Positions 1 through 64,000 of a DNA stretch of 64,000 bases are shown piece after piece. Position numbers and translations under genes: made by a program. The first letter of the stretch is position 1. The number at the start of each line of letters is the position of its first letter. This stretch comes from Lama guanicoe (Eukaryota), in assembly GCA_013239625.1 (NCBI GenBank), contig MU055488.1, positions 9,275 to 73,274 of the forward strand, given 5' to 3'. The notes beneath the pieces were generated by a model. That model was not told the origin of the DNA and made no database searches. It saw only the letters and a list, made by a program, of their open reading frames with translations.

Positions 1-447
1 ACCAGAGGCTGGAAGGACTGACAGACCTGCCAGGGTAGCAAGTGGCAGAGGATGGGGATGGGGGGCCGTGGGGGAAGAGTGGTGAGTGGCCAGGAGACTG
101 AGAAACGGGAGTTGCTGTGACCTTAGCAGAAAGCAACACAAAGCCAACATTGAGAGAGAAGCTTTTGCCCGGGGACTGTCATGGAGGAAGGACAGGATTC
201 TGACAAGGACATGCTGGCGTGAACAGCTGCTGCCCAGTGTGTGAGGCAGAAGGCAGCGTGCCGCTCTGTGTGCCAGCCCTGTCTGGGACCTGTGGAGAGA
301 CGTTGTGGGCGTATACACTCTCCCAGGACCACGCAGGACAGTCTCGGGGCTCCCTGGAACCCTGTTTGCGGCAGGAGAAGACCTGGTTTCAAACGTTGGC
401 ATTTCATGCAGTTTGAGGGTTGAGTTCCCGTTGTGTTTTTGTTTTTG

Positions 448-457
448 ATTAAATAAA
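448..457 (+). terminator. Candidate poly(A) signal (overlapping ATTAAA/AATAAA) of an upstream + strand gene, by synteny possibly TEX19
   Basis: ATTAAATAAA follows a U-rich tract and is followed by GT-rich sequence. No TEX19 coding sequence is recognisable in the window, so the assignment rests on synteny only. Confidence 0.25.
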
Positions 458-1534
458 GCAGTAAGAGTTTTGCATCAAGCCCTGTGCTGCGTGATTCCCA
501 GCCAGCGGTTGGCTCTGTCGTCTCAGTGTCGTACTGGTTTGAGTCCCTGGGGAGCAGGGGACAGAGCTGGGAGCGGCCCAGGCCAGATGAGGGTTCTGGT
601 CAGGTTTTTGGCTCCCAGTGGGAGTTCATTTTCCAGGTGTTTGTCATGTTATTTATAAACCACAAATACAAACACACAGGCTTAAAATAACGAAGTACCA
701 TGCTTGGAACAACAAGAGTGCGTCCGCAGATAGAGATTTTCAAGAATCTAAATATGTGCCCCAGATTCTTGAAGAAACCTACAGGCAGGACCATGTGCAA
801 AGACTGCTAACGACATTCCCGAGCCAGGGCAGGGGCCAGGCTTCGCAGCGGAACCGCCGCCCTGCGCACCTCACTGCAGAAGGACGCTCCAGAGCTCTCG
901 CCACCAGTGAGGGTGCTGTAGGCAGTGCCGCGGCTCTTCATCGGCTGCTTCCCTTCCCGTAAATGGTCAGTCTGGGGGTTTCTGCAGCCCTCCGCGGGGG
1001 GCCCCGGCTGGCAGAGTCTCCCCCCATCCCAGGGTGGGCTGTGTCCCTGTCAGTGCAGGATGCGGGTCTAAGAGTCCATTCTGGGCGGGGGTGGCTGCTG
1101 CAGCGTTAGGTACTGATGGGGGCAGTCGGTCCTGTCGCCGGAGTTTGAGGGCGTCTCTCTACGTACCTTTCAGAAGTGAGTCTCCAGGTCTTCAGTCGTG
1201 AAGACTTCCTGCGCGGGTTAAGTGGAGGGAAGGCACTGATGCAGCAGCCGTGGGCAAAGCCTCATCTCCACACAACCTCATGGTTCTGTGGGCGTTTATT
1301 GCCGTGGAGTCTGTGATCGAATGTGCTCCTGGCTCTTCTTCCAATCAACCCAGGCTGGTCTCGTCCTTTCCTGTCTCTGTCCCTCCAGGTCAAATAGTCT
1401 GTTTATTCATTATTCCAGAAAACCCTTGTTTGGGACAAACTTTTTTTTAGATGACCCGGCTGCTTTGCAGTACTGCAGGGATGCTGAGGTCAGGAGGGGC
1501 CCCCCTCTTTGCCTCTTTCCTAAGCGGCTGTATC

Positions 1535-1620
1535 TGGTTCCTCAGCTCTTCTCACCTAAAAACGGGGAAAACATCAACTCCCATGGTTATAGTGAAGGTG
1601 AAATCAGATCAAATGTGTCC
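1535..1620. mobile_element. MIR SINE fragment
   Basis: cctcagctcttctcacctaaaaacgggg...atggttatagtgaaggtgaaatcagat resembles the MIR core. Confidence 0.45.
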
Positions 1621-1624
1621 TCAA

Positions 1625-2162
1625 AAACTGGAACATAAGACGACCATACGACCCAGCAATTCTATTCCAGGTGTGTACCCACGTAAACTAAAAACCTGTA
1701 CACACAGGCTCATAGCAGCATCAGTCACTGTCGCCAAAAGGTGGGAACAACCCAAATGTCCACCAGCTGATGATGGATAAACAAAATGTGATCTCTCTGT
1801 AAGATGGAGAATGATCGTGAAAAGGAATGATGTTCTGGGACACACTGCAACGCGGATGAATTTTGAAAACAGTGTGGTAAGTGACTGAAGGCTGTGGTTA
1901 CGAAAGAGCACAGAGTGTGTGACTTCATTTATATCAAATGTCTGGCGCGGGCATCGGCATAGAGACAGTGGCAGATGAGTGGGTGCTGGAGATGGAGGGA
2001 AACAGGGAAGGGGAGTAACTGCTCAACGTGTGTAGGGTGTCCTTCTGGGGTCATGAAATGTTCGGAGACTAGACAGGCCACAGTCGCACAACACTCTGGA
2101 TGTGCTACATACCACCGAGTAATTTTGTGTTAAGTGAATTTTACTTCAATTAGAAAAAAAGA
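1625..2162 (+). mobile_element. Ancient L1 (L1M-type) ORF2-end/3' UTR fragment
   Basis: ccatacgacccagcaattc..., caacccaaatgtcca...gatggataaacaaaatgtg, A-rich 3' end. Confidence 0.8.
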
Positions 2163-3914
2163 ATCAAACGTACAAGTTGTAGCACCTTGGCCCAGAGTAG
2201 GAGCAACTGTCCGCTCTCTTCCCGGAGGGCCTGTGAAGGGTGGGAACAGCCCCCCAGCCCCCCACACCCGCTTCACTGTGAATTAATCCACTCTTTGGAT
2301 AAGAACAGCTGCAGTCAGGTCGGCCTTTGGTGGAAACGCTGTCCCCGCGCTGCACACAGTCACCGGGTGATTCGTCTCCTGAGCCCAAAGCAGCACCACA
2401 AACAAGGCCGCTCGTCGGCAGTCGCAGCCTGGGCTCCTGCGGACGCGCGTTCCCCTTGGGTGTCCCAGGTTGCATGAAAAACAGCTCGGCATTGTTGACC
2501 AGCAACTGCATTTACCTGGGAGCCATCGTCTTATCAGGCGACTCTGCACCGGCCCTGGGAGTGAGGACGTGGCGCGTTTCTCTGAGGAGCGAGGCCGAGC
2601 GCAGAGGACAGAGCACGGGCCAGCGAGGGTGGGGCCCAGAGCAGGCGAGATGGATGAGAACTTGGGGCATCTGACCTTCTGCAGCTCAGGCGCCTTCCAG
2701 AAACATCTCCGCGGTGCTGACAGCGTTCCCAGCCCTGCAGGGGCCAAAGCGTGGTCAGGGGACGTCCACCGTGGCTTTTCCACCCAGTGGGGCAGGGCTG
2801 GGGTCCTCTGATTTCCGAGGGGAGCAGGGACAGGACTGACTTGTCCTGGTATCCTGTGCTGACAGGAGGTCAAAGGACACGGTCAAGACACCTGTCCACA
2901 TTGCTGACCAAACCAGGCCTGTGCTCCTCCCGCCCCAGAGGGGCCCAGCCAGTCCCAGCCACCCTCCCTGGGACGTGGGGGCGTCTTTGTGTTGCGGGAG
3001 CCTCTGTTTCTGGGGTGGCCCATGGTCCCCAGTGCCCAGCCTTTGGGCACTTGGTGGAAACACTGCAGGAATAACAAAGTGTCTCCACAAACTGTCCCTT
3101 GTTGGGGGCAATGTGGGTGAAGGTACGTGCCTGCTTCAGGAAGAGGGGACCCTGCCCCAGTCTGCAGACGAAAATCTGGTAACATTACTGGGGCTTCTCT
3201 GGAACTTTCTGTGTCAGGCAGGGAAAACAACGGGACTGAGACTCCCCTACCCCAGCTTCAAGGCGGGCAGGCACTCAAGGTGGCAGGCATCCCCACTGCC
3301 AGAACCTGAGGAGGCGACACTGGTCCAGATGTGGCCTGTCCTGCCAGGGCCCGAGCATCCCATGAAGGGGGTGCACCCCTCTAGAGTCCGAGCCTCTGAA
3401 GACCCAGGCCTGGGGGCCTCTAGGCCTTGTTGCTGCAGCTGCCGAGGGGCCACACCCAGACCTGAAGGGCCGCTGCAGCACAGGGCACGTGTCCAGGGAC
3501 CCAGGGCCTCACAGCACCCAGGGGACAGCTGACCACTCCTCAGCCTGAGCTGGGACTGTGGCCTGTCCCATCTTTAGTCTCCATCTTCTGGGGGCTTTAG
3601 CTTTGTGCCTGGCAGGTCACCCCGCACGGACCCCTAAGCTTTAGAAGAATCATCTCCTCCTGCCGCACCCTAGCAGCCCACAGCCCAGGCAGCCCCCTCC
3701 TCCGGCACTCCCCTCTGGACCAGCCCCTCACCGGCTCTGTAATTGGAGGTGGTGAAGTCTCTCCCCCTCACTCAGCCAGGAGACAAACGAGGCGCCCCGC
3801 TGTTTCCTCTCCCCACTGGGTCAAACGCTCCTCCCAGGCAGAGACCAAGGTACCAGCCTCGTCTCTACGGCGCCCCGCTCCTGACCGCCAGGCGGCACCA
3901 GTGGGGTGCCAGCG

Positions 3915-4085
3915 CTTCACGCGCTTTGACTCCTCTAAATCTCAATGCTCCGATGAGGCAGGTTCTACATTTAGTCAGATTTTACAGAGGGGGAAGCTGA
4001 GGCACAGAGAGATGTGGTAGCTCCCCTGAGGCCACAGGTGGCAAGGAAAGGCACCCAGATTCACACCGAGGCAGCCAGAGTCCAG
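3915..4085. mobile_element. MIR SINE
   Basis: attttacagagggggaagctgaggcacagagag, the MIR core motif. Confidence 0.7.
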
Positions 4086-7074
4086 ACCTCTTTGGCCATC
4101 TCTGTGTCCGGCCCGGAGCCCTGCCAGACTGTGGCCTGTGCAGCAGTCCCTGTGCAGCAGGGTCAGCTGCCAGGGTCACTGAGCAGCCAGCCTGACACAG
4201 GGTCCCTGTGCAGCAGCTGGCAGTGTGTGGTGGAGCGCCACAGAGCCTTTCAGAGGGGTGAGTGGGCTCCTGTCTGTCCCGTGAGGGAAAAAAGTGCGAA
4301 AGGAGAGCGACAGTATTATTCCATTTAGAACATTTTAAAGCACGTTATTAATGGCCTGTGGAAAAGACCTGATCAAAAACAAGTTTGGAGGAACAGTTCT
4401 CAGAGCTTTCTGAGATGCTCTTCCCAGGTTATAATCCTCAAATTTGGCTCATATAAAAATTTTCCGTTTCTTTCTTAAAAAAAATAAGTTTGGGAGTCAC
4501 CCCAAAGTCAGGGCAGTGGAGCCTCTGGGGAGGGAGAAGACTGGAAATGTGGAGGGCTAGGCATGTGTCATTTCCAAAATCAACAATCTGAAGCAAAGAC
4601 GGAAAAATACCGTCACCTGTTCGGGATAGGGGTGCCCAGGTGTGTGTGTCATGTGCTGAGTGAGTGTAAAAAAAAGGTGGTGGTGACCGTGCTGATGGTG
4701 GCGGTGAAGAAAGTCCCCAGGAGAGACCTGCAGGAGTGGGGACCCCACCCCTTGGATTCTGGCTGCTGCACAGGCTGTGCCACTGGTTTGGGGGCTAGGG
4801 CCCCCCACTGCTGTCTGCATGGATGGGGCTGAAGGGCCTCAGGAGGAAAGTGGGCCCCCTGACCTCCTTGTTTCCCAGGGAGGCAGGGGGTGGTGCCATG
4901 GCCCTGCTGAGGGGAGGGGTGCTTCTGTGCTGTTACGTGGACAGATCAGGAGTTAGACCCCCGACAGTCGGGACATGTGGCCTCGGTTGTCCTCTCAGGA
5001 GAACCCGGAGCCCCTGGGGTTTCCTCCCCGCTCCAGCATGACTCCCACCTTGGCAATCCCCAGGAGGGCTCTCGGGCCTCTCACCCAGCCTCTTCACTCA
5101 CAACAAGCAGCTTCCTGGTCCTGAACTGGGACCCTTTTCCGCAGGTCAGCCAGCCTGAGTGGCCCCAGGGACCTGGGAGGCTGCGGGGTTGGACCTGCAG
5201 CACCTGTGCAAATGGCAGGAGGCCCACGGGGCTTCCCCTGGGGCCCCCAATGCCGATTCCAGGAGAAGAGGTCTCATGTGGCCTGACACGTCTCACCCTC
5301 CCTGCGCTCCTGTGCTTTCCGTTGGGAGTTACTCTGAGCTCCGAGCTGCCTCCTGCCAGCTTGCTCTTCAATCACTTGGATGGCTCAGGTGTTGGAGGCG
5401 CTCCACTGATTTTTAGGTGCTGCTTCCAGCTGGAGGCCTGCGCGTGTTTTGATTGGTTTGATTGATACCCGCATCCCTCCAGCTGGGTCTCAGATCTTGG
5501 GGTATTTGAGACAAGGCCTGGGGAAATTGTAGTTTTTGAAATTGAAGTCAAGTAATGACATTAGCAGCAGCTCAAAGGGAACGGTCTCCTGGAAAAGCAC
5601 AGGTAGCTGCTGACTGCAGAGGGGCTCTGGGCTGGGGAGTGGGGGAACCAGGCAGGTGTGTTCCCACTGGGACCTCCCTCTAGAGCAGATGCCCCCAGCT
5701 GGGTCCCAGGTAGGCTCTGCCGGTGACTGAGTTCTGGGTGGGGCCACACCAGCCCACCCCGTCCTCCCAGCCTTTGCTCTGGAGCTAGACTGTCGGGGGT
5801 GCACTGCGAGGCCTGTGCTCCTCACACCCCCAGTCCCGCTCCCGTCCCTTTTCCCTTTCTCTTTCCCAGGCACTTTTTTTTGGAGGGTGGAGACGACAGG
5901 ATGTGCCTCTGACGAGTCTGTGGTCGGGCTGGATGTGACCCCAGCCCGTGAGGAGATCCCATGAAGCCGGATTCTGCCCATGGAACCTCATTTTCCATGT
6001 AATTTAATAATACAATTGGAAAGGAGTTCTTACAGGAAAATTACCGTTTCAAAACATATTTAACTCGTTACATGCAGAGCAAAGCTTCGAAGTCACATCT
6101 GTGGAAAGTGATTATGATTCAGTGGCCCGTAAAGTGAATCAGAGATGGACACGGAGCACAGCATGTTTTAGGGGCAGGGCCTCCAGCCCAGGGCCCACGG
6201 CGTCAGCGGCCTGCAGGACCCTGCCCCTTCTCTAACCCTCCCAACCCCGTGGCCACTTTGGGGTCCAGGCTGAGGTTACAGTGCAATAGAGGAGGGCTCT
6301 CAGGTGTCTCCCTAATGGTGCCCCTGGGGGGCATACCCGGGCCACCAGCACCTTCGGGACTCACAATATCTCCCTCCCCAACCCTTGGCCCCTGTCGTTC
6401 ACCACCCCTACACCACCGTCCATGGGGTCTGTCCAGAATGCACGCTGGATGGGTGTCTGTCCTCCTGTGGTGCAAGCAGGGAGAGGGCCGTGGGACAGGT
6501 GGCCTGTGGCTCTGCAGGACGTCATGACTAGGAGATGAGATCAGGTTGCTCCGAGAAGGGCAAGGAGCTGACTGACACGTAAGCAGATGCTGTCCTAGGG
6601 CATCCGTACATCCTGGCCAGTGGCCCTAAGGGCCTGTGTCAGGCTGGCTGCTCAGTGACCCTGGCAGCTGACCCTGGCTGTGTTCCTGGCCCGCCCTGGT
6701 CACAGGGTGCTTGGACAAAGGCAGCAGGTGGGTCTGAGCGCTGTGAGGCCGGCCAGCCTGTCACCTGCCCACAGAGTGGGAGGAAGAGAGTGAGACCCAC
6801 CCTTGAGTCCACTTGTCCAAGACGGTGGTGGGGTGACTCAGATACTCCCCGGTGCCAAGATCCACTGGGCTCAGGGACCCCGTCTGTCCATGGAGAGTGG
6901 GGGTCATGCTCAGGGGGCCCCAGGCTCCCTGGAAGTGCTGGAGTTTCTGAAAAAGACCTGACAAGAAGGATGCCTAGGATTTTCAAAGAGATAAAGGAAG
7001 GAATGTGACCTATTAAAGGAAACAAAGTAGCAGCTCTGGTCATCAGCAGCCAAAGGGACCGCAACCCGGGGGAG

Positions 7075-7390
7075 TCCATCGTGGATGAAGGTGTGGACAG
7101 CGGAATATTATTCAGCCCTGAAAGGGGAGGGCATTCTGGCCCTTCTACAACACGGAGGAACCTCATAGTACGTGGAAGGAGCCAGACACTGAGGTTCAAA
7201 CCCTGGATGACTCCGCTGTAACCGGTCTCTAGAAGAATCACATCCATGGAGCCAGAGGGAGAATGTGGATGTCGGGGGCTGGGGGTGGGGGTGCAGGGTT
7301 GTTCAGTGGAGACAGAATTTCCGTTGGGTTGATAAAAGGTTTTGGAAATGGGGACGAGTGCACAACATTATGAATGTCACTAATGTCACT
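7075..7390 (+). mobile_element. Ancient L1 3' UTR fragment
   Basis: ggaatattattcagccctgaaaaggg...acaacacggaggaacctc...gcacaacattatgaatgt, typical L1M 3' UTR motifs. Confidence 0.65.
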
Positions 7391-7659
7391 GGGTTCCCCC
7401 CTCCCCCTCTCTACCCCAGAACCACCCTCACCCCCACTGTCTCCCCACCAAGTGCACGGGAAGGTCCAGAGCTTGAATGACAAACGGGGAGTTTGAGGCT
7501 CAGCACCTGAGAAACAGGGGTGGGGGTGCCGAGGGCAAAGGGACGCAGAAACGCCCCCAAGAGCGGCTGCAGCCCGGCTGGACGTGGCTTCACCCCCATG
7601 GACACGATAAGGGTCCTAAGGCGGTAGGACCCGCCCATATCCCACCCCAGGGAGCGCAG

Positions 7660-8330
7660 CCCAGACGCCCCCATTAGGGGCGGCGACCTCCAGGCGGCGG
7701 CGCCCAGGGGCCCGGGCGCAGAGCGCGGCTCTTCTGGCGGGACCGGGCGGCGTGCGGTAGGGCGCCCCTCCGCCGTGCGCCCCTGGGAGCGCCCACGTCT
7801 GTCCGGGGCCGAGCCCTCGGGGAAGTTTCCCGCGCCGCGCCGAGCGTTTGCAGACGCGTGGCGGCGAGAAGGCCGTGCCGAGCGCGACCCCGGGGCTCGG
7901 CGCACAGACCTGATGGCCCAGTGACCGAGGTGGGCGCGGGCGCTGCGACGTCCGCGGCCGGTGGGCGCGGGGCGGGGGAGCGGGGCGGGGCCGGGCCGGG
8001 ACGGGACCCGGTGCGCGGGGTCCCCTCCCCGCCGGCCCGTGCGGTCCCCAGCCGAATCGCCCTGCCACGGAGCCCTCCCTGCGTCCCGGAGAGGATGCGC
8101 GGCGCTTCAGCGCCGGGTGGCCAGCGGCGAGGTGGTGAGCGGGCTCGGCGAGGGCGTCCTTTCCCGGGGGGCTCCGAGCCGCGGTCCCCGGCAGACGGTC
8201 ATCCCGCCGCGGCAGCAGATGCAGGGGCGCCCTCGACTGGGGAACCCCGCGCCCCGCGGCTCGGTTCCGGGCAGCCCCGGAGGAAGCCTCAGGAACTTGG
8301 GACAGCAGCCGGGAAGGGGAGGCCCCTAGC
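7660..8330 (+). promoter_or_regulatory. CpG island with GC boxes and G-runs; probable UTS2R promoter and non-coding first exon
   Basis: Very high CpG density and GGGGCGGGG boxes at ~7968-7990. It lies ~2 kb upstream of the UTS2R CDS, which is preceded by an acceptor (tttccctcag, 10140). Confidence 0.55.
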
Positions 8331-8569
8331 CCCACCCCCACCCCAGACCAGGGACTGGGCAGGATCCCGTGGTCAGGGGGCCTGGGGCAGCATCTCTGCA
8401 CCCAGGCCCCTTTCTGCGTGAAGGGCTTGGACACGCCGGATGGATGCCCCGGGTTTATCTGGGCTAGTATCACCGCTGGATGTGCAGAGGGGAAAACCCT
8501 GGAGCCGCTATTATCCCTGGATACGAGGAGATGGGCTGCTAGAGGGGCCTCTCCTCTCCGTTCAGGTCT

Positions 8570-9600
8570 TTTTTTTAGGAGGATAATCTTCACACAGTAA
8601 GCACAGGTCTTAGGTGAGCAAATCTGAGCGTTTTTACATGTGTCTACACCTGTGTAACCATCCCCCAGGGTGCTCTCCAGTTGACACCCCCAGGTAATGC
8701 TGTCCTGGAGGTTTGGCCTGTTCCTGGACTTCGGGTAAATAGAATCACACAGTGTATGCTCTGTCTCTGTTTTTCCTTCGCTCAACGTAGCGTAGGTGAG
8801 TTTCACCGTGTGGTTGACTGCAGGGTAATTCCATCTTCACTGGAGCATCCTGATGGGGATGTCACAGTTTCTGCCTCCACTCTCTTGTCCGCAGATGCCC
8901 AGCGGTTTCCAGCTCCAGCTGCTGCGAACACTCTCACTCTTCCCTTTTGTGGACATTGCACTCATTTGTCTTGGGCACAAGCCTAAGAGTGGATTTGCTG
9001 GGTGAGAGGACATGCCCTGACCAGCTGTACCGATGGTGCCAAGTTACTTTCCGCAGGGGCTGTACCGTCCCGCGGCCCCATCAGCCGTTCAGCAGTTCAC
9101 GCCCTCCCAGCGCTCGGTGTCTGCCTTTCTGATTCCAGCAGCCCTGGTGAGGGTGGAGGGGGTTCTACCCTCGTCTCATGTGCTTCTTGGCCATTTGGAG
9201 GTCCTCTTTTGAGAATTTCCTGTTCAAATCTTGTTTGTTTTTTTCTCTTTCTTCCAAATGAGTTGTTAGCCTTTATTGATCTGTAATTCTTTCATATATT
9301 TTGGTGGCTAGTTCTTTGTCTGAAATACGCCTCTTGACAATCTTTTCCCAGTCCATGGTTTACATTTTTTACTCCGTGTAGTTAATTTTAATTAAATCAT
9401 CCTGATGGGTTTTTTAATTGCAAGTATTTCTTGCTTTTTTTTTTTCGAGAAATCCTTGCCCACCCAAGGTCATGCAGATGTTCTTCTGTGTCTCTTGCAG
9501 AGCTTAATCAATTGACTTAACCTGTTGTATACTGGTACAGTCCACCTTGAATTGTCCTTGTGTGCAGTGTGAGGTAGGAGTCAAAGCTCACTTTTCCTGT
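8570..9600 (-). mobile_element. Degenerate ancient L1 fragments (antisense)
   Basis: atagaatcacacagtgtatgctct..., gagtggatttgctgggt, ttggccatttggaggtcctcttttgagaa, gtgtgaggtaggagtc. Confidence 0.6.
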
Positions 9601-10272
9601 GCGGATACAGGAGGATTGCAAGGGTTTTCCCCTCTTTACCAAACAGATTTTCCTATTTGAACTTCAAAGTCATCAGATACTACTTTGGCAGTCTGAACAG
9701 AACGTATTTTTCAAAGCACACAGGAGAAATAAATTGGGAGAAGGGACTCTGGGGTCCGCATGGCCTCCCTGCCCTTCACCGATGAGGAAGAGAGGCCTGG
9801 GGAGGGTTCCTGGTTCCATCCACTGCTGACCCCACCCCTGGGGGCTGCTGTGCTGTGCTCTGATTTTCAGAAAAGTCCAGTCAACCCAGAGGCCTTTGGA
9901 CTTTCACTGAGGCTGGCGGTGGGGAGGGGACAGCTGGTCCAGGTGGTTCTCTGGGTCCCCTGGGTGGCTGGGGAAACGAGGCCAAGGGGTGGAACTCTGG
10001 ACGGAGGGTCCCCCAGGGGTGTGGACAGATGGCCGGCCCCGTCCCTCTGCCGGCATCCCCAGCCCAGTGGGAACTGTGCCCTCTCATGGGAGCAGAGCGG
10101 GTGCCTGACCCACATCTTTAATGGGCTTCCTTTCCCTCAGGACAAGCTTGTCTCCTGCAGATGCCCCTTCCCTGTCTGAAGGAGCAGCAGACCCCAGCCC
10201 CAAGCCCAGCGTGAGGTGGCAGAGACGGCACTGAGCCCAGAGCTGGCAAGCAGGGTCCCCGTGCCGGCCACC

Positions 10273-11379
10273 ATGGGCAGCACCGTGCCCCAGACACCTG
10301 GCACCCCCAACGCCTCCCTCAACAGCTCGTGGGCCAGCCCCACGGAGCCCAGCTCCCTGGAAGACCTGGTGGCCACGGGCTGCATCGGGGTGGTGCTCTC
10401 GGCCATGGGCGTGGTAGGCGTGGCCGGCAACGTGTACACACTGGCAGTTGTGTGCCGCTTCCTGCGCGCCTCGGCCTCCATGTACGTCTACGTTGTCAAC
10501 CTGGCGCTGGCTGACCTGCTCTACCTGCTCAGCATCCCCTTCATTGTGGCCACCTACGTCACCAAGGACTGGCACTTCGGCGATGTGGGCTGCCGCGTCC
10601 TCTTCAGCCTGGACTTCCTGACCATGCACGCCAGCATCTTCACCCTGACTCTCATGAGCAGCGAGCGCTATGCCGCCGTGGCCAGGCCGCTGGATGCCGT
10701 GCAGCGCTCCAAGGGCTACCGCAAGGTCCTGGCGCTGGGCACGTGGCTGCTGGCGCTGCTGCTGGCACTGCCCATGACGCTGGCCATCCGGCTGGTCCGC
10801 CGGGGCCACAAGAGCCTCTGCCTGCCAGCCTGGGGCCCACGCGCCCACCGCGCCTACCTGACGCTGCTCTTTGGGACCAGCATCGTGGGGCCCGGCGTGC
10901 TCATCGGGCTGCTCTACGTACGCCTGGCCCGGGCCTACTGGCTGTCGCAGAGGGCCTCCTTCACTGAGACGCGGCGGCTGCCCAACCCCCGGGTGCTCTA
11001 CCTCATCCTGGGCATCGTGCTGCTCTTCTGGGCCTGCTTCCTGCCCTTCTGGCTGTGGCAGCTCCTGGCCCAGTACCGCGGGGCCCAGCCACTCACGCCC
11101 CGCGCTGCCCGCATCGTCAACTACCTGACCACCTGCCTCACCTACGGCAACAGCTGCGTGAACCCCTTCCTCTACACGCTGCTCACCAAGAACTACCGCG
11201 ACTACCGCCAGCGCTCGCTCCCAGGCAGGGGCGTCGGGGGCCCAGCGGGCGCCCGCACCTTCCCACGGGGCCACAGCCCCTGCCAGCGCGGCTCCGGCCG
11301 CTCCCTGTCCTCCAGCAGCCAGCAAGCCACCGAGGCCATCGCACTGTCCCAGGCAGCCCCCAGGGGGCTCTGCGCCTGA
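10273..11379 (+). CDS. UTS2R: Urotensin-2 receptor (class A GPCR), 368 aa from the first in-frame ATG; the orthologous start position 10225 is ACG
   Basis: Seven hydrophobic segments; [25 protein letters not shown]-terminus, NLALAD, ERY, CFLPFW and NPFLY motifs. ATG 10273 is in gccaccATGg context, stop TGA at 11377-11379. Confidence 0.97.
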
Positions 11380-11826
11380 GTGTCCAGCCTCCCCCAGAGC
11401 CCAGGTCACTCCTGCAGCGCCCCACCTAGTGACTGCCCCCTTTGTCAGTCCTCTTCCAGAAAGCCCCCTGCCCTCCCCCCACCATGGCTCACTTCAGCTC
11501 CATCAGCCCAGCTGCCTTGCCTGTAATGCCCAGAAGTCCCCCACCCCGTCCTCTGGAAGGGTCTGCGGGAGGCTGAGGCCCAGGACCGGCTTCTGAGGAC
11601 CACAGTGAGTGGGGTCTTGCCCAGCCCAGCAGATGTGAGTGCCCTGCCCGTGGCTGCCTGACCCGTGGTGGGGCACGCTGTGGCACGTGACACTGTGTAG
11701 GCACACAGGCTGCCTACAGAGGACCCTCCTCCTGGCCCCAGGCGTGGCCCCGGTGGCACCTGGCCCCGACCCCATCCCTCCCAGCTCCCATGTGGCTCCA
11801 TCCCCCGAAGCTTCAGCACCCAGAAC

Positions 11827-11832
11827 AATAAA
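11827..11832 (+). terminator. Candidate UTS2R poly(A) signal
   Basis: First AATAAA downstream of the UTS2R stop (~450 nt). Confidence 0.55.
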
Positions 11833-14800
11833 CCCAGAGCTCTTTGAATCTTGTCCTGTCTCAGACCTGCAGGTGGGCCACCGAGGGAGGCAGGATCCCC
11901 CAGGATGCCCCCAGCACGTGGAGAAGCCCATTGTTCTGGCTGGGGAGGGTGGATGTCCAGCCATCCTGACTCTGGGCAGGTGCCCTCCTGCCTGAGCCCG
12001 GCCCTGGCAGTGGGGCCTGAAGCCGTGGAGGGAGGCAGGGAGCTGGCTCAGGGAGGAGGGGCAGATGGGGGCATCACTGTAGGGCAGGAACACAGGGCCC
12101 AGACTGAAACCCCCAGCCAGGTCACTCTCCCACTGGCAGCTCCCCTGCCTTTCCCTCCCCAGACCTTGGGGTGGGGGTGAGGGTGGGGTCAGGTCCTACA
12201 GTTCATGCAGGGGCTTATCTTGTGCAGCATCGAGCTGGGCCTCCTGGGGATACCTGCCCACAGAGAGTCCCCCAACAAGGAAGGGTCCTGGACCTCTCCC
12301 ACCCCCTCCCCCCCGGTGGCCTGTACCCTCCACAGTGTGGCCCCAGCTCCCACTCAGTCCCAGTCTTACCAGACTCTGCCGACCAGGTTCCTCCTGGACC
12401 CCTTTCAAGGCCCCGACAGGATCCTAACATGCGGGCAGGTGGAGGCCTGCTGCCACACCCCTCCACTGGCCCCAAAGTATGGGGTCTGAGGCCATCGGCC
12501 CCACTTGGGACCTCAAGTACTTTAGGAAGAAAACAGCCCGAAGTTTGTACCTTGACTAAGACCCCGGGTCTCTGCTTTGCAAATCCTGATTCCAGGTGCG
12601 CCAAGAAGGCCCCGGCCTTGGAGAACAGAGACCCCCAGAACTGTCCCGCAGCCCCCATTCACCTGCAGGTATGAATGCTCGTTGCACTGTTTCTTGGAGC
12701 CATGCTGAAGAAGTTACATTTTTGGCCCCAAACTTAAGACCTAGCTTCCCTGTTTAACGCTCTGGTCGGGCAGGGGGAGCTTTGCCAGGCCTGGGGACAC
12801 CTGCAGGGGCTGCCTGCCCACCTCCCACCTGGCAGTGCCTGCTGTCCTGTCAGCCTCCGGGGAGCCTCACAGTGACACCCCGAGAGCGTCACACACACAC
12901 ACGTGCACACTCACACGCTCTCACACCTCCGCACCGGCACCCACTCACAGCTGGGGGAAACCACCCAGCCTGCTGGGGCTCTGCCCGTCTCCCTGCATCC
13001 ACCGCCCAAAGCCCCGCCCCCTCCCCCTGCCCCCAGGACCCACCCCCAGCTGGGGGCTGGGATGGGAGATTCACGGAGGCCTGGTCTGGCTCAGGACCCA
13101 CCAGGCACGTGCCTGGCCCTCGGCAAGCTGGACCGCGGAGGCCCGGGGTGAGGGGTCGACCCGGGCGAGCGTGCGTGTGGCTGGAACAGACTCTGGGCAC
13201 CTGTCAAATGTGGCCAATTTATTGGGCAGTTACACGCCAAAAAACTCATCTGCTTAAACTGCAAGTAGTGACTTTCAAATGACAGAGCTGCACAGCTGTC
13301 ACCACCATCCAGTCTTGGGACATTCCTGAGTCAGGGAGCTCCGGAGAAGCTGGACCCGCAGGATGTGCACGGGGGCGCTCTGAAGGAAGTGGCTCAGCGC
13401 CTCATCCCCAGCCCCTGCATCCTCTTCCCTGAGTCGCCCCACCCTCCACACCCCTCAGCTCCTACAGCAGAAAGGTGGAGTGGGGATGGTGTCCTAGGCA
13501 AGCGGGGGGCCTGGGACCAGGACAGTGGTGGCCAGCTCCCAGCAGGGAAGGAATGAATGGATGGATGACCCGTGTCCCTCCACCGGGGTCTCACTGCCGT
13601 CTCTTATTCTGCCTTGTCTTCCTGGAGGTGGGGGGGAGGGGGTTGGTGGGAGGTGAGAAGGAGCCAGAAGCCGGTGAGTTCACAGCCACATTCACAGGAG
13701 GCTGGGCATCCACGCTGGGGTGGCGAGTAATTGGGTGATCAATTTATCAGATGCAGGCACATTCCTGCCCCGCAGGCCAGTCAGTCTCCAGGAGACTCAG
13801 GCTTGGCTGGGACTGGCTGCTGACCCGTGGGCTCTTACAGGCCCAGGAGCGTGGCCTGGAGCAGTCCAGGAGCCTGTGCCCCCAGCCCCACCCTCCCACC
13901 CTCTGTGGGTCTTCAGCAAGGCTGGGGCTGGGGGGTAGGGCAGAGCGCAGCTCTCGCAAGGACTCACAGAGCGCGTGCCACCAGGCTACACGCCCAGGGC
14001 TGCTGCACTTTGTATAAATTATTTATCAACAAAGAATCGACACAGTCCAAAGCTTCTTCTACTCCTGGTTTTTCCAGGAGCTCAATCTTTGGGACTGACT
14101 TGCACCGACAACCAGTAGACACCACTGTTTACCTGCCCAGAGAGCTCTCTGCTTTAGTAGACCACCCTCACCAAATGGAGCTCTAGGGGTCGCTGCCTGG
14201 GATCGAGGGTGACTGCAGTGACAATGGCCCTGCCTGGGAGGGTGGCCCAGCCAGTTTGCAGAGACCTGAACTCTTCCCTGAGTCCACACCTGAGCATGCC
14301 CAGCTGACAGGTGTGCCTGGTCCGGGTCACCTGGAGGGCCAGCCTTGGGGGCAGGAGACACTGGGGCTCCTTTTCGCCATGGAGAAAGCAGTCAGCTCTC
14401 TCCCTCCCTTGCTCCTCCACCAGGCAAGAGAAATAGGGGGGCTCAGCCAGCAGAAGGTGGGAGCCCCCAACCTATGCAAGGGCCTGGGGGCAGCCAGAGT
14501 CTAGCCTGGGCCCCAGACACCCGCCAACCACCAAACCAGGAACCTGGGAGCCAAAGGGGCCACCTGCAAGAGCAGGTTTTTCCATTGGAATTCCAGATGG
14601 ATGATGCTCCGAGCAGAAAGCCTGGAGGCCGCCAACGGCCAGCAGCCAGGAGCCCCAGACGCTGGCCTTTTCCAGGCCGGCTGAGGGCCCAGCCCTAGTT
14701 CTGCTTGGGCTGGGTGAGGCCCCAGAGGGGAACCTTGTCCCCTGAGCTGCCCAGGGCAGGCGTCTGGGCTAGACGGCTCTGTCCTGCCACCTTCCCCCTC

Positions 14801-17103
14801 CTGGAGCTGTGGATACTGAGGCCTGAGTGCTGAGCCAGGTCAGAGCCGGGAGGTCACTGGGGAGGTCGGTAGCCTGAGGACTCCAGCCCGGTGTTCCAGC
14901 CCCTCCCTGCCCTCCCTCGGTGTGCAGATTCCCTGGCCCCCAGGTGGCCCCCTCGGCAAGCTCACCATTGGGTCATCTTTTTTAAAGAATTCTCTTATTC
15001 CTGCTCCACAGCAGAGGAACCAGGCCACCAGGGACCCACGGGGTGTGTCGAGTGGGGAGCACCTGCCCTCAGCTTGTGGTTCCTGCTGTCCTTTGCCCTC
15101 GGTGGCCTCGGGTACCCCACAGTGTGATTGAAAGCCCAGAGCCTAGTCTCACCCCAAAAATATGTGTCAGCATGAAATATTGAGGCTGCCTGGGCATCAG
15201 AGCTGCTGCCTTGGGCCAAGATTCCTCCCTGGGGCTGGGCGAGTCAGGGCTGGACCTGGGCCTGGGCCTGATGGGGTGGGGGACCTCCATCTCCACCCAT
15301 GGCCTCCCAACCCCCTCGGTCCCTCCCCTCATCCTGCTCCACCCCCCAGCCCATGGCAACTGGGCAGAGCTGGGGGGGACCATGTGAGCCCCACGACGTG
15401 CCAGGCTGGGCCACAGGAGCCGGGAGCCAGAAGACTTCTCCACCAGAGATGTGGCCAGGAGTTGGTCCCGGGGTGGGTGATTTAGGGGTAGCGGGAGGTG
15501 CTGAAGGAGCAACGTGAGCTGCGTGCCCACCTGACTGCGAGGTCGGGGCACCAACTGGGGCTTCATGGGCAGGTCCTGACCAGCTGAGGGGTCTGGGCCC
15601 CGCTCTGAGGGGTGTGTGCCTGAAGCCAGGCCAGAGGAAACACCCACCCACCTTGGACGTGAGGCCTCAGCCAGGGCTCTGAGGCGCAGGTGGGGCGTGG
15701 AGGGCAGGAGTCCACCAGGAACAGCGGCCACAGCCCCATCCGGCACTGACCACCCTGCTCTGCACGGCCCCCACCTCGCTGCCACGTCCCCCTCTCCCAC
15801 AAGAACTGTTAGCCTCGCAGCCCCTACCGGTAAGGGCCAGGGGAGGGGAGGCTGCCTGGGGTGGGCAGGGAGGACTGGCTGGGGGCCAGGGACCCTGGGA
15901 GGGGCAGCAGGGGTAAGCACGTGGCCCCCTCTTCTGGGGAGGAGGTCTTCGTCCAGGACCCACCCTGGTGTGCAGAGACCCCAGACGGTGCCCGCCTGCC
16001 TCCTCCTTCGTCCTCCCTCCCTCTTCCTCCTCCTGGCTTACTGGGATTTTCCAGGAATGGGCTCCTTCCTGAGGCCCCCCCAGTGGTCTGTTCTTTACTG
16101 AGGGGCATGGGAGGAGACAGGTGAAGGACTGCAGGCGCCGGCAACCCAGGGCTGGCCGGCAGGGGTGGGGCTCAAGTTGGAGCACCTGGCCAGGTGTGCG
16201 ACTGCAGCAAGGATCCGAGCCCCATCTGTGTGTCCACTGGGATGGGGGCTGGTACCCATAACCCCCACGCTGCAGTGGGAGAGGTGCCCTGCCCTTCCAG
16301 AGCCTGCGCTGGCCTTCTCGGGAATGGGGGATCACCTGCACCCCCAGTTCTGTTGAGATCTGCTTGGCCCCAAAGGTGCTGAGATGGAAGGAATGTTGCA
16401 TCACATGCACGCAGGACTCACATTGCTGGGCTGTTGGGTCCTCGGCCTCCAGTGTCCGGGACAAGCAGATGTGTCCCCAACCTCCTCGTCCCTGTGAGAC
16501 CGCTAGAAGGCATGGGAGGCGCTGGGACACTATGACTCCAGAGGGGAAATGAGCCGGTACCCGGCGAGGGCACCCGAGCAGGCACCACTACTCGGGGGCT
16601 GGGGGCCAGGACCGCTTCCTGATATCACGTGAGAAGAACGTGCAAGCCCACAAGACGCACTCAGGAGTCAGTGCTACTGGGGCGTGAGGGCGGGTGGGGG
16701 CAGGGCGGCTCGGTCGCCACTCCCGGTGTGAAGATCCTGCTGGAGGGGGAAGCACGGAGTGAAGCGGGCCTGGAATTAAGAGGTCAGGACTTGGGGTGCT
16801 GTTGGCCCGCCGGGAGGGCCCAAGTGGGAACCCCTCCTTCCAGCAGAGACCAACGCTCAGGCTCTTTGATTCAGACTAAACACTTTCTCTAGGAATTAAG
16901 TCCTCAGCAGAGGACATCCCAAGACGCCTACTTCTCCCGGGAGCAGACCGTGTCCGCCCCCGTGGGGACCCCCTGGCAGGACCAGGAGCCCACGTGGCCA
17001 TGGGTGCGTGCTCGGGGGGCCGCCGGTCACGTGCACAGGCGCCTCCTGGGCAGCATGCTGCTTCCCACTTTAAAAGAAAGGCATTCTTGCTTTTACCCGA
17101 ATC

Positions 17104-17109
17104 TTTATT
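17104..17109 (-). terminator. Candidate OGFOD3 poly(A) signal
   Basis: AATAAA on the - strand with a downstream U-rich tract, ~1.8 kb past the OGFOD3 stop. Confidence 0.4.
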
Positions 17110-18898
17110 TCTTTGTCCAAGTACCTCTGTGATTATTGTGAACAGGGTAAGTAGCAAAGAATGTCAATTAAAACCAACACCTTACTTACTTCCAAAGCAC
17201 GTCACCCACCACCCGATCATCAGACCCCCCTCCTTAGACGGGGAGTACCCGAGGCCGCCTGCCTGTCCTCAGACCCTCAGACCAGGGGAGGGCGTCATTC
17301 AGGTAACTCGAAGGTTATGAAACAAGGGGAGGCTTCCCGGGGCTTTCCTCTGTCAGAATTTGAAGCGTCCCAACCCTAGACCAGAGCCACAAACCTCTGA
17401 GAAGTCCAGACAGGAGAAGCCAGAGGACAACCCGGGGGTGGGGCAGCTTTTCCTGCGCAGGACGGAGGAGCCACTCCAACCTAGAGACATCCCTGAGCCA
17501 TCACCGACCTCAAAGGTCAGCCCTCCGGCTACCGGAGCCCGGCCTTCATCCTCCCCAAATGGACCCAAGTCCTTTAAAAACGGGAACCAGGACACAGGCT
17601 CCCGCGGCGAGGGGTGACCCGCCTTCCTGGAACCTGCTGCCGTGACCTGGGTGGAGCCCATCCCACACCACCGCCTGCCTTCACAGCCCTGAGGCCCGCA
17701 CATCGTTGCCCAGGGTGTAGGAGGGACCTTGAGCAAACCGCAGCACAGAGCTGGGGGCCCCGGCTTCCAGACCCTCGTGCAGCCTCAGGGGCCTCAGGAC
17801 GGCTCATCCCAGGACCCGTGACCGCCGCCCCTCTCTTCACAAGCCCCGAGCATCTCTGTGGCTGCAGACTGTGGTGGCCGAGGCTGCAGCCTCCTCCACC
17901 ACTGGGGGCACACGTGCACACGTCCACACGTCCACACATCCACACGTCCGTGCTGGGTCGGGGGGGCCCGGAGGGCCCGGCACCCACAGCCACACCTGGA
18001 GCTCTGTTTGCATGCACGGTGGGTGAGGGGTGATCAGCCCTCCTCCCAGGAGGTGCCCAAACTCCAGACCAGTTGCTTTGTGGGGCTGCCCTGGGACTGG
18101 CCTGGCCGTGGCAGGAGCTGACTGATGGATGTGCCCCTCTCCCTGGGCCTTGCTGTCCAGGCCTCCCCCAGGCTGGTCTATTTAATATTCCTGGCTCCCC
18201 TGACCATCACTTTTATGTGAAAGGTGGGGATGGCACTGGGACGAGAAGAGGGTGCCAAGATCTGAACCTGAGCAGACAGACCCTCAGCTGGGCAGTGGGC
18301 GGATGGCCGCTCTGGGAACAAATTTGGACCCCGGCTGGTGATGCGGCAGAGCCAGGCTGGCAGGAATACGGTGCCAGGCAGCTCTCGGGGGCTGGCAGCA
18401 CTGGCGGATGTGCCCGGACGTCCCCTCTGCTGGGAACCCAGCAGCACCAGCTCTCCCAGCCCTCCTGCTGCTGCTCTGAGAACCGCCTGACCCAGAACCT
18501 TCCCCAGGGTGTCAGGGTTGCTGGTTCTGCTTCCGTGAGCGGAGGCTGCTGGCCCTACCTGGCTCCATCCACACTCAGGTTGGTCCTCAGTGGCCAGGAT
18601 GACCCTCCATCTGCTGACGGGCAGGGCATCCCCCCGGGGCACAGGGGCTCTTCCTGAGGACGGAGGGCGTGGCGGCTGCTGGCTCCCAGCCCCGAGTTCG
18701 GCGCAGCAGGCAACCACTGATCTTGGGAGGATGAGCTGCTCCCCTCCATTTACTCTCAGATGAAAAATGACCGAATGTTAGCAAATCAAAACTTGGGGTG
18801 ATTTGTAAGGCACCTTGTTCGGTGGGAGCGGGCTGAGCGGGTGGGAGCGGGCGTGCCCACGGGAGCTGCTTCCCGGCGAGCGATGTGGGCAGGCCCGG

Positions 18899-19035
18899 CT
18901 ATGTGAGCGCGGGGTCTGCGATGCTGTGGTCGGGGTTGCAGGTGAAGGCGATGGTGATGGCGTAGCGCGTGCCCCAGCGGACCTTCTCCACCCGGTGCAG
19001 GTTCTCGGACCCCGAGGTGAAGAAGGACACCCGAC
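18899..19035 (-). CDS. OGFOD3: OGFOD3 coding exon 9 (last)
   Basis: ag|GRVSFFTSGSENLHRVEKVRWGTRYAITIAFTCNPDHSIADPALT*; contains the distal His and the conserved Arg; 137 nt. Confidence 0.95.
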
Positions 19036-20499
19036 CTGGGGAGAGGAGAGCAGAGGCAGGACCATCAGGCCGCGGCGGCCCCGGCCCTCCGAGGACACAG
19101 CAGTCCTAAGGAGCCGACAGAACAAACCTGGCGGGAAGGAGGGGGTCGGAGACGAACCAGCAGGCCAACTCTCGTGCAGGACAAGGGGCGCAGCGCCCAG
19201 TCCAGCCTGCCGAGCTCTCTGCAGGGCGGCCAGGACGCGGGGGGACGCCTCTGCTCACGGCCTTTCAGGGCCCACCTCAGGGTCTTATTTCTAATCACAC
19301 TAATCCCATGTGAAGCAAAACCGAACTCGGAAGGGTGATGATGCTTCAACGGTAACTCTGCCCACACGGCGGGAGCAAAGACAGACTCGTGACGTTCACA
19401 CGGGGGACGGCCCACCCAGCTGCAGAAACGTGAAACTTCCAGGCTCAGAAAGGGTGCTTTCTGGCTTCTCCCCTTCAGTAAACAACAATTAGATTATCAC
19501 CCGCTTCGTCAAAGCAGGATTTAGCTCGGCCACTTAGTAGCCAGAAATGCAAAGTAACCTCAGGTTTGGAACCCACGTGTCCTTTTCCTCTTCGGCAACA
19601 AGCATCCTTGGATGCCTCCCCGAAGCACGTGGCGTGTGACACCCAGGCTTCCCGCCAGCAGCTTCTCTGGCTCTTGGTCCATTCAATCCTTGGAGCTGCA
19701 GGCCGTCCTGAGCCCCCTGCCCACTGACCGGGCCCCGGGTCAGCCCCGCTTCCGGAGCTCACCCCCGAGGGAGGAGAGCCAAACCTGAGCTGTTTCATTC
19801 CCTTTCTATGCCTTCTGATGCCCAAGCCACCTTCTGTGGGGATCCAGGGCTACTGCAAGGACTGCCCACTGGCCTGCAGGACTGGCCCGTGGCCGATGGG
19901 AACGCTCTGAACCAGCATGAGTGGATGGCCTTGCTGGTGTGAGCTGTCTGCCGCCAGGTGGGAGGGGACACAGCAACGCACCCAAGGAGCCAGGGAGGTG
20001 ACACCGCGGGGATGGGTGAGCCGCGGCAGCAGGTGAATGGCGTCGGCTCATTCGAGGCGCCCAGGCCAAAGCCAAGGGGCAAGGCTCTGCGAGTCTCAGC
20101 TGGGGATGGGCTGAGGCCTGGGCGGCCCGTCAGGAAGCCCCCAGGAGTCCCCCCTCCACACTCCCCACCCCAGGACCCGGGGAGGAGAGGGGACATTTAT
20201 TGTTCCACACGTGCTCGCTGAGCAGCACTGAGTGTCCACTCTGGGACGGGGGCAGTTGGGGCTCTGGGACCACCAGGTAAGGGAGGCCAGTCCCTGTGCT
20301 GTTCCAACATTATTAGGTCAGAATCACCGCCCGGACTTAAGCTGCAAGTTGCTGCAGGGGATGGAGGGGAGGCCAGCTCTGGGAACTCGCTCTGTGGTGA
20401 CAGCAGTGACCGTGGCCACACCCGCCTCCTCCTGTGACGAGCAGGCTCGGTGGACACCCTGTAACGCAGCACCAGGGAAAGGCCCTGCCCACGCGTCAC

Positions 20500-20623
20500 C
20501 TGCTCTTGGCTCCACCGTCCTGTTGGCCCCCTCGTCCATGAACACGAACCGCCCGCCGCCAAAGTCGTCCAGGTAGTCGGAGAGGTACAGCAGTGAGGTG
20601 TAGTCAAAGGACCCATAGGTCAC
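20500..20623 (-). CDS. OGFOD3: OGFOD3 coding exon 8
   Basis: VTYGSFDYTSLLYLSDYLDDFGGGRFVFMDEGANRTVEPRA; AG/GT flanks; 124 nt. Confidence 0.95.
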
Positions 20624-23600
20624 CTGCGGGCAGAGCGCGAGGGCGCGTCACCGTCTCTGCTCACAGGAGCGTCTGCGCCTCAGGAACGGCCAGGGCCAGG
20701 CCACACGCTGCCCTCCTGACGGCAGGAAGCCCTCTGCGGAGCCCCGGCCATGCGGTCCTGTCCACTCCCCGCACAGCCCACAGGCGGTGACCCCAGGAGG
20801 CCATGCCGCCACCAAGCAACAGGCCCGTCCCGCGTCGGCACAGGGAGCCCTTCCTCCAGACGTGGGCCCCAAGCTCTCTTGTAAATTGTGGGAACACGCC
20901 AACCGTGCAGTGCACCCCTCTACCCACCGCCGAGCGCACAGCTCAGGGAAGCGCATTCACACTTGCGCAGCCAGCCCCGCGCACCATCACAACAGCTCGT
21001 CGTCCCCCAGGCTGACACCCTATCCCGTGAGACACTCGCTCCCCACCCCTAGTGCCCACCCTCATCCTGTCCGACCCTGTGAACGGGACCCTCCGGAGAC
21101 CCTGCTTCGGGGAGCCCGACACTGTCTGTCCTCTGCCGGGACGTCCTCCTGGAAGACGGCGGGGCAGTGCACAGCAGGGCCGGGAGATGAAACCTGAGTT
21201 CCGGGCTCGTCTGAGCTGGGCCGTCTGCACCTGAGTGTAACGTAAGCAGGGGGAGCCCCCGTTTGTTCCCTAAGAAGCCCTGGAAGTCGAGTGGGAAGGC
21301 GGCCGCAGGCAGGTGTCCCGTCTGCGGCTCAGGACTTCTTGTGGGTAAGGGATGTCCTGTGAGGAAGCTGTTCTCAACGGGAGGAGTTACAGTTTGTCTA
21401 AACACTGATTTCGATCTCTGAGGCGGGGTAAGCTGTCTACAACGTGCAAGGCAGGTGTTTCCAAGGGCGTCGTGCGAGAACTCGCACAAGTCGGCTCCTC
21501 GTTAATGAAGGGCACCCAGGAGATGGGCTCTCTTCTTCACGTGAAGACAGTGGCGTGCACCCGCACGGAGTTTCAATCGCGTAATAACATTTCCCAGCCT
21601 GATGAATCATCCAGTGAGCGAGTCCAGGGCAAGAGACAAAGTCCAGGACGCAGCCCTGAGTGTCTTCCCCCCGCGCCGCTGCACAGCCTGCCTCCCTCAC
21701 CTAAGCTGTCGGGTCTAGAAATATAGAGCCTTCAGCGACTTTATTGACACCTGGAGGCACCCTGGGAACTGGACACAGCGGCCCGAGGCCAATCTCCGCA
21801 GCGTGTTTGATCAAGGCTCACAACGTCCAAGACCCCTTCTCCTCCTGCACCCAGCTAGACCCCCATCACCATGACAACAGACGTCCCCTGGGGGGTGGGC
21901 TGACCAGAGGGAGGGGCAGCAAGCCGCCACAGGTCCGAGGCCCCCCGCACCCTCACATGAACCCAGTGCCACCGCCCACGGGGCTGGACCCTACGCAGCC
22001 CTGGCTCCCTCCATGCTCCCACCAAGACCCCATCTCGGGGCCCCTTATCCGGCCCCAAATACCTAAGGGACATAAACCTGAGAAGGGCCCGAGGGAGTGC
22101 TTCTGCATCGCTGCAGCGGTGAACCCATGTCCATGAGCTGCAGAAAACAGGGGAGACCGGTGGTGTCCAGGAACCTGACCCTCTCCCACCCACTCAGCTC
22201 AGATACGGCAAAGGAGCCCCCCACCCCCCACGTGAACACAGTGACTAGGCAGGTGGCGGGTTGACGAGCACTGAGGGGGGGCGGGGAAGGCAGAGGCCGG
22301 CGGGGCTCTACCATGTGGCTGTCCTGAGCCAGAGGCCAGAGGAATTCGTGGGCAAGGGGCAGATGCCCCTTCTGGGAGCCCCTCGTGCGGGGCCGCCTCC
22401 TTGCTGTGTCCAAGCGTGAGCGGCCCTCGGCTCTGACAGCTGCCCTGGCCCGCAGACCCTGTCCCGCGGCCGCCCCACGAGTCACTGCTGACTCGTTCTC
22501 TCTGCCCGAAGACCTTCTTCCTTATCTTTGAGGCTTAGCCACCGAACCAGGCTCCGTCCAGTGCCGTCGCTTCCTGGTACATGCAGGGCTGCCCTTCCTC
22601 TGCCGGGGGCTCCCTCCCTGTCTGCGGTGCATACCCACCTTTCCTCCACACACATCGTCTCTGCCCCCAACCCCATAAAACCTCGGTTTTCCCTCTGCAA
22701 TGTCCACATGACCTTACACCCACTGAAGTTCTCAGCCCTGGTCTCTTAATGAAACAGCGCATCTGGGCAACGGTTGTCGATGGAACTGGAGCTGTGTGGG
22801 GAGAGCAGCCGCAAGGCTGGGTTGTGAGCAGTGGATCAGCCCAAACCCCCGATCGACCTTAAGCCCAGAGCAGGGGGACAAGCAGACACGGGAGGCCCCG
22901 GGGTGATGCCCACACTTCCAGCCTGAGCCTCGTCAAGCCCCAGGTGGCTGCCTCAGTTGAAGTTAACTTCTGCAAACACCGGCTTCCTCGGCCTCATGGC
23001 CACGTGCGAGTGCTCCCCTCCTCCAGCGCACTCAGACATCGAGATGAAATAAACACAGAAGCATCTGACGAATCTCAGGCAGAAGCCCAGTCTGCCAGCT
23101 TCTGCCCAAACCCTCCTGGTTATTTTTCACTTCGCTTCCTTTGTTCCAGCCTCAAGAGACACGGGGACTGTCTGGGTCGCCTGCTGGGGTGACCGCCAAC
23201 AGCCCTCCGCCTTTCCCGGCAGCCAGCTCTCTGTGGGCGGAGCAGAGCTGGGCTTCAGCCCTGCTGGTCAGGGGCAGCGGATTAGGGCTCACTGTGTCCG
23301 GAGAACAGCGGGAGACGGGGAAGGGGAATCTGCAGAATCCTGAGCAGTTGAGAGACTGACACCCAAAAAAGGTGAGAAGTGGGGTGGGGGCCTCCTGGGG
23401 GATGCAGACCGGAGGAGAGACCACCCGACAGAAAGGCCGGTCCGGTGACGCCCAAGCAGCTCAGGCTTGGGGCCAGGGCGGGGGTGGGGGCAGGGCCGGC
23501 GGCTCTGTCTGGGAGCCATCAGCAGGGGGCGGCCCCAGGCCCGGCTGTTGCTAACGTTGCTCCTCTGCCTTCTCCGACCTCCGTCACGCGGGAAACGAAT

Positions 23601-23724
23601 GCTGCTTCCTCGACTGCATCACAACCAGAGCCCTGACGGCGCAAACACCGCGGAAGACGCCTGGAAACCCGGAGGGTGCTGGGCTGGGGCGGCAGGCGCG
23701 CCCGGCCATGCGGGGGGGCCTCAC

Positions 23725-23878
23725 CTTGTCCACGTGCGCGTGCCAGTACTCGTCGTGGGCCGTCCGGGCCGCCGTGCTGTTGATGCGGGAGAAGAAGGTG
23801 GGCTTTGTCAGGTACAGCGAGGACGCGCTGATGCCAAACGCCCGGGCGATCGCCAGCTGGACCTTCTGCCGCACGTCC
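23725..23878 (-). CDS. OGFOD3: OGFOD3 coding exon 7 (HxD motif)
   Basis: DVRQKVQLAIARAFGISASSLYLTKPTFFSRINSTAARTAHDEYWHAHVDK; 154 nt. Confidence 0.95.
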
Positions 23879-24469
23879 CTGCCGAGAGGAAACACCCGTC
23901 ACCCAGAGCTGCGCGGGGCTCCTCCACGGAGCCACACTGTGCTACGCCACAACGAGACCCAGGCTGGAGAAGCTGGAAAGGTGAACAGATGCACACACAG
24001 GTCTCGCACATGTGTGCCAGCGTCTCATGTGCACGCCCAGGAACCCGGGGCCAGTTCTCTGTAGAATGACCCCAGTACCAGGCCAGCTGGGCAGTGGCTG
24101 TGGGGACAGCAGGAGCATCAGGGGGTGGGGGGTTGGCCCTCTGCACACGGCCCATCCACTTCCAAGCCGTGTTGAGGCCTGGGTGGCCCAGCCCTGGGCA
24201 GAGGACTGCACAGCGCATGGTCAGGGCTGGGGCAGCAGCCTGACCCAGCAGAGGGGTGCTGGCCCATGGAGACCTGGCCCCTCCCTGGCCTGTCCAGAGC
24301 CTGGGCTCTCAGCCCGACTGTGGGCACAGATTACTGCATCAGCATCCGACCCTCCCTGGACTGCAGCCGACCCCCGGGGCCAGGCTCCTGGGAGCTGCAG
24401 GGAGCTGACTGCCCAGGAGGCCGGACGCAGGGAGCAGTGCTGGAAAGGGTAGCCGGGTCTCTCAGGTCC

Positions 24470-24690
24470 ACCTACATACCTCCCTACACACGGACACACT
24501 GGACACACATGCACACAAACCTCCCTGCACGCACTGTGCAAACCCACATACATCCACACACGTGCATGACACGTGCCTGCCTGCATGCGCACACCTGCAC
24601 GACGGTGCCGCGCTGCCACACACTCGTGCACAGATGTGTGCACTCACAGCACACCTGCAGGTACACCTACCCCGTGCACACGGACATGTA
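24470..24690. repeat. Degenerate CA/TG-rich low-complexity tract
   Basis: Repeated cacac/gcac/acat words. Confidence 0.6.
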
Positions 24691-27155
24691 ATAAACCCGG
24701 TCCTCAGCCGTGTGCCAAGTGACAGGGCCTGAGCACAACAGCCCACAAGCCCTCCCCGTGCTTCCACACCGCCAGCTGGTCTTCTGCACACACGGCACTA
24801 GGTGGGGGTCCCACCCAGGCCAGGGCGCCAACCCCGGTGACCGGCCTCTTCCACTGATCCCGCAGACTCATCTCGGTGAGCAGAACGTTTATCTGCGTCA
24901 ACAGTGGCGTTCACGGAAACTCTGCTGAACCAACAGCGACATTCTAGTGTTCCTGCCCTTCAGGAGGGAGCGAGACGTGTGAACTCAACGTCTCTCATCA
25001 ACCAAGTCGTAGAATTACTCCCCGAATGTCAGCTGTTTCCCCCGCTTCGTTTATCTTCGAGCCTTGACGCCATGCAGGCTGCATTATCCACGTCTGAGTT
25101 CAGCAAACTGGAAGAACTTAACGCTCATGACACCGTCCCGCTTTCCTCAAACAACGAGCGCCTTCTGGGGTGGCGCCCGGACAACCGAACAGGTCTCCTC
25201 TCAGAGCTGACCCCTTGTTTTGCTTCGAGCAGAGGCCATCTTTCCTGGTTTCTCTGTTGTTTTCTGCTTTTCTATCCTGGTTTCCTCCCTTTCTTCCTCC
25301 AGGCCCCTCATGCTCACCGCTGGTCACGTTGACTCCAACTTACTGTTTCTGTGGGAAGTCACAGGGAGGGCCCGTCCCCCGGTCCCTGTGACCTCGGCTG
25401 CCCACCGAGGACTGTCCTCTAGTTTTCAGACTCCGGCTCCCTTTGTCACAGGGCACAGTGTCCCCAATGTTCAGGTGACAGATGGTAGTGGAGAAAGCCT
25501 GGCCACGATGTGTGGTTTTACTTTCTGCACCATCCAGAAGAAGCCGAAACAGTGGCTGAGAGTCGAATGACGCTATCCTGCCGTGGTGGCGAGAACTCTG
25601 CTCCCGAGGCCGCACTGTCTCTACGACAACCCAAAGGGCTTCCGGGACGTTTGCCCTAAACGCTCACCACGAAGCTAGACCTCAGACCAGTTCCTTCCAG
25701 CTGCACGAGATCAACCAAGGGGTGCCGTTTGCACTCTGTTTGGTTTATCAGAGCCCTTCATGGGAGATGGGGCAGCTCCTCTGAGACGTCACTGCTGTCA
25801 GAGCTCCCCCAAACTCTGCTCTCTTTTTCTGACAATCTAGACCATACGTGTGATCACACGGATGTCCTATGTTGGTAATATTTCTGTCGTGTCTCAAATG
25901 CGCAACCATTTTTAAGAACAGAACATAGGGCATTAAAAAAGATCCTGGTGGTCCCTCTGAACACCACCATTTACGTTATAAATGCTTCGATGGTACGTTT
26001 TTGGAAGTTTGAATCATTTTATTTAATTATTTCACTGTAATTGTTTTAATTAGTTAATTATTAGCTACTAACTATCCAGTTATTTTAATAATTGTGTTTT
26101 CTTGTTGGAACTGATTGGTGAGGTTCCTCCTGCTTCCTCTTTGATGATGACAAACCGTCCTGGGCTTCTGTGGACAAGACAGACATCACAGTGAAGTTGC
26201 GCTGGCCTGCCCACCTCCTTCTCCCACGAGCACCGGCTGCGCCCAGCGTTCTGGCCTCTGGTCACACGGTCGACTTGGTTTCCACCCCAGGAACACCAGC
26301 TGTTCCATCTGCCCCGACTCCCATGTTGCAGATGTCCGGGGCTGTGGGGCCCTCGTGACGGTCGGACTGCAGCTGGGATGGGAGTCCCTCCTCTCTGCAG
26401 GCCCGGATGTGCACGACTGTGCGACTCAGATGGGACACGGGGCTACTGCTTTCCCTTCATTCTGGGTGTTCATTTCTGTTTCACAGAGTCTTGAATTTAT
26501 AAATATCAAGACACTGCAGCGCACTTTCTACTAAACAAGAGTGAACCCATCAAACCATGGGAACCAGCAGCACAGCGGGTCACGGTGGTCATCACAGACG
26601 GGCCCAGCACTTCCCCAGGTGTGCGGCCAGCCAGGGTGACACCAGCCTCGTCCGTGGTCTCGACGGCAGAGTCTGGACCCTCTGCTCACGGCGCACAGGA
26701 CCAGCCGCTGGAAGAGCGAGTCCCGCTGGAGCCTGGCCTCGGCTGACGGTACCGCTTACTGCTCATCCCGTCCATGGTCAAGAGTGGAACCTTGTCCACA
26801 GCAGTAGCCTGGGCTTCACGTTGCAGCTGTTTCTGTGGTAATATGGCTCCAGCCAGTCACGGCCCTGGTGACTGGGGGCAGAGGGTCAGGGCCGTGGTGA
26901 TAAAAGGGCAGCAGGGCTCCGCGGCGCCTTACAGACCGACACAGGTGAGTCACTGCACGGGACCAGACGCGCCCCTGGGTGAGCAAGGTCAAACGCAAGC
27001 CTGAGCAGGACAGTGGGTGCCTGGTGTCTGTTTCTGGGGCCTGCACTCCGGTTCTCGGTGTCAGGGGAGCCCCTGTGCCACCTCTCAGGACTGTGTGCGA
27101 CCTTGATGATCTCAGAACAAGGAGTTCAGTTAAGATGGCAAGCTCCCCGCTGCCT

Positions 27156-27197
27156 GGGCTGAGCCCGTGACACGAGGGCTGAGCCCGTGACACGAGG
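27156..27197. repeat. Perfect 20-bp tandem duplication (gggctgagcccgtgacacga x2)
   Basis: Directly visible. Confidence 0.9.
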
Positions 27198-27476
27198 CCC
27201 TGGGGGCGCGCGGTGTGGCCCTGGCAGGGCCCGCGGCTGCTCACAACGCCCTTGCGAGGCCTCTGGGCCCACCCGGGCGGGCTGCGGCTCTGTACCACCT
27301 CCTGACTGACGGGAAGCGCTTCGGCTTAACATCCACTGCCCTCCCAGGAAACTCCGGCCGGATGTCGGCCCAACCCGGCCTGAGGAGAGAGCCAGGACCC
27401 GCCACCCTGGCCCGCACCACTCCCGGCCCCGCCAGCTGCCTTCCCCACCCGAACCCGTTGGCCGTCCCCTCCTCAC

Positions 27477-27533
27477 CGGTACAACTGGAAGTCCTCTCCT
27501 GAGAAGACAGTTTGTATTCTATCCCCAAAATAC
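27477..27533 (-). CDS. OGFOD3: OGFOD3 coding exon 6
   Basis: YFGDRIQTVFSGEDFQLY; 57 nt; AG/GT flanks. Confidence 0.93.
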
Positions 27534-28063
27534 CTGTGGGAAAAAAAAAGGAGCATTAACAAATGAACCATTCTGTTAATGTTTCCTTATTTCCCTTAAG
27601 TCCCTCCTCCGCTGACCAGCGTCCCACAGCCCAGCTGGTCCTCATCATCTTGGAGCCGCTCTTCCCACAATACCTGCGGGAGCGGGAGGGGGCGCTCGGC
27701 ACCTGGCAGGTGGGGTAAGATTTATCAAGGCTGGGGGCCCCTGGCTTCCCCTGGCCCTCGGGGAGGGTCAGAGCCCCAGCTCTCAGGGGCCCAGCCAGCC
27801 GTCACCACTCCCACCTCTCCCTCCGCCCCGGCCCCTCGGCTCATCCTGAGAAGCCCCTGCTGATGCACTAGACTTCCCTGACGAATGGAAAGCAAGGATG
27901 CCGCCCCTCGGAAGGGCTGCACAGCCTGGTCCTCGCCCAGCCACAGCTGGATGGCAAACATCACGGTCTGCCCGAGACTGGAGCTGCTCCAACCCAGATG
28001 CATAAGCCTCACACGGGGGTCGCCGGCTAAGAAACGGGCAGAGACCTCCCCCCCAGGTTTTAC

Positions 28064-28128
28064 CTGTACAGGTTCACAAAGTGCTTCCCGACAGACAGGG
28101 CCCCAGAGTGCAGGTCCAGGATGGACGC
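28064..28128 (-). CDS. OGFOD3: OGFOD3 coding exon 5
   Basis: ASILDLHSGALSVGKHFVNLY; 65 nt. Confidence 0.93.
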
Positions 28129-28439
28129 CTGGAAAAGACGTTGGCAAGCGGTGTGAGGGTCAAGACAGAGCTTTGAAGGCCACCGTTAAACTCGGGTTTC
28201 TGAGACCCGTCCTCGCACACCCAGGTCAGGGAGACGGCGCACACCGGCGGGGTTTCAAGACGCCTGGACAGAGGCGTGTGAGGGGGATCTTTCTCTGCGG
28301 CCCTAAGAATGAAGACTCGAAAGTTCTGAGAACAGCCCACAGATGCAGTTCCTCCAGACAGATCCCAGGACTCCTGCGGCTGAGTCACAAGCCCCTCCCC
28401 TGCTCTGCTGAGGGACAGCCAGCACCCGGTCAGCTCCTG

Positions 28440-28850
28440 TTTACCTACAGTTCGACAGGTTTCGATGTTGACGTGCACCCTCAAAACCACCCCACTCTCG
28501 GGAGAGTAAACACACCACCCCCCAAACTTCCTTGCACCCTCTGTACCCCCGGCCCTCCCCAGGCAACCACTGACATGCTTTCTGCCACAGCAGACTGGAC
28601 AGTTTCTAGAGCTTGTGCCCTGGAGTCTCACAGGCGCACTGGCTCTCAGCCGGGGCCCCTGCCCTCAGCGCCGCCACCCTGCGGCCCACTCACGTGGGTG
28701 CAGGCACCCGCTGTCCACTCTGTCCTCAGGGAGCACTCCGTGTCTGGCTGCCTCACCTGGGGGCCCGTTCCCCGTTGAGGGCTGCTCCCCACAAAGCGGC
28801 TGTGGCACTGGTGGACGCTTTATCATGGGGGGCTCTTAGTCTCCCGGGGA
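28440..28850 (-). mobile_element. Highly degenerate, GC-shifted L1 3' UTR fragment
   Basis: ccccaggcaaccactgacatgctttctg...tttctagagctt, an L1M motif. Confidence 0.5.
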
Positions 28851-29369
28851 GGCACCCGGCCCATAACTTAAAAGGAACCACCAGGGCATCTCCCGCCCCT
28901 GCCCGCCCTGCCTCCGCGCGGCCTTCCCTGCACCCCGGCCAAGGTGGGCACCAGCACGGACGACCTCCACCCTGGCTGAGTGTCTCTTCTCACTGAGGCA
29001 GCGACCAGCCCAGGGCTTGGTTTGAACATGACTTGGGCTTAAAAAATGTTAACTGCACTTAAAGGCATCAAACTTGGCTGATTCATCGCAAGACAACTTC
29101 TCAAGTGAATGCTGAGCAGAGTAAAGGATGAGTCCGTGCACAAACAGGTCTTTGACAAGTACTCCCCCCGAACCGAAGCAAAGCAGAAGCTGAACGGTCA
29201 GAACTCGAGAGGAAAGCGTTTGCCGAATAGAAGAGTCACAGAGGTCATCACCAAGCTACACGGGGGAAAGGGCGGGCTCCCCCAGCCCCACATGCTGGGC
29301 GAGGGGACCCCCGCACGGGAACTCAGCCCAGCGGAAGGTGCACTGGCCTGAAAGCAGCAGCAACCCCGC

Positions 29370-29710
29370 CTCTAGCGCTGGAGGCCGGAAGGGTGGGATT
29401 GAGGTGTCAGCAGGGCCCCGCTCCTTCCGAGGGCGTCAGGGAAGGATCCTCCTTGAGTCTTTGGGCTCCTGGTGGCCCTAGGCGTCCCCGGGTTTGTGCC
29501 ATCACTCCGTCTCTGCCTCTGTCTTCCTACGGCCTCCTCTTCAATCCCACTCCTCCCCTCCCTTCCTCTCACAAGGACTCTTATCACTGGACTGCGGGCC
29601 CACCTCGTAGTCCAGGATGATCTGTCTTGAGACCCTACCTGAACGACAGCAGCAAAGACCCTTCTCCCCAGTGAGCTTCCTTCACAGCTTCTGGGTGGAC
29701 GCACCTTTCA
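29370..29710 (-). mobile_element. MLT1-type MaLR LTR
   Basis: aaggactcttatcactggactgcgggcccacctc...tccaggatgatct...gcaaagaccc. Confidence 0.7.
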
Positions 29711-30072
29711 GGAGCCACCGCTGGACCCCCGCAGACTCACACGGTGGACGACAGTCCCCACGCGCGTCTGCGGGGCCTCCTCCACCCGGCACCTCCGCAC
29801 CGTTTCCCCGCAGCTCCTCAGCGCGCCCCGACTGTCCCTGCCCAGGGCTTCCCTCCTCACTGGCTCTGCTGGTCCTCTGTTCTGTCTGCTCCCTGCCTGT
29901 GACCTCCACTGGCCCCAGGCTGGGGTGCCTGACGTGTGGGTGTGACTGGAGGCAGGCCGGCTGTGACACACCGTGAAGGGAGGGGCACTTTGCCACCAGG
30001 AGTGGGCCCTGCGAAGCCCCTCGGGACAGGGGGAGAGCAAAGCCAAGGGGTGACAAGCGGTACACGACTCAC

Positions 30073-30115
30073 CCCTCCGTCGGATCCTCCGAGGGAGAGC
30101 CCCTTCTCGGCTACG
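30073..30115 (-). CDS. OGFOD3: OGFOD3 coding exon 4
   Basis: VAEKGLSLGGSDGG; 43 nt; cag|...|gtgagt. Confidence 0.93.
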
Positions 30116-31025
30116 CTGCGGGGAGGAGAAGCTTAAGTCAGGATTCCGTGAAGGCCTGCACGCCTCAGCACACGTCAGTCAGCACGGTGACCGTGTCGTG
30201 CTTCCAACAAAAGCACACGCTTAGACAAAGGACCCGACTCTCAGGCTAGGTGAGTAAGCGGTAACATTTGTCACCGTCTCGCTGCCAGCACGTGGCACAG
30301 TCTGGGAACGAGAGGGCTTAGCTTCCGTCCTCCGCACAGAGACCTGCGCTGAGTCGAACGGCTGAGCTGCCCCAGCGGGTCCCTCTCCTGCCATCACAGG
30401 CTGGGGCAGCCTTTAATCGCCAGCGGGGTGCGGGGCAGAGGCCCCGTGCTGGCCACGTGGGACCTCACAGGACCACGCGCCCCACTGAAGATGCGGGGCT
30501 TCCAGTGCCTTTGGCTGAGGCTTCACGGCCGCCCGGGGAGCCAGGGGATGGACCCTCCCTCACACCAGGGACCCCCACCCAACGAGCCCGGCAATGGCAT
30601 CTGCAAACAGGAGCGTCTGCCCTCTGGGACCCCGAGCTCAGCATGTGGGCCAGACACCGCTCCATCTGGCCCCTGCTTGTGTCTGAGTCCTTGATGGAAA
30701 ACCAAAGCTCTGAGATCTCGTCTTTGAAAGATGGGGCCCCCATGCCTGATGGGCACATAGCCCCCCCAACCCCAGCGGGCCAGAACCGCTTCCCCTGGAG
30801 CGGGCCCAGGCTCCGGAAGGTTCCGTCAGCAGCTGCGTCAGGGAGGGCAACAGCCTTTCCTCCTGGAAACCAGAAAAGCCCAGCTCTGCCTTGGAAGTGC
30901 ACAAGGGAATTCTTAGGGAATTCTAAATGCATTTCTTTACATTTACACCCCCGTTTCAGTGGTCATTCCCTGCTTCCCACCCCCAGCCCCACTCTCCTGC
31001 TCCTTCAGGACCGAGATGTGTGTAC

Positions 31026-31101
31026 CTGCGAATCCTCCGGGCTTCGTCCCTGGTGATGACAGCATCGGAGATGCCCCGGCCACACTTCCTCGGGGAGCAG
31101 C
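31026..31101 (-). CDS. OGFOD3: OGFOD3 coding exon 3
   Basis: CSPRKCGRGISDAVITRDEARRIR; 76 nt. Confidence 0.93.
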
Positions 31102-33140
31102 CTGGAGGGTCGAGCCAGGGTGAGACGCTGCCCCCCCGAACCCTGACATGAGCTGCTGCATTTGTGAGGGACTCACCTGCGGGCGGCCTCTGCCCCCAGG
31201 GACAAGGGAATTCTGTGGGATGGGGCCTTGCCTTCCACGAGATTAGGGATGGGATTTGCAGCGGTGACTGCTCAGTATAGGCACACCCCTGGCAGCACAC
31301 GCCCCATCCCACTGGGCCTGCGTGTTGCTGGAGGCCCCACACCAGGCAGGTCATTCCGGGAGCACCAGGCACTGTGCCCACCCTTGGGAAGACAGCCCAG
31401 AGATGACATCTACCACATTCTAGAACCATCACTGACTGCAGAGCCAGACTCATCGGAAAGTCCCTCCAGGATGACCACAGCTGTGCCTGTAACTCTAGTC
31501 ACTGTCCTTCCACGGGGCTCGGCAGTGCTGCCCCAAGGAGCCTACCCGGCCTCCCTCGGCCTCTGCACCTAGGACTGCGGGGAGAGGATGGGGGCTTGGA
31601 TGGGACGGGGCCAGGGTCAGGGTGGAGTCACGGTGGAGACCCGACCTCAAGGCTCCCAGTAACTGTGGACAGGGAGGCAGGGGTCCATGAGGACAGACCG
31701 CACACACTGGACTAGGAGACACGCCGAACTCCACAGCAACCATTCAGATACCCCCACTTTTCCAGGGACACACGGAACACTAACAAAAACGTATTAACCC
31801 AAAAGGGAAGTCTGAACCAGCGTCACAGGGTCTGTGTCATGCAGGCTACCTTCTCCAGCTACAGAGCAATTAGAGAGGACCAAAACCCCCTGCCTCTTGA
31901 AATTGTAAAATCCAGCAGTGACACAAGAATGAGTATCAAGAGCACAATTTGGGTGAGAAAGTGAGTTGTGAGCAATTGACAGCGTTGCTGCACAGACAGG
32001 CGTGCACAGACTCCAAACACGCAGACACGCCGCCCAGCACACAGGCCCCTGTCAGCCGAGGGGGGAGTCCAGAGGCTTTAACGTCCAAAACAGCTGTTTT
32101 GTTTTGTTAAGCATATACCCCCAAGTTTACCACTTAAACTGTCTTTAGCATACAGTTTAGGGGCATTAACTACATTCACACTGTTGTGTAGCCACCACCA
32201 CCACCGTCTCCAGAACTTCCTCATCTTCCCAACGGCAACCCCCTCCCCATCTACACTAACTCTCCCACACCTTCCAACTGTTTTTAATGTTAATAAATTA
32301 TTAAATGGGTAGGAAGAAAAACTTGTCTTCAGCTCTAACCACTGAGAAGTACTTTCTCAAAAGTTGGGACTTCGGAGGGAAAAAGCTGACTAAGACAGAG
32401 AGAGAATCCCCACGACTGAAGCCGCTCCTTTCCTGGCCCCTGCGGGGAAAGGCAGCCTCCATCCGCGTCCCTGCCAAGGGGCTCACGCGCCTGCGGTCAC
32501 CCAAACCCCGACTCTGCGTGTCACAACAGCACCCCCTGGTGGAGGGACTCAGCAATCTTTTCTTGGTTCAAGGTTCAAGTTCAAAGCCTTGCACTGAATT
32601 CTTTCTTTAAAATCCCATTGCTCTGGCTAGGCTTTCAAAAGTGCTGCCCGCCTCAGAGCAGGCAGGTGCCAGGATGGGACACACAACAGGAGGAGGGCCT
32701 CTGGGACTGACGTCCCCTGTTGCGACATTTTCTGCTGCGACAACATTCTGAGACACTCCACAGAAAACGCCTTTTCTGGGTTCAACTTTAGCATTGTTAC
32801 CTTTCCAGTTCTGTTACATCCTTCCAGGCAAACCATCTCCTCCATCAGATAGCGCCCCCTGTGTGGGGCACCTCCGTGAAACACGCCATAGCCTGGGCAG
32901 AGAGGCCTGGGCAGTGACCGGTGGGCCTGCCCCTGCACTGGCAGGGCCTGAAACACCTGCAGTTCCTGGACCTGGTGTGAACTAACCAACATGGAGGCCG
33001 GGGAGGGCACTCGCCACCCACTCCCACTACTTTCAACCTGATTCCCACCAATTCATTGTAGTAAAAAAAGATGCATTTTGAATTCAACAAATTCCATGTC
33101 AAGAAGCTGCTTTTTCCTGGATCATCTCGGCATCACATAC

Positions 33141-33358
33141 CTTCAAACCTTCGGTGACTGTCATAGTCCTCGGAGCAGGGCACCTCGATGAACCTGCCTG
33201 GCAGGACCTCACTTCGGAGAGCTAGGACCTCAGTGATGCCATCCTCGCCCCCTAGGCTGCCCCAGAGCAGGAGAGCAGCGAGCGAGGTGCAGGCTCCCAG
33301 GACAGCAGCTCTCAGCCACTTCCTTCGCACGTCCCGGGGCCCCCGGACACTCTTGGTG
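33141..33358 (-). CDS. OGFOD3: OGFOD3 coding exon 2 (type II transmembrane anchor)
   Basis: TKSVRGPRDVRRKWLRAAVLGACTSLAALLLWGSLGG...FIEVPCSEDYDSHRRFE; 218 nt. Confidence 0.94.
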
Positions 33359-35062
33359 CTGAGAATAGAAAACCGTGGTCACCCAAATGCACCTGCGTGT
33401 GCTGAAAAGGCAGCCCACCTCAACCAGAGACCATGACTATGACCAGAGACCACGCCCACACTTAGTTTCGGCCTTAAACTGTTCCCACACAGACCCTTGT
33501 CAGAGCCGCTCTCAACCAAGCCAGAGGCACTCGCCAGGATGGATGGAAGTGGAGGGGAAGGTGGGGGGGATTTGGAGGGGAAGGTGCCCCCCACCCCACA
33601 TGGCTGGGCAGGGCTCACTGTGCCCCCAGGGCAACAATATGAACCTGTCTGGGAGTTGGGGTTCCTGGCAGAGTGGCACTGATCATGTTGCCTGCATTAG
33701 AAAATGACTGCCACAACCCCACACATGTGCCCCTGGTGCACGTGCGCACATACACAGACACACAATGTGAACTAAGTTAAGTCTGAGTCAAACCCATTTT
33801 ACTAAAACCACCAGCCAGCCAGGAAGAAAATACAAGTCCAACAAATGATTTGCAAGTAAGACACTTTCTGTGCCAGCCAGGCTAACTGTGGGATTCACAC
33901 TGCCTGTGCAGCTGTTGCAGGCATGTCTGTATATGTGTGCACACGTATGCCTGTGCATACACGTCTCTCTGTGTTTGGGTGACGTATACGCATGCATACG
34001 TGTGTCTATGTATGTGCACGTGTGCTCTGCTATCTAAGAAAATCATGCAGGGCTTGAAGGACTGGGAGCAACGAGAAGAGAGATCCAGTCACCCTTCCAT
34101 GGAGGTGCACCTTGTTTCTTCAAGTATATGATTAATTCCTAAAAAGCAGGAGCCTGCTTTTTTTTTGTATGTCCCGCCACACTTTGAATTGCTGTATAAA
34201 TAACACCCAGATTATGATTAAATAAGTCCCAAGGTGGCACAGCTCAGTCAGACCATGCTGGGTGCGCACACGATCATTTAAAACAGGGAGTACAGATGCC
34301 CAGCTCACAAAGACCCCCACCCCTAGAACTGCTGTCCAGCATCCAACCCACCTAGCCTTCTCTGATTAGACCAGGGTGGACACCTAACTCCAGCGGGCCC
34401 ATCATTTCTCTTCCCCAAGAATTCCTAACAGAGGGAGGCTGCCAGCTCCTCTCGGCCACAGGTGGCTGGAACCCTAAACTACAGGGGCAAAGCCGCGGGG
34501 GACACGTTCTCCTGAGACACCCCGGCCGCTGGGACAGAAAGGGATGGAAAGGGAGGTGCAGAGACGAGAGGGGAAAACAGCCTCCTGGGCCATATTCGAA
34601 CGCCCCTTCCCCTCGGGGGTCTCCTCAAAATAAGCACCCCTGTCCATGGTAATCTGGCTCAAGCAGCACCCCGAGAATCTTGCCAGAACGGAAGGGGATT
34701 TGGACGGGACAAGCACGACGACACAGTGATTCGTCCCGGAGTGATTAAAATACACTCTGGCCTGAAAGCTTCGGGCAGACTCCCCTCGAAGGCTACGTGT
34801 GAGCTCACGTACTCATTCATTGGGTCACTCAACGAGGAACTCCCATGTGCACACCCTAAGGAAAGCACGCACAGACCAGACGACGGGGCCTCGGAGCCCC
34901 GTCCCGGTGCGGGAGGCCCGGCGCGGAGCCCTCGGTACCCACGGGGGAGGGGCGTCGGGGAAGGTTTCCCACCCCGCTGCCCTCCCCCTCCAATCGCGCG
35001 CCCCGGGCGTGATTCTGCAGGCCACGCCCTTCGGGTAGACCACGCCCTCTAGGGCTCCGGTT

Positions 35063-35161
35063 NNNNNNNNNNNNNNNNNNNNNNNNNNNNNNNNNNNNNN
35101 NNNNNNNNNNNNNNNNNNNNNNNNNNNNNNNNNNNNNNNNNNNNNNNNNNNNNNNNNNNNN
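35063..35161. other. Assembly gap (N run) inside the CpG island
   Basis: Run of N characters. Confidence 1.
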
Positions 35162-35229
35162 CCCAGCCCCAGCCCCTCTCGGCCAGGCCCCAGCCACCCT
35201 GTCCGCCTGCTCCCCTCGCCGCCCAGTAC

Positions 35230-35303
35230 CTGCTCGGTCGCCGGCGCTCGGCCGCCCCGCTGCCCTCGGGCGCCTTGGGCGCGCCCCTCCGCTGAGGTGC
35301 CAT
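35230..35303 (-). CDS. OGFOD3: OGFOD3 coding exon 1
   Basis: MAPQRRGAPKAPEGSGAAERRRPS, ag|gtactg donor; 74 nt. The nine exons sum to 948 nt = 315 aa + stop. Confidence 0.93.
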
Positions 35304-36285
35304 CGGCTAGGCCGCCGGGGAGCCGGGCCGAACGCGGGAGCCGCCGCGAGCCGGGACGAGCGCCGCGAGAGGGAGCGTGAGGCCGGCGCGGCCAGGGACA
35401 CGAGCGACGCGCTCGGCCGTCGACCTCCGGGCTGGTGGCAGGCCCGAGCAATCGGAGGCCGAGTGCCGAGCGGGGCAGGGACCCGAGCGCGGGCCCGGCG
35501 CGCACCCCGCCCGCGCCGCGCCCGCCCCGGCCGGACCTGCGCTTCTCCCCTGCGCGCCGCGGAACCGGACGGGCCTCCGCGCCTCCGTGTGACGAGCGTC
35601 CTCGCCCCGCCGTGCGCGCTCTCCCGGGGGCCCGTGCCCTCTCCGGGGTCTCCACGTCCCCTTCCCGGGCCCGCGCCACGCCGAGGGCACTGGGTCCAGT
35701 TGACGCTCAGCACACAGGTATCCCTAAGGCCTTGCTGCTGCTGTTACAGCTTTCAGCTTCCCTAGAGAACCTTCCGTCTAGTGGGCAAGAAGTAAGATCT
35801 TAACCAGCCCTGTCCAGATGCCTAAGATTCTGAATGAGCAGTTAGCAGTGAGGTTCATTCACGAGGATCAAGTCTGAAAAAGGTGCATAATTTACTGATA
35901 CAGGGGAGAAGAAAACCTTCCTAGACTCATTGGACAAGAAAAGAGATCTGCCCAACAGTCCTGAAACGGGGAAAATCAGTGTGATCAGAGGCCATTCAGG
36001 GGCTCCACAGAGCTTACCTAGAGGCCGAGGCAGGGACAGGGACAGCTGCAGACCTGCCAGGCAGTCTGGAAACAGTAGTGACAGCTGACCCAAGCCTTTG
36101 AAATAATCTGATTTCTACACACCTCTTGCAGCAGGAATCAAAGCACAGGACCTACACGCTCACAAGACGGAACCCTGACTCTCTCTTGTTCTTTCCCTTT
36201 ACACTCTGTCCTGAATTTCTCCTCTAGGAGGAAGTGCCCAGACAGGAGGAGGTTTTCATTATATGACTTCATCAAACATAGTGCA

Positions 36286-36369
36286 ATGTCGAGTTCCTCA
36301 CCATTCAAGATGCGATTAGTTCATCTGGACCTGAAAGGTGCTCCACCAAAGGTCTCCTACCTCTCGGAG
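36286..36369 (+). CDS. HEXD: HEXD (hexosaminidase D, GH20) first coding exon
   Basis: [28 protein letters not shown]|gtaagg; exon acceptor at 36227. Confidence 0.95.
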
Positions 36370-36599
36370 GTAAGGGCTCCTTTTTTTCTCTAGAGAATCA
36401 ATCACCTTCGCCTTGGGTTTGGTTTTTGAACAATGTTCTGTAAAAATGTGTGCTTAGAACACAACAGTGGGTTCTGGGTTGGGGCTCGGTGGTGACAGCA
36501 GCATAGATGTTGAATTTCTTCCAAATCCGCTTTCAAAATAGACAGCAACCAGGAGAGCAAAAGGAAAAACAGAGAAGACAAAGAAACCACAGCCTCTTT

Positions 36600-37025
36600 G
36601 TTGTGAGCTGAATCCTGTCTCACGGACAGTTTTTCTTAATTCTTAACCCCTCGGACTTGTGAATGTGACCTGATTTACCGATTGGGTCTTTGCAAGTGTT
36701 ATCAACACAGGAGTAGGCGCCCTAATGCAAGAGTAGTGTCTACATAAGGAAACAGACAGTGATGTGAGACATGGGGGTGGGTGGCAGGGCAAGTGGGGCA
36801 GAGGCAGATTGGAAGCCCAAGGAGGAGGGCCAAGGGTGCTGGCATCTACCAGAAGCTGGAAGCAGCAGGAAGGATTCCCCCGACAGCCTTCTGAGAGAGC
36901 ACGGCCCTGCTAACACCTAGATTTGGGACTTCTGCCTCCAGAACTGTGGCAGAATAAACTCTTATCGTTTGAAGCCACCCGGATTGTGGTGATCAGTTCC
37001 AGCAGCTGTAGGAAACTCATGTACT
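36600..37025 (+). mobile_element. MLT1-type MaLR LTR
   Basis: gaatgtgacc...agaagctggaagcagcaggaaggattc...gacttctgcctccagaactgtggcagaataaa...ggaaactcat. Confidence 0.8.
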
Positions 37026-37992
37026 CTAAAACAAATGTAGGTAACGGGATGCCCCCACGAGTTCCAAAATGCAAGGGGATGGGGCCAAACCACAGACAGT
37101 ATAACACTCATGTGGGGCCAGCAGCCGGAGAGAGGTGGTGGAGGCAAGAGAAAGAGGAATTTCGATGCTGTCATGACTGGAGGACCCAGAAAATAGCCCC
37201 ACGGTAAGGGTCTGTCGAGATAAACTGGGGAAAGGCTTCACTGGCTCCAGGTCGAGGGCAAGTGCAGAAAGACTCAAAGGAGGGAGCTGGAGGCCCAAGG
37301 CCTCAGGGCTTGAAGAGATAAAAGTGTGTTAGGCAGAGAGGACCCAGCTTCCTTGTAACTGGAATCCCTGTTCCGTTACCTGCTGTGCTGATGGACCCCG
37401 AGACTTAGAGGTTCAGACAACAATGTTTACTCCTCCGTTCCCATGGGTTGGCTCGGTGGCTCTGGTCTGCCTTGGGCTCCCTGGGGGCTGCAGCCCCATG
37501 ATGGTCCCAGGTGGCTTCAGCCCCACATCCGGCATCAGTGCTGACGGTCGGCTGGACACCATGGCCCTTCTCCACAGGGGTCTCGTCCTCTCGGAGGCCA
37601 GGTCACCAGGCAGTGCTTCGAGAGCCGGGGGCCAGACCTGCTAGCCTCCCGGGGGCCTGGAGTTGTTCCTGGTAAGAGGAGTCCACGGTCAGCCTAGATT
37701 CAAGGCTCAGGTAGATGCACAGTGTTGTGGCCATGTCTTCCGTGTCCAGCAGCCCTCCAGAGCGGAGACGCCACAGCTCAGAACACTGCACCGAGATCGA
37801 AGGATACCTGCACCTGCGTGTTGACTGGGCATACCCCGTGCCTGGAGGATTTACCTGCAGCGACTTACACCAGGGAATCGCTCAGTAAACGTACCGGACT
37901 TCAGAGAAAATGAACGTGAGAAAGCCTTTGGGCACACGAGCAGCCCAGGTCATGTGCGGGGAGAGAGTCAGGTTGCATCAGATGGTTTTTTT

Positions 37993-38414
37993 CAGGCAAG
38001 AGGGTAGGATCTACGGTGGTCGTGAGTAAGGAGAGGGGACAGTGCCAAGGCTCTTGGGAGTCCAGGGGCCACGACTCAGGATATATCCGACCCCACAGCC
38101 ATCCGGGATGAGCTGCTTTTCTGCCACCACGTCTTCACGTTCATCTGCATTAAACTTGGTATGTCCCCACTTCCTGGAGCTCTGGGTCTAGGGAGAGGCA
38201 GGAAGAGCTGAGTCAGGAGGCCTGGGCATTGGGGCAAGGGAAGGCAAGCCCAAGGCTGCAGCACACTGACCTTGTGGCGGCCAGGGAACCTGAACTTGGC
38301 CCCGCATAGGGCCTCCATCACATGCTGCCTGTTCCGCAGCTGGTCCGGGTGGATGTGAGGCCTGGCCACCGTGCCCCGGGACTTTCCAGAGGCACCCGTG
38401 TACCTGTCTGGAGC
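37993..38414 (-). pseudogene. RPL10: RPL10 (uL16) pseudogene fragment: last two exons (38414-38271, 38187-~37993) plus a retained 83-nt GT-AG intron
   Basis: LQTG..GK..GTVARPHI...QLRNRQHVMEALCGAKFRFPGRHK|intron|[41 protein letters not shown]; 1-nt frameshift, ~18-nt deletion, no 5' exons. Confidence 0.9.
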
Positions 38415-38463
38415 CTAGACTGGGGACAGCATGAGGTCAGACATGAATGTCCACTGTGAAGGG

Positions 38464-38594
38464 CCATGTCCGGGTACCTTAGGGTGGCCCATGCAGGTAG
38501 CAGGCTGCACATACCACCGTGGAGGCTGTTGTTTGCAGACACTGCGCTCCAGGCCCCACGGAGAAAAGAGCATGGTGGGCTTAACTGGCTGCAA
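38464..38594 (-). ncRNA. SNORA70: SNORA70 (U70) H/ACA snoRNA retrocopy, diverged
   Basis: TTGCAGCCAGTTAAGCC...H box ACAACA (38532-38527)...GCAGCCTG...CCCTAAGG...ACA+3 nt end; ~131 nt. It lies upstream of the RPL10 exon, as in the native host intron. Confidence 0.8.
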
Positions 38595-39445
38595 AGGATC
38601 AGATATTGTGACAGAAGATAAGGGTCAGGGTCAGGGTTAGGGTCGGGAGATGTATTTAAAATACTCAGAAAAATAATGAATCAAGGATTTTGTATCCAGC
38701 CAAACTGACCTCTAGGTATAAAGGCCACAGACCAACTATTACAAACATCCAAGAACCAAGCCAGCTTTCTGGGGAATAAGCTTCAGCTGCAGCATCAGGA
38801 CAGGCGAAATCAAGTGACTGCAGGGAGGAAGTCCTGTCAGGAGTTCCAGCTGGAGACACAGGAGGGGCGACGGCACTGGACGGTCTCCACCTGGCGACTC
38901 TTTGGCGCTGGCTGGGTAACAGTGGTCAGCGGTTGTAAAACCACTAGGGTCCAGGGTGGATCTGACTGAGGCCCCCTGAACCCACTGGTCAGCCCAACAT
39001 CACTCCAGTGGGACAGCCAGACTTGAGTCTTCTAGAACCACCTGTGAGATATTGCCAAAAAAGGAAGCCAGACCCTTAGCACGCCTCCATCTCTGACCGC
39101 CTGCGTGCACAAGAATGGCAGGCACACGGAGGGCTGTCTTGAGAATACTGCCCAGCAAAGCCACAGTTTGGGAACCTGTACAAAACAAATCACTTGGATT
39201 TATCAACAAACACATTGGGAAAAAAAAAGCACAGCGGTTGTTGAAAATCAAAAGACCCTTAAAAAGATCCATTCCGAAAAATGCAGCTTTGGACCTTGTC
39301 TGGATCGGGTTCAAACAAGCCGCCTGTGGAAAGATTCCACTGACAGGAAGATCTGGACCTGAGCGACACCAGGGAATTACTTGTCTGGGTGTCAGAGTGC
39401 TGTTGTGGTCGTGCCCTGTTTTGGTAAGTCTTCATCAGAGATAAA

Positions 39446-39677
39446 CAGGTGACCCTTGAACAACGTGGGAGTTAGGGGCTCTGACCCTCCACGCAGTCGA
39501 AATTGCCTGCAACCTGGAGCTGGTCCTCCGTAGCACAATTTGTCCACATCCACTGTTCCACAGCCACGGATCCAACCAGCCGCGGACCGTGCAGCACTGT
39601 AGTGCCTGTTCAGTGACAGAAGTCCGCGTATGGGTGGACTCATGAAGTTCAAACTTGTGTTGTTCAAGGGCCAACTG
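39446..39677. mobile_element. Tigger2-derived MITE (MER8-like), with terminal inverted repeats
   Basis: caggtgacccttgaacaac ... gttgttcaagggccaactg inverted termini. Confidence 0.8.
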
Positions 39678-40936
39678 TGTACTGAACTGTTCATAGGTGA
39701 AAAAATACACTGTCTGAGATTTGCTTTAAAACGTTCCATTCGCAGAGGAAAAGTGGAAATTAGGTGAAATGAAATTGGCACAGTGTTGAACCTGAATGCT
39801 GGAGGCGTGAGGGCTCGTGGTATAGCACTCCTGCATTTGTGCATTCGATAAAAACCTCCTCCGCCCCAGTCCAGTGCCTGGATGCAGGAGAGGGACGTGT
39901 ATCGGTGACTCTCGGGCAGCTGGGACTCCCAGGTCCCTCCGGCTGAGCTTAGCAGCCTCTCAACCACCCATAGCACAAGCCCCCCCACAACAAACATCAA
40001 GGAGGCCGCCCTGTGGGCAGATGGCCCAGCGGCTGCGAGGGAAACAGAAGCAGAAACGCTGGGAAAAGTGTGAAAATGCTGTAACCGGCGTGTCTCATCT
40101 GTGCACACATCCAGCCTGCGTCAGTGACTCCTTCCACGCTCCGTCCTTCTTGTAGTTTTCAGTCAGTGTTGCTCACCCATTTCGTGAATTGCCAGCTGAT
40201 CTCCCTGTCCACCCAGCATGGTTCAGAACGTCCCGCGTTCTTGGGGAGAGAAAGCTGAGACGGGGCAAAATCAACGAGGGCGCTGCGGTCATGCCAAGTC
40301 CACCACCGCCCTTGTCTGGAGGTGGCTGTGCTATTCTAAGTGTCTGCCGGGCGTCCCCTCCCTCAGTGCCACCCTGAACTTGGCGCCAGGCTGGAAGACA
40401 ATCTCAGGGCTGTGCGCAGTAGTGTGAACTAGTTCTGAAAATCCTGGAGAACAGGAATTCATGTCCTGTGAAGTAAAGGCAGAGAGAGAGGTGGGAGAAC
40501 CGGGGAGGCCCCTGAGCCAGCAGGACCGCCTGTTTGCTCCCGCATCTCCCTCCTCTGTGGCTCCTCCCAGGCGCTCACCTCCAACTCTTCAGGCCCCCGA
40601 GGCCCCCGCAGCCCAGCCCCCAGCCCCCTGTGCTCTAGAAGCTCCCCACCCCCCCATGCTGCTCTCCTTGACGACGAGCCGTCTGTCCCTGCCCAGCCCG
40701 GCCACCAGGCAGCTGCGGCTCCGCAGCGCACTGTCTCCCTGCCCCTGCCGTGTCAAGTGAACACGTCACCGCGGTAGAGTTTGACTTGGTGTAACTCAGA
40801 GTTCACGTTCCAGGTGACGAGTTTCCAGGGAAATACGGAGCTCTGCAGTCCCGGTCCACAAGCTGGAAGTCTGTGGCAGCACGTGTGTCACTCCCCGTCC
40901 ACGTCACTTCTTCACGGCATCCCCATCTCTCCCCAG

Positions 40937-41046
40937 ATTTTCCCCCTGTTCCGGTCCCTGGGTGCAGACGGCCTCCTCATCGAATATGAAGACATGTTTC
41001 CCTACGAGGGCCCCCTGAGGTTGCTGCGGGCCGAGCACGCGTACAG
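40937..41046 (+). CDS. HEXD: HEXD coding exon 2
   Basis: [36 protein letters not shown]; 110 nt. Confidence 0.95.
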
Positions 41047-41216
41047 GTACCCCGGCCACCTTGGCGGAGCCGGAGGGGTTTGCGGGGGGTGGGGGGGCAG
41101 GCAAGAGCTGAACCCAGGACACCCTCTCCGGTGTCGTCAAATGCACATCTTTAATCATCAGAGTAAAGCAACTTCACTGAAGGAATTTGGAACCATTTAA
41201 AAGAGAAAGAAAACGG

Positions 41217-41362
41217 AGGGGAGGGTGCAGCTCGGGGGTGGAGCGTGTGCTTAGCAGGCACGAGGTCCGAGGTCCTTGGTTCCATCCCCAGCACCTCAGT
41301 TAAAATAAATAAATAAACCTACTTACTTCCCGTCCTCCAAAAAAACAAAACAATAATAAATT
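41217..41362 (+). mobile_element. tRNA-derived SINE, Vic-1-like (camelid)
   Basis: ggggagggtgcagctc...gtggagcgtgtgcttagcaggcacgaggtcc...ggttccatccccagcacctc, tail aaataaataaataaacctacttacttccc, A-rich end. Confidence 0.7.
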
Positions 41363-42307
41363 AAAGAAACAGAAGAGAAGGGTCAGCTCTGGTTCCCCTC
41401 AAGGAAGCGCAGTGACCCGTGCATCAGTCTCGTCTTTTGGTACGAAGTGTGTACAGAACACAGCCAGGGTCCCCGCGGCGGAAGGAGGACTGCTCTTTAA
41501 GATCACGAGCGGGTCTTCATCAGGGAAGTGGAGAGTGGAGGGGAGTGGAGGGGGTCAGTGAGGTCAGGGTGGTCACCGGTGCACCCTGCCTGGCCTTAAA
41601 GTGATGGATGTCTCTATAAATCAACAACAAATAGCCCGAAAGGAAAATGGGCAAAGAACATCTGATCCCAGAAAAGAAAGAAAAGTGGCCAATAATCCTA
41701 TGATAGTAATAAATAAAACAATGAAGTGCCATTCTGGCCACCAAACTGTGAAGCCTTTAGAAAAATTATAACGTTCCATGCCCACGAGGGTGAGAAAAGG
41801 CAACCCTCTTGCTGGTGGCCTGGGGGGCGGTTTGACTCCGCGAGTGTGCGTGTGCACACGTGTGTTGTGCGTGTGTGGACGGGAAACGGGAATGGTGTGC
41901 ACCAGAGCCGAGATGCTGTGAGGTTGCCCGAGGTGTTGGTGTTTCTCCCTACAGTGAACAGGATTTGTTCCTTTGTTCCTTTAAGTGGCAAAGGTGGCAG
42001 GGTTCTGGTGAAGTTAGAAAAAAGGTATATTTAAAGACAGAATTCTATGTTGCTGATACATTTATAGAACTGGTTAACTGTAGAGATGGTTCAAACACGT
42101 ACAGAAACTGAGATAAATTCACAAATGACAACTCACGATGGAGCGGGCAGGGGCCCTTCTGGGGTGGCGTCCTCACTGGCCTTGGCGGGGAACGCCGGCC
42201 TGGAGGGCCCGCAGGTGCGCCACCAGCCACTTCCTCACAAGGGCTCACCCACCTGCAGGAGGGGAGCTGATGCCCAGCTCTTGAGCGTCTTCCGTCTCTC
42301 CTCTGTT

Positions 42308-42615
42308 AAAGGGCCGCCAGCTTTTCCTGGAAAGGGCCAGACGGTAGGCACTTCAGGCCGCGCGGCCCGCCTGGTCTGTGTTAGCACTGGGGTCGGGGGA
42401 GCAGTCACAGGAGACGTGACGAGTGGCCGCGGCTGTCTCCCAATAAAGCCCTATTTGTGGATACTGAAGTGTGGATTCCATACAGTTTTCACACGTCACA
42501 AAATACTGCTTTTTAAATTTTTCTCAACAGTTTTAAAATGTAGAAACCATTCTTACATCATGGGCTGTACAGAGACAGGCGGTGACTTTGCTCTCAGGGC
42601 TGCCGCCCGCCCCCG
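42308..42615. mobile_element. MER58B-like hAT-Charlie DNA transposon
   Basis: ttttcctggaaagggccagacggtag...ggctgtctcccaataaa...tttcacacgtcacaaaata...aaaccattctta. Confidence 0.7.
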
Positions 42616-42900
42616 CCCTAGAATATGATCCCTTGTGTGGCCCAGTTCCCTATAAAAGGACTTTAGCCTCTTGCAGAGTTTGGGACAGAATAGCTGGTAA
42701 AAAGCAAGCTCTGAATTGGCGACATAGCAGAGCACCAACCTCCTGAATTCTAGGACGGGAGTCTTCCCTGAAAACCTGAGGGTATCTTTGGGCTGTTCAG
42801 AGTTAGTGCCCTGCTAGTTTCCTCTGTGGAGTCCCCAGGGAGGCTGGCCAGGACGGGCCTGGGGACGTGAAAAGGAGCTGGCATGGTCTTTGTCTCCCAG

Positions 42901-42988
42901 CCCCTCGGAACTCAGAGAGATCCTGCGCCTGGCCGCGCTGAACGAGCTGGAGGTCGTCCCCTTGGTGCAGACGTTCGGACACATGGAG
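42901..42988 (+). CDS. HEXD: HEXD coding exon 3
   Basis: [29 protein letters not shown]; 88 nt. Confidence 0.95.
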
Positions 42989-44369
42989 GTGAGTTGGAGG
43001 AACACAAGCCACCTGGTGCCGCGGCGAGGGGTTTGGGGTGCACCGGGGGTGCTGCTCAGCGCTGCAGAGAGGGGCTCTGCCCTGGGGACTGCAGGAGCAT
43101 GGAGCTCCAGGTCACAGCCCCCTCGGTCCAGGGGGGCGGTAAGAGCTGGGGTGCCCCGGGCGCCCTGCATGGGGGCAGCTTTCCTTTATAACGTGTATCC
43201 ATCAAAATATTCCTGTGTGAGGTGAAACACAGCATTAAGAACACGTGCCTTCTGTCTTCTCTGTCTGCATCCTTTCTGACCTAACACTGAAAAAACCTTT
43301 CTGAGCTTCTACGTGATCTTCAAAACGTTTCATGTCTGCCTCAAACAAGAAGCAGATTAAACCTCGTGTTGATTTACTGTCTGCCAGGTTCCGTTTTCCC
43401 TCCAGCAGCTACGCCAGCAGGTCTAGGCCGTCCTCCCCCTTCGTCTTCCCTCCAGCCACTCGCACCTTCTGTGCGTCGCCCCCTGATCTGGGACCCCTCC
43501 CACAGTCAACCCTCCAGCGTCCTGGTCACTCCCTGCTGTGCTCTCTGGGCTCCTGTCCTGACTCACCCTTGTCACTTGCCACCCTGGAGGAGGCGACCAC
43601 ATTCCCCTGGGGGTCTCTTCCGAGGCCACCAGAGTCCTCCGGGTCACTAAATCTGTGGTAGGTTTCAGTGTGCCCTTACTTGACTCTGGGCTCTTGGCAT
43701 CACCGACAGCCCCCGTGGTCCCCGCTTCTGGGGATGCCCCAGCGTCTGCCTCGGACTGGGTGTCCGTGGTTCCTCCTGAGGACCCTCCCTCGCTTCACAT
43801 TCTTCTCTGGACAGAGCCCCTCCCTCCTGCTTCCCTACGCTGTCCTCAGGCTTCCAGGAACCCCATCTCTCGTGCAGACCCTGGGCTCCAGTCCCTCATC
43901 TCCTCCTCCTCCTCCTCAGGGAGGGGCTGCGGCGCCCCAACCCCCCACCCACTGCCCTTCCCGTCCCTGTCAAGTCCTGCCTTCGCTCCTCCATCTCCCG
44001 CATCAGCAGCCCCTCTGTCCCGCTGTCACCGTCCTTGTGTGAGCCCCTGCCTGACCTACTGGGAAGCCCTCCCCCGGGGCTCCCAGCATCGCTCCATCTC
44101 CCAAGCCCTCCCCTGCCCAGGCACAGCCCGGCTGCACCAGGCTCTCCCGCTGCTGAGGCAGCTGTCTGCTCTTAGGGCGGGTCAGAGGACAACCGCCCAG
44201 GCAGCTTAAACCACAGAAGTGTGTTCTCTCATGGTCTGCAGGACAGAAGTCCAGAGTCAAGGTGTCAGCAGGGCCAGTCCTTCTGGAAGGGACTCGTGTG
44301 TTCACCTGGGCCGGCGCCTGGTCCTCTTGAGCAGTGAAGCGCTGTCTGAGTGTTCTGCCTGTTTCGCTT

Positions 44370-45700
44370 TCTGAAATGTCATGTGTTTTAAGCGATTTAT
44401 GCATTCTGGATACAGGTCTTTTGTTAGATATGTGACTTGCAAATATTTTCTCCCAGTCTTCAGTTTGGCTTTTCATTCTCCTAACGTTGCATTTCAAAGA
44501 GCAGAAGCCTTGAACGGGATGAACTCCTGTGTGTCAGTCGTCTTTGACGAATCACGCCTTTGACGGCATTCCTAAGCTCCTTGCCGATCGCCAGGCCAGG
44601 GCCTTTCCCGTTCTCCTCTGACGTCTCACACCTGCACGTTTTCTGTTCAGCCTGTCAGTCCGTTTGGGCTTTTGGCTTGAGGTGGGGTTTCAGTTTCATT
44701 TTTCTTGCACATGGTGTGGAACCACTTGACCAGTGGGGCCAAAACCAGTTGTGGAAAAGACCATCCTTTCTTTGGAATTTGGAGTCGCCTTTGCACCTTT
44801 GTCAAAAACCTACTGAGCGCATTTGTGAGAATGTTCTAGACCCTGTCCTGCTCCGTGGAGCTGTGCGCTGTACCTTTGCCAATGGACCCCACGTTGTCTG
44901 GGTTAGTGTGGCTTCACTGTGAGTCTTCAGCCCAGGGAGTGAGAGCCCCCAAACCTCTTCTTTTCCAGAATTCTCTTGGTTACTTCGGTCCCTCTGACTC
45001 TTCACATATAGTTTCGAATCACTTTGCATATCTATGAGAAAGCTTGCTGGGAGTTTGGGATTTTGTGAAATCGGTTGGTTTGAGGGGAAATTGCCTCTGC
45101 CATGTGGAGCCTTCCAGGCCGTGAATGAGTCGTGTCCGCTGTTGACTGTGTCCTCGGCGGCCGGCTCACGGCGCGTCCGGGTTTGGGTGTCTTTGCCTTT
45201 GTTCTGTGGGGTGTGATGAGCTTCTCCACTTTGGGGAGGTTTGGCGCCATTTCCTCGCATTTTCTGTCCCCATCTCTCCTCCCGGGACTCCCTCTGCCCG
45301 TGTGCTGGTGGCTCCGTGTCGCCCCGGCGTCTCCGAAGCTCAGTTCCGCAGATGGAGTCATTTCTATTGACTTTTCGTGCCAGTCGCTGCCTCTCCTCTG
45401 ACCTTTCAGATCTGCTGCTGAGCCAGTGAGCGGACTTTTCATTTCCCTCCTTGTAAACAGTTTCCTTTAATTCCAGGGACATGTTCATAGTAGTTTCTTT
45501 GAAACAATTGTCTGATAAATCCAATGCCTGGGACTACCTAGCATCAGGTTCTACAGGCATCTCTTTTCTTTGGGTCTGGATCCCACCTCCCAGTTTATTT
45601 ACACGTCTCAGAATTTTTGGTTGAAAACTGAATGTGTCAGACCCTGGGTTAAAGCAAATCTGACTGGTTCCCAGGTTCCACTGCAGGGTCTGTCTCCCCA
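44370..45700 (-). mobile_element. Degenerate ancient L1 fragments (antisense)
   Basis: The minus-strand ORF remnant DWEKIFASHISNKRPVSRMHK matches the L1 ORF2 C-terminal region; further ORF2/ORF1-like remnants follow. Confidence 0.7.
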
Positions 45701-46401
45701 GCTGTGTGCGGCCACTCATGCCTCTCTTGGCTCCTTGTTCTTACGTTTGTTTTGAGCCTGGTACCCGGGGGTGGCCGCCAGGGCTCGCCGTGCCTGAGCC
45801 GTGGGGCCCCCCCTCGTGCCGCAGGGGCTGGGGCCGCACCCTGAGCGCAGCCGGTTCTCAGTCTGCCGCGGCCCCTGCGCTCCTCCCAGCCCTCCGCCCC
45901 CAGTGCCCCCGTGTGTGGCAGGAGAACACACATCACCTCTGCGGCCCCTGGGGGCCGGTTCACCCACAGCCAGCCCTGGGAGGGAGGGGCAGAGCTGCAG
46001 GATCTCTGCTCGCACCCGAAGTTGCAGGCGGCTGTCATGAACAGACGGCTCCCAATGTGTTGCTCCCATTTGGTTGGTGTCTGGAGCCCTGAAGTGGTCG
46101 TTTTTGACCAACGGTTCCATTTTGTACTTGTCTTGGGGGAAGGATTTGCCAACCTCTTCACTGCAGCAGGAACCCCCCGACTTGTGATTCTGCTGTGAAT
46201 AGAAACTGCCTTTGGTTTTCTCACGCAGCGCAGTTAGGACTGGAGGGAGGGAGGGCTATGCTCGGAGCCGCCCCCTCGGCCCCTGGGCCCGGTTCCCGCA
46301 GCACAGCCCCGCTGGGTACCCTGAGCAGACAGGGAGTCCAGACCCAGGGGCCCAGCAGGAGCTGGGCTGCGTCGCCGAGCGCTCTGCTCCTCTCTCCACA
46401 G

Positions 46402-46566
46402 TTTGTGCTGAAGCACGAGGCTCTGGCTCACCTCCGCGAAGTGGCCCTCTTCCCCAACACCCTGAACCCCCACAAGGCCGAGTCCCTGGCACTGGTCGGG
46501 GCCATGATCGACCAGGTGATGGGGCTGCACCCGGGCGCGCGGTGGCTCCACATCGGCTGTGACGAG
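46402..46566 (+). CDS. HEXD: HEXD coding exon 4 (catalytic HIGCDE)
   Basis: [24 protein letters not shown]...WLHIGCDE; GH20 Asp-Glu pair; 165 nt. Confidence 0.96.
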
Positions 46567-47636
46567 GTGGGTGCCCCGGCTCTGTGGCAGCCCCTCCTCT
46601 TCACTCCAGGGTCCCCTTCTCCCACCCAGTGGGTTCTTCTCGTAAATAGAAAAATAGTACCAAGGACAAAAGACAGGCTGGCAGAGAGATGTCCCCAGTG
46701 AGGGTCTTGGTCCCAGCTGACAGGTGACCGCTCAGGGAGACCCGTGGAGCCAAGTGGGGTGTAAGCTAGTGGGTCAGGTGAGGATGACTGTCCTGCCCAC
46801 AAAGGGCCAGAGGGCAGCCCCTGCTCAGGGCAGGTTCACATCCTTGGGGCTGGTATGGACATGCGTTCGAGCCAGTTGCTCTTCCAGCTGAAGAAGTGTG
46901 GTTTTGGACGGCAGGAGAAGGGAAGTTAGGGCCACGGAGCACCAGCTGGAAAGGCAGCTCTGGGGTGCCCTCCTCCTGTCCTCAAGAAACTCGGGCCAGG
47001 AAGAGTCCAAGCTGCCGAGCTCGGTGACCCGCAGGCCTCTGCTTGTCTGAGCTCCGGGTATCTGAGCTGGGATGGTGGTCTGCGGACACTGGACCCCAGA
47101 GCTTGGTCCTCATCTTCAAAAAGTCTTCTTATGTAGTAAAATACACAGAACATAGAATTTACCATTGTAACCACTTCAAAGCAAACCATCAGGTCACTTC
47201 TCAGTCCTTGGAGGTGCTTTGCCGCCAGCACCACCATCTGGTCCTGGGACCTTGCACCTCCCCATCCCGACCCTCCATCCCTGCACCCCTCAGCCTCCTT
47301 TCTCTCAGCGGACCAGCCCCTCCCGGTCCTAGTGGAGCCCCCGGTTCTCCAGCTTCATCCGTGCTGTGGCTGAGTGACCTTCCAGCATGGGGACGGGCCA
47401 TCTTCTGTAGGTGGACATCTGGGCATTCCCACCTCCTGCCTGCTGACCACCGGCCCACAGGAAGTTGTGAGCAGAGGTTTGGGTCTCAGTGCAGAAGGCA
47501 GGCCCATCCTTGGCTGCCGCCTTCCACGGGCAGCTGCCCCCAGAGTCTCCCAGGTCACAGCATGATCCCTGGTCTCGCCTGAGTGCCCGTGGTGAGGATA
47601 GGGGATTGGGGGAACCCACCTGTATCTCCCTCCCAG

Positions 47637-47820
47637 GTCTACTACCTTGGCGAGGGCGAGACCTCGAGGCGCTGGCTGCAGCAGGAGCCCAACACCAAAG
47701 TGGAGCTGTGTCTGTCCCACATGGAGGCGGTGGCTGGCCACGTGCTGGCCCGGCACCCCACCACAACGCCCCTGGTGTGGGACGACATGCTACGGGACAT
47801 CCCTGAGGACCAGCTCTCAG
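47637..47820 (+). CDS. HEXD: HEXD coding exon 5
   Basis: [16 protein letters not shown]...[17 protein letters not shown]; 184 nt. Confidence 0.95.
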
Positions 47821-48622
47821 GTCAGCCGCAGGGGCAGGCCGCACTGAGCAGGGGGGCTTCCTGGGACTGCGGGGGAAGGAAGCGGAGCTGCTCCAAGCCC
47901 GTGACACCATGGAGAACCCCCATGGTGGGCCCACACCTGGGTTTCCCACTCCAGATGACCCCATTAGGTCCACATTCACGTGCTCCTCTCGTGAGAATGC
48001 CATTCCCCTAAAAGGTGCTGGAGAGTCTTTCGAGAGTACAGTTGTGATGGATCTGACCTGAAGGACAGCACGGGGCCCCAGGGGGCCTTGAGTGTCCAGC
48101 GCTCCTTGTGGCCTGGGCCCCACATGCCTGCATGGTCAGCCCTGCAGGGCCTTCTTCCAAGGTTCTCGCAGCTGATGGAGGGCAGTAGTGCCCCCCAGCC
48201 CCCTTGGCCCCCCAGGACCCAGCCTGCCTGAGGCTCTGGGGGGAGATGAGAGGTTGCTGCCCACACTTCTGCAGGGCCTAGGTGTCCTCACTGCAGCCAC
48301 TGCCCCCACGTGTAGCCACCAGGGTTGGGATTAATTATAATCGGCTATAATCAGTGGTATAATCAGCGCTGTGTTCCTGTCGTACCTGGGCCTGGAGCCC
48401 CACATGCAGGCGGCGTTGCCCCCTCGCAGAGGCTCTGGCACCGCCGGCCTGGGGCTCACCCCTCGCAGCTCCAGCAGGTCCAGTCACTCTAAAGCTGGCT
48501 GGCTTTGCGGCCTGGTGTTTACTGCCCGAATCATGCACAGTGTTGCATCTGTACTTAAATCTGTCTTCACTCAAGAAGAGGGGTCGGAGGGGTGGGCACC
48601 CACGGCCTCTCTCCGCTTCCAG

Positions 48623-48694
48623 CATCCAGGGTGCCGCAGCTGGTGGAGCCCGTGCTCTGGGACTACGGTGCCGACCTGGACATCCATGCCAAGG
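48623..48694 (+). CDS. HEXD: HEXD coding exon 6
   Basis: SRVPQLVEPVLWDYGADLDIHAK; 72 nt. Confidence 0.94.
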
Positions 48695-48784
48695 GTCAGT
48701 GCCAGGCCCCTCCCGATTCTCTGCCCAGACAGGCGTGTTTTCTCCTGGGGCCCCGCCGGTCACATGTCTCATTTCCCCACACAG

Positions 48785-48980
48785 CCCTCCTCATGGAGAA
48801 GTACCGGAGGAGCGGCTTTTCCCAGCTGTGGGCCGCCAGCGCCTTCAAGGGGGCCACGGGGGCCAGCCAGGCCCTGACCCCAATCGAGCACCACCTCCGG
48901 AACCACATGCAGTGGCTGCGGGTGGCGGGTGGCGTGCCGGTGGGCTCGCTGAGGGGCATCGTCCTGACCGGCTGGCAGAG
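48785..48980 (+). CDS. HEXD: HEXD coding exon 7
   Basis: LLMEKYRRSGFSQLWAASAFKGATG...GIVLTGWQ; 196 nt. Confidence 0.95.
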
Positions 48981-49238
48981 GTGCGGCCACGCGGGCCCCA
49001 GGGATGCCCTTGGGGCCAGCCTGGCCCAGGAGGGTGGAAGTGGCCCCGGTTCCCTGGGGCACACAGCCCTCCTCAGCCCATCCAGAGTGGCCTTCCTGTG
49101 TTCGGTCAAGGGGAAACAGCTGGCACTCCAAGGAGGGTGCGGGAGGAGCCTGGGCCCTGAGGACCCGCTGCACAGAACAAGCCGCAGTGGCTGGTGCCCA
49201 AACATCTGCTGTGCTGAGCGCCCTCTCCATGCACGTAG

Positions 49239-49321
49239 GTACGACCACTTCTCCGTGCTGTGTGAGCTGCTGCCCGTGGGCATCCCGTCCCTGGCTGTCT
49301 GTCTGCAGGCGCTCTTACATG
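49239..49321 (+). CDS. HEXD: HEXD coding exon 8
   Basis: YDHFSVLCELLPVGIPSLAVCLQALLH; 83 nt. Confidence 0.95.
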
Positions 49322-50401
49322 GTATGGACTCCCTGCTCCTCCCAGGAAGTCAGGAGGGCAGAAGGCACAGAGCCAAGCACTCGGTGCCCCCAAACACCAC
49401 CACCCTGGGGCTGGACAGTGGTCTTCCAGCCAGTGAGGGAGGCACCCACGGCCCCGGCTCAGCCAGCCGCCCCCCTACCCCACCCCACTGCAGCCTAAAC
49501 CCAAGACAGGCCAAGTCAGGGGGCCGGGCCCCTCAGCAAACCCACACAAAAATGCCTTGTGGATGGGGTACGGGAAAGGGTCCGCCTTTGCTGTCTAAAC
49601 ATGCTGAATGCCTAGTGCTGGCGGGTGTGGAGTTGGCACCAGCAGCCCTGGGGGGCAGCACCCCCACTCCTGGTTCTTGGGGGAGCAGCCAGGTGCGGGC
49701 AGAGGTGCTCGGGGCGCGTTGCTTAGAGCCTTGAGGAGAAGAGCCGGTGGGGAGGGTGGGGAGGCCCTGGGCACACGGACAGCGTTCGTCACACTGGGAC
49801 CAGGTAGGAATTTGAAGGACACCGGAGTGGTGTTGGCGCAGGAGGACCCCGAGATGCCGAGCCAGAGGGCGGGGAGGCAGGCACAGGACTGGTGTCTTCT
49901 TAAGTATTGGTTCTAAACTGCGGGGGAAAGACCAGACGCCCGCCTTCTCGTAGCGCCGGGCCTCGGCGCCCCTCCCCGCAGGGAGCCTTGGCTAGCAGCA
50001 TGTCACCCACACCAGCTTGGAGGTGCTTCCATGTCACCTGCAACTCGCAGTCGTCCCGATGCTCTGGGGGCTTCAGCGCGGAACAAACCCCAGCTGCAGA
50101 CGGCGCGTGTCACCTGGGTGGCACCGGAGGGCGGGTGGCACCAGAGGGCGGAGGGCTCGCCCTGCGGTGTCTCGGCATCTCCACGTGGTCTTGTTTTCTC
50201 GTTGCTCGTGGGACACATTTTCACACGGGCTCGCGCCTCCCTGCCGTCCTGGGGGCGGCACGTGCCCGACTGGGCCTGGCCCGCTGTCCCCCGGTGGTGT
50301 GCACACCACCACGGCCGAGGGCCTGGAGGTCCAGCCGGCACGGGGCCTGGGCCCGTCCTCCTTCAGAGGCCCCTCTGACCACCGAATGTGGTCGGTTTCA
50401 G

Positions 50402-50480
50402 GAGGCTTTGCTGAAAACGTTAAAGCCAGAGTGGAGAAGCTTCTCGGGATCCCAAGCCTGGAGATGATGGATTTTGCGAG
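50402..50480 (+). CDS. HEXD: HEXD coding exon 9
   Basis: GFAENVKARVEKLLGIPSLEMMDFA; 79 nt. Confidence 0.93.
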
Positions 50481-50552
50481 GTAACCCCTCACCGCAGCCC
50501 TGCCTCTCCCCTCCCGGTCGGACCCGTCCTCAGCTTGGCGTTCTCTGTGCAG

Positions 50553-50654
50553 CGAGGGGGCCGGCTCTTTCCCGGGCAGCGACATCCTGGCCCTCGTCAC
50601 CCAAGTCAGCCTGCACCTGCGCAGCTCCGTGGACGCGCTGCTGGAGAGGGACAG
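50553..50654 (+). CDS. HEXD: HEXD coding exon 10
   Basis: [33 protein letters not shown]; 102 nt. Confidence 0.94.
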
Positions 50655-50820
50655 GTGAGTGGCCAGGGTAGCAGGCCCCCACAGACGGCCATCCTGCAAG
50701 AGGACTTTCTGGGGGGAACCACTCTTTCAAAACACTACCAGATTTTCAGGTCTTATTGGACCACGACGGAGGCTGCCCTGCAAGCCCCACACGCCCAGCT
50801 GTGTGTGGACTTGCCCCCAG

Positions 50821-50910
50821 GTACGTGACGGGCTGGTTCAGCCCCTACCATCGCAGGCGGAAGCTCATCCACCCCGTCGTGATCCAGCACATCCAGCCGC
50901 AGGCGCTCAG
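50821..50910 (+). CDS. HEXD: HEXD coding exon 11
   Basis: [29 protein letters not shown]; 90 nt. Confidence 0.94.
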
Positions 50911-51517
50911 GTACGGCACCCGCCCGGTGCCCACCCTGCGGCTGCTCACGCCCCGCTGCAGCCAGCAGCTTTCCCACGAGCTCTCTAGGTATCAGCCGTG
51001 GGTTCCCAGGTGACTCACCTGATCGGCTGTGCCCTTAGGTGTCCAAGCACCTAGGGCATTCCTGCCTGAGTGGTGGGGTCACCCAACACCCTGAGCAGGG
51101 TCCAGGGCTCAGTGTAGAACCAGGCTGCCTGGGGCTGATCCCAGCCCCACTGCTGTGTGTCACCCTGGGGACAGGGGCCCAGCCAGCCCTCCCTCCGCTC
51201 CTGGCTCTGAGCCGAGGCTGGCAGACTCCCCACTGAGCGTAAAATGCAGGCAGCTGTCATCAGGTCCCTGCACCAAGAGAAACCCCTCCAGCCAGGCGTG
51301 GGTGCCTTCCAGTGTCAGAGATCAACCACGACAGTCAAGTCAGTCACTCCCAACAGCCCCATGCATCGGGCGTGCACAGCCCCGTTTTAAGGATGGGTGA
51401 AGCTGGGGCTCAGGACGTACTGGCCCAGAGGTTGCTCAGGACAGGAATATAGCACATAGGCCGTGAGCTATGCCCAGGGTACTCGCCAGGCGGGCTCACC
51501 GCCGTCCTGGTCCTCAG

Positions 51518-51779
51518 TCTCCTGACCAGGTGGAGCGCCCTCCGGGGGGAGCTGGAGGCCGCCCTGCTGCGTGTCTTCTACCCGGACGCGGTGGAGGAAT
51601 GGCTGGAGGAGAACGTGCAGCCCAGCCTGCAGCGGCTGCAGACTCTGCTGGAGGACCTTGGTGAGGCAGCCGGCCTGGGCGGGACGCAGGCCAGGCCCCC
51701 TGCGGGGAGTGCCGAGCCCGGGCTGGTGGCCTCTCTGCCCTTGTCCAGCTGCCCCCGGCCCAGCACACACTCCTGCTGA
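51518..51779 (+). CDS. HEXD: HEXD last coding exon
   Basis: [47 protein letters not shown]...THSC*. All exons sum to 1515 nt = 504 aa + stop. Confidence 0.9.
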
Positions 51780-51853
51780 CCGGTGGCCCTGGGAAGAAAA
51801 CAGCTTGGGGGGAAAAGGCACACCAGGCCTGTTTTGTGGTCAGCATGTAGAAC

Positions 51854-51859
51854 TTTAAT
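51854..51859 (-). terminator. Candidate CYBC1 poly(A) signal (ATTAAA on -)
   Basis: tttaat on + strand, 8 nt left of the HEXD AATAAA. Confidence 0.5.
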
Positions 51860-51867
51860 TCCTTTGA

Positions 51868-51873
51868 AATAAA
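51868..51873 (+). terminator. HEXD poly(A) signal
   Basis: AATAAA ~90 nt after the HEXD stop. Confidence 0.75.
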
Positions 51874-53254
51874 AAGGAGTAGAAGCCAAAAATACCACTG
51901 ACAAAGATCTGAAGGACTCCAGCACCACCCCAGCTCCCACTGGTGGCAGCTGGGCCCTGACCATGGCCAGAGATCCTCCTTTCTCACCCAACCCAGCCCT
52001 GCGGGAGGGGAGCCGCCAAACACCCTCCCCCTGGTCTCAGGGCCTCTTCCAGCCCAGGGGCGAACACACTAGAAACAAAATACAGCGTTCCACACTTCTG
52101 TAGAAAAAGAATTTGAGATTCAACCACTTAAAAACCTAACCGGCATGTTTAAGTGACCATGTCCCCAAACCAAGGGCTGGCTGGCAGCGACCCCAAGAAG
52201 GGAAGGCTCCTTTCTCTCAAGTTCCCCAGAAATCGCGGTCTCTGGCCCAGGCAACCTCAGAACCTGCTCCACCCGCCATTCCCGGGGGGCACAGCCTCAC
52301 AGGCACCATGCAGGGGTGCTCTGGGCTCACGCTGAACCTGAGGGACCAACCTGGGTCCAGGGAAGTAGGAGAAAACCAGTGGTGCAGGCAGGGGTCAGCC
52401 TCCACGGGGGTGGCTGTAGCTGGCGGCCCAGGCCCTGCTGAAGGGCAGCCGTGAGCCTGGCCCATCCTGGCCGCGCACAAACAGGCCCAGCCGCCAGGGC
52501 TCCCAAGAAGCTGGGGATCTGGTTTCTGAGGGGAGGATCCCGCTTTTCAATGCTGCACGAGCCTAGAAAACCTGCCTCTGCTATCTGCTAAGGTGGGGGC
52601 AGGAGGTTACCCTCCCCATGAGAAGCTGGCTGCAGCCCTGGTTGAACCTGAGACGAGGCCCCAGTGTGGACAGCGGTCTGCAGGCTGGGGAGGCCTTGGG
52701 AGTGGCTTCCGCAGAGCAACCAGGTGGGACCCTGGGCATCCATCCTAAGCCCCAGCAGCTCAGGGGCCAGCACCTCCCTGAGGACGTCCAGCAAGGGAGG
52801 TGATGGGCATGGGGGGCAGGGCAGGAGACCTGAGGACTCCCAAGGACGGCGTCCTCAGAGCCGGACCAGCTGCTGGCCCCGCTGCCGCCTGCTGAAACCT
52901 CATGGCGCCCTGGGAGCTGACTTCCTCCTCAGAGAGCTCAGCCCTGGGCCTCACACCCTGGGCCCCTGGGTGTCCTTCCTTCCCGTTTCAGAGGCTTGAG
53001 CCCCACACGGCTAAGGGCCTGTCCAGACCAGGCCACGCTGCCCCAGCAGACTGTCTGATTCCAGGAGGAGGCCTGTGCCCTCCCTGGACACCTTGGAGCC
53101 TGCAGAGAAGGTCCTGCTGTGCAAGCAGCTGAGGGTTCTGCCCGGCGACTCCTGGGGACATGGCTGGGAGATGAGGAGTGAGACGCGCAGGTGGCCTGTC
53201 AGGCCTGCTGAGGCACCGTCAGAACCGAGGCGCGGTCGGGGGGCTCCGGGGGGG

Positions 53255-53375
53255 TCAGCTCTGGTTCCCAGGGTCGTCAGCCTCGCTGTCACTGCTCTGA
53301 GACAGCTCTGCCGGACTCTCCAGACGGTGCAGCTCCAGAAAAGTAGCGATCAGTTTGGCGATGGCTTCCACGTCA
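53255..53375 (-). CDS. CYBC1: CYBC1 (EROS) last coding exon
   Basis: DVEAIAKLIATFLELHRLESPAELSQSSDSEADDPGNQS*; 121 nt. Confidence 0.95.
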
Positions 53376-53747
53376 CTGGTCCAGGCCGGCCCGGGAGGAA
53401 GGGTGGGTGACCATGGCAGAAGTGCTGGCCACCCCGCAATGGCCAGGGAGACCAAGCCAGTCTCGTCCTGGGCCACCTACATCCAGCACCTCCAGGGGTC
53501 TTCCCCCAACCCTAGCCCAGCCCTTTGACCCCACAGGGGGACCCCTGATGTCCTGTCTCCTGTGCCTGCGGGGACCCCTGACATCTCCCTAGCAGGTGGT
53601 GGCAGGCCTGCCCCACAGCCTCACCTCCCCCCGTTCCTCTGAGCTCTCTCTGCCCTGCCCACTGGGCAGTCTTGTGGGGCTACCTGGCTGGAGGTGAGGG
53701 GCACAGGTGGGCAGCCCTGGGCCATCAGGTCACCCACCCTCGCTTAC

Positions 53748-53892
53748 CTGCGGTGGCCCATGACAGCGCTCTGGGTGAGTGGGTGGGAGAAGCCCGTGGC
53801 AAACCGAAGCACCACCACATAGCCCTTCCCGAAGTAGCGGACCTTCTCTTCCTCCACGTTCACATCCCGGATGTCGCTGAGCAGGACCACCA
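53748..53892 (-). CDS. CYBC1: CYBC1 coding exon 5
   Basis: VVVLLSDIRDVNVEEEKVRYFGKGYVVVLRFATGFSHPLTQSAVMGHR; 145 nt. Confidence 0.96.
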
Positions 53893-54115
53893 CTGCGGGC
53901 AGGGCCAGGTCTGCGACCGTGTTCCCCCCGCCCCGCCCCTCTCGCCTATGTGCTGGCAGTGACTTCAGGGCCATGAGGGATCGAGTCACGCCAGCCATGA
54001 AGCAGAAAACGTGCCAGTCCATGTCTGAGGCTGGGCCCCAGAGGACGCCAAGACCCTAACCTTAGATGTCACAGGTCAGTGACTGCAGTGCAGGATCAGT
54101 TAACATCCCGTCTGG

Positions 54116-54160
54116 GTAAGGTAAGGTAAGGTAAGGTAAGGACCTTCTTAAGGAAGGTCC
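54116..54160. repeat. (GTAAG)5 microsatellite followed by an 8-bp inverted repeat GGACCTTC-ttaag-GAAGGTCC
   Basis: Directly visible. Confidence 0.85.
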
Positions 54161-54479
54161 CGAAGACCCATGTTCCCCCTAGAAAGCCCGCTTCTTTTCC
54201 CGCAAGGGTCTAACAGGTCAGGGAGCGTGGGCTTCCTGCTTCATCTCCCCCAGAGGCTGGAAAGTGCCTTCCTGGTCTCAAGTGGCTAGTCACTGAGCTG
54301 AGGCTGCCCAGCAACTTCCTCTGGCCTGGGCAGGTCCAGGGCACACAGCGTCCACGAGGCAGGACACAACCTGGGTCACCAAGCGGCCAGCTGGAGCCCA
54401 GCCGGTGTCCAGGCCTCAGGCCGGGTCCCTGCCATCACAGCCGGGCATGTGCACCCTGTGTCCTGTCCCGATACCTCAC

Positions 54480-54576
54480 CTTGGTCGTGGCCTGCTCTGC
54501 ACAGGGTCAGCAGCTTCTTGTACAAGCTGAACGTCTTCAGCACCACCTTCCCAGTGCTCTTGTTGAAGACAACTTC
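54480..54576 (-). CDS. CYBC1: CYBC1 coding exon 4
   Basis: EVVFNKSTGKVVLKTFSLYKKLLTLCRAGHDQ; 97 nt. Confidence 0.95.
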
Positions 54577-55129
54577 CTACAACACCGGCCAGAGGTGGTC
54601 ACCTGGCTGCTGGCCTGGGAGCCAGCCTGACACACAGACCTCGCAGACTGCGTCCCCACCCTCATCAGCACAAACTCTCAAGGAGCCATCCCACCCATTC
54701 CAGTCAGAACCCCAGGACCCCGCAGCCTGATCCCTCCACGGGCCAGGGCGAGACAAAGAGGGACACTCTTTCACACAAGAAAGAGAAGAAGTGAGTGCAG
54801 CGAGCAGGGCGTTAAATGTGGGATGGAGGCCGGGGGATGGAATGCAGCGCAGGCCAGGCGGCTCGAAGGACACGCGAAGGGGGACAAGAGTGGTGAGGGA
54901 GGCGGACCTGCCCTTCTATTTCACTAGAAATTCTAGAATGACAGCTTCAGCGGGGTCGTTGGCCCAGAGCTGCTCACAGACAGGCGACGTCCAGGGGCCG
55001 AGTCCGGCCAGCAGAGCCCACCGAGCTCAAGTCTCAGGCTGGGGGCCCGAGGCCCCTGGGGCCTTTCTTCCTGCATTGATCCCCATGCAAGGAAGCCCGG
55101 AGCCCAGCACCCTTCCTGCACGGCCTCAC

Positions 55130-55203
55130 CTCCCAGTCCTCCAGGTTCTGCACGGCCACGAACAAGCAGCCTGTGACGTAGAAGAGCTTCCAGCCCAGAC
55201 TGT
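55130..55203 (-). CDS. CYBC1: CYBC1 coding exon 3
   Basis: SLGWKLFYVTGCLFVAVQNLEDWE; 74 nt. Confidence 0.95.
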
Positions 55204-55797
55204 CTGGGGAGCAGACACAGGAGACAGCAGGTGAGGGGCAGCAGCAGAGGGGCAAAGGCCAACGTGCCCACAGGGGTGCCTCCACCCCTCCCCAGCATGA
55301 CCACTTCTCAGACACTGGGCCAGAGTGGCATCTGGGGGCCCAGCCACCTGCCCACACCTGCAAGGATCCCCCCACAAGGCCCCACTGCACTGCGGGCCCT
55401 GCTTGTCACTCAGGACGTGCTCCGCCAGCTCTGCCCTCAGCTCCCCTGGGCGTCTACCCAGGGTGCCCATCACAGCCTGGTCTGTGACAGCAGGAAGGTG
55501 GGAATGCTCACAGGGAACGGCTGAAATCACAGATCGTCCCAGCAACGGAATCTGAGGCAGACATGAGCGTTTCTGAAGGATGTTTTATAACAAGTAGAAA
55601 TGCTGGAGATACGAGCCAAAAATGCAAACTGTGAGGGACAAACCAGCACATGGAGATGGGGCCGTGCCCTCAAACCAGAGAGGCAGGGGCAGTCAGTCCC
55701 CAAAGCCACGTCCTGGCAGACACAAATGTCGAGCTGCCTCCTTTTCTCTATTTTCCAGACAGCTGAGGAGGGTTCTGGGGGCAGATGAGCAGCTCAC

Positions 55798-55839
55798 CTC
55801 CGCTGTAGTAGGCAGCAGCCAAGCCAATCGACAGGATTC
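55798..55839 (-). CDS. CYBC1: CYBC1 coding exon 2
   Basis: ILSIGLAAAYYSG; 42 nt. Confidence 0.94.
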
Positions 55840-56624
55840 CTGCAGGGAGAAAGCAGGCATCTTCCCACTGGGCCACCACCAGCCCAGGACCCACAGACCC
55901 TTCCCATTGCCAGGGACAGCTGAGGGCAGGGAGCAGGGGGCCAGGAGACACCGGGCTCGGAAGTGGGGGGAACAACCAGTAAGCTTGTTCAGGAGGATGC
56001 TCTACACGAGTCACGGTTCACTGGAGACACATCTACACGGAGCTCCAGGGCCGATGGGGGAACCAGAAAGGGGAGCCTGACGTGGGTGTGAGTCAACAGC
56101 GCACGGTGTGGAATGCAGGCAACACTGCAGGTGCAGAATCACAACCTGGCACCTGACACGGAGCAGGCAGGGTCACAGGAAAGAAGGACCAGAGACGGAC
56201 TGCTGAAGGCACAGTGGCCCTCTCCTCACCCCTCGGATCAGTTAGTACAGGGCAGCTGCCGGGCGGTGTGGGGCCTCCAGTGGGTAGTGACATGGACAGA
56301 GGCCGGGGCCTCCCCCACTTACTCCTCACTGTCACCCATCACATGGGCTCGAGAATAAATGAGACGCTGGGGACAAAGTGTATGAAAGCAAGCAAATGAG
56401 GAAGTAAGGGACCCCAGGAGTGCGTACAGGTGTCAACCAAGGGACAAAACAGACAGGTCACCTGTAAAAACACGCGCCTAGGATAAAAGTTGGAAGGATA
56501 CAAAGAAGTTAAACCATTGCTATATTTTGGGTTAGTAGAACAGAACAAAAATTTAGTTTCATTTTCATCTTCAGAATTTTTCAACTTAGAATTTTAACTT
56601 GAGAAGAAATATAAGCGTTCTTAC

Positions 56625-56709
56625 CAACCAGCAGGGACCAGGACCTGATGCCCGGAGCCCTCTTCAGATGGAGGCGGGAGCTGGTGCGTGTCTCCACCTG
56701 CATGTACAT
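56625..56709 (-). CDS. CYBC1: CYBC1 first coding exon
   Basis: MYMQVETRTSSRLHLKRAPGIRSWSLLV|gtaag. The six exons sum to 564 nt = 187 aa + stop. Confidence 0.96.
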
Positions 56710-57499
56710 CCCTGGAACGTGCTGCCACCACTCTAGACAGGCGACCGCGGGCTGGGAGGGGCAGACACACAGACAGCTGGAGTCCTCGAGCCACTGCTCA
56801 CAAGCACTCAGCTCCTCTCCAGGACAGGAAGCCAGGGCGCCCACCTGCAAGGCCCACACAGGCGCAGAAACCAATCAACCTGTATTGACCGCCGTCTCTG
56901 TGGTCAGGCAAGTCATTTAAACCCCTAGAGGCCCATTTCCTCTGTAAGGAAGGTCCTTCTCTGCTCAGCTTCAATGACTGCACTGGGGCTACGTCTCCTG
57001 CTCAGACTCCCAAAGTATCAACAAGCACTCGGTCATCGCCTGCGGCATCTGACCTGGAAACCTCGGTCTCCTGAAAACCATTAGCCCCCAGCAGCCTTCA
57101 CACTTCCGGCACCCTACCAGAACCTACTGGAACGCCCTAGTTCCCTGTGCTGGCCTCCCGGAAGGGGAACTGAAAGTTCATCACGGTCTGAGTCTACTGG
57201 CACTGACCGAGAAAGTCAGCTCTGCGGTCTCCTCCAGCCGCCGAGACAACGGGCTACACCCAGCGGAGGGTCCGCAGGTCCCAGGGTATCTGCTGAGGGA
57301 AGGAGTCGCCAAGGGGGCCGATCTTGCACACGTGGAGAATTGTGCCCTGCAGCCTGCAATATGCTCGAAACGCAGGCTCCAGGAATCCCGTTCTCGGCAG
57401 CCTTTCAGACAGCCCCTGTAAAGTCAGGTCAAATTTCTCACAGTTGCGGGTTCAAGTCACAAACGACGCCAGCCAGGATCCTGGGACGGCACCGGCTCT

Positions 57500-58220
57500 C
57501 TCTCCTCACATTTCTCATCTGTCCCCACGCGTGTCTCGGCCGCCCACGGGGCGAGGTCACGCCCCCGCCTGCCCCTGCGGCCACCGCTCGAGCCCCGCCG
57601 TCTCGCGCGCCAGGCCCCCGGGGCATCAACCCAGGCCAGGTCCCGAGATCGCGCTCCCGGAAGGACACCGGGACGTGGGAGCCGCTCCCAGCCCGCCCCG
57701 CGACCCCCGACGGCAGCATGGCCCCAGGCGCCTAACGCGGACACTAACCTGCGGGCATTGACGCGGGGCGGGAAGGACCTCAGGGCCTCTGGACCTGCTG
57801 GCGGCTGACTTCCTGCCCTGGGGGCGGGCCGGCGCTAACTTCCGGACCCGCGGAGGCGGTTGGAATAGCCGGCTGCCGGGGGCGGGACTGAGCTGACTTC
57901 CGGACCCGAGATGAGGGAGGGGTGCGGATGGGTCAGCTGATTTCCGGGGCGGGACCAGGGCGGCGCTGACTTTCGGACCCGCCGGGGCGGACGGCACAGT
58001 TGACTTCCGGGGAGGAACCGGCACGGCGCTGACTTCCGGACCCGCGGGGGCAGATGGGACAGCTGAACTTCCGGGTCTGTCGTTAGCCCTGAAGCTGGGA
58101 GGACGAGCAAAGGTTCCCCCGCAGAGGCGCCTGCGAGCGGCAGAGGGCGCAGCGGCGGTCGGAGGGCAGGTCAGTGCCAGTGGCGGCCGCGTGGTGTCCG
58201 CGGAGGTAGGTGAGTTATAC
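57500..58220 (-). promoter_or_regulatory. CYBC1 CpG island/promoter with a tandem ETS (CCGGAAGT) motif array and GC boxes; candidate non-coding exon 1 ending at 57749
   Basis: Eight GCTGACTTCCGG-like units at 57804-58074; cag|gttagt donor on - strand. Confidence 0.75.
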
Positions 58221-59052
58221 CTCGAAAAAGCCGTTGAGAACAGTGGGAAAACGTCCTATACTTAGCTAACCTAACAACAGACATGTGTGAACTTTATGGT
58301 AGATTCTTTAAAAACTTTACTGTGGAACACTAAAGTAGATATAAGATAGTTGTCCATGGATTGGAAAATTACTGTAAAAATGTAAATTTTCCCAACTTGA
58401 TCTACAGATTCAAAATACAAACCCAGTAAAAATGTCAACACGGAAAAAAAAAAACAATCTGAACAGTTCTGCAAGGCACCGTGGAGGAGGCTAGGGGGAA
58501 GCAGAGATACTTGACCCCCAAAAAAACTCACTGTCGCTGGGAAAACTAAACGTCCACTTGTTTGTGATGGCAGGTCTTCTGTTGCTCAGAAACTTGCCCC
58601 AGTGTCTGGGAAGGGGGTTGTAGTGGGAGAGACAAATTTTCTGCAGGAAAACCTTGCAGTAGATGCTGAAGAAGCCTCCCACTCTCTGCCTACCCCCACG
58701 GCCCCCAGATAAGGCCCAGAGCAGGACCCTAACTTGCCTTTCTGTTTCCCAGCAGGAGAACCTCCATCTCCCAGCCACTGCCTATTGCAGTGGTCTCCAA
58801 AGTGGGATGGTCAGGATGGTCTGTGGAGTGCTGGAAGAACGTAATAGAGTTGCATTCATACTTATTTTATCATTTTGTATCTATTTTTGTTTTATAGTTT
58901 GCGTAAGATTGATACACAGTGCATAATGTTACCTTATAAAGAAACATACATTCTTCAGTATGCATAACCTTAGAAGTTTACCATTTAGGCACAGAATCAA
59001 AAACTTGGAGACAACTTTTCTACTTTGCCCATGTTCTTCAGATACTCTCCAC

Positions 59053-59205
59053 TAGTGGTTCCCAAACCTGAGCATGCACCAGAATCACCTGGCGGGCTTG
59101 CGGAAACACAGACTGTTGGGCCTGTTCCCAGCAGCGGGCAGGACCCGAAAATGCAGATGTGCTGATGCTGCTGGTCTGGGAATCACACTTTGACAACCTC
59201 TGCTG
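59053..59205. mobile_element. MER5A-like hAT DNA transposon
   Basis: agtggttcccaaacctgagcatgcaccagaatcacctgg...gctgatgctgctggtctgggaatcacactttga. Confidence 0.8.
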
Positions 59206-59547
59206 TAAGCTGCAACAGAAGTAGGTTCTGCCTGAACATGGCAGGTTCCTGACCTGGTGATGCCTCAGCTCACATTCCATCTTCTTGAAGTGCTTTCTCC
59301 TGTCAAGATCCCACACCATCTTAAAGGTCCCTTTGAACTGTTAGCACCTCCTTTAAGTCCCTCCTGCTTGATGAAGGTGGAAGTGATCTTATTCCTTAGA
59401 ATTTAGGTAGAACTGAGTTGATACCCAGAAAATTCTACTTTGCATTACAGTTTTTTGCATAACTTCACCTTCCCTACTAGACTACAAACCATTTAAAAAT
59501 GAAGCCTACATTGGCATTCTACTAACGTTAAAAGAGTGAACAAGTTC

Positions 59548-59720
59548 ATGCTGTAGAGCACAGGGAACAATATTTGATTTGTAGTAACTTATGTTGAAAA
59601 AGAATATGAAAACGAATATATGTATGTTCATGTATGACTGAATCACTGTGCTGTACACCAGAAATTGAGACAACATTGTAAAATGACTGTACTTCAATAA
59701 AAATGTGTATATTAAAAAAG
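59548..59720 (+). mobile_element. Younger (cetartiodactyl/camelid-type) L1 3' end
   Basis: tgtagagcacagggaac...aaaagaatatgaaaacgaatatatgtatgttcatgtatgactgaa...tgctgtacaccagaaattga...acttcaataaaa. Confidence 0.75.
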
Positions 59721-61559
59721 TGAACAAATGATGTCTGATATGCTTAAAATCCTGCTGAATATTGGTAATAGCAAAAGGTTGGAAATAAATACAACAGCCT
59801 AACATAAGAGACCTAGTGAATTAAATCTATGTTGTGCCAAGTCTCAGTGTATTATATCTCTGCTCTAAATTCAAACTTCATTGCCTGCTCTATGAAAATG
59901 CATCCGAGTCCCTTATTTTTTCTGTGCGCTCTGGTGTGATGTTAAGCTTTGTCCGTATAGGGTACCGGAAACACACTCCAGGAGGAAGAGTTTCTCTTCC
60001 TGGCTCTGGTTCTGGTTCTGATGTGCTGGATACACAGGCTCCTGCAGTGCATCAGTTTCTCCAGTGTCCAGCTGTTACAGTACACACTGGCCAGCCGCAC
60101 CCAGCATCCACCACCTTCCCCCTAAACCCGTTAAGCGGTTTTGTAGGTTTTGTAGCAGAGAGCTGCCAGTGAGACTGCAGTCAGAGCTGAAGTAAGACAT
60201 GTACAAGGAAATGTGTTAAAAAGCAAAGAGACTATTAGTGTCTCATCAGAAGAATTTAGGAGCTTAACTGTAGAGATTTTCATTGAAAAGAAAAGATTTG
60301 AGTGTCAATAAGAACCATAATTCGAATGAGTTAAAAATCATGTGTTTAAATCTGTAATTCATAATGATATTTCTAAAATTCTTTGATCATTTTCGGAGGG
60401 AGCTGAGAAACAAACTCTGATTTTTTGAGTGGTTAATAAAGGGAAAGAATCAAGCATTTTTCCTGTCTCTCTTCATGAGATTTACAACAGAATAACCAAA
60501 TAGTAGGTAAAAAGACTTTCTCATTATGGAAGTATTCCTGATAATAAATGAAGAAGAAATGATAAGATTAAAACATGACCCTAATGAATGAATAGATCGA
60601 GGCTGCTAATTAACATCACAAAAAGGACGGACATTAAAACCTCCTGATGGAATTTCACAACCCATCTATGAAGTAGTATAGACAAAAAATTTTCACCTAA
60701 CTGTGATCAAGCCACTAGAATGTTCTAACTACCCTTTATTGGAAATTCAGAACAAGGGGGCGCTAAAGAACTCCACAAGGATGCAGTCAGCAATTGCTGA
60801 AAACCTTATGGGCAAACAACCTGATTTCTTTACGATAGTACGCAAGGAGAGAGAGAGAGAGGTGGATGGAAACCACAGATTTAAAAGACAAACCAAATGG
60901 CTCCACAAAAAACCCTTAAGACTGGGAACTCCCTATACTATGTTTATAACTTTCAAGTGAGTCTTAGGGTTTTTTGTTTTTTTCAGAAACTACAAGAAAA
61001 AGAATTTTAAGAGAGACTTAAACACACAAACCAATTGAAATATAGATTAATAAAACACTGAAGCTTATTTAGATCCTGATTGAAACTAAAAAAACGATGA
61101 AACGACTGGGAAACCTTGACATTACATGTTTGATGAAATTAATTGTAATTTACTTTTTTCACACAGTATTGTGATTATGTTTTTAAAATATTAACAAAAT
61201 ATATACAAATGACAACCTAAAAGTATCCTTTTATTCATGCTAATAATTGAAGATGTTTTTTGAGACGTGCTGACAGGGATTTCAGTAATGCAGACGATTA
61301 ATCTGAAAGTCAGTTAGGACCTGCATTTAACATGCGTTTGTAAAAAGAAGTACGAACCAAAAACTATAAACAAACATAAGTTTTAATGGATAAATACTTA
61401 AGATCCTAGTCAGGTTCTGGGACCTGGAATAGCCTTAAATGTTTTGCTGAGCTCTATGACCCCGGGGTGAGGAGGGAGAAGGTTCTCGAGATTTCTGAGA
61501 ACTGCTGGTGTTTGACAGACACGCGCACGCTTTTCCGCAGTCCCCCGAACCCTCCCAGG

Positions 61560-62620
61560 TGTGTCCCTCATTCCCAGCGGGCTGTACTGAACGTGCACAG
61601 CGGACGGAGCTCAACACCTCCGCTGGCCCCGCGTCCCTACGGCTTTGCCGGGAGGCGGAGGGCGGACGCAGGTACAGCGCCTCGCGCCCCCGACGGCGCC
61701 ACGTGCTCCCGGGCCCGCAGCGCGTGCGCACTGCCGCCACCCCGGCCTACGTGACGCGCCTCGGGCCAGCTATGGCGGCGGGTCGGGAGGCGACATCTCC
61801 GCCGGCCCGAACCGGTAGGAAGGCGCGCGTCCGGCGTCCAGCTGACTGGCCCGAGAGCCCGGGAAGGACCCCGACCCACCCTTAACGACCGTCAGTCTGC
61901 TAGCCCTGAGCCAGTAGGCCGCCGAAACCCACGCGAGAAAATGTCTGGGCCTCCGCGGGCTCCCGACGGGGCGGGACTGGCTCCGCCCCCGCGCGCTCCT
62001 ATTGGTTCCGACGGCGGACACGCCCCTTTCCCGCGCTCTCATTGGCCTAGGCAGGGCCCCGTAGCGTGGAGCCGCACCGTCCTCCGCGCGCTCCGATTGG
62101 TTTTGGGTTGTGGGGCGCCCGTTCTCCGAGCTCTCATTGGCCGAGCGGAGCCGCTGGGGGTGGGGCCGCGCCGAGGCGACAACAACAAAGGGCGGCGGGT
62201 AGCAGGCGGCAGTGACCAGATCTCTCAGTGCTCTCCACCGGCTGCGCGCCCGGACTCGCCCGCCCGGCTCCAGATGAAGTGTGAGCACTGCACGCGGAAG
62301 GTGGGCTGCGCGCGCTCGGGGCCGGGGTCGGGGTCGGGCGCCGGCGGTCGGGGGCCGCGGTAGGGGGCTGGAGGGGACTGCGCTCGCGAAGCCCGGGGCC
62401 TCAGGACGTCGGGAGCCCGGCAGCTCCGAGCGCCTCTGCCTCCGCACGGTCTCCCGCCAGCGGCTCGCGGCCTCTCTGGGGCGGCGGCGGCTGTGGGGGA
62501 GCCGCCGGCGCGTCGGGTTCCCGCCCCCGGGGGCGGCGTGACGACGGCGCGCGCTCGCTCTTTCTGGTTTTCCGCGCGCTTGTCTGTCCTTTCCAAGTAC
62601 CTTCGAGGCTGGAAACCCCC
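61560..62620 (+). promoter_or_regulatory. NARF CpG island/promoter: four ATTGG (CCAAT) boxes, GC boxes, TACGTG and CACGTG
   Basis: ATTGG at 62001, 62041, 62096 and 62136; TACGTG at 61748; CACGTG at 61700. Confidence 0.75.
62274..62300 (+). CDS. NARF: NARF (nuclear prelamin A recognition factor) coding exon 1
   Basis: MKCEHCTRK|gtgggc. Confidence 0.9.
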
Positions 62621-63249
62621 AGAAAAAGCAGCCAACCTCTGCCACCGCTCAGGGCACTCGGGCAAACACCATTCTTGGTGTGAATGATCGCTACGGCGTC
62701 AAAAATGTTTCTGGGGGTGGTTTATCTTATCTAAAAACTTACATGCTTATAGTAACGGACCAGTACAGAAGCGCAGGAAGGAAACGTGGGCTGGGCCTCC
62801 TGCCACCAGGTGACTGTGACCTCCACGCTTGTCTCTAGGCTCCGATAACCTACTTAACTGTACCGCCAGGCACAGGGGCTTCTGTTTGTTTTTCAAAATG
62901 GGATCGTGTCGTAAATACTACTGCATCACTTGCACGTTCAGTTAACCTTATACCAAAGGTGCGTTTTCAGACCATTACATACGCTCCTAGTTCTGCCTGT
63001 CCAGGTGTCCAGGTAGTCAGGCGCTAAGTCACCTGTCGTGAGAGACCACCTTCCTTCTAGTTTTCAGTTCCTGCAAACGATGCAGATGTCAGGGTGGGTG
63101 TGGGTGTGTTTGTGTGTCCACAAGTCCAATTGCTCTTATTTCTGTAGAAAAGATTTCTAGGTGTGAGATTAATTGATCAACAAATACATGAATTTCTTTA
63201 ATTGGGAGATTAAAAATTGTTCTTTCACGTGTCCTTTTGCCTTTTTAAG

Positions 63250-63330
63250 GAATGTAGTAAAAAAACAAAAACTGATGACCAAGAGAATGCATCACTCGAT
63301 GTATCAAGTCCAGCCCAGGAGGATGGAGAG
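63250..63330 (+). CDS. NARF: NARF coding exon 2; the gene continues beyond the window
   Basis: ECSKKTKTDDQENASLDVSSPAQEDGE; strong acceptor; followed by gcaagt (GC donor); 81 nt. Confidence 0.85.
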
Positions 63331-63779
63331 GCAAGTAGATGTGTCCGTTCTTTGTCAGCTGTGGGGGAAATAGCTGCTGCTGCTGTTCTTCTCTCAGGGG
63401 TCCTTATCACCACGTGTCTCATTGCTCTAAGAAAGCAAGAAATGAGGGGCTAAAAGCCCCTGCCAGGGCCAGACGTGTGGGGTTGGTGAGTTGGAGGCAC
63501 ACGGTCTTCAAGGTAAGAGTGCACCAAGCCAAGACGCACTGCGTTAGGAGCAGAGAACAGTGTCGTGCTTGGCCGTTCGTTAGGAGTAGGGCTGTGATAG
63601 GTAAACCTGCAGGTTTTTTAATAATGGAAAGTTCCATTCTGTAAGATAGGGTTTCAGGAAGACAATTTATAAAGTAATTCAAATCTTACAGTTCTGTAAG
63701 TTTATTTTTCTAGTGGTTTTTTCTCCCAGTTCTTAGTGCTAAAGTTCTTAGCTGATGGTGATGGTTTACGTTTACTGGA

Positions 63780-63935
63780 TACACACCCTGAGCTCGGTGC
63801 TGGAGACAGTGGTTTGTACATGTGCTCTCATTTCTTGCTCAGGATGAGCATTTTAAGCCCCCATTTTACAGAGAGAAGGATGTGGAGGTTAAGGTCGCAT
63901 ATTCCCTCAGAAAGCACTGGTCCCCAGTGGAGGAC
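63780..63935. mobile_element. MIR SINE
   Basis: ccccattttacagagagaagga...ggaggttaagg, the MIR core motif. Confidence 0.55.
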
Positions 63936-64000
63936 TGGAGCATTGGCACCGTGGGAGAGTAGTCCTAACACGACGCTGAGTTGGCCCGGCGCTGACCTGC

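Follow-up and report, generated by a model that had tools for sequence, protein, structure and literature searches.

In the window analyzed here (the whole stretch of Lama guanicoe DNA under study, 64,000 nucleotides), the minus strand carries a copy of the SNORA70 (U70) snoRNA, followed by two exons of RPL10 that still have an intron between them. This arrangement raises the question of whether the region was duplicated as DNA or copied from an RNA and, in the latter case, what kind of RNA was copied. A preliminary description had proposed a polyadenylated template that was 5'-trimmed to the snoRNA and still contained the unspliced last intron. All the parts listed in that description (SNORA70, 49 nt, an exon, 83 nt, the last exon with its 3'UTR, and an A7 run) are present on the minus strand at the coordinates and in the order that it gave. 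As detailed below, the element is an old, decayed retrocopy of the RPL10 tail that starts at the intronic SNORA70. It very probably belongs to the Type-3 U70/SNORA70 snoRNA retroposons, i.e., L1-type copies of RPL10-derived RNA, where the homology of the intron is judged by a translated comparison with one database ORF. For comparisons with related genomes, contigs of four public runs were compared with positions 37750–38850 at 80% likeness.

Read along the minus strand, the element is preceded by a target-site duplication, ATCTGAT (38604–38598), after which CCT (38597–38595) stands ahead of the start of the Rfam model. The SNORA70 model (RF00156) was matched at 38594–38462 over model positions 1–135 of 135, with 79.5 bits (E 1e-14; gathering score 40). 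Both the H box (AAACAA) and the ACA box (38469–38467) are intact, and the mature 3' end falls at 38464 (ACA plus 3 nt), so the earlier identification of an H/ACA snoRNA copy spanning 38594–38464 stands as a full-length Rfam match. Four model base pairs are non-canonical in the Rfam alignment. SNORA70 was the sole Rfam family found in the 64-kb window; the weak matches to MEG3_2 and MIR528 nearby (E about 0.5) were discarded as noise.

With model position 1 at 38594 and 3 nt between it and the duplication, the 5' end of the element coincides with that of the mature snoRNA, as had been claimed. The position of this end bears on the idea that a longer RPL10 pre-mRNA, unspliced or spliced in part, served as the template and that L1 reverse transcription stopped by chance at the snoRNA 5' end, i.e., an ordinary 5' truncation. 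Such truncation is common in L1-mediated copies, and truncated Type-3 copies were noted by Weber in the available text (PMC1687206). However, no more than 3 nt separate the start of the copy from that of the snoRNA, and a second SNORA70 locus in the contigs of the same genomes (80% likeness) loses its similarity to the element at the same base, 38595. The boundary is also family-wide, with the entire snoRNA present in 18/30 human copies according to the same source (PMC1687206), and a reverse transcriptase arrested by a snoRNP would stop on meeting the 3' side of the snoRNA, before its 5' side is reached. We therefore consider a chance stop at this base quite unlikely, and favor a template RNA that already began at the snoRNA.

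Downstream of the snoRNA, a remnant of the penultimate RPL10 intron (38463–38415, 49 nt) ends with ...CCCAGTCTAG and abuts exon 6, i.e., the whole parental intron 3' of the snoRNA was kept up to its AG, directly followed by the exon. This junction is common to many other copies in these genomes, as seen in the contig comparison, and an equivalent one is spanned by the database ORF P0004 (...LTSSYLQS|RLQTG, vs. ...LTSCCPQS|RLQTG in the window), the "R" of RLQTG being the product of the intron's final AG and the first G of exon 6. In P0004, P0006, P0011, P0036, and P0039, the similarity to RPL10 begins exactly at "RLQTG" and is preceded by unrelated residues; these entries are ORFs called on the U70-RPL10 retroposons of other animals and filed as proteins. 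Exon 6 itself (codons 110–164) occupies 38414–38271, and the limits previously assigned to the penultimate exon, including its start at 38414, hold. Its translation aligns to residues 116–164 of uL16/RPL10 with a six-codon deletion, while a 1-nt deletion close to the exon start moves "LQTG" to another frame, and the length bookkeeping is consistent with these losses (163 – 18 – 1 = 144 nt).

Between the two exons lies an 83-nt segment (38270–38188) with a GTCAGT donor, a final AG, a branch-point-like CTGAC 25 nt from its end, and 83% pyrimidines in its last 30 nt. Because the exon pieces, each searched on its own, align up to residue 164 and from residue 165 onward, these 83 nt fall precisely on the boundary of codons 164 and 165. 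In contigs of the same genomes, processed RPL10 copies have the "...GRQK" of exon 6 directly followed by exon 7, at 38187–38189. Among the contigs of the four public runs, none from other loci matched the intron or the greater part of exon 6 at 80% likeness, an absence that is expected for the intron if both introns drift. The contigs thus lend the intron no direct support at the nucleotide level and contain no clean 83-nt splice joint.

The earlier proposal depended on these 83 nt being the real last intron of RPL10, and this point was answered indirectly by a translated comparison. The natural read-through ORF (38414–38079) was used as query against a large protein collection and gave one match (P0148, 168 aa, from ENA), which aligns gap-free over 66 residues (E 1e-19), covering the part coded by the intron as well as exon 7 read out of frame. 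When compared alone with P0148, the 27 intron-coded residues gave 15/22 identities (E 0.002). A dynamic-programming frame-compatibility check was applied in order to establish which DNA could encode P0148. In the second frame, with 0 mismatches in 15 + 51 positions, the compatible DNA consists of the canonical end of exon 6 (EALRRAKFKFPGRQK), approximately 84 nt, and exon 7 in its complete canonical form, stop codon included, and it runs on beyond AATAAA with no A run. Given the mismatch-free exon 6 end, the intron of about 84 nt, exon 7, and the missing A run, P0148 would derive from a real intron-bearing RPL10 gene and must, judging by this computation, be an accidental ORF across the intact gene of a non-human mammal. 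This mammal has N at residue 202, where human-type chains show S. The frame-compatibility computation also overturned a different view of P0148, in which it was a decayed paralogue with I149M/R153C in common with the window; the first "M" of the ORF can be a TTG start. Since P0148 appears to come from a genuine RPL10 gene and aligns without gaps over the intron, the 83 nt of the window are, as far as a translated comparison with one ORF can tell, homologous to the true last RPL10 intron, with a length equal to within one base.

Exon 7 (codons 165–214) starts at 38187 and, together with its decayed 3'UTR, extends to 37993. It aligns from residue 165/168 to residue 206, with a frameshift close to its end, and is followed by the remnant of a poly(A) tail (37992–37984), made up of the A7 run (37992–37986) and CC, in accordance with the last exon, 3'UTR, and A7 of the preliminary description. 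The second ATCTGAT (37983–37977) lies 2 nt past the A run, and the first one is separated from the snoRNA by 3 nt. In samples of local sequence, a 7-mer pair situated no more than 5 nt from the two ends had a chance probability of 0.36%; ATCTGAT at both ends had also been given in the preliminary description. The insertion flanks read CACAAT|ATCTGAT on the 5' side and AAAAAAACC|ATCTGAT on the 3' side, with no clear TT|AAAA L1 target site visible at the insertion. Both the A7 run and the 7-bp duplication are short, as is expected for an old copy, and a longer, decayed A-rich duplication is possible.

A retained intron is also what a DNA copy would show, and a DNA-level duplication of the 3' part of RPL10, or a DNA duplicate of another such copy, was therefore weighed against these marks. 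A tblastn search with full-length uL16 (P0019 and P0015) found exons 6 and 7 and none of the other RPL10 exons in the 64-kb window, and so the upstream exons that might accompany a genomic duplicate are missing there. The element begins with the snoRNA and ends in an A run at the expected RPL10 poly(A) site, the whole is flanked by the 7-bp duplication, and at 80% likeness no other locus in the genomes of relatives matched the flanks or the intron. Homology to RPL10 thus stops at both ends, as the similarity of the second SNORA70 locus is lost on the 5' side and the A run and duplication follow on the 3' side. Together, the contig boundaries, the processed joints, and the limit at 38595 indicate that the ends of the element are RNA-defined. 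The rejection of a DNA duplication in the preliminary description is in line with these results, and we regard such an origin as exceedingly improbable compared with retroposition of an RNA.

Two organisms (A and C) carry the locus in identical or almost identical form, and it is also present, intron included, in a relative that is ~5.4% diverged (organism D, run X19), whose copy has a 16-nt deletion over the intron acceptor. The A7/CC stretch reads AAGAAAG in the ~5% diverged relative. Many other loci pile on 38401–38464 (intron remnant and exon 6 start) and on exon 7, which indicates that the genome has a family of such copies. The snoRNA-spanning stretch differs by 4–5% from the relative (records 22 and 15), vs. 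about 5.4% over 37750–38430 (record 17). The snoRNA thus diverges much like the flanks and the remainder of the element and shows no sign of selection. Exon 7 differs by 15–17% from RPL10 mRNA-like contigs (10/67, 15/88, and 20/125 bases), a divergence that would suggest an insertion age of tens of millions of years. Judged from these comparisons, the SNORA70 copy decays at the rate of its flanks and its guide function is predicted to be absent, the element being a fossil, neither a working snoRNA nor a gene, and the element as a whole, with its frameshifts and deletions, appears to have decayed neutrally.

What the template may have looked like follows from the order of the parts. Within the penultimate RPL10 intron, the RNA would have started where the SNORA70 snoRNP has its 5' end, or 1–3 nt ahead of it. 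From there it would have included what was left of this intron, exon 6, the last intron of 83/84 nt in unspliced form, and exon 7, and would have ended at the usual RPL10 poly(A) site. Bound H/ACA proteins probably shielded the 5' end from 5'-to-3' trimming, and the L1 reverse transcriptase would have used the poly(A) tail for priming when it copied the RNA into the site. The retained intron implies that the template was not the tail of a finished mRNA. The template of the preliminary description (polyadenylated, 5'-trimmed to the snoRNA, and with the last intron unspliced) remains the best reading, and nothing found in the window or in the related genomes contradicts it. On balance, we lean towards the retained intron being a real record of the order of processing, in which the RNA was cut to the SNORA70 snoRNP and polyadenylated before the last intron was spliced, and still reached L1. 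If this is true, the counts of intron-retaining vs. spliced snoRNA retroposons across mammals would provide a fossil measure of splicing escape and perhaps show where L1 meets snoRNA-started RNAs (nucleus or cytoplasm).

The same element could have been formed from a cytoplasmic template, with an exported RPL10 isoform that contained both the snoRNA intron and the last intron undergoing translation-dependent decay, the exonuclease stalling at the snoRNP, and the polyadenylated 3' fragment being copied by L1. Here the contest with a nuclear unspliced intermediate is only over where and how the template was formed, as the class of the element is shared by both. In the available text of a 2025 study (PMC12152556), snoRNA-retaining transcripts occur in full-length and 3' forms, part of which are cytoplasmic; translation-dependent decay is cited for the 3' form of NOP56-SNORD86, and 3' forms of RPL10-SNORA70 were seen among poly(A) long reads. 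On the other hand, the same text gives a frequency of 0.0002 for the retention of non-snoRNA introns, so that an exported isoform with double retention would be rare, and the DNA gives nothing that separates this route from the nuclear one. We hold the cytoplasmic route to be a tenable possibility, though a tentative one. Of the earlier label of an SPA-like transcript or processing intermediate, the snoRNA-ended, polyadenylated, unspliced template is thus retained, but both a nuclear intermediate and a cytoplasmic decay fragment would leave the same fossil.

With regard to the surroundings, four minus-strand ORFs in 24000–64000 match Pfam Cybc1_Eros (best E 8e-20), which places a CYBC1 gene in the window and fits the UTS2R-OGFOD3-HEXD-CYBC1 neighbourhood of human. 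In Pfam scans of the 276 plus-strand ORFs of the window, none matched Glyco_hydro_20 (HEXD), and HEXD, named as the host gene in the preliminary description, is a putative host at most. A GC-rich stretch at 34.5–36 kb (GC 0.61–0.63), within which a 99-base N run occupies 35063–35161, could be a promoter CpG island. Closer to the element, 16 nt upstream of the 5' duplication, four telomere-like hexamers are found at 38621–38644, (AGGGTC)4 on the plus strand and CCCTAA/CCCTGA on the minus strand, which may be due to chance. A contig of run X15 (organism D, about 5–6% diverged), a run judged to be RNA from its uneven depth, joins 38158 to 38700 on the plus strand and skips 541 nt with GT..AG ends. 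The window retains both sites of this joint (CTTG|GTATGT and TATCCAG|C), and its donor lies within the antisense of RPL10 exon 7. It seems that an apparently non-coding plus-strand transcript uses the 3' part of the retroposon (37977–38158) as an exon and splices out the rest. A similar case, an antisense exon from a human U70 copy, is given in the available text of Weber (PMC1687206). The element flags a possible host transcript with an exon and a splice donor that are antisense to it.

Several known systems share features with the element. Semi-processed retrogenes, such as rodent preproinsulin I, keep one parental intron from an incompletely spliced RNA. They are like the element in having such a template and in the single intron kept, but start at or near the mRNA 5' end and not at an intronic snoRNA. 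The SPA RNAs derive from the Prader-Willi locus and use C/D snoRNAs. As lncRNAs that are snoRNA-ended at the 5' side and polyadenylated at the 3' side (PMC12084880), the SPAs have the architecture inferred for the template of the element.

The closest relatives are the snoRNA retroposons described in 2006. According to the available text of Weber (PLoS Genet, PMC1687206), U70 sits in the penultimate RPL10 intron, which specifies the earlier statement that it is hosted in an RPL10 intron, and 30/42 human RPL10 processed pseudogenes are "Type-3 U70 snoRTs", which also occur in rat, mouse, elephant, and rabbit and are often intronic. The proposed model was that the pre-mRNA is cleaved, an exonuclease trims it up to the snoRNA, and the 3' part is spliced and polyadenylated. 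The element shares with this class the start at the snoRNA 5' end, the whole downstream intron, the poly(A) at the host site, and the target-site duplication. Its sole departure is that the last intron is still present between the last two exons, which are joined in the Type-3 class described there, and this class also substantiates the earlier remark that snoRNA retroposons with host exons are known and usually spliced. Luo and Li (2006, NAR, PMC1802619), in the text available, derived H/ACA copies, e.g., U70m and ACA40, from "partially processed, exon-containing hnRNAs", with U70 as the most copied H/ACA snoRNA (21 copies). As in the element, the snoRNA, its 3' flank, and host exons were retroposed together via L1, but partial processing in that text refers to the intron piece kept with the snoRNA, and no retained downstream intron is described there. 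An intron-retaining Type-3 copy was found in neither of these texts (PMC1687206 and PMC1802619, as far as available), nor is a camelid or artiodactyl U70 copy given in the accessible part of the former.

The class of the element and the idea of its template have thus been known since 2006, the unspliced last intron being the one feature not covered by those descriptions; the preliminary description overrated the novelty, as the same kind of template was already proposed by Weber in that year (PMC1687206, available text). The element is one more U70-RPL10 snoRNA retroposon, in a lineage without an entry in Weber's catalogue, and for annotation purposes it explains a stray SNORA70 match and an RPL10-like ORF. 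Polyadenylated RPL10-SNORA70 "3'-snoRT" RNAs were detected in 2025 by nanopore reads and digital PCR, and such RNAs start about 2 nt ahead of the H/ACA snoRNA (PMC12152556, text available in part); whether their last intron is spliced is not stated in that text. The retained intron agrees with the current picture of snoRNA-ended polyadenylated RNAs without adding to it. These human-cell RNAs have the same architecture as the template inferred here, with a 5' offset of about 2 nt vs. ≤ 3 nt in the window, where the element is preserved as a DNA fossil.
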